The notes under the pieces: generated by a model
What the model was told of the DNA's origin: nothing
The model's database searches: none
What the model saw: only the letters and a program-made list of their open reading frames with translations
Part shown: one piece after another, positions 1 to 64,000 of the stretch
How the letters are laid out: every line of letters begins with the position of its first letter
Position numbering within the stretch: position 1 is the first letter of the stretch
Source of the DNA: a virus
Taxonomy: Duplodnaviria > Caudoviricetes
Reading direction: 5' to 3' (one strand)
Length of the DNA: 64,000 nucleotides
Virus record (IMG/VR): IMGVR_UViG_3300031555_004297
Program-made: the position numbers and the translations under genes

Positions 1-4
1 TAAC

Positions 5-664
5 ATGAAGTGCAATCTCATGTCTAGCATGGAAATGGCAGAGATCGTTTCGAGCCTTTTCGGAGGCGTATTCCGTGACTATGCAGGATGCAAGATCCGC
101 ATTAATGACGGTCGTGGACTTCCCGCAGTAGTCAACACTATCGCTCCTGGAGCTCTTTACGTAGATCTTTATTTCAAGGATCAGAGTTCTGAAAAGAGCG
201 ATAAGATCGCAAACCTCAGCATTCCCGGTAAGAATGAAGAGAAGAAGGGTACCCTTGGCGAGCGTTATACTCGCGTAATGGGAACCGTTCCTGGCCGTAC
301 CTATCAGGTAAGCAAGGAAACCTATGAGTGCCTTGAGGAGTTCATGTTCAATGGTGCTCGTACTCAGTGGAACAACCACACCCAGGAGATCACCACTCAG
401 ATGAATCCTTACTCTAAGGATGAAGTTCTTCTTACCATTTCTGGTCTTGATCTTAATAAGATCATTGCTAAGATTTATGGTACTAAGACCGAAGAGGGCC
501 GTTATGAGTACATGGCAACCCCTTCGACTGTTATTCCTAACAAGACCGAAGAGTTCATCATGACTGTTACTCAGCTCGACCTCGAGACTGTAACCGATCT
601 TCAGAATACTCTTGGAATCTACACGAGCAATGCTCCCACTTTCCATCAGTATCATCGCGGTTAA
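5..664 (+). CDS. hypothetical protein, possibly 5'-truncated by the window edge
   Basis: 219-aa ORF; frame is open to the window start; followed by a terminator. Confidence 0.7.
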   Translation: MKCNLMSSMEMAEIVSSLFGGVFRDYAGCKIRINDGRGLPAVVNTIAPGALYVDLYFKDQSSEKSDKIANLSIPGKNEEKKGTLGERYTRVMGTVPGRTYQVSKETYECLEEFMFNGARTQWNNHTQEITTQMNPYSKDEVLLTISGLDLNKIIAKIYGTKTEEGRYEYMATPSTVIPNKTEEFIMTVTQLDLETVTDLQNTLGIYTSNAPTFHQYHRG

Positions 665-680
665 TCCGTGATATATAAAT

Positions 681-719
681 AGAAAAGCATGAGGTTTGAA
701 CTTCATGCTTTTCTTTTTT
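681..719 (+). terminator. intrinsic terminator
   Basis: AGAAAAGCATGA/TCATGCTTTTCT stem followed by a T-run. Confidence 0.8.
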
Positions 720-745
720 AATCCCAAAGAAAAGGAGATCAAATC

Positions 746-1147
746 ATGCCTAAAGAACTACAGCTGGAACTCGATCCTTCTGTTGATGAAGTGATTGATG
801 AAGTTCCTGGAAATAGCTTTATTGCATTAAGAAAACTTAGATGGTCACCCAATGCATCATTCAAACTCGACATCAGAAAATGGTTTACCAATGGAGCTGG
901 TGAAGAGATTGCTGGTAAGGGTGTATCATTTATGACACCAGAAGGTCCTGATAATCTTATCGAGGCTCTTCTTAAAGTAGGCTGTGGAGATACAAGAAAG
1001 ACTCTTAATGGCTTGAAAGATAGAGAGGATTTCCTCCCTAATGTAAAGCAAATTATTATCGAGAAAGGCGTTAATTTGGATGATATAGAAGTTCCTTCAC
1101 TCGATTCTTTGAACGAAAGCTTCTATGATCCTAAGACGATAATTTAA
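746..1147 (+). CDS. PC4/YdbC-like ssDNA-binding protein
   Basis: LRKLRW...KLDIRKW...GKGVSF pattern typical of the PC4/YdbC family; SD AAGGAG. Confidence 0.7.
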   Translation: MPKELQLELDPSVDEVIDEVPGNSFIALRKLRWSPNASFKLDIRKWFTNGAGEEIAGKGVSFMTPEGPDNLIEALLKVGCGDTRKTLNGLKDREDFLPNVKQIIIEKGVNLDDIEVPSLDSLNESFYDPKTII

Positions 1148-1151
1148 AAGT

Positions 1152-2243
1152 ATGAATAACGGAGTATATAATCCCAATATAGCGGATGTGTTGTATGGAT
1201 CATATATTCGCTATGATAGGCTTTACGAAATGTCTATGTTTGCTTTTAGACCTGAGTATGGAGCCAGAGCAAATGTATTTATTGATGTGAAGTCTATTTT
1301 AAAGTCGTTATATGCTCGCGGTACAAATCTTATGGTTAAAGATTCATGTGCAATAGCATCATGTATGATTAACCTAGCTATTCACTTACGAGCATATTTC
1401 GAAACTCGCCATAAAGTAAGCACAAAAGTGTTTATTGTATATGGCGAAGCTAGGCCTCAAGCTTGTATAAGCTCTTATCCCAGATATAATGAGAAGAATA
1501 TTCTTATGGAAGATTCTAATCCATTATTGAAGAATCTTATAAAAGATAATCTGAATTTGATCAGGATTCTGTGTCCTTATCTTCATGATTTCTTCTATGT
1601 AGAAGACCTTCATAATGAGTTTTCTGTAATAACTTCATCATTAATCAATAGGCTTAATGAGCCTGAGATTCCGAATATAGTATATTCAAAGGATACTATG
1701 TCCTATCAGCTTGTAGCATTCAAACCAAGAACCTTTCTCTTTAGACCAAAGAAAAAGTTTAATGAAGATACTTCTTGGGTTGTTACAAAGAGTACGTTGT
1801 ACAATGCCTATCGCTATGGCGAGCTTGGTATTACAAGACAGCTAGATACCTCTCTTAATGTAAAGATGTTTTCTATATATCTTGCAATTGCTGGAGTAAA
1901 GTCTAGAAGCATTGATAGTATTAAGAATGGCAATACAACTATTAAGCTCCTTGAGCAGGCTGTTGAGAAGAATATATTCTCCACTGGATATAATTCTTCT
2001 GCTATATTCTGCACAAAGCCAAATCCATTCGAGATCTTATTCCAAGGAACAAATGTAGATCCGAATGAGGTTATGACAAGATTTTCTGTTATAGATTTAC
2101 TCCATAATACGATGCTTTATGAATCATCATTAGAGTATAAATCTGCAGCAGAAGGAATTATCAATCTTTATAACCCAGATGAGGTAAGACATATAAACAA
2201 TATGTACTTCCAAGAATACCCTCTTGACTTGAATAGAGTGTAA
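1152..2243 (+). CDS. hypothetical protein, possible divergent 5'-3' exonuclease (FEN/PIN-like)
   Basis: 363-aa ORF; VFIDVKS and KVFIVYG strands are reminiscent of T4 RNase H-like nucleases, but the acidic set is incomplete. Confidence 0.4.
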   Translation: MNNGVYNPNIADVLYGSYIRYDRLYEMSMFAFRPEYGARANVFIDVKSILKSLYARGTNLMVKDSCAIASCMINLAIHLRAYFETRHKVSTKVFIVYGEARPQACISSYPRYNEKNILMEDSNPLLKNLIKDNLNLIRILCPYLHDFFYVEDLHNEFSVITSSLINRLNEPEIPNIVYSKDTMSYQLVAFKPRTFLFRPKKKFNEDTSWVVTKSTLYNAYRYGELGITRQLDTSLNVKMFSIYLAIAGVKSRSIDSIKNGNTTIKLLEQAVEKNIFSTGYNSSAIFCTKPNPFEILFQGTNVDPNEVMTRFSVIDLLHNTMLYESSLEYKSAAEGIINLYNPDEVRHINNMYFQEYPLDLNRV

Positions 2244-2257
2244 AACTTCTGGGCCTG

Positions 2258-2269
2258 AACATAAAGGTA
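2258..2269 (+). promoter_or_regulatory. late-type phage promoter AACA-N6-TA (representative of 24 copies)
   Basis: AACA-TAAAGG-TA upstream of 2319; the same motif precedes most structural transcription units. Confidence 0.75.
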
Positions 2270-2318
2270 GTGCTTAATTGCGCTACCTTTATTTTTTTAT
2301 AAAGAAAGGTGGAGAAAC

Positions 2319-3515
2319 ATGGCAAAACAGCTTAATGAAATATATAATTCCGATGCTACACTATATCTGTATTCTGCAGATATGACATTTGTACTAGATG
2401 GCGAAACTTATGCTATTGAAACATCTAATATCACGAGTATTATAGTAGATCATGATTATGTGCATAATAATATGCCAATGATATTTTGCTCTGTTACAAT
2501 TTCATCTGAATTACTTGATTTGATGCTCGAGAATCAGAATACAGGGCTTGTAATCTTTAATCTAAGAAGAGCAGTAGCAAACTCTGATATGCCTGATTTA
2601 TTTACAGATTATATCACAGATGAATTTATCTATTTTATCACAGATAGCTCATCTGAAATGATGAATGAAGGTCATACTTATAAACAGACAACTATTGGCC
2701 TTCTTAGCCGTAAATGCATTAATAAGAATAAGAAGCTTATCAATGGAGTTGTAAGCGGAAATCTTACTTCGTTAATGTATTATGTGACAGGCCATATGCC
2801 AGTAGTTATTGAACCTCCTACTAAGAATATTGTCTTTGAAAACAGAATCCTTCCTCCGATGAATAGTATTTCTAAGATGCTTTCTTATATAAACTCCCTT
2901 AATGTATTTTATGATACCCCATATAGATTCTATATAGATTTCGATTGTGCTTATCTGTTGTCATCTTCGGGTAAAGCTGTTAAGAAAGATGGAGAAAAGA
3001 TTAGTACAATACTGCTAAACTGTAAGAATGAATACGATATGGCAGTTCAATCCAAGGGTATGTATGTAGATGAGTCAAAATCGCTCTTAGAAATCATTAT
3101 TGATGAAGAAGACTATGAGATCGCCGATGATCATATTTTAGAAAAGAGCTATTCTAAAGTGACCGCTGCCAATGCATCTGGGAAGGTATCGAGCAAATCT
3201 ATTAATGTCTTAGATCATTCTAATATCATAGAAAAGACCAGATCTATACGAGTTATGAACGATAATGATGGATTGCTTGATAATATTATTGCATCTGCAA
3301 ATCAATCTGCTGTAAAGATAATGGTACAGAAAGAATTTATAGATTCTTCCGATCTTACATTGAATAAAGAGTATGTTGTCAAAATGGATGAGATCTATAA
3401 CTATGAAGATTATAATGGCAGATATCTACTTACAAGAAAGAGAGATATCTTCATTAGAACAGATGATCAGTTCACAAGTACAACAATGCTTATGCTTGAT
3501 AAAGTTTCTGAATAA
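2319..3515 (+). CDS. virion structural protein, probable baseplate hub-like
   Basis: 398-aa beta-rich ORF under a late promoter; ends in YNGRYLLTRK...MLMLDK as hub-like proteins do. Confidence 0.5.
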   Translation: MAKQLNEIYNSDATLYLYSADMTFVLDGETYAIETSNITSIIVDHDYVHNNMPMIFCSVTISSELLDLMLENQNTGLVIFNLRRAVANSDMPDLFTDYITDEFIYFITDSSSEMMNEGHTYKQTTIGLLSRKCINKNKKLINGVVSGNLTSLMYYVTGHMPVVIEPPTKNIVFENRILPPMNSISKMLSYINSLNVFYDTPYRFYIDFDCAYLLSSSGKAVKKDGEKISTILLNCKNEYDMAVQSKGMYVDESKSLLEIIIDEEDYEIADDHILEKSYSKVTAANASGKVSSKSINVLDHSNIIEKTRSIRVMNDNDGLLDNIIASANQSAVKIMVQKEFIDSSDLTLNKEYVVKMDEIYNYEDYNGRYLLTRKRDIFIRTDDQFTSTTMLMLDKVSE

Positions 3516-3519
3516 AAGT

Positions 3520-3559
3520 AATCCAGGTAGATTTCTCTACCTGGATTTTTATTTTTTTT
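3520..3559. terminator. bidirectional terminator between convergent genes
   Basis: AATCCAGGTAG/CTACCTGGATT 11-bp stem flanked by A- and T-runs. Confidence 0.8.
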
Positions 3560-3565
3560 ATCAGC

Positions 3566-5770
3566 TTAACCGTTAGCCTGTTGACCTTGAGCCTGTTGTT
3601 GATTTTGCTGATTATTCTGAGCATTGCCCTTTTCAGCTTTAGCTTCTGCAGCAGCCTGTTCTTTACTCATATAAGATTTAGCATGAGCTCTAATCAGCTG
3701 ATTGCATTCGCTGTAGATGAATCTGGCAGCAGTAAGCTTTGCAAGAAGAATATCCTTAAGGCATTCGATATAAACCTTGGAGTTATTCTGCTTCTTGGCT
3801 TCACCTTCGCCACCCTTAGTATCACCATCAGCTGCTTCAGGACCATTAGCAATATCCATTTCATTAAACCATCTATCGTAGAGAACAGAGTAGAACATAG
3901 ACTCCTGCTTAGCATCTCCAGATGCTGCATTGTTATCTCCACCACCCTGATTAGCATTTTGCTGTCCAGCATTATTGTTAGTCTGAGCAGTATTATTTAC
4001 ATTGATATTAGGTCTAACTGCCTCTGCTCCAGCTTTCTTAGCTTCTTTCTCAAGCTCAGAAAGCTCCTGTTTAATCTTAGAGAAGAATGCATGAGGAGCA
4101 TCCATGAACTTCATGATGTTATCCTTAGCACCATTGAGTTCCTGAGTATTATATTTTACAGGAGGATACTGATCTGTAGGCATAGAAGCACCATAGTAAG
4201 CTTTACAGTAATCAGAAATGGTAATACCATCTTCCCACTTTACGGGTCTCTTGCCACTACTAGCTTTAGAGGCAAATCCTGTAAGGAAATGCGTCTTAAA
4301 CATAGCAGCTTTATCTTCTTCATTCATAGTTGCAGGGTTAAACGAGATATGACGAGATTCTTGCATACGAGCAAGACCATCGAGAATATTACCTGTCGAA
4401 GAGACCTCTGCAATCTTGAAAGGATTCTTAATTTGAGCAGCATACTTCTTCATAAATGCTGCATTAGGACCATGCTTATCCTGAAGATCATTGATAAACT
4501 TGGTTACAAATTCTTTTACGCGCTTGATAATGTCCTGAATAGCATTAGCAAGCTTATTGATTTCAGCTTCCTGCATAGCTTGAAGCTTGCGGAATGTATC
4601 ACTAGGAATAGCATTCTCACTCCAGATAATAGCTTCTTGAACAGCCATAGATCTACGAGCTTCATTGATAACCTGATTGAAGCAATAAGCCTCAGTTGTC
4701 AGTTCAAGATCCATCCATTCAGTACGATTGAAGTCTCTGGGGTCTTCATTAGCAAATAGAGTATCACTAGTAAAGAGCTCTCCATGAATTGTACTGGATT
4801 CATGCTTAGTATTAGACAAGCTATTAAGTACAGCTGTATAATATTTAATAGCTTTGACCTGCTGATTGAAATTCTGTCCAAGGAACCAAGTCCAAGACTC
4901 GATAATAATCTGATAATAATGAATGAGCTTAGAAGCTTTTGTTACATTTTCAGGTTTCAATGCCGGAGCTCTTGTTTCGAGTTTAACTTTAAGAGATTCT
5001 AATCTTTTTGTCTCATCGTCTGTATATTTTGAAATCTCTTTATCGGATTTTAATCCTCTATACTTGATATTAGTATAGTAATTAATAAAGTTATCTCCAG
5101 TTGTATTTCTGATTTCATCTCTTACAACATCTGTCATTACAAATTGCTTAAAGCTCTTAGGATCAATAACAGGATTAGAGTAGGAAGGCGAGTCGATGGC
5201 TTTCTTAATGGATCTATGCAATGCAGTATATCTCATTTTAAATATAGATTCATCTACTTCACCATAATCATTGCCATTAAGCAAAATTTCAATAGCAGAA
5301 GAAATTTCTCCACAAGCCTGATAAATCATATTAGAATCCAATTTGGACCAATCAACTACATGATAGAACCTAAGCTCTTGAGTTTTCTTTAAAAACTCCT
5401 CATATGTTGTAGATTTCTGCGCTTCTTTCTGAGCTTTATCTGCTTCTTCTGCCATTAACTTAAAGCCTTTTCCTCGAATCATATTAATAAATTTTCTAAT
5501 AAAGTTAATGATAGATTCAATAAGTTTAGAAAGCATATCGACAGCTTTAGAAACTAATCCTTCTGAGAGAACTACATCTGCAGATTCATTCAAAGCTGAT
5601 TCTTTAAGAGCTCTATAATATGCAATATTATATTCATTTTCTGCTTCTTGGCATTCTTCGTTAAGCTGAAGCAAGCACTCAAGATATGTTTCAGGAGTAC
5701 GAGCCATCTCAGCAATAGAGTAAGAAGCATTATCGTTTTTACTTAAAAGAGAAGATGAACGATAAATCAT
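3566..5770 (-). CDS. inner head protein with two tandem paralogous domains
   Basis: 734 aa; LKES, LNES, VLSE, KHES and KQES protease-like sites; two amphipathic helices (LIESIINFIRKF; IQDIIKRVKEFVTKF); late promoter 5804-5815. Confidence 0.6.
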   Translation of the reverse strand: MIYRSSSLLSKNDNASYSIAEMARTPETYLECLLQLNEECQEAENEYNIAYYRALKESALNESADVVLSEGLVSKAVDMLSKLIESIINFIRKFINMIRGKGFKLMAEEADKAQKEAQKSTTYEEFLKKTQELRFYHVVDWSKLDSNMIYQACGEISSAIEILLNGNDYGEVDESIFKMRYTALHRSIKKAIDSPSYSNPVIDPKSFKQFVMTDVVRDEIRNTTGDNFINYYTNIKYRGLKSDKEISKYTDDETKRLESLKVKLETRAPALKPENVTKASKLIHYYQIIIESWTWFLGQNFNQQVKAIKYYTAVLNSLSNTKHESSTIHGELFTSDTLFANEDPRDFNRTEWMDLELTTEAYCFNQVINEARRSMAVQEAIIWSENAIPSDTFRKLQAMQEAEINKLANAIQDIIKRVKEFVTKFINDLQDKHGPNAAFMKKYAAQIKNPFKIAEVSSTGNILDGLARMQESRHISFNPATMNEEDKAAMFKTHFLTGFASKASSGKRPVKWEDGITISDYCKAYYGASMPTDQYPPVKYNTQELNGAKDNIMKFMDAPHAFFSKIKQELSELEKEAKKAGAEAVRPNINVNNTAQTNNNAGQQNANQGGGDNNAASGDAKQESMFYSVLYDRWFNEMDIANGPEAADGDTKGGEGEAKKQNNSKVYIECLKDILLAKLTAARFIYSECNQLIRAHAKSYMSKEQAAAEAKAEKGNAQNNQQNQQQAQGQQANG

Positions 5771-5886
5771 TGCTGTTATACCTCACTTTAAATATTTTTT
5801 AATTACTTATAAGTTCAAGAATATTGAAAAGAACCAGGATGGGAATTTACCCATCCTGGTTATTTATAGTAAGATTAATCTTAAAC

Positions 5887-7092
5887 TTAGATAATCTTAA
5901 TACCGCTAAAGATAGAAGAAGCGCCTTCCTGGAATGCAGGAACCTCATTCTCCTTAACTCCGCCCTTACGAGCAAATGCGATAGCGAGTCTACGATACTG
6001 AGCTCTCTTAGCACGAGCAACCTTCATGAATGCGCCATAACCAGCGTTCATAACATTGGCCTGAGTCTTGATAACCTTAGTACCAGCATTGCAAATTCTG
6101 AGCTTATAGTCCGCATACTCAGTTTTCTTGGTAACAGCCTTTTCCATATCATTGACCATCTTGAGCTGATCCTGATACCAAGTCTTGACTTCCTTGTAAA
6201 GAGATCTGATTGCATGAACCTCTTCATGATCGCCAAGAACCTTGATCGCAGTAGCAGCAAGCTTAGAAGCTCCGGGAGTACCAGCCTTATAAGATACTTT
6301 ATTACCACGAAGAGTTTCTACAAGGCTCTTAACAAGATCGGAAATGGTCTTAGGAGTGTTGCCCTCGGTCCAAAGGAATCCGAAGATATCATGGATAGCA
6401 TCTGCTGTCGGATCTTCGAGAGCTTTATCAAAGTCAGCAATATCCTTCTCAACCTCAGAACGCACTTCATCTGCAGTCATATTTGCAAATGCTGCAACAG
6501 TGTCATAGGTCTTCTTAACCATATCGCCAGTCTTACCAGCCTTAGCCTTCTTTACAGCAGCTTCGAAGGGCTGAGCATTGAAACGGCCATATTCATAGCC
6601 TTCAAAACTCCACTTACCCTCAGTATCAGCCTCAATAAGACTAGCACCCTTGGTAATTTCATCTTTCTTAGAAAGAATCTTGGCATCGATCTTAGCCTGG
6701 AAGTCCATCTTTGCGAGAATATCCTTAACAGCCTTGGTAATTCTTGCAAACATCTTGGTCAGGATTTCCTTAACTCTTGCAAAGAAGCCCTTAGAGTCTT
6801 CAGCCTCGAGAACAAGCTCACGACCCATACTAGCCTCAGAGATCTCATGAATGCCAATGCACTTCATGATCTGATTATAATTATATTCAGCCTCATACAT
6901 GATATCGAAAGCTTCTGCAACAGGATCGCCAATAAGACCCTCTTCAGCAGCTTCTACCTCATCTCTATGTGCCTCAATGCCATCAGGACCAGCAATATCC
7001 TTCTCAACCTGGTTGAGATCTACACCGATATCATCGGGATCCTGAACAGCGGATTCAACAACGGGTTTCATATTAACGTTATAGAATGCCAT
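5887..7092 (-). CDS. inner head protein paralogue
   Basis: 401 aa; acidic propeptide with VVES and VLEA, then FFARVKEILTKMFARI helix. Confidence 0.6.
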   Translation of the reverse strand: MAFYNVNMKPVVESAVQDPDDIGVDLNQVEKDIAGPDGIEAHRDEVEAAEEGLIGDPVAEAFDIMYEAEYNYNQIMKCIGIHEISEASMGRELVLEAEDSKGFFARVKEILTKMFARITKAVKDILAKMDFQAKIDAKILSKKDEITKGASLIEADTEGKWSFEGYEYGRFNAQPFEAAVKKAKAGKTGDMVKKTYDTVAAFANMTADEVRSEVEKDIADFDKALEDPTADAIHDIFGFLWTEGNTPKTISDLVKSLVETLRGNKVSYKAGTPGASKLAATAIKVLGDHEEVHAIRSLYKEVKTWYQDQLKMVNDMEKAVTKKTEYADYKLRICNAGTKVIKTQANVMNAGYGAFMKVARAKRAQYRRLAIAFARKGGVKENEVPAFQEGASSIFSGIKII

Positions 7093-7114
7093 AGTAGTTT
7101 TCCTCCTTTATAGA

Positions 7115-8194
7115 TTAAGCTTCATCGACGAGCTTCTCAATCTCAGCCTGAGTCTCGTCATCAGCGGGAGTAGCAAGATCATCATCGAGTGCTTCCTCGA
7201 CTTCATCTTCTGCTTCGATTACGGCAGCCTCTGCAACAGCTTCCTCTGCCTTATCTTTGCTCATACCAGACTTGATCTTAGCAAGAATGGAACGAGCATT
7301 GCTCATAGCTGTCTTAGCAGCAGCAATCTTAGTGGAAGTAATAAGAGCAATTACGTCCTCATATACAGAAACAGCAATAGTAATATTCTTAATTACCTTA
7401 GCAGCAGCTTCCTTATCGCCCTTCTTGTTGTGCTCATCAACCGCCTTTTCACCAGCAGTAATTGTGGAATTAAGATCAGCAAGATCCTTATTCGCCTTTG
7501 CCTCTGCTTCTTTAAGACCTTTAATGATAGCATTCGAGCTGATGATCTCACAGCACTTGTCTGCTACAGCCTTAGCATTGCTTTCCGAAATATCAACAGT
7601 CTCTCCAAGGCAAAGAGCAATAGCCTTGCTTCTAAATTCCTTACGATCACACTCAGGCTCGTTAATAGCCTTACCAAGCGCCTTAGCAGTTTCTGCAGAC
7701 TTATCATATTCTGCACCAACTCCTCTAAGTGCTTTATCCATAAGATCCTTATCGGGAAGAGTTACAGCAGCAGAATTAAACTGATATCTAGCTTCCTTAA
7801 TCTCACCCTTAAAGGTTTTCTCCTTAGCAAACTTCTGGAATTCTGCAGCATATGCCTTACCATCACGGAGAACATAAGCAGCAAACTTCTGAATAGCATT
7901 CTTGAAAACACCCTTAATCTTCTCCCAGAATTTCTTAAGAGTAGCCTTTACATGCTCAAAAATAGCTTTAGCATTAGCCTCATTAAAAGCAGCAATCTCA
8001 GACTCAAGCATTGTGCCTTCACGGATACCATTGATCTCAGCAAAATCTGCTTTAAGGGTAGCCTCAAAGATAGCCATGTCATTGATCTGTGCTTCATACA
8101 TAATACGACCAATATCGGATGCTCTGTAGCTCTCATTGGCAACAACGTCAATGCTAGCAACAGCGCCTGCTCTATTAGTAGAATAAATAGACAT
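7115..8194 (-). CDS. inner head protein paralogue
   Basis: 359 aa; ANES, MLES and FNEA sites, then IFEHVKATLKKFWEKIK helix; late promoter 8248-8259. Confidence 0.6.
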   Translation of the reverse strand: MSIYSTNRAGAVASIDVVANESYRASDIGRIMYEAQINDMAIFEATLKADFAEINGIREGTMLESEIAAFNEANAKAIFEHVKATLKKFWEKIKGVFKNAIQKFAAYVLRDGKAYAAEFQKFAKEKTFKGEIKEARYQFNSAAVTLPDKDLMDKALRGVGAEYDKSAETAKALGKAINEPECDRKEFRSKAIALCLGETVDISESNAKAVADKCCEIISSNAIIKGLKEAEAKANKDLADLNSTITAGEKAVDEHNKKGDKEAAAKVIKNITIAVSVYEDVIALITSTKIAAAKTAMSNARSILAKIKSGMSKDKAEEAVAEAAVIEAEDEVEEALDDDLATPADDETQAEIEKLVDEA

Positions 8195-8283
8195 GAGTAA
8201 ATTCCTCCTTATTTTTATGGAAATCTTATCATTTAGAATAGAGATTTTATTATAATGTTTGCCGTTAAGTTATTAAAACGGGC

Positions 8284-9498
8284 TTAAAAGAGAGCGGAAG
8301 CAACAGTATCGGGAATCTCATCTCCAAGGTCGCCAATCTTCATTTTCTTAGAAGAATTAGCAATCTCCTTAGTGGACTCAACCTCAGCCTTACGCCCGGT
8401 GAACGAAATTTTGTTAGCGATCTTTCTAAACAACTCAACGATCTTGAGCTGCTTATTTACGATACGCTCCTTATCCTCGTTCGTCTTAGCAGAGTTATTC
8501 TCCACATTATATGCATTCATCTGGAGAAGGTCTGCCTGTATATCGAAGAAATCAGATACTCTCATTCTGCTATAGTAGAAGAAGAATACCATTTCTCTTA
8601 AAATGGGGATGATATTCAGAACTACAAGAATACCTGCAACTACCGCACCAGCAATGCCGATAGCACCAATAGTAGCAGCGGCTTCGCCAAGAACAGACTC
8701 GGCCAACTTATTAATTCTGTGCTCGAGAACATGATTCATTGCCTTATCCATATCACCCTTCTCACAGCTCTTATTGAACTTCCTAAGGTTCTGGTAAAGC
8801 ATATTGTTCTTTGTCTTAGCAAATGCAACTTTATCAAGAGTAATCTGGAAAGAGTCTCTATTAGGAGTCTTCATAAACTCGATAGTAGTTGCGATCATAT
8901 AAGAGACTGCACTAATGATAGTAAGAACAGCATTGTTATACATCACGATAGGCAGCTCCACATTGTATTTAAAAGCCTTCTCAAACATACTCTTGCGAGT
9001 CGATACATTAGAGATCGCAGTAGCAATTTCGTCGATGGGGCCAGTATCCTGTTTGTACTCCTTCAGAATATCACGAAGAAGCGTTACACATTCATTGAGT
9101 TTCTCATAGTTGGGAAGCTCAGTAATGTCTCCCTTAGTGCCAGGGATATCGCCATAATCAATATCATCAACCTTAGAGATGATATGGTCATAGAGCTTAG
9201 AAGTAAGAGCGGTAAGAACACCACCCTGCTCAGCCTCATTGAGTTTCAATACGGCTTTACGAGTTGTACGATCAGCCATATCGAGATGCTCATTAAGACT
9301 AGTCATAACTTTAGGATCTCTGAAGAATTCGCTATACGTAGGATCGCTAGCAAGATCTTCAGATCTGGTCAATCCAAGATCAGGATTGAAGCCAAATACG
9401 TCTTCCGGAGTTCTGCCCTTCTCAAGACCAGTCTCGAGAAGAGAAGCAGAATTTTCATTAGAAGAACACGATTCCCTTACAGGTTTACGGTAAATCAT
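8284..9498 (-). CDS. virion structural protein with a hydrophobic segment
   Basis: 404 aa; VRES, LNE and LAES sites; hydrophobic stretch IGAIGIAGAVVAGILVVLNIIP. Confidence 0.55.
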   Translation of the reverse strand: MIYRKPVRESCSSNENSASLLETGLEKGRTPEDVFGFNPDLGLTRSEDLASDPTYSEFFRDPKVMTSLNEHLDMADRTTRKAVLKLNEAEQGGVLTALTSKLYDHIISKVDDIDYGDIPGTKGDITELPNYEKLNECVTLLRDILKEYKQDTGPIDEIATAISNVSTRKSMFEKAFKYNVELPIVMYNNAVLTIISAVSYMIATTIEFMKTPNRDSFQITLDKVAFAKTKNNMLYQNLRKFNKSCEKGDMDKAMNHVLEHRINKLAESVLGEAAATIGAIGIAGAVVAGILVVLNIIPILREMVFFFYYSRMRVSDFFDIQADLLQMNAYNVENNSAKTNEDKERIVNKQLKIVELFRKIANKISFTGRKAEVESTKEIANSSKKMKIGDLGDEIPDTVASALF

Positions 9499-9519
9499 TT
9501 ATCGGTCCTCCTTATTAAA

Positions 9520-10857
9520 TTAGCGCATCTTCGTCATAAGGTTGACGACACGCTTATAGGTATTATCAGAAGATTCTCTCTCAAGATGAGTGAAAGAGAT
9601 GGTCTCCCAACTGGGTTCATTTTCATCAAAGATGAACTTAGCAACCTCAAGAGATTCATCTACGATACAGATGCACATGAGGTTATAAGACTCGAACAAG
9701 CCGAGTACAGTGCTAATTCTCTCAAGGTCAACGTTGTGTTCTTTCTTAAGAACCTCAACCTCTTCCTGAGATACACAAAGAGTGGTAATAGCACCAGCAT
9801 TGTTTGCACGCATAGCCTTCTTAAGACGAGATACAGTAGCTCTACGCTCAAGTACCTTCCACATCTTATCAGAAGAACTCTGACGAGTAGACAGAGACAT
9901 TGCATCGATCTTTGCTTTATCGATAGCAAGTACAAAGTCTTTCATGAAAGAAATTTCACGAGTAGTAGCTCTGAAGAAGTTAGTAATCCAGTTGCCATCC
10001 TTAGACTTTTCAGCAACATGCTTTACAATATCTTCAGATCCAATGGGATAAAGCTTAGCTTTAACGCCGATCATAGCAGATACAACATCGCCGACTGTTC
10101 CATCTTTGTCTTTGTATCTCATATTAACTACCATAGGCGTGGGCATAAGCTCATTTGCCTTCTTATATTCCGAGTCGGGAACTTGGTTCTTGAAATATTC
10201 GGTAGCAGACTTAGAATCCTTAAATCCGGTCTTAGGAGTGATCTTGCTACCCTTAGCATCTGCTCCTTCAGGATCTGTATCTTTGCCTTTTACTTCAGAT
10301 CTAACAGCACCCTCTTTAACAACAAATCTATTTAAAGACTCTTCGTTAATAGCGCTAGGAAGAACAAAATCAAGATTTTTAGCATCTTCTCTGACGGCTT
10401 TGCGATATTCATAATCCATAGACGAAGATACAGATTCATTCTTTGCATCTACATAATTATCTACAGCATTAAAAACATCATCAAGAGAAGCTACTCTTGT
10501 AGAAAGATTGGTATGGAACTGAGCAATATAATCCTGGAAGTTGCCAGCTCCGGCTTCAGAATCGGCAATCTGCCAAGCAGAGAAAACTCTCTGAAGCATC
10601 GTAACCGCATTCTTCTCTACAGCCTTGGTAACAATTCCTGCTCTGTCAACAGAAATACCACGGCTACAAATAACAGGGAATACCAATGTAAGATTCGAAG
10701 AAACTTTTGCAAGAGAAGAAGCTCTACCCATAGGGCTTCTATTCTTATTTTCCTCTTTCTTCATATTTCTAATTCCATCCCACAAATCAATGAGTTCTTT
10801 GATTACACTCTCATGAATTGCTCTAGGATCATTGGGTCTATTCATAGAAGTTTTCAA
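9520..10857 (-). CDS. virion (head) structural protein
   Basis: 445-aa ORF (start may be the ATG at 10845); IHES, KNES and VKEG sites; late promoter 10878-10889. Confidence 0.55.
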   Translation of the reverse strand: MKTSMNRPNDPRAIHESVIKELIDLWDGIRNMKKEENKNRSPMGRASSLAKVSSNLTLVFPVICSRGISVDRAGIVTKAVEKNAVTMLQRVFSAWQIADSEAGAGNFQDYIAQFHTNLSTRVASLDDVFNAVDNYVDAKNESVSSSMDYEYRKAVREDAKNLDFVLPSAINEESLNRFVVKEGAVRSEVKGKDTDPEGADAKGSKITPKTGFKDSKSATEYFKNQVPDSEYKKANELMPTPMVVNMRYKDKDGTVGDVVSAMIGVKAKLYPIGSEDIVKHVAEKSKDGNWITNFFRATTREISFMKDFVLAIDKAKIDAMSLSTRQSSSDKMWKVLERRATVSRLKKAMRANNAGAITTLCVSQEEVEVLKKEHNVDLERISTVLGLFESYNLMCICIVDESLEVAKFIFDENEPSWETISFTHLERESSDNTYKRVVNLMTKMR

Positions 10858-11016
10858 ACCTCCTTCTTGTAAGTTTTTAATTCTATGTTCAAGGTGAAAA
10901 AGAAAAACAAATATCTTTAATGCCCCTTACTATAGGCGTTTGTGTCTTCAGGTACTTGTGCATCTTTTAACCCTCGCAACATTAAATTAATGAATTTCAG
11001 AAGGGAGGAATCTATA

Positions 11017-12117
11017 TTGGCTAAAAATAACTGGAATGTTAGACGAGAATCTGATATATTTTCTGGCTCATCTACTGCAAGTAATTTGAGCATGAATAAG
11101 GCAGAATCTAGTAAGCTAGTTAGCGATAAGAATATAGATAAACTCGTTCAATCTAGAGGAATCTATAATAAATATAATATGGACTGGACTAGAAAGTTCT
11201 CTAGACATCCTATTCTAGATCCATATAATACAATTACTACGACAAAAGAATATCTTTTCTTTACAAAGCCAGATCTGTGCATTGCTAAGAGACTTTCTAG
11301 CAGTGCAATTACTGTATCAGATGCTATTGGAAAGAATAATTACTTTTTTGATGATGCTGTAAGACGCTATCCCGATATGGTGAGACAGCTTGAGAGCTCT
11401 ATCAGTCTTGATGGTGGTCCATTTATGGCAGCATTGACAAATACAGTATCCTCTACTCTTGAGATCCCCGGTATTAGCGCTGAGCATATAGAGACAGCTG
11501 CCAATGTAATGGGAACTAAGATTACTTATAGAGGAACTTCGTACAAGTCTGATCAAGAGCATGAGTTCAATCTTGAATTTGAAGATACGAAGTATCTTGA
11601 TATCTACATGCTGTTTAAAATGTATGATGAATATGAGAAACTTAAGTGGAATGGTGCTCTTAATTTTGAACTCGATCCAAATAGTTACCCTGAAATTGAG
11701 CACTGGCAGAACTATATTGTCAATAAAGTTCTCCACGATCAAATCAGTATTTATAAATTCATTGTTGCTGAAGATGGATATAGAATACTGTACTGGGCTC
11801 GCATTACTGGATGCTATCCTACCTCTATTCCGAGAGATGCATTCAGCGATATGAGTAATAACGAAGCTGGACAAAAGCTTACAGTTGGATGGAAGGGTCA
11901 TTTTGTTAGAGACATGGATCCCGTAATCCTCTATCAATTTAATAATATCGTAGCTGGAAGTCAGAGCTACTTTAATAATCTTGATTTGCCTTTATATAGT
12001 ACTGATATTGGCGGTCCTAATCCTACTTGGGCAGCATCTCCATATGTACATATGAGAGAAGAAGTTGTCCCTGGACATGGTACATGTATGCAGTATTATC
12101 TTAGATGGAAAACCTAA
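11017..12117 (+). CDS. tail tube-like or tube initiator protein
   Basis: TTG start after GGGAGG; FNLEFEDTK...YWARITGCYPTSIP pattern of the tail-tube fold; late promoter 10978-10989. Confidence 0.6.
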   Translation: MAKNNWNVRRESDIFSGSSTASNLSMNKAESSKLVSDKNIDKLVQSRGIYNKYNMDWTRKFSRHPILDPYNTITTTKEYLFFTKPDLCIAKRLSSSAITVSDAIGKNNYFFDDAVRRYPDMVRQLESSISLDGGPFMAALTNTVSSTLEIPGISAEHIETAANVMGTKITYRGTSYKSDQEHEFNLEFEDTKYLDIYMLFKMYDEYEKLKWNGALNFELDPNSYPEIEHWQNYIVNKVLHDQISIYKFIVAEDGYRILYWARITGCYPTSIPRDAFSDMSNNEAGQKLTVGWKGHFVRDMDPVILYQFNNIVAGSQSYFNNLDLPLYSTDIGGPNPTWAASPYVHMREEVVPGHGTCMQYYLRWKT

Positions 12118-12137
12118 GAAGGGAGGAACAATGACCT

Positions 12138-15116
12138 ATGGCGAATAATACTGATAAATCAGTAAATTTGACATCTGACGTTTATGGTATAAACTCTTAT
12201 GTCGAAAACGTGAAGAAGAAATTTACTCCCGATGTCGGTGAAGAAACTCTTGTCCTTGGCACATTTGGTTATCTCGGACAAATGTTTTCCGATATCATTC
12301 AGAATACAATTGTTATGGCTTCAGAATTCTCTAATGAATCTATTCCTACTAAAGCCAAATTTGAAAAGAATATTATTGCCCATGCACTTGGACTGGGTAT
12401 CGATAGCATTCTTGCTACTCCAGCTCAATTTAACGTGCTTTTGACTTTTGTTGAAGATGACATTGAAGCTTGGGCGAAAGCAAATCCTGAAGCAAGTAAT
12501 TATAAGAACGGTGGATGGGACTTTACATTCGATAGAAATATTCCTATTTATATCGGAGATTTTGAGTTCCATACCGATTATGATATTCTTATCAGAAAAA
12601 CTGAGGTTAAAGTTTCTGGTAAAGAGAATACTTATGCATATACGGCTAAGTATCTTATTGATGGAAATAACCCCAATCCTGTTTCTGATATAGAGAATCC
12701 ATATTTAACCTCTCCTGTAACGATGGTAGTTAATGAGCAGAAGGTTATCTTTACAAGTTGTACTCTTAGACAAGTTGAGAAGAATACTGTTTATAAGAAG
12801 ATTCTTGCAGATAACTCTATTAGTTCTAAGACTATTACGTTTGAATTCGAGGGCCAGCTTGCTGCATTTGATATTGATGTTACGGAGGGCGGAGTTACAA
12901 CTCACCTTGTTCCGATCTATGAAGGTCTTACTTCTGATGATGAGTCTATTAAGCATTTTTATTATAGCTATCTCGATTCTAATGTAATTAGAATCAAGTT
13001 TGATAGAAATTCTTATCAGCCTAGAATCAATAGCGAGGTAAGTATTAATATCCAAACTACTCAAGGCGATAGTGGCAACTTTGTCTACAAACCTGATGCT
13101 TGGCCTACTTATGCTTTTGAATCCGACAAGTATGGTTACAACAATATTGGATGCTCTATTCGTCCTGTAACTGGAGAATCTGATTCTGGTACAGATAAGA
13201 AGAGTATTGAAGAGCTGAAGAAGTTTATTCCTAAAGAAGCTCTTTCTAGAGGTAGCATTACCAATCTTACTGACTTGGAAAACTACTTCAATATGATAAA
13301 TACAGAAGACTCTAGACTTTATTTCTATAAGAAACGTGACAATGCTCTGGAACGTCTGTACTACTCTTTCATTCTTATGAGAGATGCATTGAATAATGTT
13401 ATTCCTATGAATACAATCGATATAAAGCTTCTTAAACCCAGAGGAATCGTGGTAGGAGAATATAACTCGGTTGAAGATATTCCTGCAGATAATATAGATA
13501 TAGGAGATTATGCTCTTGTCGGAGATGATTACTATATTTATGATGGCACTGACTGGAGTATTACAACAGAGGAAAATGCTCCTAATAATAGCGATCTTAC
13601 ACTCGGTGACGATGGAAGTAAATATATCTTTAAGAAAGGTACTATTGTTCATCTTAATAAAGATACTAGTGGTGATGAACCCGTATACTATGCTTCTGTA
13701 GTACCCGAAGTCCCTGCAGAGATAGATGATAAAAGGGATTTTTATTATACAATTCCATATAACTTCGTCATCAATAATTCTCCTCTGTATGGAATGTATT
13801 CCTTAACAACTATCGATATCAAGAAATTCCTTGATTTTACCTATATTAATGAATCCTGTTTGTTCCAGTATATTGCTACGAATATTCACTGGAATAGGGG
13901 GTATTCTATCAATCAGAATATTTACGAAATGTCTCTATCTATTGAGCAGAATACTGCTAGTGAAGATGGAGTAAATGTTGTAAAGTTCGACGACAATGGA
14001 AATGTTTCTCATAGCCTTATCCGCTGTATTGCCGTTCTTTATGATGCTGAAGGAAATCCTCTTCGCTGGACTGAGGCTAGAAATGTTACAAAGATAGATG
14101 ATGTAAAAGCTAATATATTCTCCTTCAAGTTCTATTTTGCTACAGATGACAAAATTGATGTCGAAAATAGAATCGAGATCTCTAAGTCGATTAATGCAGC
14201 TGACATAGGACTTCCTGAAGTAGATTTCGCTGGTATTGAGGCAGGATCTGAATATAAAGAAAATGTAAATCAATTTAATTTGTATGATATCGGAACAGAG
14301 GAATCTCAACTTGCTTACTTTACTCCTAATACGAAGTGTGTAATTCATATTCTTACTTCTCAAGGTGCAAATGTAGAAGTAGACTCTGAAGATACTTCAA
14401 ATACGATTGTAAATAAGTATAATAATCTTGATAAGCTTATTCCGAATCTCGATGGATATATTCTTACCAACAGCTATACAGTCAAATCTGGTATCGACTT
14501 CTTCTATGATTATTCTGAAATCACCAACTCTGTTGTTACTGTTAGCAAAGAGGAGGATAATGAATATTTCTATGTACAAGGAGTTCCTGTAGTCAAATAC
14601 GATTACTTTGATAAAGCAGATGATGATAAAGCAATTACATTCTCTAATGAACTTATCAGACGTAAAGTTTATATTGACAATACAATTGATATTCTTGAAG
14701 ATGCTTTTGGTGTTAATTTTAAATTCTTTAACACGTATGGTCCTTCTAAGATGTTTACCATCTCTGAGACCTCTGAAGAAACTGTAGATAGAATTAATGT
14801 AAGTCTTAAGTTTAGACTTAGACTCACATCTAACTACGATACAAATATTACCAATAATATCACTGAAGATATTAAAGCATATATTGAAGATCTTGAGTCC
14901 ATCGCATCCCTCCATATTCCTAATCTTGTTTCTGAGATAAATAGAAAGTATGCGGCTTCTATTATCTATTTCGAGTTTATTGGAATTAATGATTATGGGC
15001 CCGGTACACAACATCTTCTCTCTCAGGATATGCCGGCAGAACTTGAAGTGCCTGAATTTGTAAATATCCATACACTGAAGGATGGTAAGCCGGATATCAC
15101 GATAACTTTGGTTTAA
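12138..15116 (+). CDS. baseplate wedge protein (T4 gp6/BplJ-like)
   Basis: 992 aa; NESIPTKAKFEKNIIAHA, GTDKKSIEELK and SITNLTDLENYF motifs typical of gp6-like wedge proteins. Confidence 0.7.
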   Translation: MANNTDKSVNLTSDVYGINSYVENVKKKFTPDVGEETLVLGTFGYLGQMFSDIIQNTIVMASEFSNESIPTKAKFEKNIIAHALGLGIDSILATPAQFNVLLTFVEDDIEAWAKANPEASNYKNGGWDFTFDRNIPIYIGDFEFHTDYDILIRKTEVKVSGKENTYAYTAKYLIDGNNPNPVSDIENPYLTSPVTMVVNEQKVIFTSCTLRQVEKNTVYKKILADNSISSKTITFEFEGQLAAFDIDVTEGGVTTHLVPIYEGLTSDDESIKHFYYSYLDSNVIRIKFDRNSYQPRINSEVSINIQTTQGDSGNFVYKPDAWPTYAFESDKYGYNNIGCSIRPVTGESDSGTDKKSIEELKKFIPKEALSRGSITNLTDLENYFNMINTEDSRLYFYKKRDNALERLYYSFILMRDALNNVIPMNTIDIKLLKPRGIVVGEYNSVEDIPADNIDIGDYALVGDDYYIYDGTDWSITTEENAPNNSDLTLGDDGSKYIFKKGTIVHLNKDTSGDEPVYYASVVPEVPAEIDDKRDFYYTIPYNFVINNSPLYGMYSLTTIDIKKFLDFTYINESCLFQYIATNIHWNRGYSINQNIYEMSLSIEQNTASEDGVNVVKFDDNGNVSHSLIRCIAVLYDAEGNPLRWTEARNVTKIDDVKANIFSFKFYFATDDKIDVENRIEISKSINAADIGLPEVDFAGIEAGSEYKENVNQFNLYDIGTEESQLAYFTPNTKCVIHILTSQGANVEVDSEDTSNTIVNKYNNLDKLIPNLDGYILTNSYTVKSGIDFFYDYSEITNSVVTVSKEEDNEYFYVQGVPVVKYDYFDKADDDKAITFSNELIRRKVYIDNTIDILEDAFGVNFKFFNTYGPSKMFTISETSEETVDRINVSLKFRLRLTSNYDTNITNNITEDIKAYIEDLESIASLHIPNLVSEINRKYAASIIYFEFIGINDYGPGTQHLLSQDMPAELEVPEFVNIHTLKDGKPDITITLV

Positions 15117-15154
15117 GAACATAAAAGTAAAATACTAAAGGAGGCAAAATAAAT

Positions 15155-16099
15155 ATGCTTAATGAGGAATATAAACTCTCTCCTAAAGCTGCTGAAAGAA
15201 ATAGAACAATCATTAGAGCCGCAATTGCTAACTATGAAGCAGCTCATCAGCCGGTGAGAGAATCATATACGCAGCCTTTCAATGAAGAAAGACTTGCACT
15301 TGTTGAAAATACTCATAGAAAGAAGGTTCTCCAAGACAGATATGTTTCATTTGGTGAAACTGTTAGATCTGCTCTTGTAACTGAGGCTATCTATAAGATT
15401 TATAAAGAAGCTACTGCTGATAATCTTGTTGAGGATACTATGAATCGTGCTATCATGAGAAGTATCGTTAGCGAGTATGTAGCAGAGAATGGATGTTATG
15501 AAATTCTTAATAGAATGAAGAAGGCATCTGTTATGACTTCTCAGATGTATAACACAATTACCGAGACAGCTCAGAAGATTCTTGAGTCTGTAGATAAGGA
15601 CGATCCTAATACCTTTACTATCACTCCTGATATGAAGGATGAGTTCTTTAAGCAGCTTGATTATAGTGATTCTGAGGCTGTTTCTGATGCTATCAAAGCT
15701 CGTGTATCTGATGAGGTTAACGACTTTGTAACTGCTAATGCAAAGGATCATGAAGACATTAATGCTGCTCTCAAGGATGCTCAGGATAAGATCGAGAATG
15801 TTCCTGAGACTGAACAGGATCTTCGCGAGGCTTATGAGCAGAAAGCTAGACGCCAGGTTCTTGCTATCAGAACTGCTCCTAAGAATGTATTTCATGCAAT
15901 GGTTTCTGCTGTTTGCGAAAGCACGCTTAAGAACCAGGCTGAGTATGCAGAGTTTATGCATGAAGGCCATCTCAATGTAGATAAGGTTGTTGATCGTGTT
16001 GCTCTCATGTATACTTTCATGGAGACTCTCAATACTGCTCGTATGGAAAAGATTGATGAGGCTTATATTGAAAGCATGCTCGAGAATCTTAGACAGTAA
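15155..16099 (+). CDS. virion (head) protein
   Basis: 314 aa; VRES, ILES and LREA sites; late promoter 15118-15129. Confidence 0.55.
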   Translation: MLNEEYKLSPKAAERNRTIIRAAIANYEAAHQPVRESYTQPFNEERLALVENTHRKKVLQDRYVSFGETVRSALVTEAIYKIYKEATADNLVEDTMNRAIMRSIVSEYVAENGCYEILNRMKKASVMTSQMYNTITETAQKILESVDKDDPNTFTITPDMKDEFFKQLDYSDSEAVSDAIKARVSDEVNDFVTANAKDHEDINAALKDAQDKIENVPETEQDLREAYEQKARRQVLAIRTAPKNVFHAMVSAVCESTLKNQAEYAEFMHEGHLNVDKVVDRVALMYTFMETLNTARMEKIDEAYIESMLENLRQ

Positions 16100-16114
16100 T
16101 TTATATATAAAAAG

Positions 16115-16152
16115 AATAGCTCTGTAGCTAGAATGCTACAGAGCTATTTCTT
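16115..16152. terminator. bidirectional terminator
   Basis: 14-bp stem AATAGCTCTGTAGC/GCTACAGAGCTATT between convergent genes. Confidence 0.8.
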
Positions 16153-16154
16153 AT

Positions 16155-16595
16155 TCAAAGTTTAATGACCAAAATATTATCGGCCATACAAGAGACATGA
16201 CACAAATTCGCCAAAATTGACGGAGTTGCATATAAGTAATTTAGATAAGACTGAGCTGCAGTCATATCATTACCAAGTGTACGCGAAAGATATGCGCGTA
16301 CCAATACCTCATTCGCCTGAATAAACTGTTTAAAGATATTCTGAATAGGTATGTAATAATAATTAGGTTCATGCTTAAATTTCGGCATTTTTCTCATTGC
16401 CGTTTTCTTGATCTTTACAGTGACAGTAAAAAACTGCGGATCAAAATTAATATCAAGACACTCAATATTTGCCTGAATGATATTTAGCATTTGGTCAATA
16501 TAATTTCTATCACTATAAAAATTGGTAAACAATAGATAACGCAGTGTATTAATACTGGTAAGATTAATATCATACTGCTTGTTATTGACATTCAT
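16155..16595 (-). CDS. hypothetical protein
   Basis: 146-aa ORF with GGAGG SD. Confidence 0.7.
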   Translation of the reverse strand: MNVNNKQYDINLTSINTLRYLLFTNFYSDRNYIDQMLNIIQANIECLDINFDPQFFTVTVKIKKTAMRKMPKFKHEPNYYYIPIQNIFKQFIQANEVLVRAYLSRTLGNDMTAAQSYLNYLYATPSILANLCHVSCMADNILVIKL

Positions 16596-16614
16596 CTTTT
16601 ATATTCCTCCACTC

Positions 16615-17328
16615 TTAATGAAAATATTGCAAGTTATATTTTTCATCATAATCTGTGCGATTGATAATACTAGTATACTGATGCTTGTTTTGTACCATAT
16701 TTAAATATCTAAGTCGAATCTCTACCCGTGGAAGCACTGAGTAGTACTTATGGACAGAACCATCGACTACAAGAGTGTCATCCAGCCATACATTAGCATT
16801 AAACATATCGGAATATTTCTTGCCACCATTGTCCCAATCTGGTTTAGTGAGAGGTCTATGTAATCCAATTTCCGCTAAGATTGTATCTTCTTTATTGTAG
16901 CACGAAGGAGTCTTAAAAAACATATAAATGTCTATGATGCATGGAGTGCATATCATAGTATCTAACGCATTAAAATCTTCTTGGCTCATCAGTCTACGCA
17001 TAAACAGATTATCCTCTTTACCTGTCAATGAGTATACATGAACAAAATTAGGATTAGACATCGCCATATTAGATAAATTTTGTCTATTGACTAATCTGAA
17101 TCTAGGGCGAGGGGATCCCTCTGGGACTTCAAATAATACAATTTGTGTGTCAATATATTCTAAGCTATTAATCATCATGTCTCGTTTATGCAAAATATCA
17201 AAAGCTTGCTTATCCGTTATATGGTACTTGTCATAAATCCATTCGAGACGCTCCTTATAATCTATAGGGATTTCCCCGAATTTATTTACGTAGTCAGCAT
17301 GCTTTTGATTTCTAGTTTTTCTCTTCAT
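16615..17328 (-). CDS. rusA: RusA-like Holliday junction resolvase
   Basis: PRPRF, KPDWDNGGKKYSD, VWLDDTLV and PRVEIRL motifs. Confidence 0.8.
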   Translation of the reverse strand: MKRKTRNQKHADYVNKFGEIPIDYKERLEWIYDKYHITDKQAFDILHKRDMMINSLEYIDTQIVLFEVPEGSPRPRFRLVNRQNLSNMAMSNPNFVHVYSLTGKEDNLFMRRLMSQEDFNALDTMICTPCIIDIYMFFKTPSCYNKEDTILAEIGLHRPLTKPDWDNGGKKYSDMFNANVWLDDTLVVDGSVHKYYSVLPRVEIRLRYLNMVQNKHQYTSIINRTDYDEKYNLQYFH

Positions 17329-17427
17329 ATTAACACCAACTTTGTAAATGAATAAGGATGTAGGAAGCTCCTACATCCTTACTATCGTGTTGAACCTATG
17401 GTAAAAAGTAATTTTACGTAGGCGACG

Positions 17428-19203
17428 TTAGCGATAAATACCCATAATTAGATTTTGAACCTTATCTTGAATATTGCCCCAGATATTATTCTGTATAAAA
17501 TCGCCTAATTTATTCTTTAGATTAATAGTATACCACATTTCAATGGTACGCCTAATCTCAGGTTTGAAAATATTAATACCGCACATATTAGCCACATAGT
17601 CCATCAATGCTGTATTATTAAGAGTATCATAACTCAATCCAAAGTCAAAGCCACCCTTAGTAGGAGTAATAGCCATGACATTATAGAGATCCTTGATTTC
17701 TACATCAACCTCAATAGAAGTAGGAACTCCATTCTTTGTCCACTGACAATCTCCGCCCTTGTTAACGCTCATACTTGTAATAATACCTGTATCTACATTA
17801 AACATGCCCTTATAAATTGCTCTAACGAGGAATGGCGTACTATAAGAGTTTACATTTCCATTGATTGTCTGAGGGGCAACAAGGCACATTAAATGAATAA
17901 GAGGAACAAGTACATTGAGATAAATACTAAGTGGAGAAGGATCTGGAGATATAAACTTGAAATGACAGTTGTAACTTCTCGTAAACTGCGAATCAGCCCA
18001 GATCTCTGGGAAATGCATCTTACCACCAGTTGCAATAGTCGTCAAATGACCGGTAAGATTAGATAAGAAGTTGCCAGCACTAGAACCGGCAAGTTTCTTT
18101 GTAAGAGCATCAAGAGACTCCTGGTTAGATACCATATCGGCATCTACTACAGAATCTATATTTAATGCCGTGCTTCCCATACCAATCATAAAGTTAATTT
18201 CTTTAGCCATATCTGAAATACCATTAATAGTAGAAGCGAGCTGAGATTGCTGAGTGCTATTAGACCAGCTCTCGCTTATATTAGTCTCTGCATCTACATA
18301 AAATGGTACAGATCGGAAGGTACCAAAATCGCCAATGGATCTAATACCAGTTCCAGTAAAATCTTCCCAGTTAAGCTTACTGAGAGGAACATTTCCAGCG
18401 CCTGGAAGTTTCATATTCTGAATTCCAAGATACACAGCTGTAGCTCTACAAAGCGGGTTTACAAAAGTATAGTATTCATTTGCCTTATATTCAAATGTAT
18501 AGTATCGGCCACCTTGCTCTAATAGTTTATCAAGTTGAGTTCGATAGCTACTAATTCCTCCTAAAGTTCCCTGCTCGATAAGTGAACCAATAAGACTCTG
18601 GCGTTCAGCTTTACTATATTTTGTCAAAAATGCGGGCCTGCCTGGTGCCAAAAATAGTAGCGGCATTCTTTCTACGATCTTATTACTATATTCATACCCA
18701 AGCAAATGGCTAGATTTAACTGCCTCATTATTCTTATTTGTAGTAACAATTCTAGGATCAGCTGTAGGTAGGAACTGATAAGGTAATCCAAATACACCTG
18801 CTACGTGTTTAATATCAATAAAATCGCTATCTGCAAGATTATATGTGATTGTAGTTGTATCAAGCAATCCAGCTGTTTGAGCATTGTTCATTTTATCTGT
18901 ATCTATTACAGTGTCTGGGTCTGGCTTTGATTCAACCGCTGTAGAAGAGTCAACTGTTGCATTACCAGCAGCAGCTTGAGATTCCAAGTATTTTTCAATT
19001 TCTTCTTCCGTATGTCTTATGCCTAAAAACCATCCGGAATATGGGGACTGAGGCTGGATCCACCAGCCAGTCATAGGGTCATCTTGTCTAGAAGATTCTT
19101 TAACAACAGTACCACTTTTTACATTTTGCACTACTGTTTGTCCATTAGGAATATCCATCATTTTTGTATTGACGGATATAATCCATACATCACCTGAAGC
19201 CAT
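17428..19203 (-). CDS. baseplate/tail tube junction protein (gp48-like)
   Basis: 591 aa; FPEIWADSQFTRSYNCHFKF and GVPTSIEVDVEIKDL motifs; directly downstream of the tape measure gene. Confidence 0.55.
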   Translation of the reverse strand: MASGDVWIISVNTKMMDIPNGQTVVQNVKSGTVVKESSRQDDPMTGWWIQPQSPYSGWFLGIRHTEEEIEKYLESQAAAGNATVDSSTAVESKPDPDTVIDTDKMNNAQTAGLLDTTTITYNLADSDFIDIKHVAGVFGLPYQFLPTADPRIVTTNKNNEAVKSSHLLGYEYSNKIVERMPLLFLAPGRPAFLTKYSKAERQSLIGSLIEQGTLGGISSYRTQLDKLLEQGGRYYTFEYKANEYYTFVNPLCRATAVYLGIQNMKLPGAGNVPLSKLNWEDFTGTGIRSIGDFGTFRSVPFYVDAETNISESWSNSTQQSQLASTINGISDMAKEINFMIGMGSTALNIDSVVDADMVSNQESLDALTKKLAGSSAGNFLSNLTGHLTTIATGGKMHFPEIWADSQFTRSYNCHFKFISPDPSPLSIYLNVLVPLIHLMCLVAPQTINGNVNSYSTPFLVRAIYKGMFNVDTGIITSMSVNKGGDCQWTKNGVPTSIEVDVEIKDLYNVMAITPTKGGFDFGLSYDTLNNTALMDYVANMCGINIFKPEIRRTIEMWYTINLKNKLGDFIQNNIWGNIQDKVQNLIMGIYR

Positions 19204-19288
19204 ATAAACACCTCCTAAAAGGTATTGGGTTTAATTTAATATATAGTTGGAAGGGTCAATTCAGACCCTTCCAACCTTTGATTTGAAA

Positions 19289-22200
19289 TTATTCAGATGC
19301 CAAACCAGACATTACTTTCAGAAGATAATCGGTGTCTTTGTCGCCAATAAGTTTGGCAGCATTGGCATCACCACTTCTTTGAATAATTCTAGCTAAAGCA
19401 GCCTTAGTGCCAGCAGTATTCTGTTCTACTACCTTTTGAACCTCTTCCTTATTAAGGTTAATATCGAGTTTCTCAGACAGGAGTTCAAGAATCTTTGCAA
19501 GCAATCCTGTATTAGCCGCAATCTGCATCAGGACATTAACGATGGTCTCGAGGAATACTTCATAGCTTACGCCACCAGCTCCTCCAGATTTATCATCCTT
19601 AGCATGTACAACAACAGGAGTCTCGGCAGGTTCATAAGAATCAAGAGCTCTAGCAGATCCATAGTGCGCAGCAGCTGCTCTTCTGCTTTCAGTAAGAGCA
19701 TTAGCACCACGTCCAGATCCAACTTGACCATCAATCTTCTCACTAGTTACCATAGCACTCAGCGTAGTACCCAATACCCTTCTAGGATCATAAGATACAC
19801 GAGACTGAGGCATATCAGGATCTTCAACAACAATATTATTCTTATTATCTAAGCCAACTCCAGTAATGAAGTGAGGTCTAGAACCATAAGGAGAATTGCT
19901 ATTGCCTTGAGGATCCATTCCAAGCATTACTACCTGATGACCATGTTTGAGAGCTTCCATAATAAGGTTACTATCATTCGTAGCCTGGGTCTTAATGCCA
20001 TATTTATTAAAGATGGACTCGAAATACTTCATGTCTGTCATGCCTTCTTTATTCAAGAAACCATTATTTTCAGCATGTCTTGCAGCTTCATTAAGAGTTA
20101 TAGTCTTTCCACGTACATTGTTGATAGCATTAGTTGCTGCTACAGGAGCACAACCATTTTCACCAATTGTCGTAGGACCATACGTTCTATTTGCTACAGT
20201 AGGATCAGATTGATAGATATGTTTTCCAGCACCACCAAACCAACCCTTTACGGTACTCCAAGCATTGGAGATTCCTTCTCCAATACTACTAGCAACATTC
20301 TTGATACCATCTACGACAGCACCAAATTTATCGCTAATCCATCCACCGACATCTGGGAATCCCCAGTTACCTCCTCCGAAGAAGCTCTTGATTTTACCAA
20401 AAGTATTTTCAAAGAAGCCAGTGATACCATCCCAAATGCCCATAATCTTTTCTTTGATCCAGTCAAATGCATCTGTTACAGGTTTCAATCTCTGTTTTAA
20501 TCCATCGATACCACCAGTAATAAAGCTTACAACTGTACCAATTGCACCGACAATAATACGAAGAGGAGTACTCAATACTTTGACCACTTGGAAGATCACG
20601 TTATTGATAATATCCATTACGTTATTGCCAGTAGATTCAGGAGACTTAGGCGATTCCTCACCCTTCCATGCAGCTGTAAATAATGCTCCAACTGCAGTTC
20701 CGAGCTTAGGAAGCATCTGTTTGCCAGCATTAATAACTACCTTAACAGTATCTACAACACGGCCAACTACCCAAGTTAATGCTCTAGGAACGAATGTAAC
20801 AACTTTGACAACAAAGAAGATAGCCTTGTTGATAATATCCATTACATTATTTCCAGTGCTTTCAGGTGCATCGGGTCCATCCTCACCCTTCCATGCAGCG
20901 ACAAAGAGTCCGCCAACAGCAGTAGCAAGTTTAGGAATCATTTGCTTGCCGGCATCAATGACGATCTTGACAGTATCGACAATTCTACCAACAGCCCAAG
21001 TGATTGCACGAGGAACAAAGGTTACTACCTTAACAATTCCAAATACACCCTTCATTACGTTATCAATCATATCATTACCAGTGGTAGAAATGTTGATCTC
21101 GTAATCTTCTCCCTCCCAGGATTTCTTGAACAACTGTCCAACCATTGTTCCTAGGATAGGAATGATAACCTTACCACATTCAATAGCATCCATGACAAAG
21201 TTCTTGACCTTACCAACCATCGAAGTGATATAGATAATCGGAGAGATTGCAATTTTCATTACAGAGAATACGACATTTGCAAGGTTACCTACAAGACCGC
21301 GTTCATTTTCCTGGTTGGCCTTCACGGAGAATGCTCCAAGCATATTACCATCCCAAGCTTTGATAAATACGTTCTTAACACCTTGCCAGATGAAGCTACC
21401 GAATTTCTTCAAGCTATCCCACATCTTAGCCATATTTTCTTTGAAATGTGCGAAGAATTTTACAATACTTGTAATCGGACAGGTTATAACTTTCATCACT
21501 CCATGGATTACGTTCTTGATACCCTTCAGAGGATCATCGTCAGCAATCTGGGACTCCTCGGAATCTTCTCCAGTTACGGCAGAAGTCCAAAGATTCTTAA
21601 ATGCTGCAATTATCCATTTAGGAAGTCCCTTAAAGGACTCTATAAGCGGAGCCATAGTCTCATCGAGGTTACCATTCTTGATACCACTAAAGATATTCTT
21701 AATGGTAGAACCAGCATCCTTAAACATTTGGATAGCGCCACCGCCTACTTGTTTGACGTTTTCGACTTGCTCTCCAATCTGAGTATTCTTGAGAGCTTTT
21801 CCAATCTGAACATGCAGTTTGTCCTTATTGTTAAAGTCTTCAAGGTTATCATACTGCTCTTCAGGATGTGCTTCGTTCCACTCATCCATGATGTCTTGAG
21901 CTCTAGCTCTAGCTTCCTTAAGACCCTTAGGATCAAGTCCAAGAAGCGGGAATAAGAACTCAACGCAGACATCTACGATAATTTCAGAAGGAAGCAATCC
22001 AAAAGTAAATTGATTTGTAATAAGTTCCAACAAACCGCAGACGATTTTATGTCCGAAGTTAACTTCGAACTCAGTATCGCCTTTAGCAACGCCAAGTATA
22101 GTATCGGCATTATCAAAACCATGCAAGAAATCTTTTACCCAAATAGCAATAGCAACAAAAGGAATCTTACCGGCAATACCGCTAGCAATCTTTCCTAAAG

Positions 22201-25200
22201 CTTTGCCAGCAACTTTACCAACAATATTCTTACTAAGCTTCTGAGCAATCTTTTCGAGAGCCTCTTTAAGCATAGTTGTAGAAACGCCCTTACCGCAGAA
22301 TGACAAAATCTTAGCACCGATCTTGGAGTCTCCGATCTTTGCAAACGCCTTGCTAAGCCCAGCAGCTATCTTACTACCAACATTGTCAGCACTATTCTTA
22401 GCTACATTCTTAGCAGCTTTACCAAGGCCTTTAAGTCCTCCCTCAGCGATATCATCTGCCGCGTTGCCCATAATATTCTTAGTAGCACCAGCAGCTGTCT
22501 TCTGCATAGATTTAAATGCTGCAGAATTAGCAAGATTATCACTATTCTTGATACCAATTTCAAGGATATCATCAGTAAGGTTTCCACCAGACTTTTCTGC
22601 GATCTCGATAGCGACATCTTCGATAGCCTTAGCATCTCCACCCTTCTTCATGATAGCCTTATAAATATCATCAGCATTTCCTCCAGAAGCTTTTGCAAGC
22701 TCCTTAGCAGCATCTTGACGAATTGCTGTACTTTCAATAACATCATGAACGATATCTCCAGCCTTTTGACCGAGATTAATAGAAGCACCAGCTCCTTTTA
22801 CTGTATAGCCAACGCCCTTAGTTGCTGCTTTAACAACACCTTTACCAACGCCCTTAGTAGATACTTTAGACATTACTTTACCAACGCCAGACTTACCAAT
22901 TCCAACAGCAGATCTTACAAATGCTTTACCACCTGCAGATACCATTTTAGAGCCGATAGAATCATTGGTATTCATAACAGTATAACCGCTAACAACTTCC
23001 ATTACAGGATAATCTGTAGGATCGGTAGTTGTTTCGGTTTGGGTTTCGTCAGTATAATAAAGAGGATTGCCCTTCTCATCAGTAGCCTGAGCCATTTCAA
23101 CAGTATTGGTTCTCTGTTTTCTACCAAGAGCACCAACAATACCAGCTGCAGCTTCATCATATTCGTTCGTAGCGGTTCTATCACCAACGCTCTTCTGACC
23201 CCATTTGATGTTCTTTATAGCACTTACAAGTGCCTTAACAAGACCTGCAATAAATACGGGAGCATTATTAAGAAGAACTTCAATAATAGGCTGAATAACG
23301 TTGTCACAGACTTTCTGGAAGTTATCTGCAATATACTGAACTCCATCGCGAACAATACCGCCAAAGCCATCGGGGAATTTTTCTTTGAACCAGCCAGAAG
23401 CTTTAGTCCAGATCTTTCCTACAAGGCCATCAGTAGAATCTCCCTCGTTACCAAAGAGAAGTTTCTTGATAGGATTAATAACCTTATCAGTCAGAACGTC
23501 GCCAAACATTCCAAAGAGGGTAATACCTCCGAGAATACCAGCTCCAATTCCGATAGCTTTTCCAACTTTAGTGCCGCCAATGAACGAGAACAATCCGCCC
23601 ATAGCATCACCAATCTTGCCAAGAATGCCGCCCTTCTTCTTTCCCTTATCCTTAGGATTTCCAAAGAGCTTATCCTTAATACTGATAAGTGCATTTTTGG
23701 TCTCTTCGTGATTTGCAGAATCTCTATCATCTTGAGCATCTTCTTCCTCCGCCTTCTGTTTAGCTTCAACTGCTTCTACCGAGTCTTCTCCATGCACTGT
23801 TTCTACAGCATTAACTGCAGGATCTACAGGTACAGGAAGATTAGAACCAGGAGCAGGAAGTAATCCAGCAGGACTTTCAGAAGATCCGCCCTTTTTCTTC
23901 CGACTAGGAAGTTTAATTTTAGATAATACACCAGCAACTGCAGTCTTTGCACCAGTAAGGATTGAAGTCTTTTCAGATTTCTTGCCATCTTCAGCTTCTT
24001 CTGCAATAAGTTTAGCATATTCTTTGACCTTCTTATGAGGAACATCTTCGAGAGTATATCCGTCCTTCTTTGCAAGAGCTTCAACTCTCTTTATAAATTC
24101 CTCTTCAGTCATTGATTCAGGACGGTTCTTAAGAATCTTTTCGCTGAATGCATCTTCTCTGCTTTCTTTAATAGAGTCAATCATAGATGCAATCGAGCTC
24201 TTAGCAGCAGTCTTGAAGGACATCTTAGAGACTTCCTCATTCTTGTGCTCCTCTTGAATTTGCATCATATACTCAAATCTCTTATCAGCAGGAAGATCTT
24301 CGAGAGTATATCCATCCTTCTTTGCAAGGACTTCAAGTCTCTTATTAACCTCTTCTTCCGTAAGTCCAGGAATATCTTTTGCAAGAATTCCTTTGACCTT
24401 ATTAGAAGCGGACGAAACAGCTCCAGATACAGCTTGACCAAGTTTTGATCCAGCAATACCAGCAGTTGCTTTCGACATAGCATCCTTAACAGAGGTAGTT
24501 ATATTAGAAGTGCGGTCTGCAAGAGTGGTCTTGAAGAAGATAGCTTTACCCTTCTTAAATCTCTTCTTTTCATCCTTACTGAGATTTTTCAGGATTTCTT
24601 GTTCGATTTTCAGATAACGTTTCTCTTTAGGCCCTCTCTTTTGGAACCAGTTCATGCTCTTGATCTTTGGTTTCTTGCTCATCCATCCAAAGGATCTGAC
24701 ACAGGTCATGACCTTGTCTTTGAAGAATTCTTCAGCAGACATGCCATCCTCTTCTGCACCATCATCCTTGAATTTTGCAGCAAATGCTACCATTCCGGTC
24801 TTGGCTTTCTCAAGACTTGCGGATGCTTTCTTCTTAGCATCTCCAAGCATATTAGATACCTTTTCTCTTACAGTATCAAGAGGATTAGGTTTCTTTAGAT
24901 AGATAGCTCTACCCTTCTTGAATACAGACTTTTCGGTCATATTCATATAATTAAGGCAGAATGCTTCAATCTGTTCACGCTTTTCTTCGGAGAGATCAGA
25001 GACTTGCTCAGCTTTCCATCCAAAAGCTCTAGCTTTATCCATTACAGCCTCTGTATAGAACTGTTCAGGATCAGCATTTTTAGCAGCATCAGACTTAGCC
25101 TTTCCAGCTGCGAATTCAGATTTAAGGAAAGCTATATCATCTTTAACGCCAGATGTGACTCCGGCTAGTTTCTGGCCTATCTTGGATTCGGCAAATTTGG

Positions 25201-28200
25201 AAGATGCCTGATTCATCAAAGCCTTAATATCAATCTGAGGAGCATCAGGTCCAGTTGCAAGTGCAGGAATCATCTCCTTATTTGTAGTTTCTACAATTTC
25301 AGGAGATCCAGCACCGAGAAGCCCAGCAATCTTAGATTTTGCAGGTCCAATAGCAGATCTTGCCTTGTTAACAGCAGTCAGAGCTTTCTGCTTAAGTTTG
25401 TCCTTAATGGACATCTTAGCATATTTCTCAGGATCTACATTATCAACTCCAGCCTCTTCTGCTTTTTCCTCATCTTCTTGCTTTTTCTTATCCTCTGCAG
25501 CATCAGCAGTCTTCTTCTTAACTTCTGTAGGAACAATGTCTGTTGACGGCTTCTTGCCCTCTTCAGCACTATTTCCGCCAGGAGTAGTTTTGGCCTCTTC
25601 AGCAGCAGCCTTAGGATTAAGAATAGCTTTCAGAAGTTCATTGGATTCTGCAATTTTTTCAATAATAGTCTTCGTTCTTTCTTCGTAGATATTCTTGAAA
25701 AGATTTGTAGCTTCGGCAGGATCTGTAGGAGGTTCAGGTTCATGACCCGATTCACCATCCTTCTTAGCTCTCTTAAGACGAGCTTTTTGCTCATCTGCCA
25801 TTGCCCTTTGAATCTGACGAAGATCGCTATTGCCTTTAATGCGACGGCCGAGTTTCTTCTCAAGCTCCGCATCTCCAGCAGCAAGTTCATCTTTAGCTTT
25901 TCTAAAGTCAGCATTCTCTTTATAAGTCTTCTCGAGCAATCCCTTAATTTGATTCTTAAGTCTAGACTTCTCTTCAGGAGTAAGATTTTTAAGATCATCA
26001 ATTGCTTCAAAAGCTCCCTCTTCATCGCCTTCAGCGGCAATTTGAGCGATCTTCTTGACCTTATTGTAGCCAACTCTATCATAGAGCTGATGTCCACCTT
26101 CATCATATTCGTTAAAGAAAGAGGAAATCTCTTGACCCATCTGCTGTCTTACACCACCAAGGTTCTTACCAGCAGCTTCACGAGCCTTAAGACGTCCCTT
26201 GACAAGTTCTTCGATACCCTTAAGCTGGGATTCATCCATTTGGCTAATGGCTTCATCCTGCTCAGTAAACTTGTCCTTGCCCATCTTCTTGTCTTTTCTA
26301 AACTGAAGTCTCTCTGCAGCTGTCATTTCTCCAGCTCTACCAGTTCTTACACGCTTCTTTTGCATATGGTCAGCAGCCGCTCCCATAGCTTTAAAAGGCG
26401 CTCCGATAATAGCCTTACCAATGGCAAGAGGAGCTTTCAGAATGTTAAAGAATGTTTTAGTAATGGGCTTGAAGATCTTCTCTTGCAAGAAGTCATGAAT
26501 CGGAATACCAATAGTCTTCTCAAACATGTTGTTTAAGAAGTCCTTAACTTTATCAAAGGTATTAGTTACGGCATTCTTAATAGCGATACCTAATTCCTTA
26601 CCGAAGTTCTTAAGGGGATCGAGGATCTTCTTTTTACCCCATTCGGTGAGGTCATCAAAGATCTTCTTAATTCTCTCTTTAGCAGGATTGAGGATACCAT
26701 TCTTGATAGCACCAACAAGGCTGCCCTTCTTAGGATTATCAGGATCACCAAATACGAATTTATGGAATGCGGAAGTAGAAGTAAGTAATCCAGCACCAGC
26801 ACCAAGAACAGCATTTCCAAGTAAACCGAATGGACCCATAAGCATTCCAGCAACAGCACCGATTCCCATAGCAGGAACAGACTTCTTGAAGAATTTCTTA
26901 GCCTTCTCAGCAGTTTCCTTAGAAATAAGACCATCTTTACCGGTTTCAGCATCACCAAATACGAACTTCTTGAAGTTATCATTATTCTTCAGGTATCCAA
27001 TACCAGCGCCAATCGCAGCACCACCAAGAACACCAAAAGGAGTAAGCAATCCAAGAAGACCGCCTGCGATACCAAAGTCGCCCATGTCTTTACCATGCTT
27101 CTTGAAGATATCGACAACAGACTTGGGAATGACACCGCCCTTACGATTTCCTTCATCATCCTTCTCACCGAATAGCATGGTCTTAAGAGTTTCGCTATTC
27201 TGAAGAACAGATATACCAGCACCTGCAAGAGCACCAAGCAGCGGATTACCCATAAGCAGACCTGCACCTGCACCAAGGATACCACCAGCTCCAACTCTAG
27301 ATGCCTTAGAAGGATCTTTATTCTCTTCCCAGATCTTATAAAGGTTACTCTTCATTTCTTCAGTATTGAAGGTTCCCTTTGCATTAAGACCTATATAATT
27401 CATGATTTTTGCTCTATCAGCTCTTTCAAGGCTCTCCATTCTGGAGAGTTCTTTAGGATCTGTAGAGGCAGGGATAATAATCTCTCCAGGAGAGATCATA
27501 GTAAGACCGCGTTTGGTAACGATTCTACCACGTGCGCTAGTTGCAGGCTGCTCACCAGCAGGAGTACCTTCTGTTTCATTCTTGATTTCTTCGGCAGACT
27601 TTACTCCACCTTTTTCAAGTTCAGAAATGATCTGATCACGTCTAGCTTTTCTAGCCTTGATCTTAGTATTTACTCTACTGATATCTGTGCGATATTGCTT
27701 TCCAAGAGCAACGATAGCTTTTCTAGCCTCAGGGCTTCCTTCAGCTTGCTGATATAAGAATTTGGTGGTAGCAGTAATGCCCTGCTCCTTTGCCATTTCG
27801 TATACCTGTGCTTCATCGAAACCAATTTCTGCAGCTTTCTTAGCAAATTCATGTTCTTTAACGCTTATAGTACGTTCATTAAAAGCAGTACCAACAGCAT
27901 CCATTCCGCGTCCAATAGTTCTATTGAAGCCAAGTTTAACTCTGTTCTTACCAGATCTAAACATGTCTCCCATAGCATTCTTGACAGGAGCGCCATACTT
28001 ATCCCATAAAGGTTTTAATTTTTCTTTGACTTTATCTTTGAATGGATCAAATTTATCTTTAAACCACTTAGACAGACCTTCGAAAGCATCTTTAACTCTA
28101 GAAATCATATAATTAAATATGCTATCGATTTCATTACCATCCTTATCGACCATCTTCTCATTTCCAAAGAAGACTTTGAAAAGATTTTGGTCTGCCTTGT

Positions 28201-30367
28201 TAAGCAGTTTAGTCATATACTCCATAGGAGCACTTATGACTGTACCGAACTTATCGGCCATTGCACCGAGGAATTGACCTGCTTTAGTATTGCCGAATTT
28301 TTCACGAACCTTATCACCAAATTTCTTAGTGGGGTTCTTCTTAGCCTCTTCTTCTTCCCTTGCCTTTGTAGCTCTTTCAAGAAGCTCTTCTTCTGTCCAG
28401 AGCGATGCATCGGCATCTCCGAATATTTCTTCTGCGTCTGATTCCCCGTCACCGCCATCATCGGACGATGATCCACTCGAGCTAGACGAACTACTACTTC
28501 CTCTAGATCTTCTTTCTTTCCTTCTCTGGGCCTTAGTTCTTCTGCCAGAACCAGCATGAATCTTATTACCTAGAGTTTTAAGGATTTCCTTAAGATACCA
28601 GAAGACATTATGACCATCAGCATCTTTGCTGAGGCTTAGTAGTCCATATCCAGCCGCTCTATTGCCACCATGAGTTCCAGGACCAGCATTACCTTCATAT
28701 GTATGATTATAGAGAATTCTAGAGATACCTCCATTTCTCTCTTCATCTTCCATATAGCGATTCTGATTCTGACGAGCTCTCATATGATTGCCTGCAAGAC
28801 CTTGAATAGCAGCTCTTACCTTAGGATCGTTTCTTCCCAATTTAAGAAGATAATCCATGTTAGATTTGCTCATGCCATAGTAGTACGAATCATTTTTCTT
28901 AGGAGAAAATGCTCCGCCATCTTCAAATACCTGCCTATTCATAGCAGATATTTGCTGTCTAAAGTCATCAGCGCTTTGCTTATTAAGCTTAGCCATCTCT
29001 TCAATATAAGGCTGAAGAGCATACTGTAGGTCTAGACCTGCACTAGTGGCATTCATATTTCTACGATTTTCATGCTCAGCCTTAACCTGCTTAGCAGACT
29101 TCCAGCTACCGGTTTGGAAATCGTAGTATCTCTCTCCACTACCAGTCAGAGCTGCCTCAATACGAGCCAGATAACCAGGGATAGTTTCAATAATAGATTG
29201 ACGAGTAATTCCATCAAAGGATACAGCGTCTTTCTTATAATTTGCAGTATCAATCTTCTTCTTTTCCTTCAGGTCGATTCCAAAGATCTTTCCAAGGAAA
29301 GAAAGAATAGATCCATCATCATTCTTACCAGCAGCATTTGCTTGAGCAATAAATGTGCTGAAAGCTGAAGACAAAGATTTATCGAATCCCTTGAGAGCTC
29401 CTTTAAAGTTCTTAGGAAGAAGCATTCCCATCATACCTGAAAGGATAGGCTGCCACGGATTCTGAGCCCACATCATAAGAGGATTCATTCCTCCACCCAA
29501 CATACTCAATCCAAGAGCATCGAATACGTGGGTTTGTACGTTCTTCTTGATAGCCTTTGCATACCCCTTAATGTTCATGCCACCAGTAGCCGTAAATGCA
29601 TCCTCGAAAGTTGTGTCTTTGCTCTGCTGCTTCTGAGCATACAGATTTCTCTGCATCTCGAGAAGTTCTTTCTGCATAGCAACAAGCTCTTGAGAAGCTT
29701 TAATCTGCTCCTCGTAGAATCTACTAGAGTTATTCATGTGAGTAACCATAGCCGTATTCAAGAACTTGGTAATATTACTAACTTCTCCATAAACAGCTCC
29801 AATACTAGAAGAAATCATAGCAGTGGAACGTTCTTGAGTTGCAATCAGAGCCTTTGTAGACGCTTCATGAGATCTAGTTACAACTTCAACTCCGCTTACG
29901 ATCGTTTTGCACTGAGCATCGGCAGCAGCCCCAATAGCTTGATCAAAGCTATTGGAAAGCGTCTTAGCAGATGCAACAATTTCACTAGGACCGGAAGAGG
30001 AGCCTTCTCCGTCATCAGAAGAGATAGTAAAACCGAAATCAGATTCCATGTCGTCCATTCCCATGATCTCATCAGAGTAATCACGATTGTGATAGAGCTG
30101 ACCCGACTTCAAGTCATCCTTCATATTCTTCAGACCTGTTCTAACAGCCACAAAGGTCTTATTTTCTGTAATGGCCTTGTGAGCTTTTTTCATCGTCTGG
30201 CGATAGTTTCTAGCGCCAGCATATACTTCTTTAAATACATCATTATTGGCATCGGCAAAATCTTTGATGCCTTCAATATTTTCAGAAATGCTGTCAATAG
30301 CGGCAAATGCTAAAGATTTACCAGCATTTTTGACATAGTTTGCGACTTTGGGTAATCCCTTGGCCAT
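19289..30367 (-). CDS. tape measure protein with C-terminal C39-like cysteine peptidase domain
   Basis: 3692 aa; helical, Gly/Ala-rich hydrophobic segments and internal repeats; YQSDP...TIGENGCAPVA...PHFITGVG...VEDPD. Confidence 0.8.
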   Translation of the reverse strand: MAKGLPKVANYVKNAGKSLAFAAIDSISENIEGIKDFADANNDVFKEVYAGARNYRQTMKKAHKAITENKTFVAVRTGLKNMKDDLKSGQLYHNRDYSDEIMGMDDMESDFGFTISSDDGEGSSSGPSEIVASAKTLSNSFDQAIGAAADAQCKTIVSGVEVVTRSHEASTKALIATQERSTAMISSSIGAVYGEVSNITKFLNTAMVTHMNNSSRFYEEQIKASQELVAMQKELLEMQRNLYAQKQQSKDTTFEDAFTATGGMNIKGYAKAIKKNVQTHVFDALGLSMLGGGMNPLMMWAQNPWQPILSGMMGMLLPKNFKGALKGFDKSLSSAFSTFIAQANAAGKNDDGSILSFLGKIFGIDLKEKKKIDTANYKKDAVSFDGITRQSIIETIPGYLARIEAALTGSGERYYDFQTGSWKSAKQVKAEHENRRNMNATSAGLDLQYALQPYIEEMAKLNKQSADDFRQQISAMNRQVFEDGGAFSPKKNDSYYYGMSKSNMDYLLKLGRNDPKVRAAIQGLAGNHMRARQNQNRYMEDEERNGGISRILYNHTYEGNAGPGTHGGNRAAGYGLLSLSKDADGHNVFWYLKEILKTLGNKIHAGSGRRTKAQRRKERRSRGSSSSSSSSGSSSDDGGDGESDAEEIFGDADASLWTEEELLERATKAREEEEAKKNPTKKFGDKVREKFGNTKAGQFLGAMADKFGTVISAPMEYMTKLLNKADQNLFKVFFGNEKMVDKDGNEIDSIFNYMISRVKDAFEGLSKWFKDKFDPFKDKVKEKLKPLWDKYGAPVKNAMGDMFRSGKNRVKLGFNRTIGRGMDAVGTAFNERTISVKEHEFAKKAAEIGFDEAQVYEMAKEQGITATTKFLYQQAEGSPEARKAIVALGKQYRTDISRVNTKIKARKARRDQIISELEKGGVKSAEEIKNETEGTPAGEQPATSARGRIVTKRGLTMISPGEIIIPASTDPKELSRMESLERADRAKIMNYIGLNAKGTFNTEEMKSNLYKIWEENKDPSKASRVGAGGILGAGAGLLMGNPLLGALAGAGISVLQNSETLKTMLFGEKDDEGNRKGGVIPKSVVDIFKKHGKDMGDFGIAGGLLGLLTPFGVLGGAAIGAGIGYLKNNDNFKKFVFGDAETGKDGLISKETAEKAKKFFKKSVPAMGIGAVAGMLMGPFGLLGNAVLGAGAGLLTSTSAFHKFVFGDPDNPKKGSLVGAIKNGILNPAKERIKKIFDDLTEWGKKKILDPLKNFGKELGIAIKNAVTNTFDKVKDFLNNMFEKTIGIPIHDFLQEKIFKPITKTFFNILKAPLAIGKAIIGAPFKAMGAAADHMQKKRVRTGRAGEMTAAERLQFRKDKKMGKDKFTEQDEAISQMDESQLKGIEELVKGRLKAREAAGKNLGGVRQQMGQEISSFFNEYDEGGHQLYDRVGYNKVKKIAQIAAEGDEEGAFEAIDDLKNLTPEEKSRLKNQIKGLLEKTYKENADFRKAKDELAAGDAELEKKLGRRIKGNSDLRQIQRAMADEQKARLKRAKKDGESGHEPEPPTDPAEATNLFKNIYEERTKTIIEKIAESNELLKAILNPKAAAEEAKTTPGGNSAEEGKKPSTDIVPTEVKKKTADAAEDKKKQEDEEKAEEAGVDNVDPEKYAKMSIKDKLKQKALTAVNKARSAIGPAKSKIAGLLGAGSPEIVETTNKEMIPALATGPDAPQIDIKALMNQASSKFAESKIGQKLAGVTSGVKDDIAFLKSEFAAGKAKSDAAKNADPEQFYTEAVMDKARAFGWKAEQVSDLSEEKREQIEAFCLNYMNMTEKSVFKKGRAIYLKKPNPLDTVREKVSNMLGDAKKKASASLEKAKTGMVAFAAKFKDDGAEEDGMSAEEFFKDKVMTCVRSFGWMSKKPKIKSMNWFQKRGPKEKRYLKIEQEILKNLSKDEKKRFKKGKAIFFKTTLADRTSNITTSVKDAMSKATAGIAGSKLGQAVSGAVSSASNKVKGILAKDIPGLTEEEVNKRLEVLAKKDGYTLEDLPADKRFEYMMQIQEEHKNEEVSKMSFKTAAKSSIASMIDSIKESREDAFSEKILKNRPESMTEEEFIKRVEALAKKDGYTLEDVPHKKVKEYAKLIAEEAEDGKKSEKTSILTGAKTAVAGVLSKIKLPSRKKKGGSSESPAGLLPAPGSNLPVPVDPAVNAVETVHGEDSVEAVEAKQKAEEEDAQDDRDSANHEETKNALISIKDKLFGNPKDKGKKKGGILGKIGDAMGGLFSFIGGTKVGKAIGIGAGILGGITLFGMFGDVLTDKVINPIKKLLFGNEGDSTDGLVGKIWTKASGWFKEKFPDGFGGIVRDGVQYIADNFQKVCDNVIQPIIEVLLNNAPVFIAGLVKALVSAIKNIKWGQKSVGDRTATNEYDEAAAGIVGALGRKQRTNTVEMAQATDEKGNPLYYTDETQTETTTDPTDYPVMEVVSGYTVMNTNDSIGSKMVSAGGKAFVRSAVGIGKSGVGKVMSKVSTKGVGKGVVKAATKGVGYTVKGAGASINLGQKAGDIVHDVIESTAIRQDAAKELAKASGGNADDIYKAIMKKGGDAKAIEDVAIEIAEKSGGNLTDDILEIGIKNSDNLANSAAFKSMQKTAAGATKNIMGNAADDIAEGGLKGLGKAAKNVAKNSADNVGSKIAAGLSKAFAKIGDSKIGAKILSFCGKGVSTTMLKEALEKIAQKLSKNIVGKVAGKALGKIASGIAGKIPFVAIAIWVKDFLHGFDNADTILGVAKGDTEFEVNFGHKIVCGLLELITNQFTFGLLPSEIIVDVCVEFLFPLLGLDPKGLKEARARAQDIMDEWNEAHPEEQYDNLEDFNNKDKLHVQIGKALKNTQIGEQVENVKQVGGGAIQMFKDAGSTIKNIFSGIKNGNLDETMAPLIESFKGLPKWIIAAFKNLWTSAVTGEDSEESQIADDDPLKGIKNVIHGVMKVITCPITSIVKFFAHFKENMAKMWDSLKKFGSFIWQGVKNVFIKAWDGNMLGAFSVKANQENERGLVGNLANVVFSVMKIAISPIIYITSMVGKVKNFVMDAIECGKVIIPILGTMVGQLFKKSWEGEDYEINISTTGNDMIDNVMKGVFGIVKVVTFVPRAITWAVGRIVDTVKIVIDAGKQMIPKLATAVGGLFVAAWKGEDGPDAPESTGNNVMDIINKAIFFVVKVVTFVPRALTWVVGRVVDTVKVVINAGKQMLPKLGTAVGALFTAAWKGEESPKSPESTGNNVMDIINNVIFQVVKVLSTPLRIIVGAIGTVVSFITGGIDGLKQRLKPVTDAFDWIKEKIMGIWDGITGFFENTFGKIKSFFGGGNWGFPDVGGWISDKFGAVVDGIKNVASSIGEGISNAWSTVKGWFGGAGKHIYQSDPTVANRTYGPTTIGENGCAPVAATNAINNVRGKTITLNEAARHAENNGFLNKEGMTDMKYFESIFNKYGIKTQATNDSNLIMEALKHGHQVVMLGMDPQGNSNSPYGSRPHFITGVGLDNKNNIVVEDPDMPQSRVSYDPRRVLGTTLSAMVTSEKIDGQVGSGRGANALTESRRAAAAHYGSARALDSYEPAETPVVVHAKDDKSGGAGGVSYEVFLETIVNVLMQIAANTGLLAKILELLSEKLDINLNKEEVQKVVEQNTAGTKAALARIIQRSGDANAAKLIGDKDTDYLLKVMSGLASE

Positions 30368-30524
30368 ATAAAATCGAACCTCCTTTCTGGGGTTAATTTT
30401 ACTTCTATGTTCAGCTAGTTAAAATAGGAGTAGATAAACCTAATTGCCTTAAATTTGGGCAAATTAGATAAAAAAATAAAGTAGTCTAGAGGCCTAAAAT
30501 AGCCTCTAGACTGATACAAAAAGA

Positions 30525-33500
30525 TTATTGAATTTCTTCAATAGATTTCGGTTTAATGCCCATAATATCCTTTACTTGTCTATCTAATTCAACCATTACT
30601 TTATTAATTGCACCAGATGTCCAAACAGAAGTAACCATACGAGCATTAAATGATCTTGCTGCAAAGAGTGCATGAATATCCTCTTCTGGTCTGAATTCAG
30701 AGAATGGAGCCTCTCCCTCAGGGAAGATATTCTTAACTACACCTTTATTAGCAGACTGAGCAACAACCTTATCTCCTACAGAGAGCTTGTCATTATACTT
30801 AATATAGAATACAATCTTTACACCATCCTGATTATTCTTCATGGGCCCAGTAGGCTGCATCTTATAATCAGGTTCAAGCATATTCTCTCCGGGAGCATGG
30901 TACTCTTGGAATTTTTTCTTTCTAGCTTTAATTTCTTTCTCATAAGGAATTACGAGCTTCTTCAAGCTATCAGACATTTCCTCGAGTTCACAAGTTCTAT
31001 AGATTTTAATATCCTGAATTACTCCAGTATATTTAGATTTCAGTCTAATACGACCAAGATCAGATACATATTCAGGATCTGTAATATTCTTCAGAAGCGC
31101 ATTAGCATCTTCTTCATCAAAAGAGTTCTGAAATATAATCAAAGGATCGCCTTCTTGAACTTCTTGACCAACTTTTACGATGCTATAAAGGTTGGTATTC
31201 TTAGAAAGATCAATATCTTTCTCTACAACAACATTGGTAGCCATTGCTTCAGACAACCAAGAAGAGATCGAAGTAGAGTCCTCGAAGCCTTCATCGGTAT
31301 TCATAATAGCAACCTTAGCAAGTACACCAATATTATATGCAGGATTATCGCTTTCTCCAACTTTATTAGAGAAGGATGATTTATCATAAGCAAGAATCTC
31401 ATCTTTCTTAAAGATAGAATTCTCCTTAAGATCTGTATCAAGCTTAAGAGTAATGTAAAAACCACCATCGGAGTTCTTCTTTACATTTTCTCTAAGATCG
31501 ATATATTCATTAGTGTAAGTTTCGCCTTCCTGAGTCATAACGGGTTTTCTATATTCGACTACCATATACTGATCAGGAACAACTTCAACAACTCTTCCTG
31601 TTTCTTTTGCTTTAACAACAAAGGTTTCAGAAGCCATATGAGCCATTGCTTCATCGGCACCATTAGTAATAAGAAGAGGAGCTGACTTAGCCGTACGCAT
31701 GGAGTGTTTCGATGTCTGAATAAATGTCATAGCAGAACGGAAGGGGTCATCTCTGGTTGTACCAAAGGGAGTTACAGCCTCTGTCATACCAAATGACTTA
31801 GTTACAGACATTTCTTCCTTCTTTGTAGGCTTAATATAACCACGGATTCCTACAATATCCATATCAATCGTTGTCTGACGGTTGATACCGACATTTGCAG
31901 AGAAACCTGTAGAAAGAGCAAGTTTATTAATCATAGAATCATCATAAGTACGCTTATCAAGACCATAAGATCTATCAGAGTTCATACCAGATAATCCTTT
32001 GAAAGATACAGAGTTTGCAGCTTCGCGCTCAAGAAGAGGATTAAGGATAGACAAATCAGAAGACATAGGATCCTCCATAACCAAATCAATTACAGCGCTA
32101 CGCTTCATAGAGATACCGACTTTTCTTCCACGCTTAACCTGAGTTTTATAATCAGTATAAGCTTTGGAAAGAGCTTTATAGAAGTAGCCAGCTACGATCT
32201 CAATTGTTCTATAGCGATTACCAGAGATATCGGTATGGCGATTATATTTATTATCAGCAAGAAGATTATTTGCATACATAAGCATTCCAAAATAATCAGA
32301 AGGAATACTGCAATCGTTACAAACTTCTTCTGTGATAGGATCAATAAAGCAATCTACGAAGTTATCAAGACCATCCGAGAGGATTCTTCCGCCAAACTCA
32401 TCAAGGAAGTCTAACCACATGGACCTCTTATCTACATCCATGATAGAATACATCTCAGTGGGGCAAGTAGCCAAACCATTGAGAAGCATTGAATTAGAAT
32501 AAGTAATAGGATAAATGAGATATCCATCAGAGAATTTGATCCATCCGAATTCATTAGGATCTTTTCCAGTCTTTTCTCCAAGAAGTTTTGCTCCTTTGCA
32601 ATACTTCATAACTCCATTAAGGCCAAGTGTATAGCCCATTACTACAACTAGCGGAATCTTATTAGCCATAAGGCTTGCTTCAGAATAATTAAGCCTAGAT
32701 GCCGGCTTAATAGCTGTATATAGCTCTCTAAAATCTGCAGAAATAGAACCAAGCTCCTTCATAATTTGAAGAGAAACAAGATTAGTGTCTCCTTCACCAT
32801 CGAAGTATCTAATAGAATTATCATACTTGTTGACCGCATAAGGAAGACCCTGTTTAGGATCTGCTTTATACGTTGTATAGTATTCATCTTGATTAAAATA
32901 ATAAATCGAGGTAGCAGTTTCGATTCTATTTACTTCAGATGCAATATCAATATAGTCTGCAGGAAGTTCATATTTAGAACAGATTGCGGTATTATCTCCA
33001 AACCAGACTTTAATGTCTTTATTGCCTTTATAAAGGGTTGTAAATTTATGCAGAGCTTTATTAAGAACATCAGAAGATGGATAAGATCTTCCTTTAAGGC
33101 CATGACGACGAATGAAAATCTTGTTATAGTTGCTTACGCACTGTACAGTATCTTCATCGGTCTTAAGACAAGGCAGAAGCATAAGCTGACCAGACATGAC
33201 TTTTTCATTTCCACGAAGTCTCATAAATCTATTACTCTTAAATTTAGGAATATCGAATACAAGACTTGCTCTCTTTCCAAATCCATCCTCAGTCTGAACC
33301 GTATAAGTATCAATATAATCCATATTCGTGGATGTATCTTCAACCTTAATATCGATAATAGAAATAGGATAAGTCTTCTTAGAAAGATCTGCGAGCATTC
33401 TCATGATATCGCTATTGATATCATAATTATCTTGGAAGTTGAGGAATTTCATATCACTCCATTCCTCATTAATAGAATCTACTTTAAGATGCTTCGAAGG

Positions 33501-34325
33501 AAGTTCAATCGACGAAGGGGTTACAGTTAGAATATCTCTAATCTTTTTTCCTCTCATAGTCTTTTCAAGAAACTCGTCATTGAGTTTTGTCATTCTTGAA
33601 GTTCTGGCTGCATTAAAAGTAGGAGTATTGGAGTCTTCTTCCTCAAGTTCAGCAAGAAGTCTTGCGATATTCTCATCGTCTTCAAGCTGATTCCAGGCCT
33701 CTTCCTCATCTTCAGAGTTCTCGGCAGCTGTTGTAATAGCATCCACAAGTTCAGCTTTCTTGTCTTCAATTTCTTTCTCTTTAATAGCAGGTTTTTCTAC
33801 ATCTTTAACAGGTGATTTTGTAGGAGCTACAAAAGTCTTGGTCATTACAAGAGGAGCAGCTTCCTCTTTATCAATAAGCTCTTCGAGAAGCTGAATTACA
33901 ATCCTATATTCTGTAGCTTTATATTCATCAGCGATAAGAGCAAAGTTCTTTTTATCCGCATTATAAAAAATAAAAGTAATGCCATTAAACTTCAATCTGA
34001 AGTCAGAAGGAGATTGCTTCATATATCTACAAATAGTCCCAATAGGATTATGAGCTTCTTCCGCTCTTTCTCTATTGATTCTAAACCATGCACTTACAGG
34101 AACAGAGATAATTCTCTGATGATATGCTCTAATAGCATCACAGTATTTCGATAGGGTTTCAATATAAGAATTATCATTCTTATAAGTAATATTAGATAGA
34201 TTAATAATTGCACTTCTTCCATTAAGTTCCTTAACAGAATCTGTTGTACGTTTGATACCCTTTTTCTTTAAACGCGCTGCTTGCTCATCACTAAGAGCAG
34301 CTTCATTAATATTGATTTCACTCAT
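30525..34325 (-). CDS. rpoB: DNA-directed RNA polymerase beta subunit (virion-type, phiKZ gp178-like)
   Basis: DDPFRSAMTFIQ, GFEDS, VGDKVVAQSANKGVV and SFNARM motifs; late promoter 34348-34359. Confidence 0.9.
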   Translation of the reverse strand: MSEININEAALSDEQAARLKKKGIKRTTDSVKELNGRSAIINLSNITYKNDNSYIETLSKYCDAIRAYHQRIISVPVSAWFRINRERAEEAHNPIGTICRYMKQSPSDFRLKFNGITFIFYNADKKNFALIADEYKATEYRIVIQLLEELIDKEEAAPLVMTKTFVAPTKSPVKDVEKPAIKEKEIEDKKAELVDAITTAAENSEDEEEAWNQLEDDENIARLLAELEEEDSNTPTFNAARTSRMTKLNDEFLEKTMRGKKIRDILTVTPSSIELPSKHLKVDSINEEWSDMKFLNFQDNYDINSDIMRMLADLSKKTYPISIIDIKVEDTSTNMDYIDTYTVQTEDGFGKRASLVFDIPKFKSNRFMRLRGNEKVMSGQLMLLPCLKTDEDTVQCVSNYNKIFIRRHGLKGRSYPSSDVLNKALHKFTTLYKGNKDIKVWFGDNTAICSKYELPADYIDIASEVNRIETATSIYYFNQDEYYTTYKADPKQGLPYAVNKYDNSIRYFDGEGDTNLVSLQIMKELGSISADFRELYTAIKPASRLNYSEASLMANKIPLVVVMGYTLGLNGVMKYCKGAKLLGEKTGKDPNEFGWIKFSDGYLIYPITYSNSMLLNGLATCPTEMYSIMDVDKRSMWLDFLDEFGGRILSDGLDNFVDCFIDPITEEVCNDCSIPSDYFGMLMYANNLLADNKYNRHTDISGNRYRTIEIVAGYFYKALSKAYTDYKTQVKRGRKVGISMKRSAVIDLVMEDPMSSDLSILNPLLEREAANSVSFKGLSGMNSDRSYGLDKRTYDDSMINKLALSTGFSANVGINRQTTIDMDIVGIRGYIKPTKKEEMSVTKSFGMTEAVTPFGTTRDDPFRSAMTFIQTSKHSMRTAKSAPLLITNGADEAMAHMASETFVVKAKETGRVVEVVPDQYMVVEYRKPVMTQEGETYTNEYIDLRENVKKNSDGGFYITLKLDTDLKENSIFKKDEILAYDKSSFSNKVGESDNPAYNIGVLAKVAIMNTDEGFEDSTSISSWLSEAMATNVVVEKDIDLSKNTNLYSIVKVGQEVQEGDPLIIFQNSFDEEDANALLKNITDPEYVSDLGRIRLKSKYTGVIQDIKIYRTCELEEMSDSLKKLVIPYEKEIKARKKKFQEYHAPGENMLEPDYKMQPTGPMKNNQDGVKIVFYIKYNDKLSVGDKVVAQSANKGVVKNIFPEGEAPFSEFRPEEDIHALFAARSFNARMVTSVWTSGAINKVMVELDRQVKDIMGIKPKSIEEIQ

Positions 34326-34413
34326 TTGGGCACCTCCCTAAAATATTTAATAATAAGTTCAGAGTGCAAAAAATAATGAGGGAGGAGCATAAAGCTCCTC
34401 CCAATAGGATTTG

Positions 34414-34986
34414 TTATGTATTTAAAAATTGGACTCCAGAGAACATACCAAGTTCTCTGGAGTTAATATAGTATTCTTCTTCATATGGTTCTAAGGGCTG
34501 TCCCCAAGAATATACTTTAATATTTTCTGAACCTTGCTTTATACGCTTAGGCATATCAGATGCTTTATAGCAAAGCGCATCTGATTTTACATTGAAATTT
34601 TCTTTATCTTCATAGCAAGCATCTTTAAGTGTCCATTGATGCTTTTTGCAGAAACCTAAAATGATCCTTCTATCGAGTTCATCGGTTTCACGGATTAATA
34701 GTTTGTGCTCATCTGGTTTAAAGCTCACGCCCCCATTCATATGAAGGACTATAGCTATATACTTCCCTGATTTAGGAAGTTTATAATAAACGTATGTATC
34801 ACGTCTATTACGGCTTGTGCCAATTTGTTTTTCGATTCTGAGTTCATAGTGAGGAATGTTTACAACATCATCTGGATTAGTTGGACGACTATCAGCCTCT
34901 CCACGAGCCCAGGCTTTTGGTATGTGAATGGCATACTCATTTAAAATTTGTTCATTATGGTTTTCTCTTATTACAGAATATATCAT
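34414..34986 (-). CDS. hypothetical protein, possibly capsid-packaged
   Basis: 190 aa; SD GAAAGGAGG; N-terminal MIYSVIRE...ILNE propeptide-like leader. Confidence 0.7.
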   Translation of the reverse strand: MIYSVIRENHNEQILNEYAIHIPKAWARGEADSRPTNPDDVVNIPHYELRIEKQIGTSRNRRDTYVYYKLPKSGKYIAIVLHMNGGVSFKPDEHKLLIRETDELDRRIILGFCKKHQWTLKDACYEDKENFNVKSDALCYKASDMPKRIKQGSENIKVYSWGQPLEPYEEEYYINSRELGMFSGVQFLNT

Positions 34987-35086
34987 GATATATCCTCCTT
35001 TCTAAAATTTGGTTTGAAACCATAATAAATATCAACAATAGAAAATTTGATTTTGTTTAAACCTCTCCTTTCTATAACATTATAAT

Positions 35087-35355
35087 AAGATAAACTCCTT
35101 GCTAGAATTTATCTGCTATATCTTTAGGGATACGAAGATAAACATATTCATATCTTTTACCTCGTTTCGGTAAAGATTTTTCGAAGCATGTTTGCTTTTG
35201 CGATAAAGGCATGAGTTCACATGTTTTGATCATTATCTATCATACTTTTTGGTATGCGTAGATACGCAAAGCTGCTAGTTTCATGAAACTTGTATTCGGC
35301 AGCGAAAACACTTAAAGCTAGACAGAATGTTGTGAGCATTCTGTCTAGATCTTTA
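35087..35355 (+). ncRNA. candidate small RNA 1
   Basis: late promoter 35076-35087; serial hairpins; 12-bp terminal stem 35318-35348; no SD-led + strand ORF. Confidence 0.5.
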
Positions 35356-35435
35356 TATTTATCATTTAATACAGCAATTTACCTCCTTTCAATGGAGATA
35401 TGTGATTATCTTTTATTGATAATCTTCATAGATAT

Positions 35436-35444
35436 AATATATAG
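35436..35444 (-). promoter_or_regulatory. early-type promoter TATATTAT
   Basis: CTATATTAT with upstream GTAAA, as at other copies of the motif. Confidence 0.55.
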
Positions 35445-35507
35445 CCAAAAATTGCTATATTTACATCATTTTTATAGGATCATAGAGAAAAGTCTGAACT
35501 ATATAAT

Positions 35508-35615
35508 AGGGATTCTTGCCACAATTCCTTGCTTTTCGTTCGTAAAGTCATAGTTTCAAAGTCCTTTCGTGCTGTGTACGAGCTGCGTGCGTTGCAGCTC
35601 GTACATGGATTTGTT
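35508..35615 (+). ncRNA. candidate small RNA 2
   Basis: late promoter 35497-35508; 5' hairpin; antisense SD+AUG segment 35548-35568; 12-bp stem 35575-35605. Confidence 0.6.
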
Positions 35616-35644
35616 AAAAATTAATACAGCTATAACTATTTTAT

Positions 35645-35747
35645 AATTCATTCAAATGCCATTGGATGATAAAGGAATTTCATTCATATCAGTTGCTCCA
35701 TTTTTGTCTACATACTCTTAGCTGAGTATGTAGACGCTCTTTTGTTT
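35645..35747 (+). ncRNA. candidate small RNA 3
   Basis: late promoter 35634-35645; 5' hairpin; antisense SD+AUG segment; 12-bp stem 35706-35735 plus T-run. Confidence 0.55.
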
Positions 35748-35762
35748 GAAAGGAGAATTTAT

Positions 35763-36578
35763 ATGCTTACACCAGTTTTAAATCCTTTATATGAGAATTT
35801 AAAGAAAGAGATAAAGCAATATGAGATAAATGAGCAATTATCATTTGATGAAACGCTCCAAGAATTAAGAAAGGACAAAGAAGATAATATTTATTCTATT
35901 TCTGGTCCAGATAAATATACTGGATCTGTATTTAGATCTAATAACTGTGGAGATTTTATGGTTACAGAATATTTCAATTATGATAAAATAGCCATAGTAT
36001 TTATGAATAGCGGATATAGAATGCTTGCTAGAGCTAATAATATCAATAAAGGTGAAGTCAAAGACCCTTATGCAAAATCTATTATGGGAGTTGGAAGTAT
36101 TGGAGTTGGCCCTTATAAAGTTGATGGTTCTCCATTTGAACGAATGATCTATTCTAGATGGAGAGGAATATTAGACAGATGCTATGTAAAGAAAGAACGA
36201 CGAAAAACAGTTCATTTTGAATGGCACAATTTCCAATACTTTGCTGCTTGGTTCACAGCAGAATTCTATTTGGTCCCATACAACACAATGTATGACATGG
36301 TAGTCGATAAGGATGTTCTAGTTCCAGGAAACGAAGAATATGGTCCTTATAGATGCCTGATACTCCCTAACTTTATAAATGCAAAAGTTCAGCTAAAAGA
36401 CTTCGAAATCGACAGAATTGAACGCCTTCAGAGCGGTACCATGACACAGTTTGAGATATTAAAGCTTTTTAAATATAAAGAAGAGAAAGAAGCCCGTATA
36501 AGATCCATGACGGAGGAATATCAAAATATTTTACCGCCGCATATATTTTTGGCAATTAAGAACTATAGAATGTTTTAA
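35763..36578 (+). CDS. free-standing HNH-like homing endonuclease family protein
   Basis: SD GAAAGGAG; YSRWRGILDRCY, EWHNFQYFAAWF and VDKDVLVPGNEEYGPYRCLILP motifs of phage HNH-like nucleases. Confidence 0.7.
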   Translation: MLTPVLNPLYENLKKEIKQYEINEQLSFDETLQELRKDKEDNIYSISGPDKYTGSVFRSNNCGDFMVTEYFNYDKIAIVFMNSGYRMLARANNINKGEVKDPYAKSIMGVGSIGVGPYKVDGSPFERMIYSRWRGILDRCYVKKERRKTVHFEWHNFQYFAAWFTAEFYLVPYNTMYDMVVDKDVLVPGNEEYGPYRCLILPNFINAKVQLKDFEIDRIERLQSGTMTQFEILKLFKYKEEKEARIRSMTEEYQNILPPHIFLAIKNYRMF

Positions 36579-36685
36579 GCTCTCCAAGATTTTCCAAAAG
36601 TCCTAAATGCACGTGCTTCAAGCGATATTATAATTTAAAAAGGAGTCAACTACTAAATAATTCCAATTAAAAGGAGGAATTTAAT

Positions 36686-36823
36686 ATGATTAAAATTCGT
36701 AACACCCCCCCCCCATGTCAGATTAGCGTAAAATCTTTCACGGGGCTCTCTTCCCGAGAGGTAGTTGGGGAACACAAATCAAATGATGTTAACCACATTT
36801 CAAAGAGGGGAGGTGTCCTGTAA
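36686..36823 (+). CDS. 45-aa leader peptide with a C10 tract, coupled (TAATG) to the DGR target gene
   Basis: late promoter 36648-36659; SD AAGGAGG; MIKIRNTPPPCQ...GGVL; stop 36821-36823 overlaps the ATG at 36823. Confidence 0.65.
   Translation: MIKIRNTPPPCQISVKSFTGLSSREVVGEHKSNDVNHISKRGGVL
36705..36714 (+). repeat. C10 homopolymer (candidate slippage tract)
   Basis: ten consecutive C in an AT-rich genome. Confidence 0.9.
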
Positions 36824-38223
36824 TGGGTCAGGCTTTAATTTCGCGTGGTGGTGGAGTTGGTGGTGCAGCAAAAGCTAAGGTGGAGATTATTGCTCCTCTT
36901 GGCGCAACACTTACGATATCCCAAGGCGATGTTGTCTTTACTAGAGAAGTAGAATCTTCTCCTGTGGAGATGAGCCTTGGGTATGGCGTTTGGACAATTT
37001 CTGCGTCCGGCGCTGCAACTAAAACCATCGATATTGATGTATTGAAGGTGTATGAAGTGAATGTAAGAGATGTAACTTATGGTATCAGTATTGATATGAG
37101 CAACGGCGCTCCTGCCGATGCTGTTACATATACTGATGATGCAGTGGGTTACTCCGCCCTGAGTTGTAACGATTCCACAGGTGCTTGTGATTACGGCAGC
37201 TGGGAAGGTGCAATTACAGGGATAATTGGATGTAAGCCTTGTCTTTATAAAGACGGTGCTCGTGTTGCATATCTCAATCCGAACAATTATGCTCAGCTTG
37301 AGAATGGCGGTGCCGCAGATATTACTTCCGGCAATGCTGGTGAAGTAATGGTTGAATTTAAGAAGACTTGGTATAAGTATGCAGTTTCTGGAGATACTTT
37401 GACTTTCCAGGTTGCCAACTACGATAGAACTGCAGATGGATTTGTCTGTTCTGCATTTAAGTCGAATGATGGCACTGCTACTGTAAAAGATTTTATGTAT
37501 TTCGGTGCTTATGAGGGCTATTCTGAAGGTGGAGATGATAAGTGTCATAGTTTGAGCGGTAAATCCGTTTGGAACAATAACTACTGGTCTTATTCTACTT
37601 TCAGAGATATCTGTAAGGCATTTGGCGCTAGTTATGGTATGGAAGACTGGGTTAAGAGATATTATATTCTCGGTTTGCTCATGCTTGTTACCAAGACTAG
37701 AGGTATTCAGGCCGCAATTGGAGATGGAAATGTCAATTCTGGAGATTTAATTAGTTCCGGATCTATGGATACTAGAGGCTTGTTCTATGGTATTAACGAT
37801 GATGGAAACACTGGCGTTAAAGCATTCGGAATTGAGCATCTCTGGGGTAATACTTATAGTTGGTGTGATGGTATCATTACTCTATCTGAATCGACTATTG
37901 GTCTTAAGGAGTGTGCTCCTTATAATGATAGTGGAGAAGGATATACTTCTGTTGCTGATGGAGCTACTAGAGGTTCATGGCAATATCCTACAAAGATGAC
38001 TCCTGTTCTTGGAGGAGCAGCAGTTGTAGCATCTACAACTCAGTCAGATTCTAACATTGGCTGGTGCGATGGCGTGTGTGTCGATGACTGCTCTGGCTAT
38101 GTTGCACAGGTTGGCGGCCACTGCAGCGCTGGTATTGGGGGTGGTGGCCCCTTCTGCGTCGTTATCGACTACAGCCCCAGCGACGGCAACGGCTATTGTG
38201 TGGGGCGGCTCGTTTCCGCCTAA
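36823..38223 (+). CDS. DGR target protein, receptor-binding/tail-fibre tip protein with C-terminal C-type lectin (CLec)-like fold
   Basis: 466 aa; GEVMVEF, YFGAYEG, FGIEHLWGNTYSWCDG and VGG...GPF...VGRL motifs; 3' end matches the TR. Confidence 0.9.
   Translation: MGQALISRGGGVGGAAKAKVEIIAPLGATLTISQGDVVFTREVESSPVEMSLGYGVWTISASGAATKTIDIDVLKVYEVNVRDVTYGISIDMSNGAPADAVTYTDDAVGYSALSCNDSTGACDYGSWEGAITGIIGCKPCLYKDGARVAYLNPNNYAQLENGGAADITSGNAGEVMVEFKKTWYKYAVSGDTLTFQVANYDRTADGFVCSAFKSNDGTATVKDFMYFGAYEGYSEGGDDKCHSLSGKSVWNNNYWSYSTFRDICKAFGASYGMEDWVKRYYILGLLMLVTKTRGIQAAIGDGNVNSGDLISSGSMDTRGLFYGINDDGNTGVKAFGIEHLWGNTYSWCDGIITLSESTIGLKECAPYNDSGEGYTSVADGATRGSWQYPTKMTPVLGGAAVVASTTQSDSNIGWCDGVCVDDCSGYVAQVGGHCSAGIGGGGPFCVVIDYSPSDGNGYCVGRLVSA
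38069..38223 (+). repeat. DGR variable repeat (VR)
   Basis: 155 nt, ungapped against 38594-38748; 26 mismatches, all opposite TR adenines. Confidence 0.97.
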
Positions 38224-38246
38224 TCCCTCGCCGAGTCAGGGGTGGT

Positions 38247-38272
38247 GTGGAGGGGACCACAGTCCCCTCCAC
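38247..38272 (+). other. DGR target-recognition hairpin/cruciform
   Basis: GTGGAGGGGAC-CACA-GTCCCCTCCAC, perfect 11-bp stem 23 nt after the VR; absent after the TR. Confidence 0.8.
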
Positions 38273-38276
38273 TACT

Positions 38277-38330
38277 CGACAATATGGCATAGCGAAGCGG
38301 CAGCGTAGCGTGCCATATTGTCGCCTTTTT
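38277..38330 (+). terminator. second hairpin, possible terminator after the target gene
   Basis: 13-bp stem CGACAATATGGCA/TGCCATATTGTCG followed by CCTTTTT. Confidence 0.6.
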
Positions 38331-38386
38331 ACATAAAATCTTACGATCTTACTTTTAAAACTTTCATAGAAAGGAGGATGGTAAAT

Positions 38387-38908
38387 ATGATTAAATTTAT
38401 TAATAACACTTGTATTTTTCATAAGATGAATAAATGTATACAGAATAAAATTGTTGTTTGTAAACTTACTAACTATTTAAATAGATCATGCAAACACATC
38501 GTTTCGTATTTGAATAGAACTAGTAAATTTATTCATAAGAGTGCTGGACGATGGCATCTTCTAGGGATAACGGAGAATCTCGTTCTGCGGGGTATGGCGT
38601 GTATGTCAATGACAACTCTGGCTATGTTGCACAGGTTGGCGGCAACTACAACAATGGTATTGAGAATGGTGGCCCCTTCTACGTCAATATCAACAACAAC
38701 CCCAACAACAACAACAACAATTATGTGGGGCGGCTCGTTTCCGCCTAAACCTATTCTGGACAATAGATCGATCTTGTCTATAGATCAAGCATTCTCGAGA
38801 GTGTTTTCTATTGCGGATAACTCCGATTCATCGAGTGTTACCAGTGTATATCTGAACTCTTTCTTGACTTCGAATTACAGGATGACTAAGAAGCATTGTA
38901 CAACATAG
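38387..38908 (+). CDS. uncertain 173-aa ORF reading through the TR
   Basis: strong SD AAGGAGG at 38371-38377, 9 nt before the ATG; no recognisable fold. Confidence 0.3.
   Translation: MIKFINNTCIFHKMNKCIQNKIVVCKLTNYLNRSCKHIVSYLNRTSKFIHKSAGRWHLLGITENLVLRGMACMSMTTLAMLHRLAATTTMVLRMVAPSTSISTTTPTTTTTIMWGGSFPPKPILDNRSILSIDQAFSRVFSIADNSDSSSVTSVYLNSFLTSNYRMTKKHCTT
38594..38748 (+). repeat. DGR template repeat (TR)
   Basis: AAC/AAT-rich copy of the VR (16 AAY codons), upstream of the RT gene. Confidence 0.97.
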
Positions 38909-39070
38909 GTGAATTCAACTCCGTTGAACCTTACCGGAAACGGTAAAATATTGCCCGTCTCGAGGTGGACTAGTAGCTTAAATGTCGAAGATCCGCTAGG
39001 GCTTGAATAGGGTTTAAACCTTATTCTAAAAGCTTAATAGACGAAAGACTTTAAGTCTTAGCAAAATAAA
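38749..39070 (+). ncRNA. structured 3' spacer of the DGR RNA
   Basis: TTACCG-GAAA-CGGTAA (38931-38946), TTCAAC/GTTGAA and AAGACTT/AAGTCTT hairpins between TR and RT. Confidence 0.65.
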
Positions 39071-39094
39071 TCATCTTAAGGAGGAAAATATTTT

Positions 39095-47754: not shown

Positions 47755-49081
47755 ATGACTTTTGCAATCTATTTTCTTTACCAGAAACAGATGTAATACA
47801 ATCGGAAATATATGCATTATCTACATAAATTCCGATATAGGTTCCATTTCCTCTGACAAGATCATTGCTGGTAAATGTCAGGGCTTCCCAATCCATTTTA
47901 CCACGAATGTAATCTGCATCATTATAAAAAACGAATTCGCAGAATATAGATGGTGATAGTCCCTTATTAAGTGTTTCTTTAATGCAAGTTCCAATATCAC
48001 CTTCGAGTAATTCAGATAGATCGATTTCAAGTTTATGCATAATACTATCTGGATCTACATCTTCTTCATAAGTTGTACTAAGCAATAAGGGCCAACCGTA
48101 TCTATTCTCATCAGGAATGGTTGTATTCTTAAACGCATAGCAGGTAGAAACAGGACCATTCGGTTGGAACCAAGCTCCATAGACAGTTTGTAATTCATGC
48201 TTACTTTCAGAATAATAAGCATACATCTTTGGAGCTGGGAATCTTACTTCTGTTGAAAGATCAATGATAAAGTTATTAGACATCTGTCCTTCTCTTTCAC
48301 CATCGTCTGCAGATAAATCGGTTGGTCTAACATGCACATACATATTTCTAAGTCTGAGGAAGAATTCATTCTTTCCATTAAGCGCTCTATATTTATATAA
48401 GAAAGGCAAGCTACTATGCATGTTTAGCCACTTGATAAATGCAGGGATATTTTCGATAGTCTCCTCGGGCCCGTCTGCTGTATCTTTTACAAATGTTTTA
48501 AAACCATTATCTTTAGCCAATTGAATCATGAGCAAATAAGGAATGTGAAAATCCAAATCTACGTCTTCACCACAAGTAAAGCCAACCCTACACGCTAATT
48601 TAATTAGCTTATACATGTCAAGCTGTTGAGCTCTAGTTTCAAGTCTGATTCTAAAATTAAATCCCATCATTAAAGTTTCCATACCAATTCCAAGATGAGA
48701 ATTGGTATCATGACAAGAGAAGAAGGATTCTTTGAATCGTCCAGTCTGTGTATATAGATCCATTCCATATGGATAGGTATCTATATGCTCATTATTGAAA
48801 TCCCAATTAATGGTAGGCACAATAGCCAAAGATGGTTTATCACGCTTAATAAGCTGAAGCTTGTCAAGTGATCTAAAATCATCATATATATTCTTTCCTT
48901 CCACGTAAATACTCTTAAAAGTATCTTTAGGAAATTTAGATAGAAACCAACGTTTCATATATTCAATACAAAGAGAATAAGCTTGTACTGTACTTGGCAC
49001 ACAAATACTTCTATACAAGACTTTAGAATGTTTCTCTTGGAGTTCTTCAATAGAAATTGGAGTAAGGCTATTAAAGTCCAT
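47753..49081 (-). CDS. virion structural protein (neck/tail-completion-like)
   Basis: start revised to ATG 49081 (GGGAGGT SD; late promoter 49105-49116). Confidence 0.5.
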   Translation of the reverse strand: MDFNSLTPISIEELQEKHSKVLYRSICVPSTVQAYSLCIEYMKRWFLSKFPKDTFKSIYVEGKNIYDDFRSLDKLQLIKRDKPSLAIVPTINWDFNNEHIDTYPYGMDLYTQTGRFKESFFSCHDTNSHLGIGMETLMMGFNFRIRLETRAQQLDMYKLIKLACRVGFTCGEDVDLDFHIPYLLMIQLAKDNGFKTFVKDTADGPEETIENIPAFIKWLNMHSSLPFLYKYRALNGKNEFFLRLRNMYVHVRPTDLSADDGEREGQMSNNFIIDLSTEVRFPAPKMYAYYSESKHELQTVYGAWFQPNGPVSTCYAFKNTTIPDENRYGWPLLLSTTYEEDVDPDSIMHKLEIDLSELLEGDIGTCIKETLNKGLSPSIFCEFVFYNDADYIRGKMDWEALTFTSNDLVRGNGTYIGIYVDNAYISDCITSVSGKENRLQKS

Positions 49082-49183
49082 AGATCTATACCTCCCTTTT
49101 AAATTATCTTTATGTTCAAGGCATATAAATGACAAAAAATAAAGAGAAGAGCCCAAAAGTTCTTCTCTTTATTTATATATAAT

Positions 49184-49567
49184 TTACTCTTTATAAGCAA
49201 ATATCCAATAAGGATATCCTGAACTACAATTGCAACCTTGTAGAATTGCAGTAAGTTTGACCTCCTTGCCGAAATATAGATTTAAAAATCTATTAATATC
49301 TTCGGGAGATCTATTAGAGAATGATTGGCTTTCGAATTTATCTGGCCAAACCGTCGTTGCAGCTTTACCAAATGCATCTCTATTCCATTGCAATAAACGA
49401 TCGCTATAATCCATATTATCGTGATAATCGAAATCTTTAGACTTATAAATAACAAATTCGTCATAGCAATATGGATGATCTATGGGAGTTCGTTTTACAG
49501 GATGACCTTCCAAATCATAATAAATATTATATATCTGGAAATCTTCATCCAAACTTCTATAAGGCAT
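49184..49567 (-). CDS. hypothetical protein
   Basis: 127-aa ORF in a compact operon. Confidence 0.7.
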   Translation of the reverse strand: MPYRSLDEDFQIYNIYYDLEGHPVKRTPIDHPYCYDEFVIYKSKDFDYHDNMDYSDRLLQWNRDAFGKAATTVWPDKFESQSFSNRSPEDINRFLNLYFGKEVKLTAILQGCNCSSGYPYWIFAYKE

Positions 49568-49576
49568 CTATATCAC

Positions 49577-49855
49577 CTACACTTTATTTTTATCGACGCC
49601 AATAGCAGCATTCTTTTCAATACCCTGACTAGGAACTGCTAAAGGAATAGGCATAGTGTGATAGGGATTATTGCTTGGCGGATAAGGCGTATAAGGTATA
49701 TATGGTATACTAGATTGTGGTTTCAGGCAGATTGATACCCTAGCCCCAGAATCAAGGTTAATGATAATAGTACTCATATCATCAACACCATTTTCTCTCA
49801 AATGACTATCCAACTCATTGAGAGTCATATCTCTTAAGTCTTTTTTCTTTTCCAT
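49577..49855 (-). CDS. hypothetical Pro-rich protein
   Basis: 92 aa; GGAGG SD. Confidence 0.6.
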   Translation of the reverse strand: MEKKKDLRDMTLNELDSHLRENGVDDMSTIIINLDSGARVSICLKPQSSIPYIPYTPYPPSNNPYHTMPIPLAVPSQGIEKNAAIGVDKNKV

Positions 49856-49858
49856 TAT

Positions 49859-50371
49859 TTAATCCTCCGGAATTTCGAAAGTGTGGTCATTGAGTTTGTC
49901 GAAAAGATATTCGCCTTCTCCAAGAGGAATCTCAAATTTCTTATGAGACTGGAGATCGGCGATAAACTTTTCAAAGTTTGCATCAAGTTTCTTAATGAAG
50001 TCCGGAGTATTTCCTCGACCCACATATCGAGAGATATACTCTTCCTTGGCGTCAAGAGCAGGATACGAAACGGCATAGTTAATGCCAAGTTCATCGAGTT
50101 GGTTAAGAACTTCTCTATGGCCACTAATGAGGACATAAAGAAGATCCTTATAATTCTTGAGACCATCGGTCTCAAATGCAAGAGCTCTGATGGCTGAAAT
50201 ATAATTGGCAGGCCATGCAGGATGAAGCTCCTTTACTTCAGCCTTAGGATCAATCCAATGAAAATCAGATGATTCTAAGTCGATTACAATTCCTGGAAGT
50301 AGCTTTGCAGCTGTTGACTTTCCGGTTCCAGGAAATCCGGAAATGATATGAACCTTTCGTTGTGTACTCAT
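49859..50371 (-). CDS. small P-loop NTPase/nucleotide kinase-like protein
   Basis: Walker A GFPGTGKS, IDLESS and YISRYVGRGN motifs. Confidence 0.75.
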   Translation of the reverse strand: MSTQRKVHIISGFPGTGKSTAAKLLPGIVIDLESSDFHWIDPKAEVKELHPAWPANYISAIRALAFETDGLKNYKDLLYVLISGHREVLNQLDELGINYAVSYPALDAKEEYISRYVGRGNTPDFIKKLDANFEKFIADLQSHKKFEIPLGEGEYLFDKLNDHTFEIPED

Positions 50372-50386
50372 TTTGTTCTCCTTAAA

Positions 50387-50623
50387 TTATTCGACTTGGT
50401 AGATTTCTGAGCTGAGGCGAATCTCAGCATAACGAACTTCTTTTCCATTTACTATATCTTGATGCTCATTGAATTCTTGTTCTTCATCCTCTATATAGAT
50501 AAATGGTGTATCAGGACTATTTGGATTTGGCTCAATAGCAACGATTCTTCCATATCGTTCTGCATCCAAATAATCATAATACTTTACTGTCTTGCCTAAA
50601 AATTTTTTATATGGATTATACAT
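50387..50623 (-). CDS. hypothetical protein
   Basis: 78 aa; AAGGAGG SD. Confidence 0.7.
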   Translation of the reverse strand: MYNPYKKFLGKTVKYYDYLDAERYGRIVAIEPNPNSPDTPFIYIEDEEQEFNEHQDIVNGKEVRYAEIRLSSEIYQVE

Positions 50624-50641
50624 ATAAACCTCCTTGATTTA

Positions 50642-50920
50642 TTATGTATGGCTTCTCGCTTTCTTCACGGTAGGCGCCATGATAAAGGTGAGAAAAGATC
50701 CCACAATATTACCGATATTGTGAGCTACAAGCTCGATACTATTTACCCCTGTTTTAATACATGTAATGTAATCGGGAATAGAATCGAGTTCTATTCGAAG
50801 ATCGTTATATACATCTTCTGCAAATGCCAACTTGACGGTGTAAGTTCCATCGTCATTAAGGGTCCACTTTTCAGCGGATGGGATGTTTACGGATACCTTG
50901 TTTTCTTTTGTTGCTAACAT
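50642..50920 (-). CDS. hypothetical protein (fibre C-terminal domain-like)
   Basis: 92 aa; AGGAG SD; early promoter 50983-50992. Confidence 0.65.
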   Translation of the reverse strand: MLATKENKVSVNIPSAEKWTLNDDGTYTVKLAFAEDVYNDLRIELDSIPDYITCIKTGVNSIELVAHNIGNIVGSFLTFIMAPTVKKARSHT

Positions 50921-51018
50921 GATTTTGATCTCCTATCTTTTTTGTTAAATATTTGAGCATATATTAGCTGATGCTCATGATTATAATATATGCCCAAATA
51001 TTAATAGATTTACAAAGT

Positions 51019-51744
51019 TCAAAAATCATTAGCAATTGTTAATGATATCCTCACATACTCGCGATCTTTAGGAAGATCATAAGCTTCAATAAGAATATAT
51101 TCGTCCATAGGCACTATGCAGTGAATAAAGTCTTCAACCTTAGAAGTATATCTATAAGATATCTCTGTATTGATATCTACTCGAGAATGAGCAATCGTGA
51201 ATTTGCATTTACACTTCTCTAGTTTATTATCATATTCCTTTTCCCAACAATTTGGATGAGTAGGGAGGATGATATCAAAAGTTTCTACATCGCAATCATC
51301 AATATTACGACAAGGTCCATAAAATGTTTTATCAGCTTCTTGATTCTCATCAGCCTTTACATATGGAGATGCTAGTTCAAATCCAAGCTTTATATAATCA
51401 TTGATTATATTTCTAGGATCACATGCAAACCAAAGTCTTACATACTTATCATGGCAATGCATAGCAAAGAATACATCATCATTGCCAAATCCAGAAGAAA
51501 TGGGTTCATTGAACTCTATGTTATTTCCATATGAAGTTCTAATGATGCATGAACTTTCAGTTGACTCTTCTACTGGAACATCAGTATACCATGCTTTGAC
51601 AGCCTCGTTATATTCACCAAATAAAATGGTTTTACCAATATACTTATCATAAGGCCTAATCATAACCTTCTTCAATTCTAATACACTTCCGCTAAGTGTA
51701 TAAAGTACCTTTTCTTCAAATTCTGGTTTTATATTGTTCATCAT
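51019..51744 (-). CDS. hypothetical protein
   Basis: 241-aa ORF in an early-type operon. Confidence 0.7.
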   Translation of the reverse strand: MMNNIKPEFEEKVLYTLSGSVLELKKVMIRPYDKYIGKTILFGEYNEAVKAWYTDVPVEESTESSCIIRTSYGNNIEFNEPISSGFGNDDVFFAMHCHDKYVRLWFACDPRNIINDYIKLGFELASPYVKADENQEADKTFYGPCRNIDDCDVETFDIILPTHPNCWEKEYDNKLEKCKCKFTIAHSRVDINTEISYRYTSKVEDFIHCIVPMDEYILIEAYDLPKDREYVRISLTIANDF

Positions 51745-52192
51745 ATTTCATCCTTCCTTCGAATGTGATACGTGCTAAAGTATTTACAGAAGGTTTGGTT
51801 GCAACTTCAATACTTAGCATATTATGACTATAATTGCAGTGCATTCTATTAAATCGTCTTATATCAGCTTCTGTGTAAGTGATATGTAAATCATTTAAAT
51901 CTAGAATAGACATAATTGGATCAAGCTTGTAATAGATAGTGCTGCCCTGCTCAGGATAGCCATTGTCATTCCAAGCTTTGTTATTACGCTCTGGAAGCAT
52001 TACTTCTAGTGTAACATTGTCAATTCTAAAGCTATCATTAAACGTAAAAGTATAATGGCGAGGAAATATTTCACCCATACGTTTAATATTAATAAGAATT
52101 AAATTATCACTATGAAATTCAATATTGAAAAAATCGCATTCTTCACTATTCATAGCTGCAATGGCGTCTAATATACAACTTGGTATTTTCAT
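51716..52192 (-). CDS. hypothetical protein
   Basis: 158 aa; ATGA overlap with the upstream gene. Confidence 0.7.
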   Translation of the reverse strand: MKIPSCILDAIAAMNSEECDFFNIEFHSDNLILINIKRMGEIFPRHYTFTFNDSFRIDNVTLEVMLPERNNKAWNDNGYPEQGSTIYYKLDPIMSILDLNDLHITYTEADIRRFNRMHCNYSHNMLSIEVATKPSVNTLARITFEGRMKYDEQYKTRI

Positions 52193-52986
52193 TGTTGCTC
52201 CTTTCTATAGCAAATCGTAAAAGTTCCGGCTCTTGGCGGCTTCATTTCTTTAAAGCGAATACGACATATATTGCCTTTTATATTGGCCTTGCTTATCTTT
52301 ACACCATCTCTAGTAAAATAAGCATCCTCAATTATTATAGGTTCATTTGATAGAATGCTATGTATATACTCATAAACCATATAAGACTCTTTAGACGCAG
52401 CATCTGTCTCAACAAATTTATTCCAGTCTTTCCTATGAACAGTAAAAGTGTTAATCTGCAAAGGCGATTCTGTTTTCTTCATATTTGATACGAATTCTTC
52501 ATATTCCCAATCAGAAATAACTAAATTAGTATAACAATTCAATTCTAATTGTATCTGAGGAATAGTCTCTAAGCGTTCAATCTCAGTATAATCTCTTAAC
52601 TGAAGATGTATAGTAACCATTCTCCTATCATGATTATCACAATCAATTGGTTCATTTTTAATAATGCTTATAATAATATCTTTATTATAATCATCAGGAT
52701 CTTTGTATGTATCATGAAGTAAACTAATTATATCACCATATGGAGTATGTACTTCATATGATGCTTCATAAACAACACCATTATCTCTGATAGTTTTACT
52801 AGTTTTTATATCAGCAATTGCAATACTGATTTTCTTCCACTGAAGATGAGGGAGAGTAATGAGTTTCTTGCAATTAACGGAATAGCATCCATCATCCCAT
52901 AGTTTAACAGAAGATCTGTATCCAGGTTTAACTATTCCTTTAGTATTTCTTAATCTGAATAAAAGTTTGCATAAATCTGTTTTCAT
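52189..52986 (-). CDS. hypothetical protein
   Basis: 265 aa; GAGGAG SD. Confidence 0.7.
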   Translation of the reverse strand: MKTDLCKLLFRLRNTKGIVKPGYRSSVKLWDDGCYSVNCKKLITLPHLQWKKISIAIADIKTSKTIRDNGVVYEASYEVHTPYGDIISLLHDTYKDPDDYNKDIIISIIKNEPIDCDNHDRRMVTIHLQLRDYTEIERLETIPQIQLELNCYTNLVISDWEYEEFVSNMKKTESPLQINTFTVHRKDWNKFVETDAASKESYMVYEYIHSILSNEPIIIEDAYFTRDGVKISKANIKGNICRIRFKEMKPPRAGTFTICYRKEQQ

Positions 52987-52987
52987 T

Positions 52988-53641
52988 TTAATTCTCCTCG
53001 TATAATTCTTTGATCATCGCTATATCGGTTCTACACACATATCGTCTATGCCCTTCGTCTGTAATATACGATGTACCGATACTTACCGTGGCTTTCTCGA
53101 CATTATCTTCTTGAATCTTAAATGAGATATTATCCAGCTTGTATTTTCTTATAATATCTTTAATTTCGTTAAACGCAAGCTCAATATCAGCATGCGCTTT
53201 ATCTTCTTTAGAGGAAGTAGACTCATTTTTCTCCTTGCAATTATCTCTTATAAGTATAATATCAACTGCTTCAGGAATACTGTAGAATTTACCACTCGGA
53301 ATAGAGATCTTGATCTTATTAGTACCTTTAAGAATACCCATACTAAGATAACCAAGTTCTCTAGATCCATGTTTATTTATCAACATATCAGGACTAATAT
53401 GAGCTTTATCTATCCTGTCAAGATATCTCGATTCTGCAATAGTATATTTGACACCATGCATAAGATCATCTCTCCAATCAAGTTTATTGATATAGAATCT
53501 TTCTTCGACAACAGTTTCCTTTTCGTCTCTATCATCGATCATGGTGAATTCAAGCTTATCGCCTTCGTTCAAAATAATACGTTTCCCATTAGGAAGTTTC
53601 AAATCGGTCTTATAACCAATATCAAGTGCATAGCTGTTCAT
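52988..53641 (-). CDS. hypothetical protein
   Basis: 217 aa; AAGGAG SD; early promoter 53713-53722. Confidence 0.7.
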   Translation of the reverse strand: MNSYALDIGYKTDLKLPNGKRIILNEGDKLEFTMIDDRDEKETVVEERFYINKLDWRDDLMHGVKYTIAESRYLDRIDKAHISPDMLINKHGSRELGYLSMGILKGTNKIKISIPSGKFYSIPEAVDIILIRDNCKEKNESTSSKEDKAHADIELAFNEIKDIIRKYKLDNISFKIQEDNVEKATVSIGTSYITDEGHRRYVCRTDIAMIKELYEEN

Positions 53642-53782
53642 AATTTCATTCTCCTTTTATTATGATTATTAATATTAAGTAAAAGCTTCTGTATAAGCCT
53701 ACTTCTATGATTATAATATATCACTAAAATAAAAATTATAAAAAATAAAGACAGCTGGGTTTCAGCTGTCTTTATTATTAGA

Positions 53783-54193
53783 TTATTTAAGTCTAAAAGT
53801 AGTATGTTTAGTTTCTTTAGAATTCTTATCGATATTACCATTTTCATCTTCAAAAACTAAAACTACAGAAATATGGCCAAGATTATAATTTTTTCCAGAA
53901 ACACGATATCGGATTTTTCCGCCAATGCATCGACTTCCGGAAATAGCATTTAAAATATCCTGTTTTAATCCACCTATAGTTTTCTTTTCATAATTTTTAT
54001 ATTCATCTTGATCATATAGATTAATATCCGAAGGACCTTCTAATGCTGTAGATGAATCAATAAAGTATTCGCCTGTTTTAGTAGGCCCATAAACCCAAAT
54101 ATGGGAGTCTATGATTTTGTCCTCTAATACATGTCTTTTTACAGTTTCAAATACACTAATGGTTACAGGATTTGTTTTTTCTTTAGTGTTCAT
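53783..54193 (-). CDS. hypothetical protein
   Basis: 136 aa; AAGGAG SD. Confidence 0.7.
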   Translation of the reverse strand: MNTKEKTNPVTISVFETVKRHVLEDKIIDSHIWVYGPTKTGEYFIDSSTALEGPSDINLYDQDEYKNYEKKTIGGLKQDILNAISGSRCIGGKIRYRVSGKNYNLGHISVVLVFEDENGNIDKNSKETKHTTFRLK

Positions 54194-54254
54194 ATCTTTT
54201 CTCCTTTTTACTAAATAAAATTCCCTTTAGGCATAATGCCTAAAGGGATAATAG

Positions 54255-54482
54255 TTAAGCTTGAAGTGTTCTAATACGCTCAATCTGATCTGGTGTATAA
54301 TGAGCTCTACTTAATTGCACAAGAGTATTCATATTGATAATACTATCCCTCTTATGATTGTAAGAGTTATTAAACATTCCATCATTCTTAGAAATATACA
54401 TAGAATTTCTAGGATTGAATACGTATTCGGCTGCTTCTTGAAAATCTTTATTAATGATTAAAAGGATATTGAGAGTGTCACC
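54255..54482 (-). CDS. rpoC: RNA polymerase beta' N-terminal subunit, exon 2 (75 aa)
   Basis: begins GDTLNIL, completing ADFD-GD. Confidence 0.9.
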   Translation of the reverse strand, partial: GDTLNILLIINKDFQEAAEYVFNPRNSMYISKNDGMFNNSYNHKRDSIINMNTLVQLSRAHYTPDQIERIRTLQA

Positions 54483-55397
54483 CATTACCTTCACATTGAC
54501 TCGCAGCATCAATGCCGTTCTCTTACAAACTGCTGCATGTTTCCATACAGATGAGACTATATCATTCTCTGATTTCTCAGAGCGTAGCATTTCGATTTAA
54601 TAGGTCTTAATGTGTTTTCCATCACTGCCTAACCCCATTGGCTTGGGCTCTACGTCCTTACGGACTAGTCGTTGAACCAAGAATTTTAATAATTATATTC
54701 TCTCGTTATATGAGACCGAGTTTTTCTATGATAAAGTTTATATATAAAACTACCAATTGTGTTTCCACTATCAGGGAACTTAATTTGATATTCTTTATAT
54801 ACTTCTAGATATGGCACGCCATCTGCAAATTTTTGACAAATTTCTCTTGCAAAATTATCTGTATAGACGGCATTATATCTATCTTCTCCGTGCTCATATA
54901 ATCCTGTTTCCGAAGCATGGTGTTTATTCTGATTATTATTACACCATTCAAGATTATTATACCAATTCTTTGCTTTATTGCCATCAAGATGATTTACATC
55001 ATTATATTCATCTGGATTTAGATTTACAATAAACGTATAGGCAACCAATCGATGCACTGAAAAGTTTCTCGGTCCTCTAGGTGTGACTAAGCAAATTCTT
55101 TTATAGCCAGCCCAGTTTGTGTCCTGTTTCATAACACGTTGTTTCTCAATGCTATATATGTCGCCATAAGGATTTATTAAGTATCTTCCGGGTAATATAT
55201 CTTCATATACCAGAGGTACATATGAAAAATCTGGTTTCAAAGCATTAGTATAAAATATCATTGGATGAAAAGTAGTATCCATTTCATCACTCCTTTATTT
55301 TTTTATTTTCTTGGCTGCTGATTACCATTTTACAGGCTCCCAGCAATTAACTACATTTGGCATATATAGATCGCTCTATATACGGACAGTTAATTCT
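54483..55397 (-). mobile_element. group I self-splicing intron (IA-like), 915 nt
   Basis: exon 1 ends in U and the intron ends in G; core elements AATTGCTGGGA, AATCAGCAGCC, GTTCAACGACTA and ATGATATAGTCT; several GNRA hairpins. Confidence 0.93.
54686..55282 (-). CDS. intron-encoded HNH homing endonuclease (I-HmuI/NUMOD4-like)
   Basis: VHRLVAYTF...VNHLDGNKAKNWYNNLEWC...NKHHA. Confidence 0.92.
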   Translation of the reverse strand: MDTTFHPMIFYTNALKPDFSYVPLVYEDILPGRYLINPYGDIYSIEKQRVMKQDTNWAGYKRICLVTPRGPRNFSVHRLVAYTFIVNLNPDEYNDVNHLDGNKAKNWYNNLEWCNNNQNKHHASETGLYEHGEDRYNAVYTDNFAREICQKFADGVPYLEVYKEYQIKFPDSGNTIGSFIYKLYHRKTRSHITREYNY

Positions 55398-56666
55398 ATC
55401 AAAATCTGCTGCTAATCCTTCAAGGATCTGTAAGTTAAGCAACATCGTATATCCCTCAGATATGCCACTGCAATATACTTGAAGTATACCGCCATATGAG
55501 ATTGTTGGATTACGGTTGATTAACAGAGGAATCCCTCTAGGATAAGAGCTGATAATTCCCTCGATAATCTGTCTAATCATTTTATTTTCATGATGCATAG
55601 ACTCCATAAGAAGCTTATATGCATCATTATACTTCATAAAATATGACTTATGAAGTATATTAATAATTCTCTGTTGCAAAAGACCGCAGAGACAGGGATA
55701 ACTCAACCAGACCTCATCAATTCTAAGATCAGGCCCAGGAGCTATAACCGATCTAGCAGTGAAGTTATATCTACCGCCAAAGAGCTGTCTAATCGACCCC
55801 TTCTTTCCTGAGATAATCTTAGTGATTTCTCCATAAAGCTCTTTATACTTCATTTGAAGATTAAAGAGCAACTGATTCTTTGGCTTTCTAGCTCTATTCA
55901 TCTGAGTTTTATCATCATTGATTTTAGAAGCAAGATTTGCAATCATATTATAGATTGCATTTGTGCCTTCGAAATGGAATACACCGCCATCAAGACGAGA
56001 AGGTCTCAAATGAATTGTAAAAACAGGAATAGACTGAATGAATACCTTGTCCTTGTCGGCCATGATACTATCATAATAGTCTTTCTTTCCAGGCTTCTTT
56101 ACTCTATAAAATTCCATGACTTCATCAAATCTGTCATGGAAATCGATCATTCCGATTCCACGGAATGGTTCATCTTTGGGTCTTTTGATTTCTATATCAT
56201 GTCCATCTTCATCTTTTCTATCATCTGGCGTGATGATAGCCATAAAGTCTTTCTCGCCAATAAAGAAGGCAAGAGACATAAAGAGATTAGGGTGAATGAT
56301 ATAGTAAGGATCTTTGAGACAAATATAGCCAAACATGCTAAAATTGTCATCTCTGAATTGTACTTTTTCACCACAGACTTCGCAAACAAGTCCATGATAG
56401 AAACGCTGTGTTTTGTGTCCGCATTTGCAACGATATCTGTTTCCAAAAGCATTGGCATCTTGAAGGCCAGGGCCATACTTTGTAGAAAAGATTCCATTCG
56501 GATTCTTGATATCATCCTTCAATGCTTTAGGCGAATCGATGATAAATCCATTACCAGAAAGCACATCGTGCCTTCTTTCAGTATCAAGATTTACTCGTTC
56601 GAGTCTGGTTTGATATTCAAATTCATCTGAAGGATCAAATCTTGTATTTACTTTCATTTGTGGCAT
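55398..56666 (-). CDS. rpoC: RNA polymerase beta' N-terminal subunit, exon 1 (423 aa; spliced product 498 aa)
   Basis: Zn finger CKCG...CEVCG; GGRYNFTARSVIAPG and LINRNPT motifs; ends GLAADFD. Confidence 0.92.
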
Positions 56667-56727
56667 ATTATTGGCACCTCCTTATTAATAAATAGTTTTC
56701 GAGAGCATAAAAGTGTACCTTGTATGA

Positions 56728-56997
56728 CTACTCTCCTACTACTATATAGAGAAATTTCTTTCCCCATTTAATATTGATGCAATCTAGTTTGTGTAAAGAG
56801 ATACAAAGTTCTGGCTTATTTCTTTTAACCTCTCCAGTAGACTGTACAATGCCAGCTTCTTTCATAATAGCCGGGAGATATCGTGTTTCTGTAAAAAGAG
56901 TTTTCTCCTTTTCATTTTCCTCCCAATCTCTATCATCAAGAGCTATTAATCCTTTAAAGTCGCATATTGGTTTTCCTATCACTACATTCTGAAACAT
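56728..56997 (-). CDS. stand-alone S4-like RNA-binding domain protein
   Basis: LPAIMKEAGIVQSTGEVKR...IKWGKK resembles the TyrRS C-terminal S4 domain. Confidence 0.6.
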   Translation of the reverse strand: MFQNVVIGKPICDFKGLIALDDRDWEENEKEKTLFTETRYLPAIMKEAGIVQSTGEVKRNKPELCISLHKLDCINIKWGKKFLYIVVGE

Positions 56998-57008
56998 AGA
57001 GTATCTCC

Positions 57009-57518
57009 TTATTCTTCAGAAGGTTTAAACCCATTAGCTTTCCACTTATTCCAGTTTTCATTGACCATCTCAAGATGATAGTTAATTAACCCAACTGCTT
57101 TATCAGCAATATAATTATAGACTTTTATAATCATATCCTTATCTCCATAATCCATATTGATAAGACGATTATAAACAAATTCTTGATATTTATCATTAAA
57201 TGCAAATTCTTCAGCAACTTCGTCAAAACAAGACATATCAATCTTATCGCCATTTGCTGTAAGCTTAATAATGTCTTCAATATTGATATATGCGACTACT
57301 GGATTATCTACTTCCATATTACAATAAGGACCACCAATAGGCATCAAAGAAAGGGTGATATTAAATTCCTTTGTAATCTTTTCTGTTATTGCAGCAATAT
57401 ACAAAGCATTGGTGTTTCCAACACCAGCAATATCACCAAATGAAAATGTTTTTACAACAATTTTATTAGTTCGAGGATCTCTATAAATACTTTGATAAAA
57501 ATCATTCTTTTTGTTCAT
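57009..57518 (-). CDS. hypothetical protein
   Basis: start revised to ATG 57518 after GAGGAGG. Confidence 0.7.
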   Translation of the reverse strand: MNKKNDFYQSIYRDPRTNKIVVKTFSFGDIAGVGNTNALYIAAITEKITKEFNITLSLMPIGGPYCNMEVDNPVVAYINIEDIIKLTANGDKIDMSCFDEVAEEFAFNDKYQEFVYNRLINMDYGDKDMIIKVYNYIADKAVGLINYHLEMVNENWNKWKANGFKPSEE

Positions 57519-57849
57519 TCTTAGCCTCCTCAGCCTCTGCAATTGCTCTCTCAGCAATCTCAATATCAGCTTGCTCCATAGAAAGAACTCCAGCCAAAGA
57601 TCCGATAACTTTATCTACAACTTTGTCTGCCTGATGGAGAAGCACATTCTTTACAACCTGACCTGCACCGGAGAAAGTTCCCTTGAGTCTATCTGCACCC
57701 TCGATCACTTTCTCCACAGGTCGCACGTTTTCATACTTTTGATCATTTTCAGTAAGATAATGCAACAGTGCTGCATCATTCTCTTGGTCGAAATCCCTAT
57801 TCAACTGAATAAGGCCTCTTCTGCTCAAATCTTCATAACTTTTGCTCAT
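57502..57849 (-). CDS. hypothetical protein
   Basis: 115 aa; AAGGAG SD; early promoter 57957-57966. Confidence 0.7.
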   Translation of the reverse strand: MSKSYEDLSRRGLIQLNRDFDQENDAALLHYLTENDQKYENVRPVEKVIEGADRLKGTFSGAGQVVKNVLLHQADKVVDKVIGSLAGVLSMEQADIEIAERAIAEAEEAKNEQKE

Positions 57850-57983
57850 TTTTGTTTTCTCCTTTTAATAAAAATAAATTTAGTTTCATAAATTCTTGAA
57901 ACGAAAGCTCCGCCTACTAATTTTCAGCAGAGCTTTCGACCTTTCAAGTCATAAATATAATATATGACTCTAAGGATTTTTAA

Positions 57984-58733
57984 TTAAAGTTTACTAGAAG
58001 TCCTATTGTCTTCCAAATCCATAGGCTTTTCCTCGCCCGTAATTTCATATTTTTCTTCAGGAGTAAGCTCATAGTTAAACTTCTTAGGAAGTTTAAAAAA
58101 CCACTCTTCAACATAATCTTCGAACTTGAGTTCTACGCCATTAATATTATTATCTCGCAAACAGAGGCGTGTAATAAATCTTAGCAAGCTTCTGGAGTGC
58201 TCATTTCTGTAGACAAATGCACAGCTATTTTCGAACTGACAATAATTATTAATGTCTACAAAACCAGCTTCCTCGAGGTCAATAACTTCTTCTACAAAAG
58301 AAGTATTTTGGAAGATGATGGCTTCTTTTTCAGAACTGGCTTTGATATATAACTGAGTTGCAATAAGCATATCAGAGTGCGCTTCTGCAAACTCGCGTAA
58401 TGCGAAATTAGCATTATCGGATCTTTCGTCGGGGGTAAGATCAGTAGTAATATCCGTAATGATAAGAATCTTATCAATTTTAGGATTGGTAACGTCAAGA
58501 ATACCAAAGATATCTCTGGAGAGGAATCTCAGTTTCTCATATTCTTTCTTAGGCTCAATATAATACTCGAACCTAAATTCACCATACTCTTCGATAGTTG
58601 TTTCTGGATACACTAGGCATCCTTTTTCATTCATGGTGCAGCCCTTTGGTTCATCAACAGGAACAGACTCGATCTTTCCTTCTGCTTCAAGTTTATCCAG
58701 TGCATTCAGCACTTTTGATTCAAACTTATCCAT
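57984..58733 (-). CDS. hypothetical acidic protein
   Basis: 249 aa; AAGGAG SD; early promoter 58794-58803. Confidence 0.7.
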   Translation of the reverse strand: MDKFESKVLNALDKLEAEGKIESVPVDEPKGCTMNEKGCLVYPETTIEEYGEFRFEYYIEPKKEYEKLRFLSRDIFGILDVTNPKIDKILIITDITTDLTPDERSDNANFALREFAEAHSDMLIATQLYIKASSEKEAIIFQNTSFVEEVIDLEEAGFVDINNYCQFENSCAFVYRNEHSRSLLRFITRLCLRDNNINGVELKFEDYVEEWFFKLPKKFNYELTPEEKYEITGEEKPMDLEDNRTSSKL

Positions 58734-58817
58734 ATTTCATTCTCCTTTAAAATGTATTAGAGAAGCAGAAATTAATCTGCTTCTCTTAATATAATAATAT
58801 ATGTTTATATTTTATTT

Positions 58818-59237
58818 TCACTCTAAATCTAGTTTTGCAAATCTAGTTGGACAATAAAGCTTGAATGAGATATCCAAAGTTCCAGTAGAATAATCATAAT
58901 CTGCCGAAAGATCATTAAATGATACTACATAAAGAGCATCGTCATCATCGGTGACGACATATGTAATAGCATCTTCAAATTGAGTTAATAAATCTACCGA
59001 AACAGTGCAACAGACATCTGCACATGGAATTTTAATTCTGAAAGGAGCTACATATCCAATATCATGACCCATATCAAAGGCTTTGATTAAACGATCGTCA
59101 TCTCTATCCTTTTCTGGATCTACTATAGTATGCGGTATATGAATGGTATTATGAAGACCATCGATCACTCTAGATATAATTCTATGAAATTCCTCATTGT
59201 AATACAACAATGTTTCACTGCTTATATATTTAACCAT
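58818..59237 (-). CDS. hypothetical protein
   Basis: 139 aa; GGAGG SD; overlaps the upstream stop. Confidence 0.7.
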   Translation of the reverse strand: MVKYISSETLLYYNEEFHRIISRVIDGLHNTIHIPHTIVDPEKDRDDDRLIKAFDMGHDIGYVAPFRIKIPCADVCCTVSVDLLTQFEDAITYVVTDDDDALYVVSFNDLSADYDYSTGTLDISFKLYCPTRFAKLDLE

Positions 59238-59790
59238 TATTGTCTTCCTCCTCCTTTCTTGATGAATAATAAATCATTGTATTTTCGTCGCAAAATACAT
59301 TTTCAGATTTTACAATAATCCTAAAGTTATTGTTTGTAGGATCTGTTTTTCCACGCATAAAGATCCCAAACCAAGGATATACTAATGAGTTTACAGCTCT
59401 AAATCTATCTTTATGCTTTCCAATAGGTTTGTTCCCATTAAGAATAGTATCATTAATTCTATTAAAATGATACTTGATACTGAAAGCTTTAATCTGAGTT
59501 GCAATATAGGCTTCAAGAGCAAGATATGTATCCCAATCCGTAGGAGTAATATGAATAATAGCATAAACAGGGCATTTGCCAATTTTTACAGTTCCCCAGG
59601 CCTGCTTGAAGGTAGATAAATCTACAGCAATCTTAGGCCTAGTAGCTTTAGAATCCCAGCATGTATTATTAAGAGATTCATTAATAAATGATTCGATCTT
59701 CTTCATAAGAATTTTCATATTCTTATGAATCAATTTGAATTCTTTCTTTGAAATAGCAATGGTTGAATCAAAGGTGTAGGGTACAGTCAT
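59230..59790 (-). CDS. hypothetical protein
   Basis: AAGGAG SD; late promoter 59819-59830. Confidence 0.65.
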   Translation of the reverse strand: MTVPYTFDSTIAISKKEFKLIHKNMKILMKKIESFINESLNNTCWDSKATRPKIAVDLSTFKQAWGTVKIGKCPVYAIIHITPTDWDTYLALEAYIATQIKAFSIKYHFNRINDTILNGNKPIGKHKDRFRAVNSLVYPWFGIFMRGKTDPTNNNFRIIVKSENVFCDENTMIYYSSRKEEEDNNG

Positions 59791-59892
59791 TTTCATTCTC
59801 CTTAAGCATTTTATACTTTAATAAAGTGTTTAAGCAGGTACAAAACTATAATCGGAAGAAGCCGCGTATACAGCTTCTTCCGGTAGTTTATA

Positions 59893-61149
59893 TTAATCAT
59901 CTGGGCAAAATGCAGCCATTGGATCCATTTCAGTAAAATTGAGCTGATCATCATGGAATAATTTCATTGATAGCACTTTAAGTTTAGAAGGAATCTGTGG
60001 TGTAGCCGCACCTATATTCCTAATACCAAGTCTATAGAAAAGATTTCCTGCGCAAGCGTTACAGATTCCATCTTTAGCTTCGCACATGGATGAGAATCTG
60101 AGCTTTATCTTCTTTCCTATAAACTTATTTTTATTTTCAGATGTAATCTCTGTAAGAGATCCATCATTATTAATTACATAGCAATACATAATTGAGCCTA
60201 TATTTTTTTCTGTAACATTTATCTCAATATGACGCTTCGTTCCACAATCACTTCCAGGATCTTTGAGAATAACATGTTGTAAACTTTGGAGAAATAATTT
60301 TTCCCAATATCCGCCTAGCTCTGTTTTCTTGGATCTTGAATAAGGTCCAGCGGCCAATGTATTTGCTAACTTAGAGTACTCATCTTGTGTAACTCCATCT
60401 ACGTAATTTGATGTAATAATATTATAAGACTTTCTAGGATCAGGATCTTGCACAGAACCTCTCATGATAAACATGTTTTTGAAGTTGTTCTCGAAAGAGC
60501 CGCCAGCTCCAGAGAGGAACATGTCCATAGCAGGATCATCCTGCATAAGTTCTTTTGCATATGCAAGAAGCTCTTTACTAACTTGGTCTACTACATAAAC
60601 ATCACCCTTATCAAAAGCTTCTTGATTTTGTTTAATCAACTCTGCTTTCCTTTTATTAATCTTCTTTGTAATTGTAAGCATATTCATAGAATGATTAGGT
60701 GCAAGAATACTTACATATGGCATAAATTTCTGACTCTTCTTACAGAATCTCTTATAAGTCTCTATAGAGATCTTGTCCTCAAGTACAGCATATCCAAGTG
60801 AATCAAATAATTTACCATAAGCTTTCTTACCGACATTATCATTTACATAGCCCACAAATTGAAGAAGCTCGGGCTCGCATTCTATAAAATATTTATTAAA
60901 AATAAGTCTACCGATTGTGGTAGTAAAGGGTTCTTTATTTCTCTTCTCTTTTCCATCTGGAAGCTTTCCACCATATGCTCCAGTAGGAATTGTCAGGATA
61001 TCATAAGGATTAAACCACTGATGGTCGCCAAAATCTCCAAATAATTCCATAATCAGACTTGTTGTAATGTCATCCTCTGTCAATTTAACAAGATATTCGA
61101 TATCTTTAGGATCTTTTATTTCTCTCGAAACGCGTTTTGCAACAGCCAT
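59893..61149 (-). CDS. rpoC: RNA polymerase beta' C-terminal subunit (virion-type, phiKZ gp80-like)
   Basis: TTTIGRLIFN, SGAGGS, bridge helix KTELGGYWEK, DCGT and RFSSMC...GICNACAG motifs; start revised to ATG 61149. Confidence 0.88.
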   Translation of the reverse strand: MAVAKRVSREIKDPKDIEYLVKLTEDDITTSLIMELFGDFGDHQWFNPYDILTIPTGAYGGKLPDGKEKRNKEPFTTTIGRLIFNKYFIECEPELLQFVGYVNDNVGKKAYGKLFDSLGYAVLEDKISIETYKRFCKKSQKFMPYVSILAPNHSMNMLTITKKINKRKAELIKQNQEAFDKGDVYVVDQVSKELLAYAKELMQDDPAMDMFLSGAGGSFENNFKNMFIMRGSVQDPDPRKSYNIITSNYVDGVTQDEYSKLANTLAAGPYSRSKKTELGGYWEKLFLQSLQHVILKDPGSDCGTKRHIEINVTEKNIGSIMYCYVINNDGSLTEITSENKNKFIGKKIKLRFSSMCEAKDGICNACAGNLFYRLGIRNIGAATPQIPSKLKVLSMKLFHDDQLNFTEMDPMAAFCPDD

Positions 61150-61235
61150 TGAAAATCGCTCCTTTCGAATCAATTCATTATTCATTTGTTCGATGTATTA
61201 AAAAGGAGAGAGATGCTACGTGTTGGTAGCATCTC

Positions 61236-61856
61236 TTAAAAGAATACTCTATGCACATCAGCAAGAGCATTCATACCACATCTAAAGTCAGATGGAGTAC
61301 TAGAAAGAGTAACTGTATATCTAGTATCATGATTTAATGTAATCAAGATATGTCCACTCTTTGTTCTTTCAGCAGTTAGACCGGACTCATTAATTTTATC
61401 AATAGTCCATGGAACATCCTTTCCATCATATTTCTTAAGTAATAAAGCAATTGATTCTTTTATCTTTCGTCGTCGTCCAGTCTCTTGATTTGCTTTAAGG
61501 ATAGATTCGCAAATTGTATGAGTTCTAGACATTTTATCAGAATTATTTAGAGCTATAGTCAATAGCTCTATAATTAGATCCTTCTGTTCTCCAGTATAAA
61601 GATCTTGTTCTTTTCCTTCTATAATCAAAGGAGTTCCGACCTTTGCTTTATATGATTCAAGAATAATTTGCTGAGACAGCATTTTTCCTTTTACTGTATT
61701 TAATTCTTTATGCAATGATTTTATCTCATTTTCATATTCAGATTCTAGGCTATCATAAAATTTTTTATCTTCAGCTCTAGCTTGTTTTTCTTTTGCTAGT
61801 TCATCTTCCAGATATTTAATATATTCTTCTGGAGTAAGTCCTTCATAATATTCCAA
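61236..61856 (-). CDS. coiled-coil protein with C-terminal HicA-like domain
   Basis: TTG start after GAAAGGAGGT; KSGHILI...VTLSSTPSDFRCGMNALADVHR. Confidence 0.55.
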   Translation of the reverse strand: MEYYEGLTPEEYIKYLEDELAKEKQARAEDKKFYDSLESEYENEIKSLHKELNTVKGKMLSQQIILESYKAKVGTPLIIEGKEQDLYTGEQKDLIIELLTIALNNSDKMSRTHTICESILKANQETGRRRKIKESIALLLKKYDGKDVPWTIDKINESGLTAERTKSGHILITLNHDTRYTVTLSSTPSDFRCGMNALADVHRVFF

Positions 61857-61966
61857 AGGAAGTACCTCCTTTCTAAAAATAAAGTATATTAAATAGATGT
61901 ATGTATCTATATAAAGATAAACAATCCTGAATGGGCCCAAACAGGCCCATTCAGAACATTAACAAA

Positions 61967-62815
61967 TTACATGTAGATGTGATAGATAATATCAATACCC
62001 TTGCTCACATCAATAAGAGATTCGTTCGGAATATTGAGCTTTGTTACCGGACGAATTTCCTTGAAGTATACATATCCATTCTCTTCGACAGGATATGCGG
62101 AGCAGAGAGAAATCGTATTAATACGAGCTTCATCAATACCTACAGTTGCAATAAAGTAGTCACGAATATCCTGCTTAGTAATCTTAAGGTTAATCTCAAC
62201 ATAAGACTCAGCGGAATCTACTTTATTATCAGTATAGATAGTGCTAGTAACAGCTGTAGAATCAGCATACTGCTGAATGAACTTAGGCTCGGAATCAAAT
62301 CTCTTGAAGTAGTATGCATAACGATCGCCTACCTTGGTGCGTCCGAAGTAAGTTTCTCTCAGTTCGTCAGAAAGATCAGTATTAGTCAACTGATATCTGA
62401 ATGGAATAAGATTCTCTGGAGCAATCCACTTCTTATAATCTACAGGATAAACCTGAGAGTTCTGGTCTCCACATCCATCAATACCTACACAGAAAAGAAG
62501 AATCTTATGATTATCTTTAGTTGCTACAGTACCAATAGACTCTGAAGGAGCAGTATCAGCAGCAGGGGTATACATAGCATCAGCACCCGTTCTAAATACA
62601 GAGTTGTAGGAAGGGGTAACCTCAGGATTTGTTACATCAAAAAGTTTTCTGGCAATAAGACCAGATCCAGGAATGATGACTTTGTTTCTAAGTCCTTTGA
62701 AAATATATTCACCCGTCTCGGGGTTTCTAATATCGATCGAAGTTTTAAACGTTGTATATTCGACCTGATCTCTAGTATCGAGACCATCATAGAAAGCCAT
62801 TAGTTTATTACTCAT
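61967..62815 (-). CDS. baseplate/fibre-attachment structural protein
   Basis: late promoter 62853-62864; LFCVGIDG, YYFKRF and RINTISL...IIYHIY beta-rich pattern. Confidence 0.55.
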   Translation of the reverse strand: MSNKLMAFYDGLDTRDQVEYTTFKTSIDIRNPETGEYIFKGLRNKVIIPGSGLIARKLFDVTNPEVTPSYNSVFRTGADAMYTPAADTAPSESIGTVATKDNHKILLFCVGIDGCGDQNSQVYPVDYKKWIAPENLIPFRYQLTNTDLSDELRETYFGRTKVGDRYAYYFKRFDSEPKFIQQYADSTAVTSTIYTDNKVDSAESYVEINLKITKQDIRDYFIATVGIDEARINTISLCSAYPVEENGYVYFKEIRPVTKLNIPNESLIDVSKGIDIIYHIYM

Positions 62816-62863
62816 AATAGCGTGTAATCCTCCTTGATCGCTCAGTTTCAATTATATATATGT

Positions 62864-64000
62864 TTAATCTGGCAAATCTTTAGATGTGATAATGGTGAGC
62901 GCATCGATGAGTGCTTCCTCGGTAAGTATCTCTTCCGTAGAAGCATTTTCGGTGTCCATTTTATCTGTAAGTTGAGATTTATCAAGAGATACTCCACTTG
63001 CATATATTGCAGCAGCTTCCTCTGTAACAACCTTTGTATCATCATTATCAGGGAATACAACACTAGAAATATATACAGATGCATCAGAATCTCCAGTCTT
63101 ATCGGCAACGATGATTCTATCCATATCATCTCCAGATACATATGTCATATATGGATCCTTGAGAGCCTCTACCATTCCTTCCTCATATACCCACACTCTA
63201 TCATGAATTCCTAAACCTTCTTTAGGATTAATAGAGATAAGGTTATTAAGAGTATCAGACATGGAAATGGCTTCATAATACATTGTAGTCATATCATTAT
63301 CTGCAAAAGTATCATTAAGAGCTATGATAGTTTTCATGATGGTCTTAACAATAAGCGATACAGCATCCTCTTTACCAAATAGCTCATCTCGATAATATTT
63401 TTCTGCAAACGTATAGATATCGAAATAGATTCTTTCAATTAACGCCACTCTGTCCTCAGGATTATTTGTAACTTTAAGTTCAGATAAACGCTCCACTAAA
63501 TCAACTCTCTCTTCCTTATCGAAAAGTCTTGTAAAGTCAATCTTATCAATCAATTTGATAGCTGCTTCAAGCTTATCATCGATAGTATAAATTGTGTTGA
63601 TTCCAAGAAAGTCTACTTTATAAGATTTATAGAAATTGATAATAGATACGATATACTGCTTTGCGGCATCTGCACTCATTGCAGGGATATTCGAGAACAA
63701 TGCTTGGAACTCGGTCGTATCAATAAACTCCTCAAGAGCATACACAATGCTATCAATAACAGTTGCAATATACTGCTCTCTTGCTGTTTCATCTTCAAAA
63801 TTGTCAATTTCTCCAAGAATACCATAAAGATCCAAATCTCTATGATGGAGGAATTCGGTATAAGTGATATACTCTTTTGTCTCTCCATCGATAGTTAGAG
63901 TCTCTTTATAATATTCTCCAGTTTCAGGATTCTTATAGTAATCGAAAGTCAACTCAACGATCATAAGAGAATCATAAAGCTGCTTATAGATATCATATAT
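62864..64000 (-). CDS. C-terminal part of a large structural protein (probable baseplate wedge), truncated by the window end
   Basis: frame is open to position 64000; IINFYKSYKV motif; acidic C-terminus. Confidence 0.55.
   Translation of the reverse strand: MYDIYKQLYDSLMIVELTFDYYKNPETGEYYKETLTIDGETKEYITYTEFLHHRDLDLYGILGEIDNFEDETAREQYIATVIDSIVYALEEFIDTTEFQALFSNIPAMSADAAKQYIVSIINFYKSYKVDFLGINTIYTIDDKLEAAIKLIDKIDFTRLFDKEERVDLVERLSELKVTNNPEDRVALIERIYFDIYTFAEKYYRDELFGKEDAVSLIVKTIMKTIIALNDTFADNDMTTMYYEAISMSDTLNNLISINPKEGLGIHDRVWVYEEGMVEALKDPYMTYVSGDDMDRIIVADKTGDSDASVYISSVVFPDNDDTKVVTEEAAAIYASGVSLDKSQLTDKMDTENASTEEILTEEALIDALTIITSKDLPD

Follow-up and report, generated by a model that had tools for sequence, protein, structure and literature searches.

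Organization of the DGR target locus

The window analysed here, a stretch of 64,000 nucleotides, is part of a linear virus record of 185,246 nt that is ~75% complete and encodes several subunits of a multisubunit RNA polymerase. The runs holding this DNA come from animal gut metagenomes of many studies, and the strong AAGGAGG sites suggest that the host group is Bacillota. At the locus, a short leader ORF containing a run of ten Cs precedes the target gene of a DGR, which is followed by the template repeat (TR) and the reverse transcriptase (RT) gene (Table 1). An HNH-endonuclease-like gene (35763–36578, + strand; phrog_2081, E 2e-26) stands before the leader, and is directly upstream of it in most relatives.

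Table 1. Features of the leader–target locus (positions in the window).
Feature	Position	Strand	Basis or remark
AR9-type late promoter-like motif AACT-N6-TA	36648–36659	+	predicted start site ~36659, from the motif
Leader Shine-Dalgarno (SD) AAGGAGG	36671–36677	+	sequence; SD before the leader ATG in all relatives
Leader ORF, 45 codons, TAA overlapping the target ATG (TAATG)	36686–36823	+	sequence; homologous leaders of 39–46 codons in relatives
C10 homopolymer, proposed slippage site	36705–36714	+	sole C/G run >5 in the 185-kb record
Predicted hairpin H1, 3' end of the C run and next bases (36711–36724) with 36732–36745	36711–36745	+	RNAalifold consensus
Off-frame stop TAG (C8/C11)	36724–36726	+	sequence
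Off-frame stop TAA (C6/C9/C12)	36729–36731	+	sequence
Predicted anti-SD arm, pairing with target SD region 36807–36821	36740–36755	+	MFE and ensemble models
Target SD region, predicted buried	36807–36816	+	opening cost model
DGR target, 466-aa tail/receptor-binding-like protein	36823–38223	+	phrog_5302 tail protein, E 2e-52; structure matches
Variable repeat (VR)	38069–38226	+	27/158 nt mismatched to TR
Post-VR stem-loop, 11-bp stem, 4-nt loop	38247–38272	+	read from sequence
Template repeat (TR)	38594–38751	+	VR/TR comparison
DGR reverse transcriptase, 501 aa	39095–40600	+	Pfam RVT_1, E 2.9e-13; phrog_1423, E 1.7e-82

The mismatches between VR and TR all fall at TR adenines (27/27), the RT gene is adjacent and the VR sequence is different in other samples, which identifies the gene as a genuine DGR target. 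The AlphaFold model of its product (pLDDT 91.7) gave TaqVP and Mtd as best Foldseek matches (E 6e-7 and 2e-4, respectively), with modest TM-scores of 0.22–0.37. With its C-terminal VR and the CLec/Mtd-like fold of the model, the protein is, as judged from the prediction, an Mtd/TaqVP-like tail protein, and the PHROGs and fold matches point to a role in host receptor binding. The 75%-complete record yielded no match to the avd accessory gene (NF033474 or PF22296); avd is not universal in DGRs.

Several further elements were recorded around the retroelement. The ORF containing the TR (38387–38908, + strand) has an RBS and a start, MIKFINNT, that resemble those of the leader (MIKIRNT); no conservation is seen between its protein and the TR-spanning ORF of the relative L078, which is in another frame. 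Between TR and RT lies a weak Rfam RT-18 match (38932–39010, + strand; 26.8 bits, below the 41.3 cut-off), and a search of the leader against Rfam gave no match. Downstream of the RT gene, an intergenic direct repeat of 83 nt (40645–40727 and 41158–41240) is 81% identical. Elsewhere, in L022, a C9 tract (4476–4484) lies close to the 5' end of a DGR-like RT frame; shortened to C8, it would give 318 open codons after an SD-led ATG, and an upstream frame may also be open.

The motif at the head of the leader differs by one base from the AR9 late promoter consensus, AACA-N6-TA/G (PMC5449584). It was found 34–39 nt upstream in 9/9 leaders examined and, across 122 genes, 16 times in the −40 to −31 bin where 0.8 were expected, a roughly twentyfold enrichment. 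The late promoter proposed in the initial annotation is therefore borne out as a motif, with its activity predicted from sequence. Matches to a sigma-70 promoter were no commoner than in shuffles.

A single long C tract in the leader frame

The leader architecture read in the initial annotation (AAGGAGG, the 45-codon ORF, C10 and the TAATG overlap) proved exact, as did both early stops, TAG with C11 and TAA with C9. Only the leader frames of C7, C10 and C13 reach the target start, and the on frame encodes TPPP over C10. No in-frame fusion of leader and target is obtained at another tract length, as stops intervene at lengths of 5 to 15.

As a simple repeat the tract stands far above the homopolymer background of the 185-kb record, which contains seven C5 and eleven G5 runs and a single C10; C or G runs of 6–9 are absent, and a first-order Markov model predicts 0.0016 C10 tracts. 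The C10 tract is not a product of chance. The pattern of one open frame and two closed early is by itself unremarkable (P ~0.37 in dinucleotide shuffles of the window leader). As this pattern is weak in a single sequence, the DNA upstream of homologous targets was fetched from relatives (44–95% identity), and its weight lies in conservation.

Conservation of the leader in relatives

Nine distinct leaders were compared: that of the window and those of L001, L010, L011, L012, L017, L077, L078 and L360. They have in common the promoter motif, the SD, the C run and an open frame whose end falls at +1 or +8 of the target start. Over the middle of the leader, identity between lineages is mostly 15–66%, and there are indels that are not multiples of three, with the frame still open; the leader of L012 is unrelated in sequence and follows the same logic. 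In each leader the open frame was retained in 8–22% of shuffles; as the lineages are related, the product of these values overstates the case. Wherever the tract of a relative is uninterrupted, the early off-frame stops are present, and the run is pure C in 8/9 leaders, the ninth (L077) having an interrupted tract with two open frames. The distance from leader to target ranges from 112 to 140 nt; taken mod 3 it is 1 or 2 in every case and never 0.

The leader is absent from about a quarter of the family members examined (L016, L019, L052 and L080). In L016, a C10 tract (1852–1861) followed by a G-rich complement lies ~380 nt upstream of the target homolog, and no leader ORF was recognised there. 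Scans with leader motifs found no further relatives; the single match in genome contigs (L363) looks unrelated, and a scan of viral contigs for SD-ATG-poly-C returned, among the matches listed, mostly chance or intragenic tracts.

Length alleles and on/off states

The initial annotation had proposed tract length in related genomes as a check, and this search found C7, C9, C10, C11 and C12 alleles in assemblies. Over 4.4 kb, L076 (C9, off) and L360 (C10, on) share 98.75% identity, and one inserted C distinguishes their leaders; L362 carries the leader of the window with C7, which stays coupled; and the leader of a spare tip has C12 in L078 and C11 in L361. Length thus differs between near-identical genomes, in a few cases that are each an assembly consensus.

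At the DGR target the on state dominates. A single off allele was seen (L076), which is one homopolymer call in an assembly and could be an error. C10 was recovered in the independent runs X9 and X13; the contigs of four runs contained no tract indel, and where a contig of X4 breaks at the tract, a relative that co-occurs there accounts for the break. The RNA run X18 leaves the leader uncovered and is neutral on this point. Gene calls on 33 public contigs include the leader peptide of the window in identical form, in a look-up that can see on alleles only. Other tips present a different picture. Three tip-like genes of L012 have poly-C leaders; among these genes the DGR target is on (C10) and the others are off (C14 and C16), as read from SD-led starts. 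In L078 the DGR target is on and the spare tip off (C11); no leader start was recognised for the 398/415-aa gene of L078/L361. In the 75%-complete record, searches by N-terminal motif, tblastn and phrog_863 found no spare or alternative tip; off may be a dead end in this phage, or alternative tips may lie in the missing quarter.

In related large phages, tip-like genes, some of them paralogous to the target, are gated by in-frame poly-G tracts in mixed on and off states. Record G001, which also has a poly-C leader before its DGR target, contains one tip-like gene with an in-frame G12 that is off (L081, 1501–1512; 13 gives 475 aa) and another with an in-frame G10 that is on (L092, 1501–1510; 510 aa). 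It also has a C11 tract 41 nt before a 219-aa gene (L104, 1501–1511), where no leader ORF was found and the tract possibly acts in promoter spacing. In record G003 (289 kb), five genes (L083, L087, L091, L095 and L101) carry an in-frame poly-G near the start, two being on and three off; three of the five are paralogs of the DGR-target family.

Predicted occlusion of the target ribosome-binding site

The RNA results that follow are equilibrium models on eight related sequences. The target RBS is predicted to be deeply buried: its opening cost is 20.3 kcal/mol, the second highest among 119 genes (mean 8.9, sd 3.6), and the values predicted for relatives are 16.9–22.5 kcal/mol. Three helices compete in this region. 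The first is the pairing of the C run with the target SD; as the initial annotation stated, ACACCCCCCC is complementary to GGGGAGGTGT (36807–36816) with one mismatch. This helix is plausible: it is predicted at −16.5 kcal/mol and has 2 compensatory pairs (15/500 shuffles). In the models it predominates only in RNAs whose 3' end lies close to the target start (85% at 36830, ≤9% from 36850). The second, hairpin H1, has the best covariation: pairs form in 88.6% of cells, 4 cells are compensatory (1/500 shuffles) and the covariation score is 0/500 across the 8 related sequences. The third, the anti-SD duplex, is the strongest (−21.7 kcal/mol); in relatives 81.5% of its cells are paired, without compensatory pairs.

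When an off-frame ribosome was modelled at either early stop, the SD remained 97–99% paired to the anti-SD arm, with an opening cost still at 14.8–16 kcal/mol; the anti-SD helix would be gone once a ribosome has passed 36760. The initial annotation had proposed that leader translation unmasks the target RBS, and had noted the pairing of the C run with the target SD region. The models agree with a buried RBS, but they assign the off state mainly to the separate anti-SD arm: a ribosome terminating off frame sits on the C run, so the C run:SD helix cannot hold the off state.

A candidate heritable switch and its alternatives

Conservation, the predicted burial of the RBS and the length alleles of near-identical phages support the earlier proposal that leader translation gates the DGR target in a length-dependent manner. 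Our preferred reading, to which we give a probability of about 0.7, is an ON/OFF switch that is set heritably by slipped-strand events and read out through translational coupling. With C7, C10 or C13, ribosomes would traverse the leader to its end, opening the anti-SD helix on the way and terminating at the target start, and the DGR-diversified tail tip would be made. At other lengths they would stop 10–17 nt past the run, short of the anti-SD arm, and the tip would be made weakly or be absent. Replication slippage would alter the length of the run and thereby decide which tips are made in a lineage; the sequence of the diversified tip would be set by the DGR. The frames, their conservation and the alleles are observed and the RNA lock is modelled; the rate of switching, its effect on expression and its benefit are what we infer.

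Four other explanations were weighed. Coupling could be constitutive, which we regard as unlikely: the leader would merely open a structured RBS, setting tip dosage or timing, with the C run as a structural arm and length variants as tolerated accidents purged by selection. The strong bias towards on and the lack of a spare tip in the 75%-complete record would fit such an arrangement, as would the presence of the C run in helices with some covariation and the existence of interrupted tracts (L077 and P0109). However, a U opposite the A of the SD would pair better than the C that 8/9 leaders keep, off lengths are the consensus at the spare tips of L012 and L078 and at the target of L076, and in sister phages in-frame poly-G tracts gate members of the same gene family.

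It is rather improbable that the same length switch is read out on the transcript, leader translation averting premature termination or decay, as in pil1 of Streptococcus gallolyticus (PMC3894217), where the precedent lies. An early stop would leave untranslated structured RNA, and because target, TR and RT are on one strand the RNA of TR and RT, and thus DGR activity, could also be affected. Against this, no terminator-like stem with a U-tract occurs in 36650–36900, although the scan may be blind to terminators used by the RNA polymerase of the phage itself. The on-frame stops, moreover, are concentrated at +1 or +8 relative to the target start, which is the signature of coupling: a conserved upstream stop within ~10 nt of the downstream start (PMC3711429) was found in 9/9 leaders.

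We see still less likelihood in a non-heritable rheostat, in which RNA-polymerase slippage or ribosomal frameshifting on an invariant C run would yield a fixed fraction of coupled ribosomes. Most close strains have C10 in their DNA and a hairpin adjoins the run, and CCC-C runs are shift-prone; yet the C7, C9, C10, C11 and C12 alleles of the assemblies are differences in the DNA itself. Either process on the C run may add leak to the off state of a heritable switch. Finally, a polyproline leader peptide sensing Pro-tRNA or EF-P through ribosome stalling has very little to recommend it beyond the TPPP of the on frame, since C7 alleles encode just PP and remain coupled, CCC accounts for only 13% of Pro codons and the PP pairs of long ORFs are never CCC-CCC; by these sequence comparisons the nucleotides rather than the peptide are conserved, and selection is on nucleotides, not prolines.

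A broader form of the heritable switch, which we put forward tentatively and at somewhat less than even odds, is that the poly-C leader serves a clade of large, RNA-polymerase-encoding gut phages as a modular, digital tail-tip selector, with a two-arm RNA lock closed to off-frame ribosomes, and has been placed on the DGR target itself, so that slippage decides whether the hypermutated tip is shown and its sequence is chosen by retrohoming. Off periods would then let DGR variants arise without selection. Any such switch on a DGR target would stack two mutators on one host-range gene. A switch in an upstream ORF leaves the regulated gene intact and is therefore missed by scans for frameshifted genes; contingency loci of phages have been demonstrated experimentally only recently, and mostly inside genes. 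Nothing in the literature searched, which excluded most subscription papers, describes the coupling of a homopolymer leader to a phage gene.

Comparison with known systems

Upstream ribosomes open a buried RBS by melting a masking helix at the MS2 lysis gene and in ermC-type leaders. The present leader would differ from these in its input, which appears to be a heritable change of DNA length and not a ligand or a stalling signal.

The closest precedent for a variable repeat within an upstream leader ORF, as found here, is the pil1 locus of S. gallolyticus, where GCAGA pentamers in a leader ORF and a transcription terminator underlie phase variation (Danne et al. 2014, PMC3894217). In both cases the repeat shifts the ribosome stop, and only the long read-through frames would melt an inhibitory RNA before the gene of a surface structure. 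In contrast to pil1, which lies on a bacterial chromosome and combines pentamers with a terminator, the phage leader has a C homopolymer, a predicted SD-masking helix and a stop overlapping the target start. As the scan found no intrinsic terminator between leader and target, the leader would work like pil1 but is not classed with it.

Phage contingency loci are treated in PMC12633550, which cites hypermutable poly-G tracts in receptor-binding proteins of Fletchervirus, phages of Campylobacter (Sorensen et al. 2021). As these are presented there, the likeness is a G/C homopolymer of 7–11 nt controlling a phage host-recognition protein, a role that is probable for the present target. In that account the Fletchervirus tract lies within the gene; here the tract is outside the coding frame of the target, the distance to which is never 0 mod 3, and the frameshift occurs in a separate upstream ORF that leaves the target frame untouched. 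The same paper notes a poly-G tract in the methylase gene of Bordetella phage BPP-1 (PMC12633550).

The retroelement resembles the BPP-1 DGR (mtd-avd-TR-brt) and Thermus TaqVP in its C-terminal VR, adenine-specific differences, post-VR hairpin, RT and the predicted Mtd/TaqVP-like fold. Unlike in BPP-1, no avd was found and the target has a homopolymer leader. The conserved feature is real, and the switch that it would form, a variant of homopolymer phase variation, is probable.
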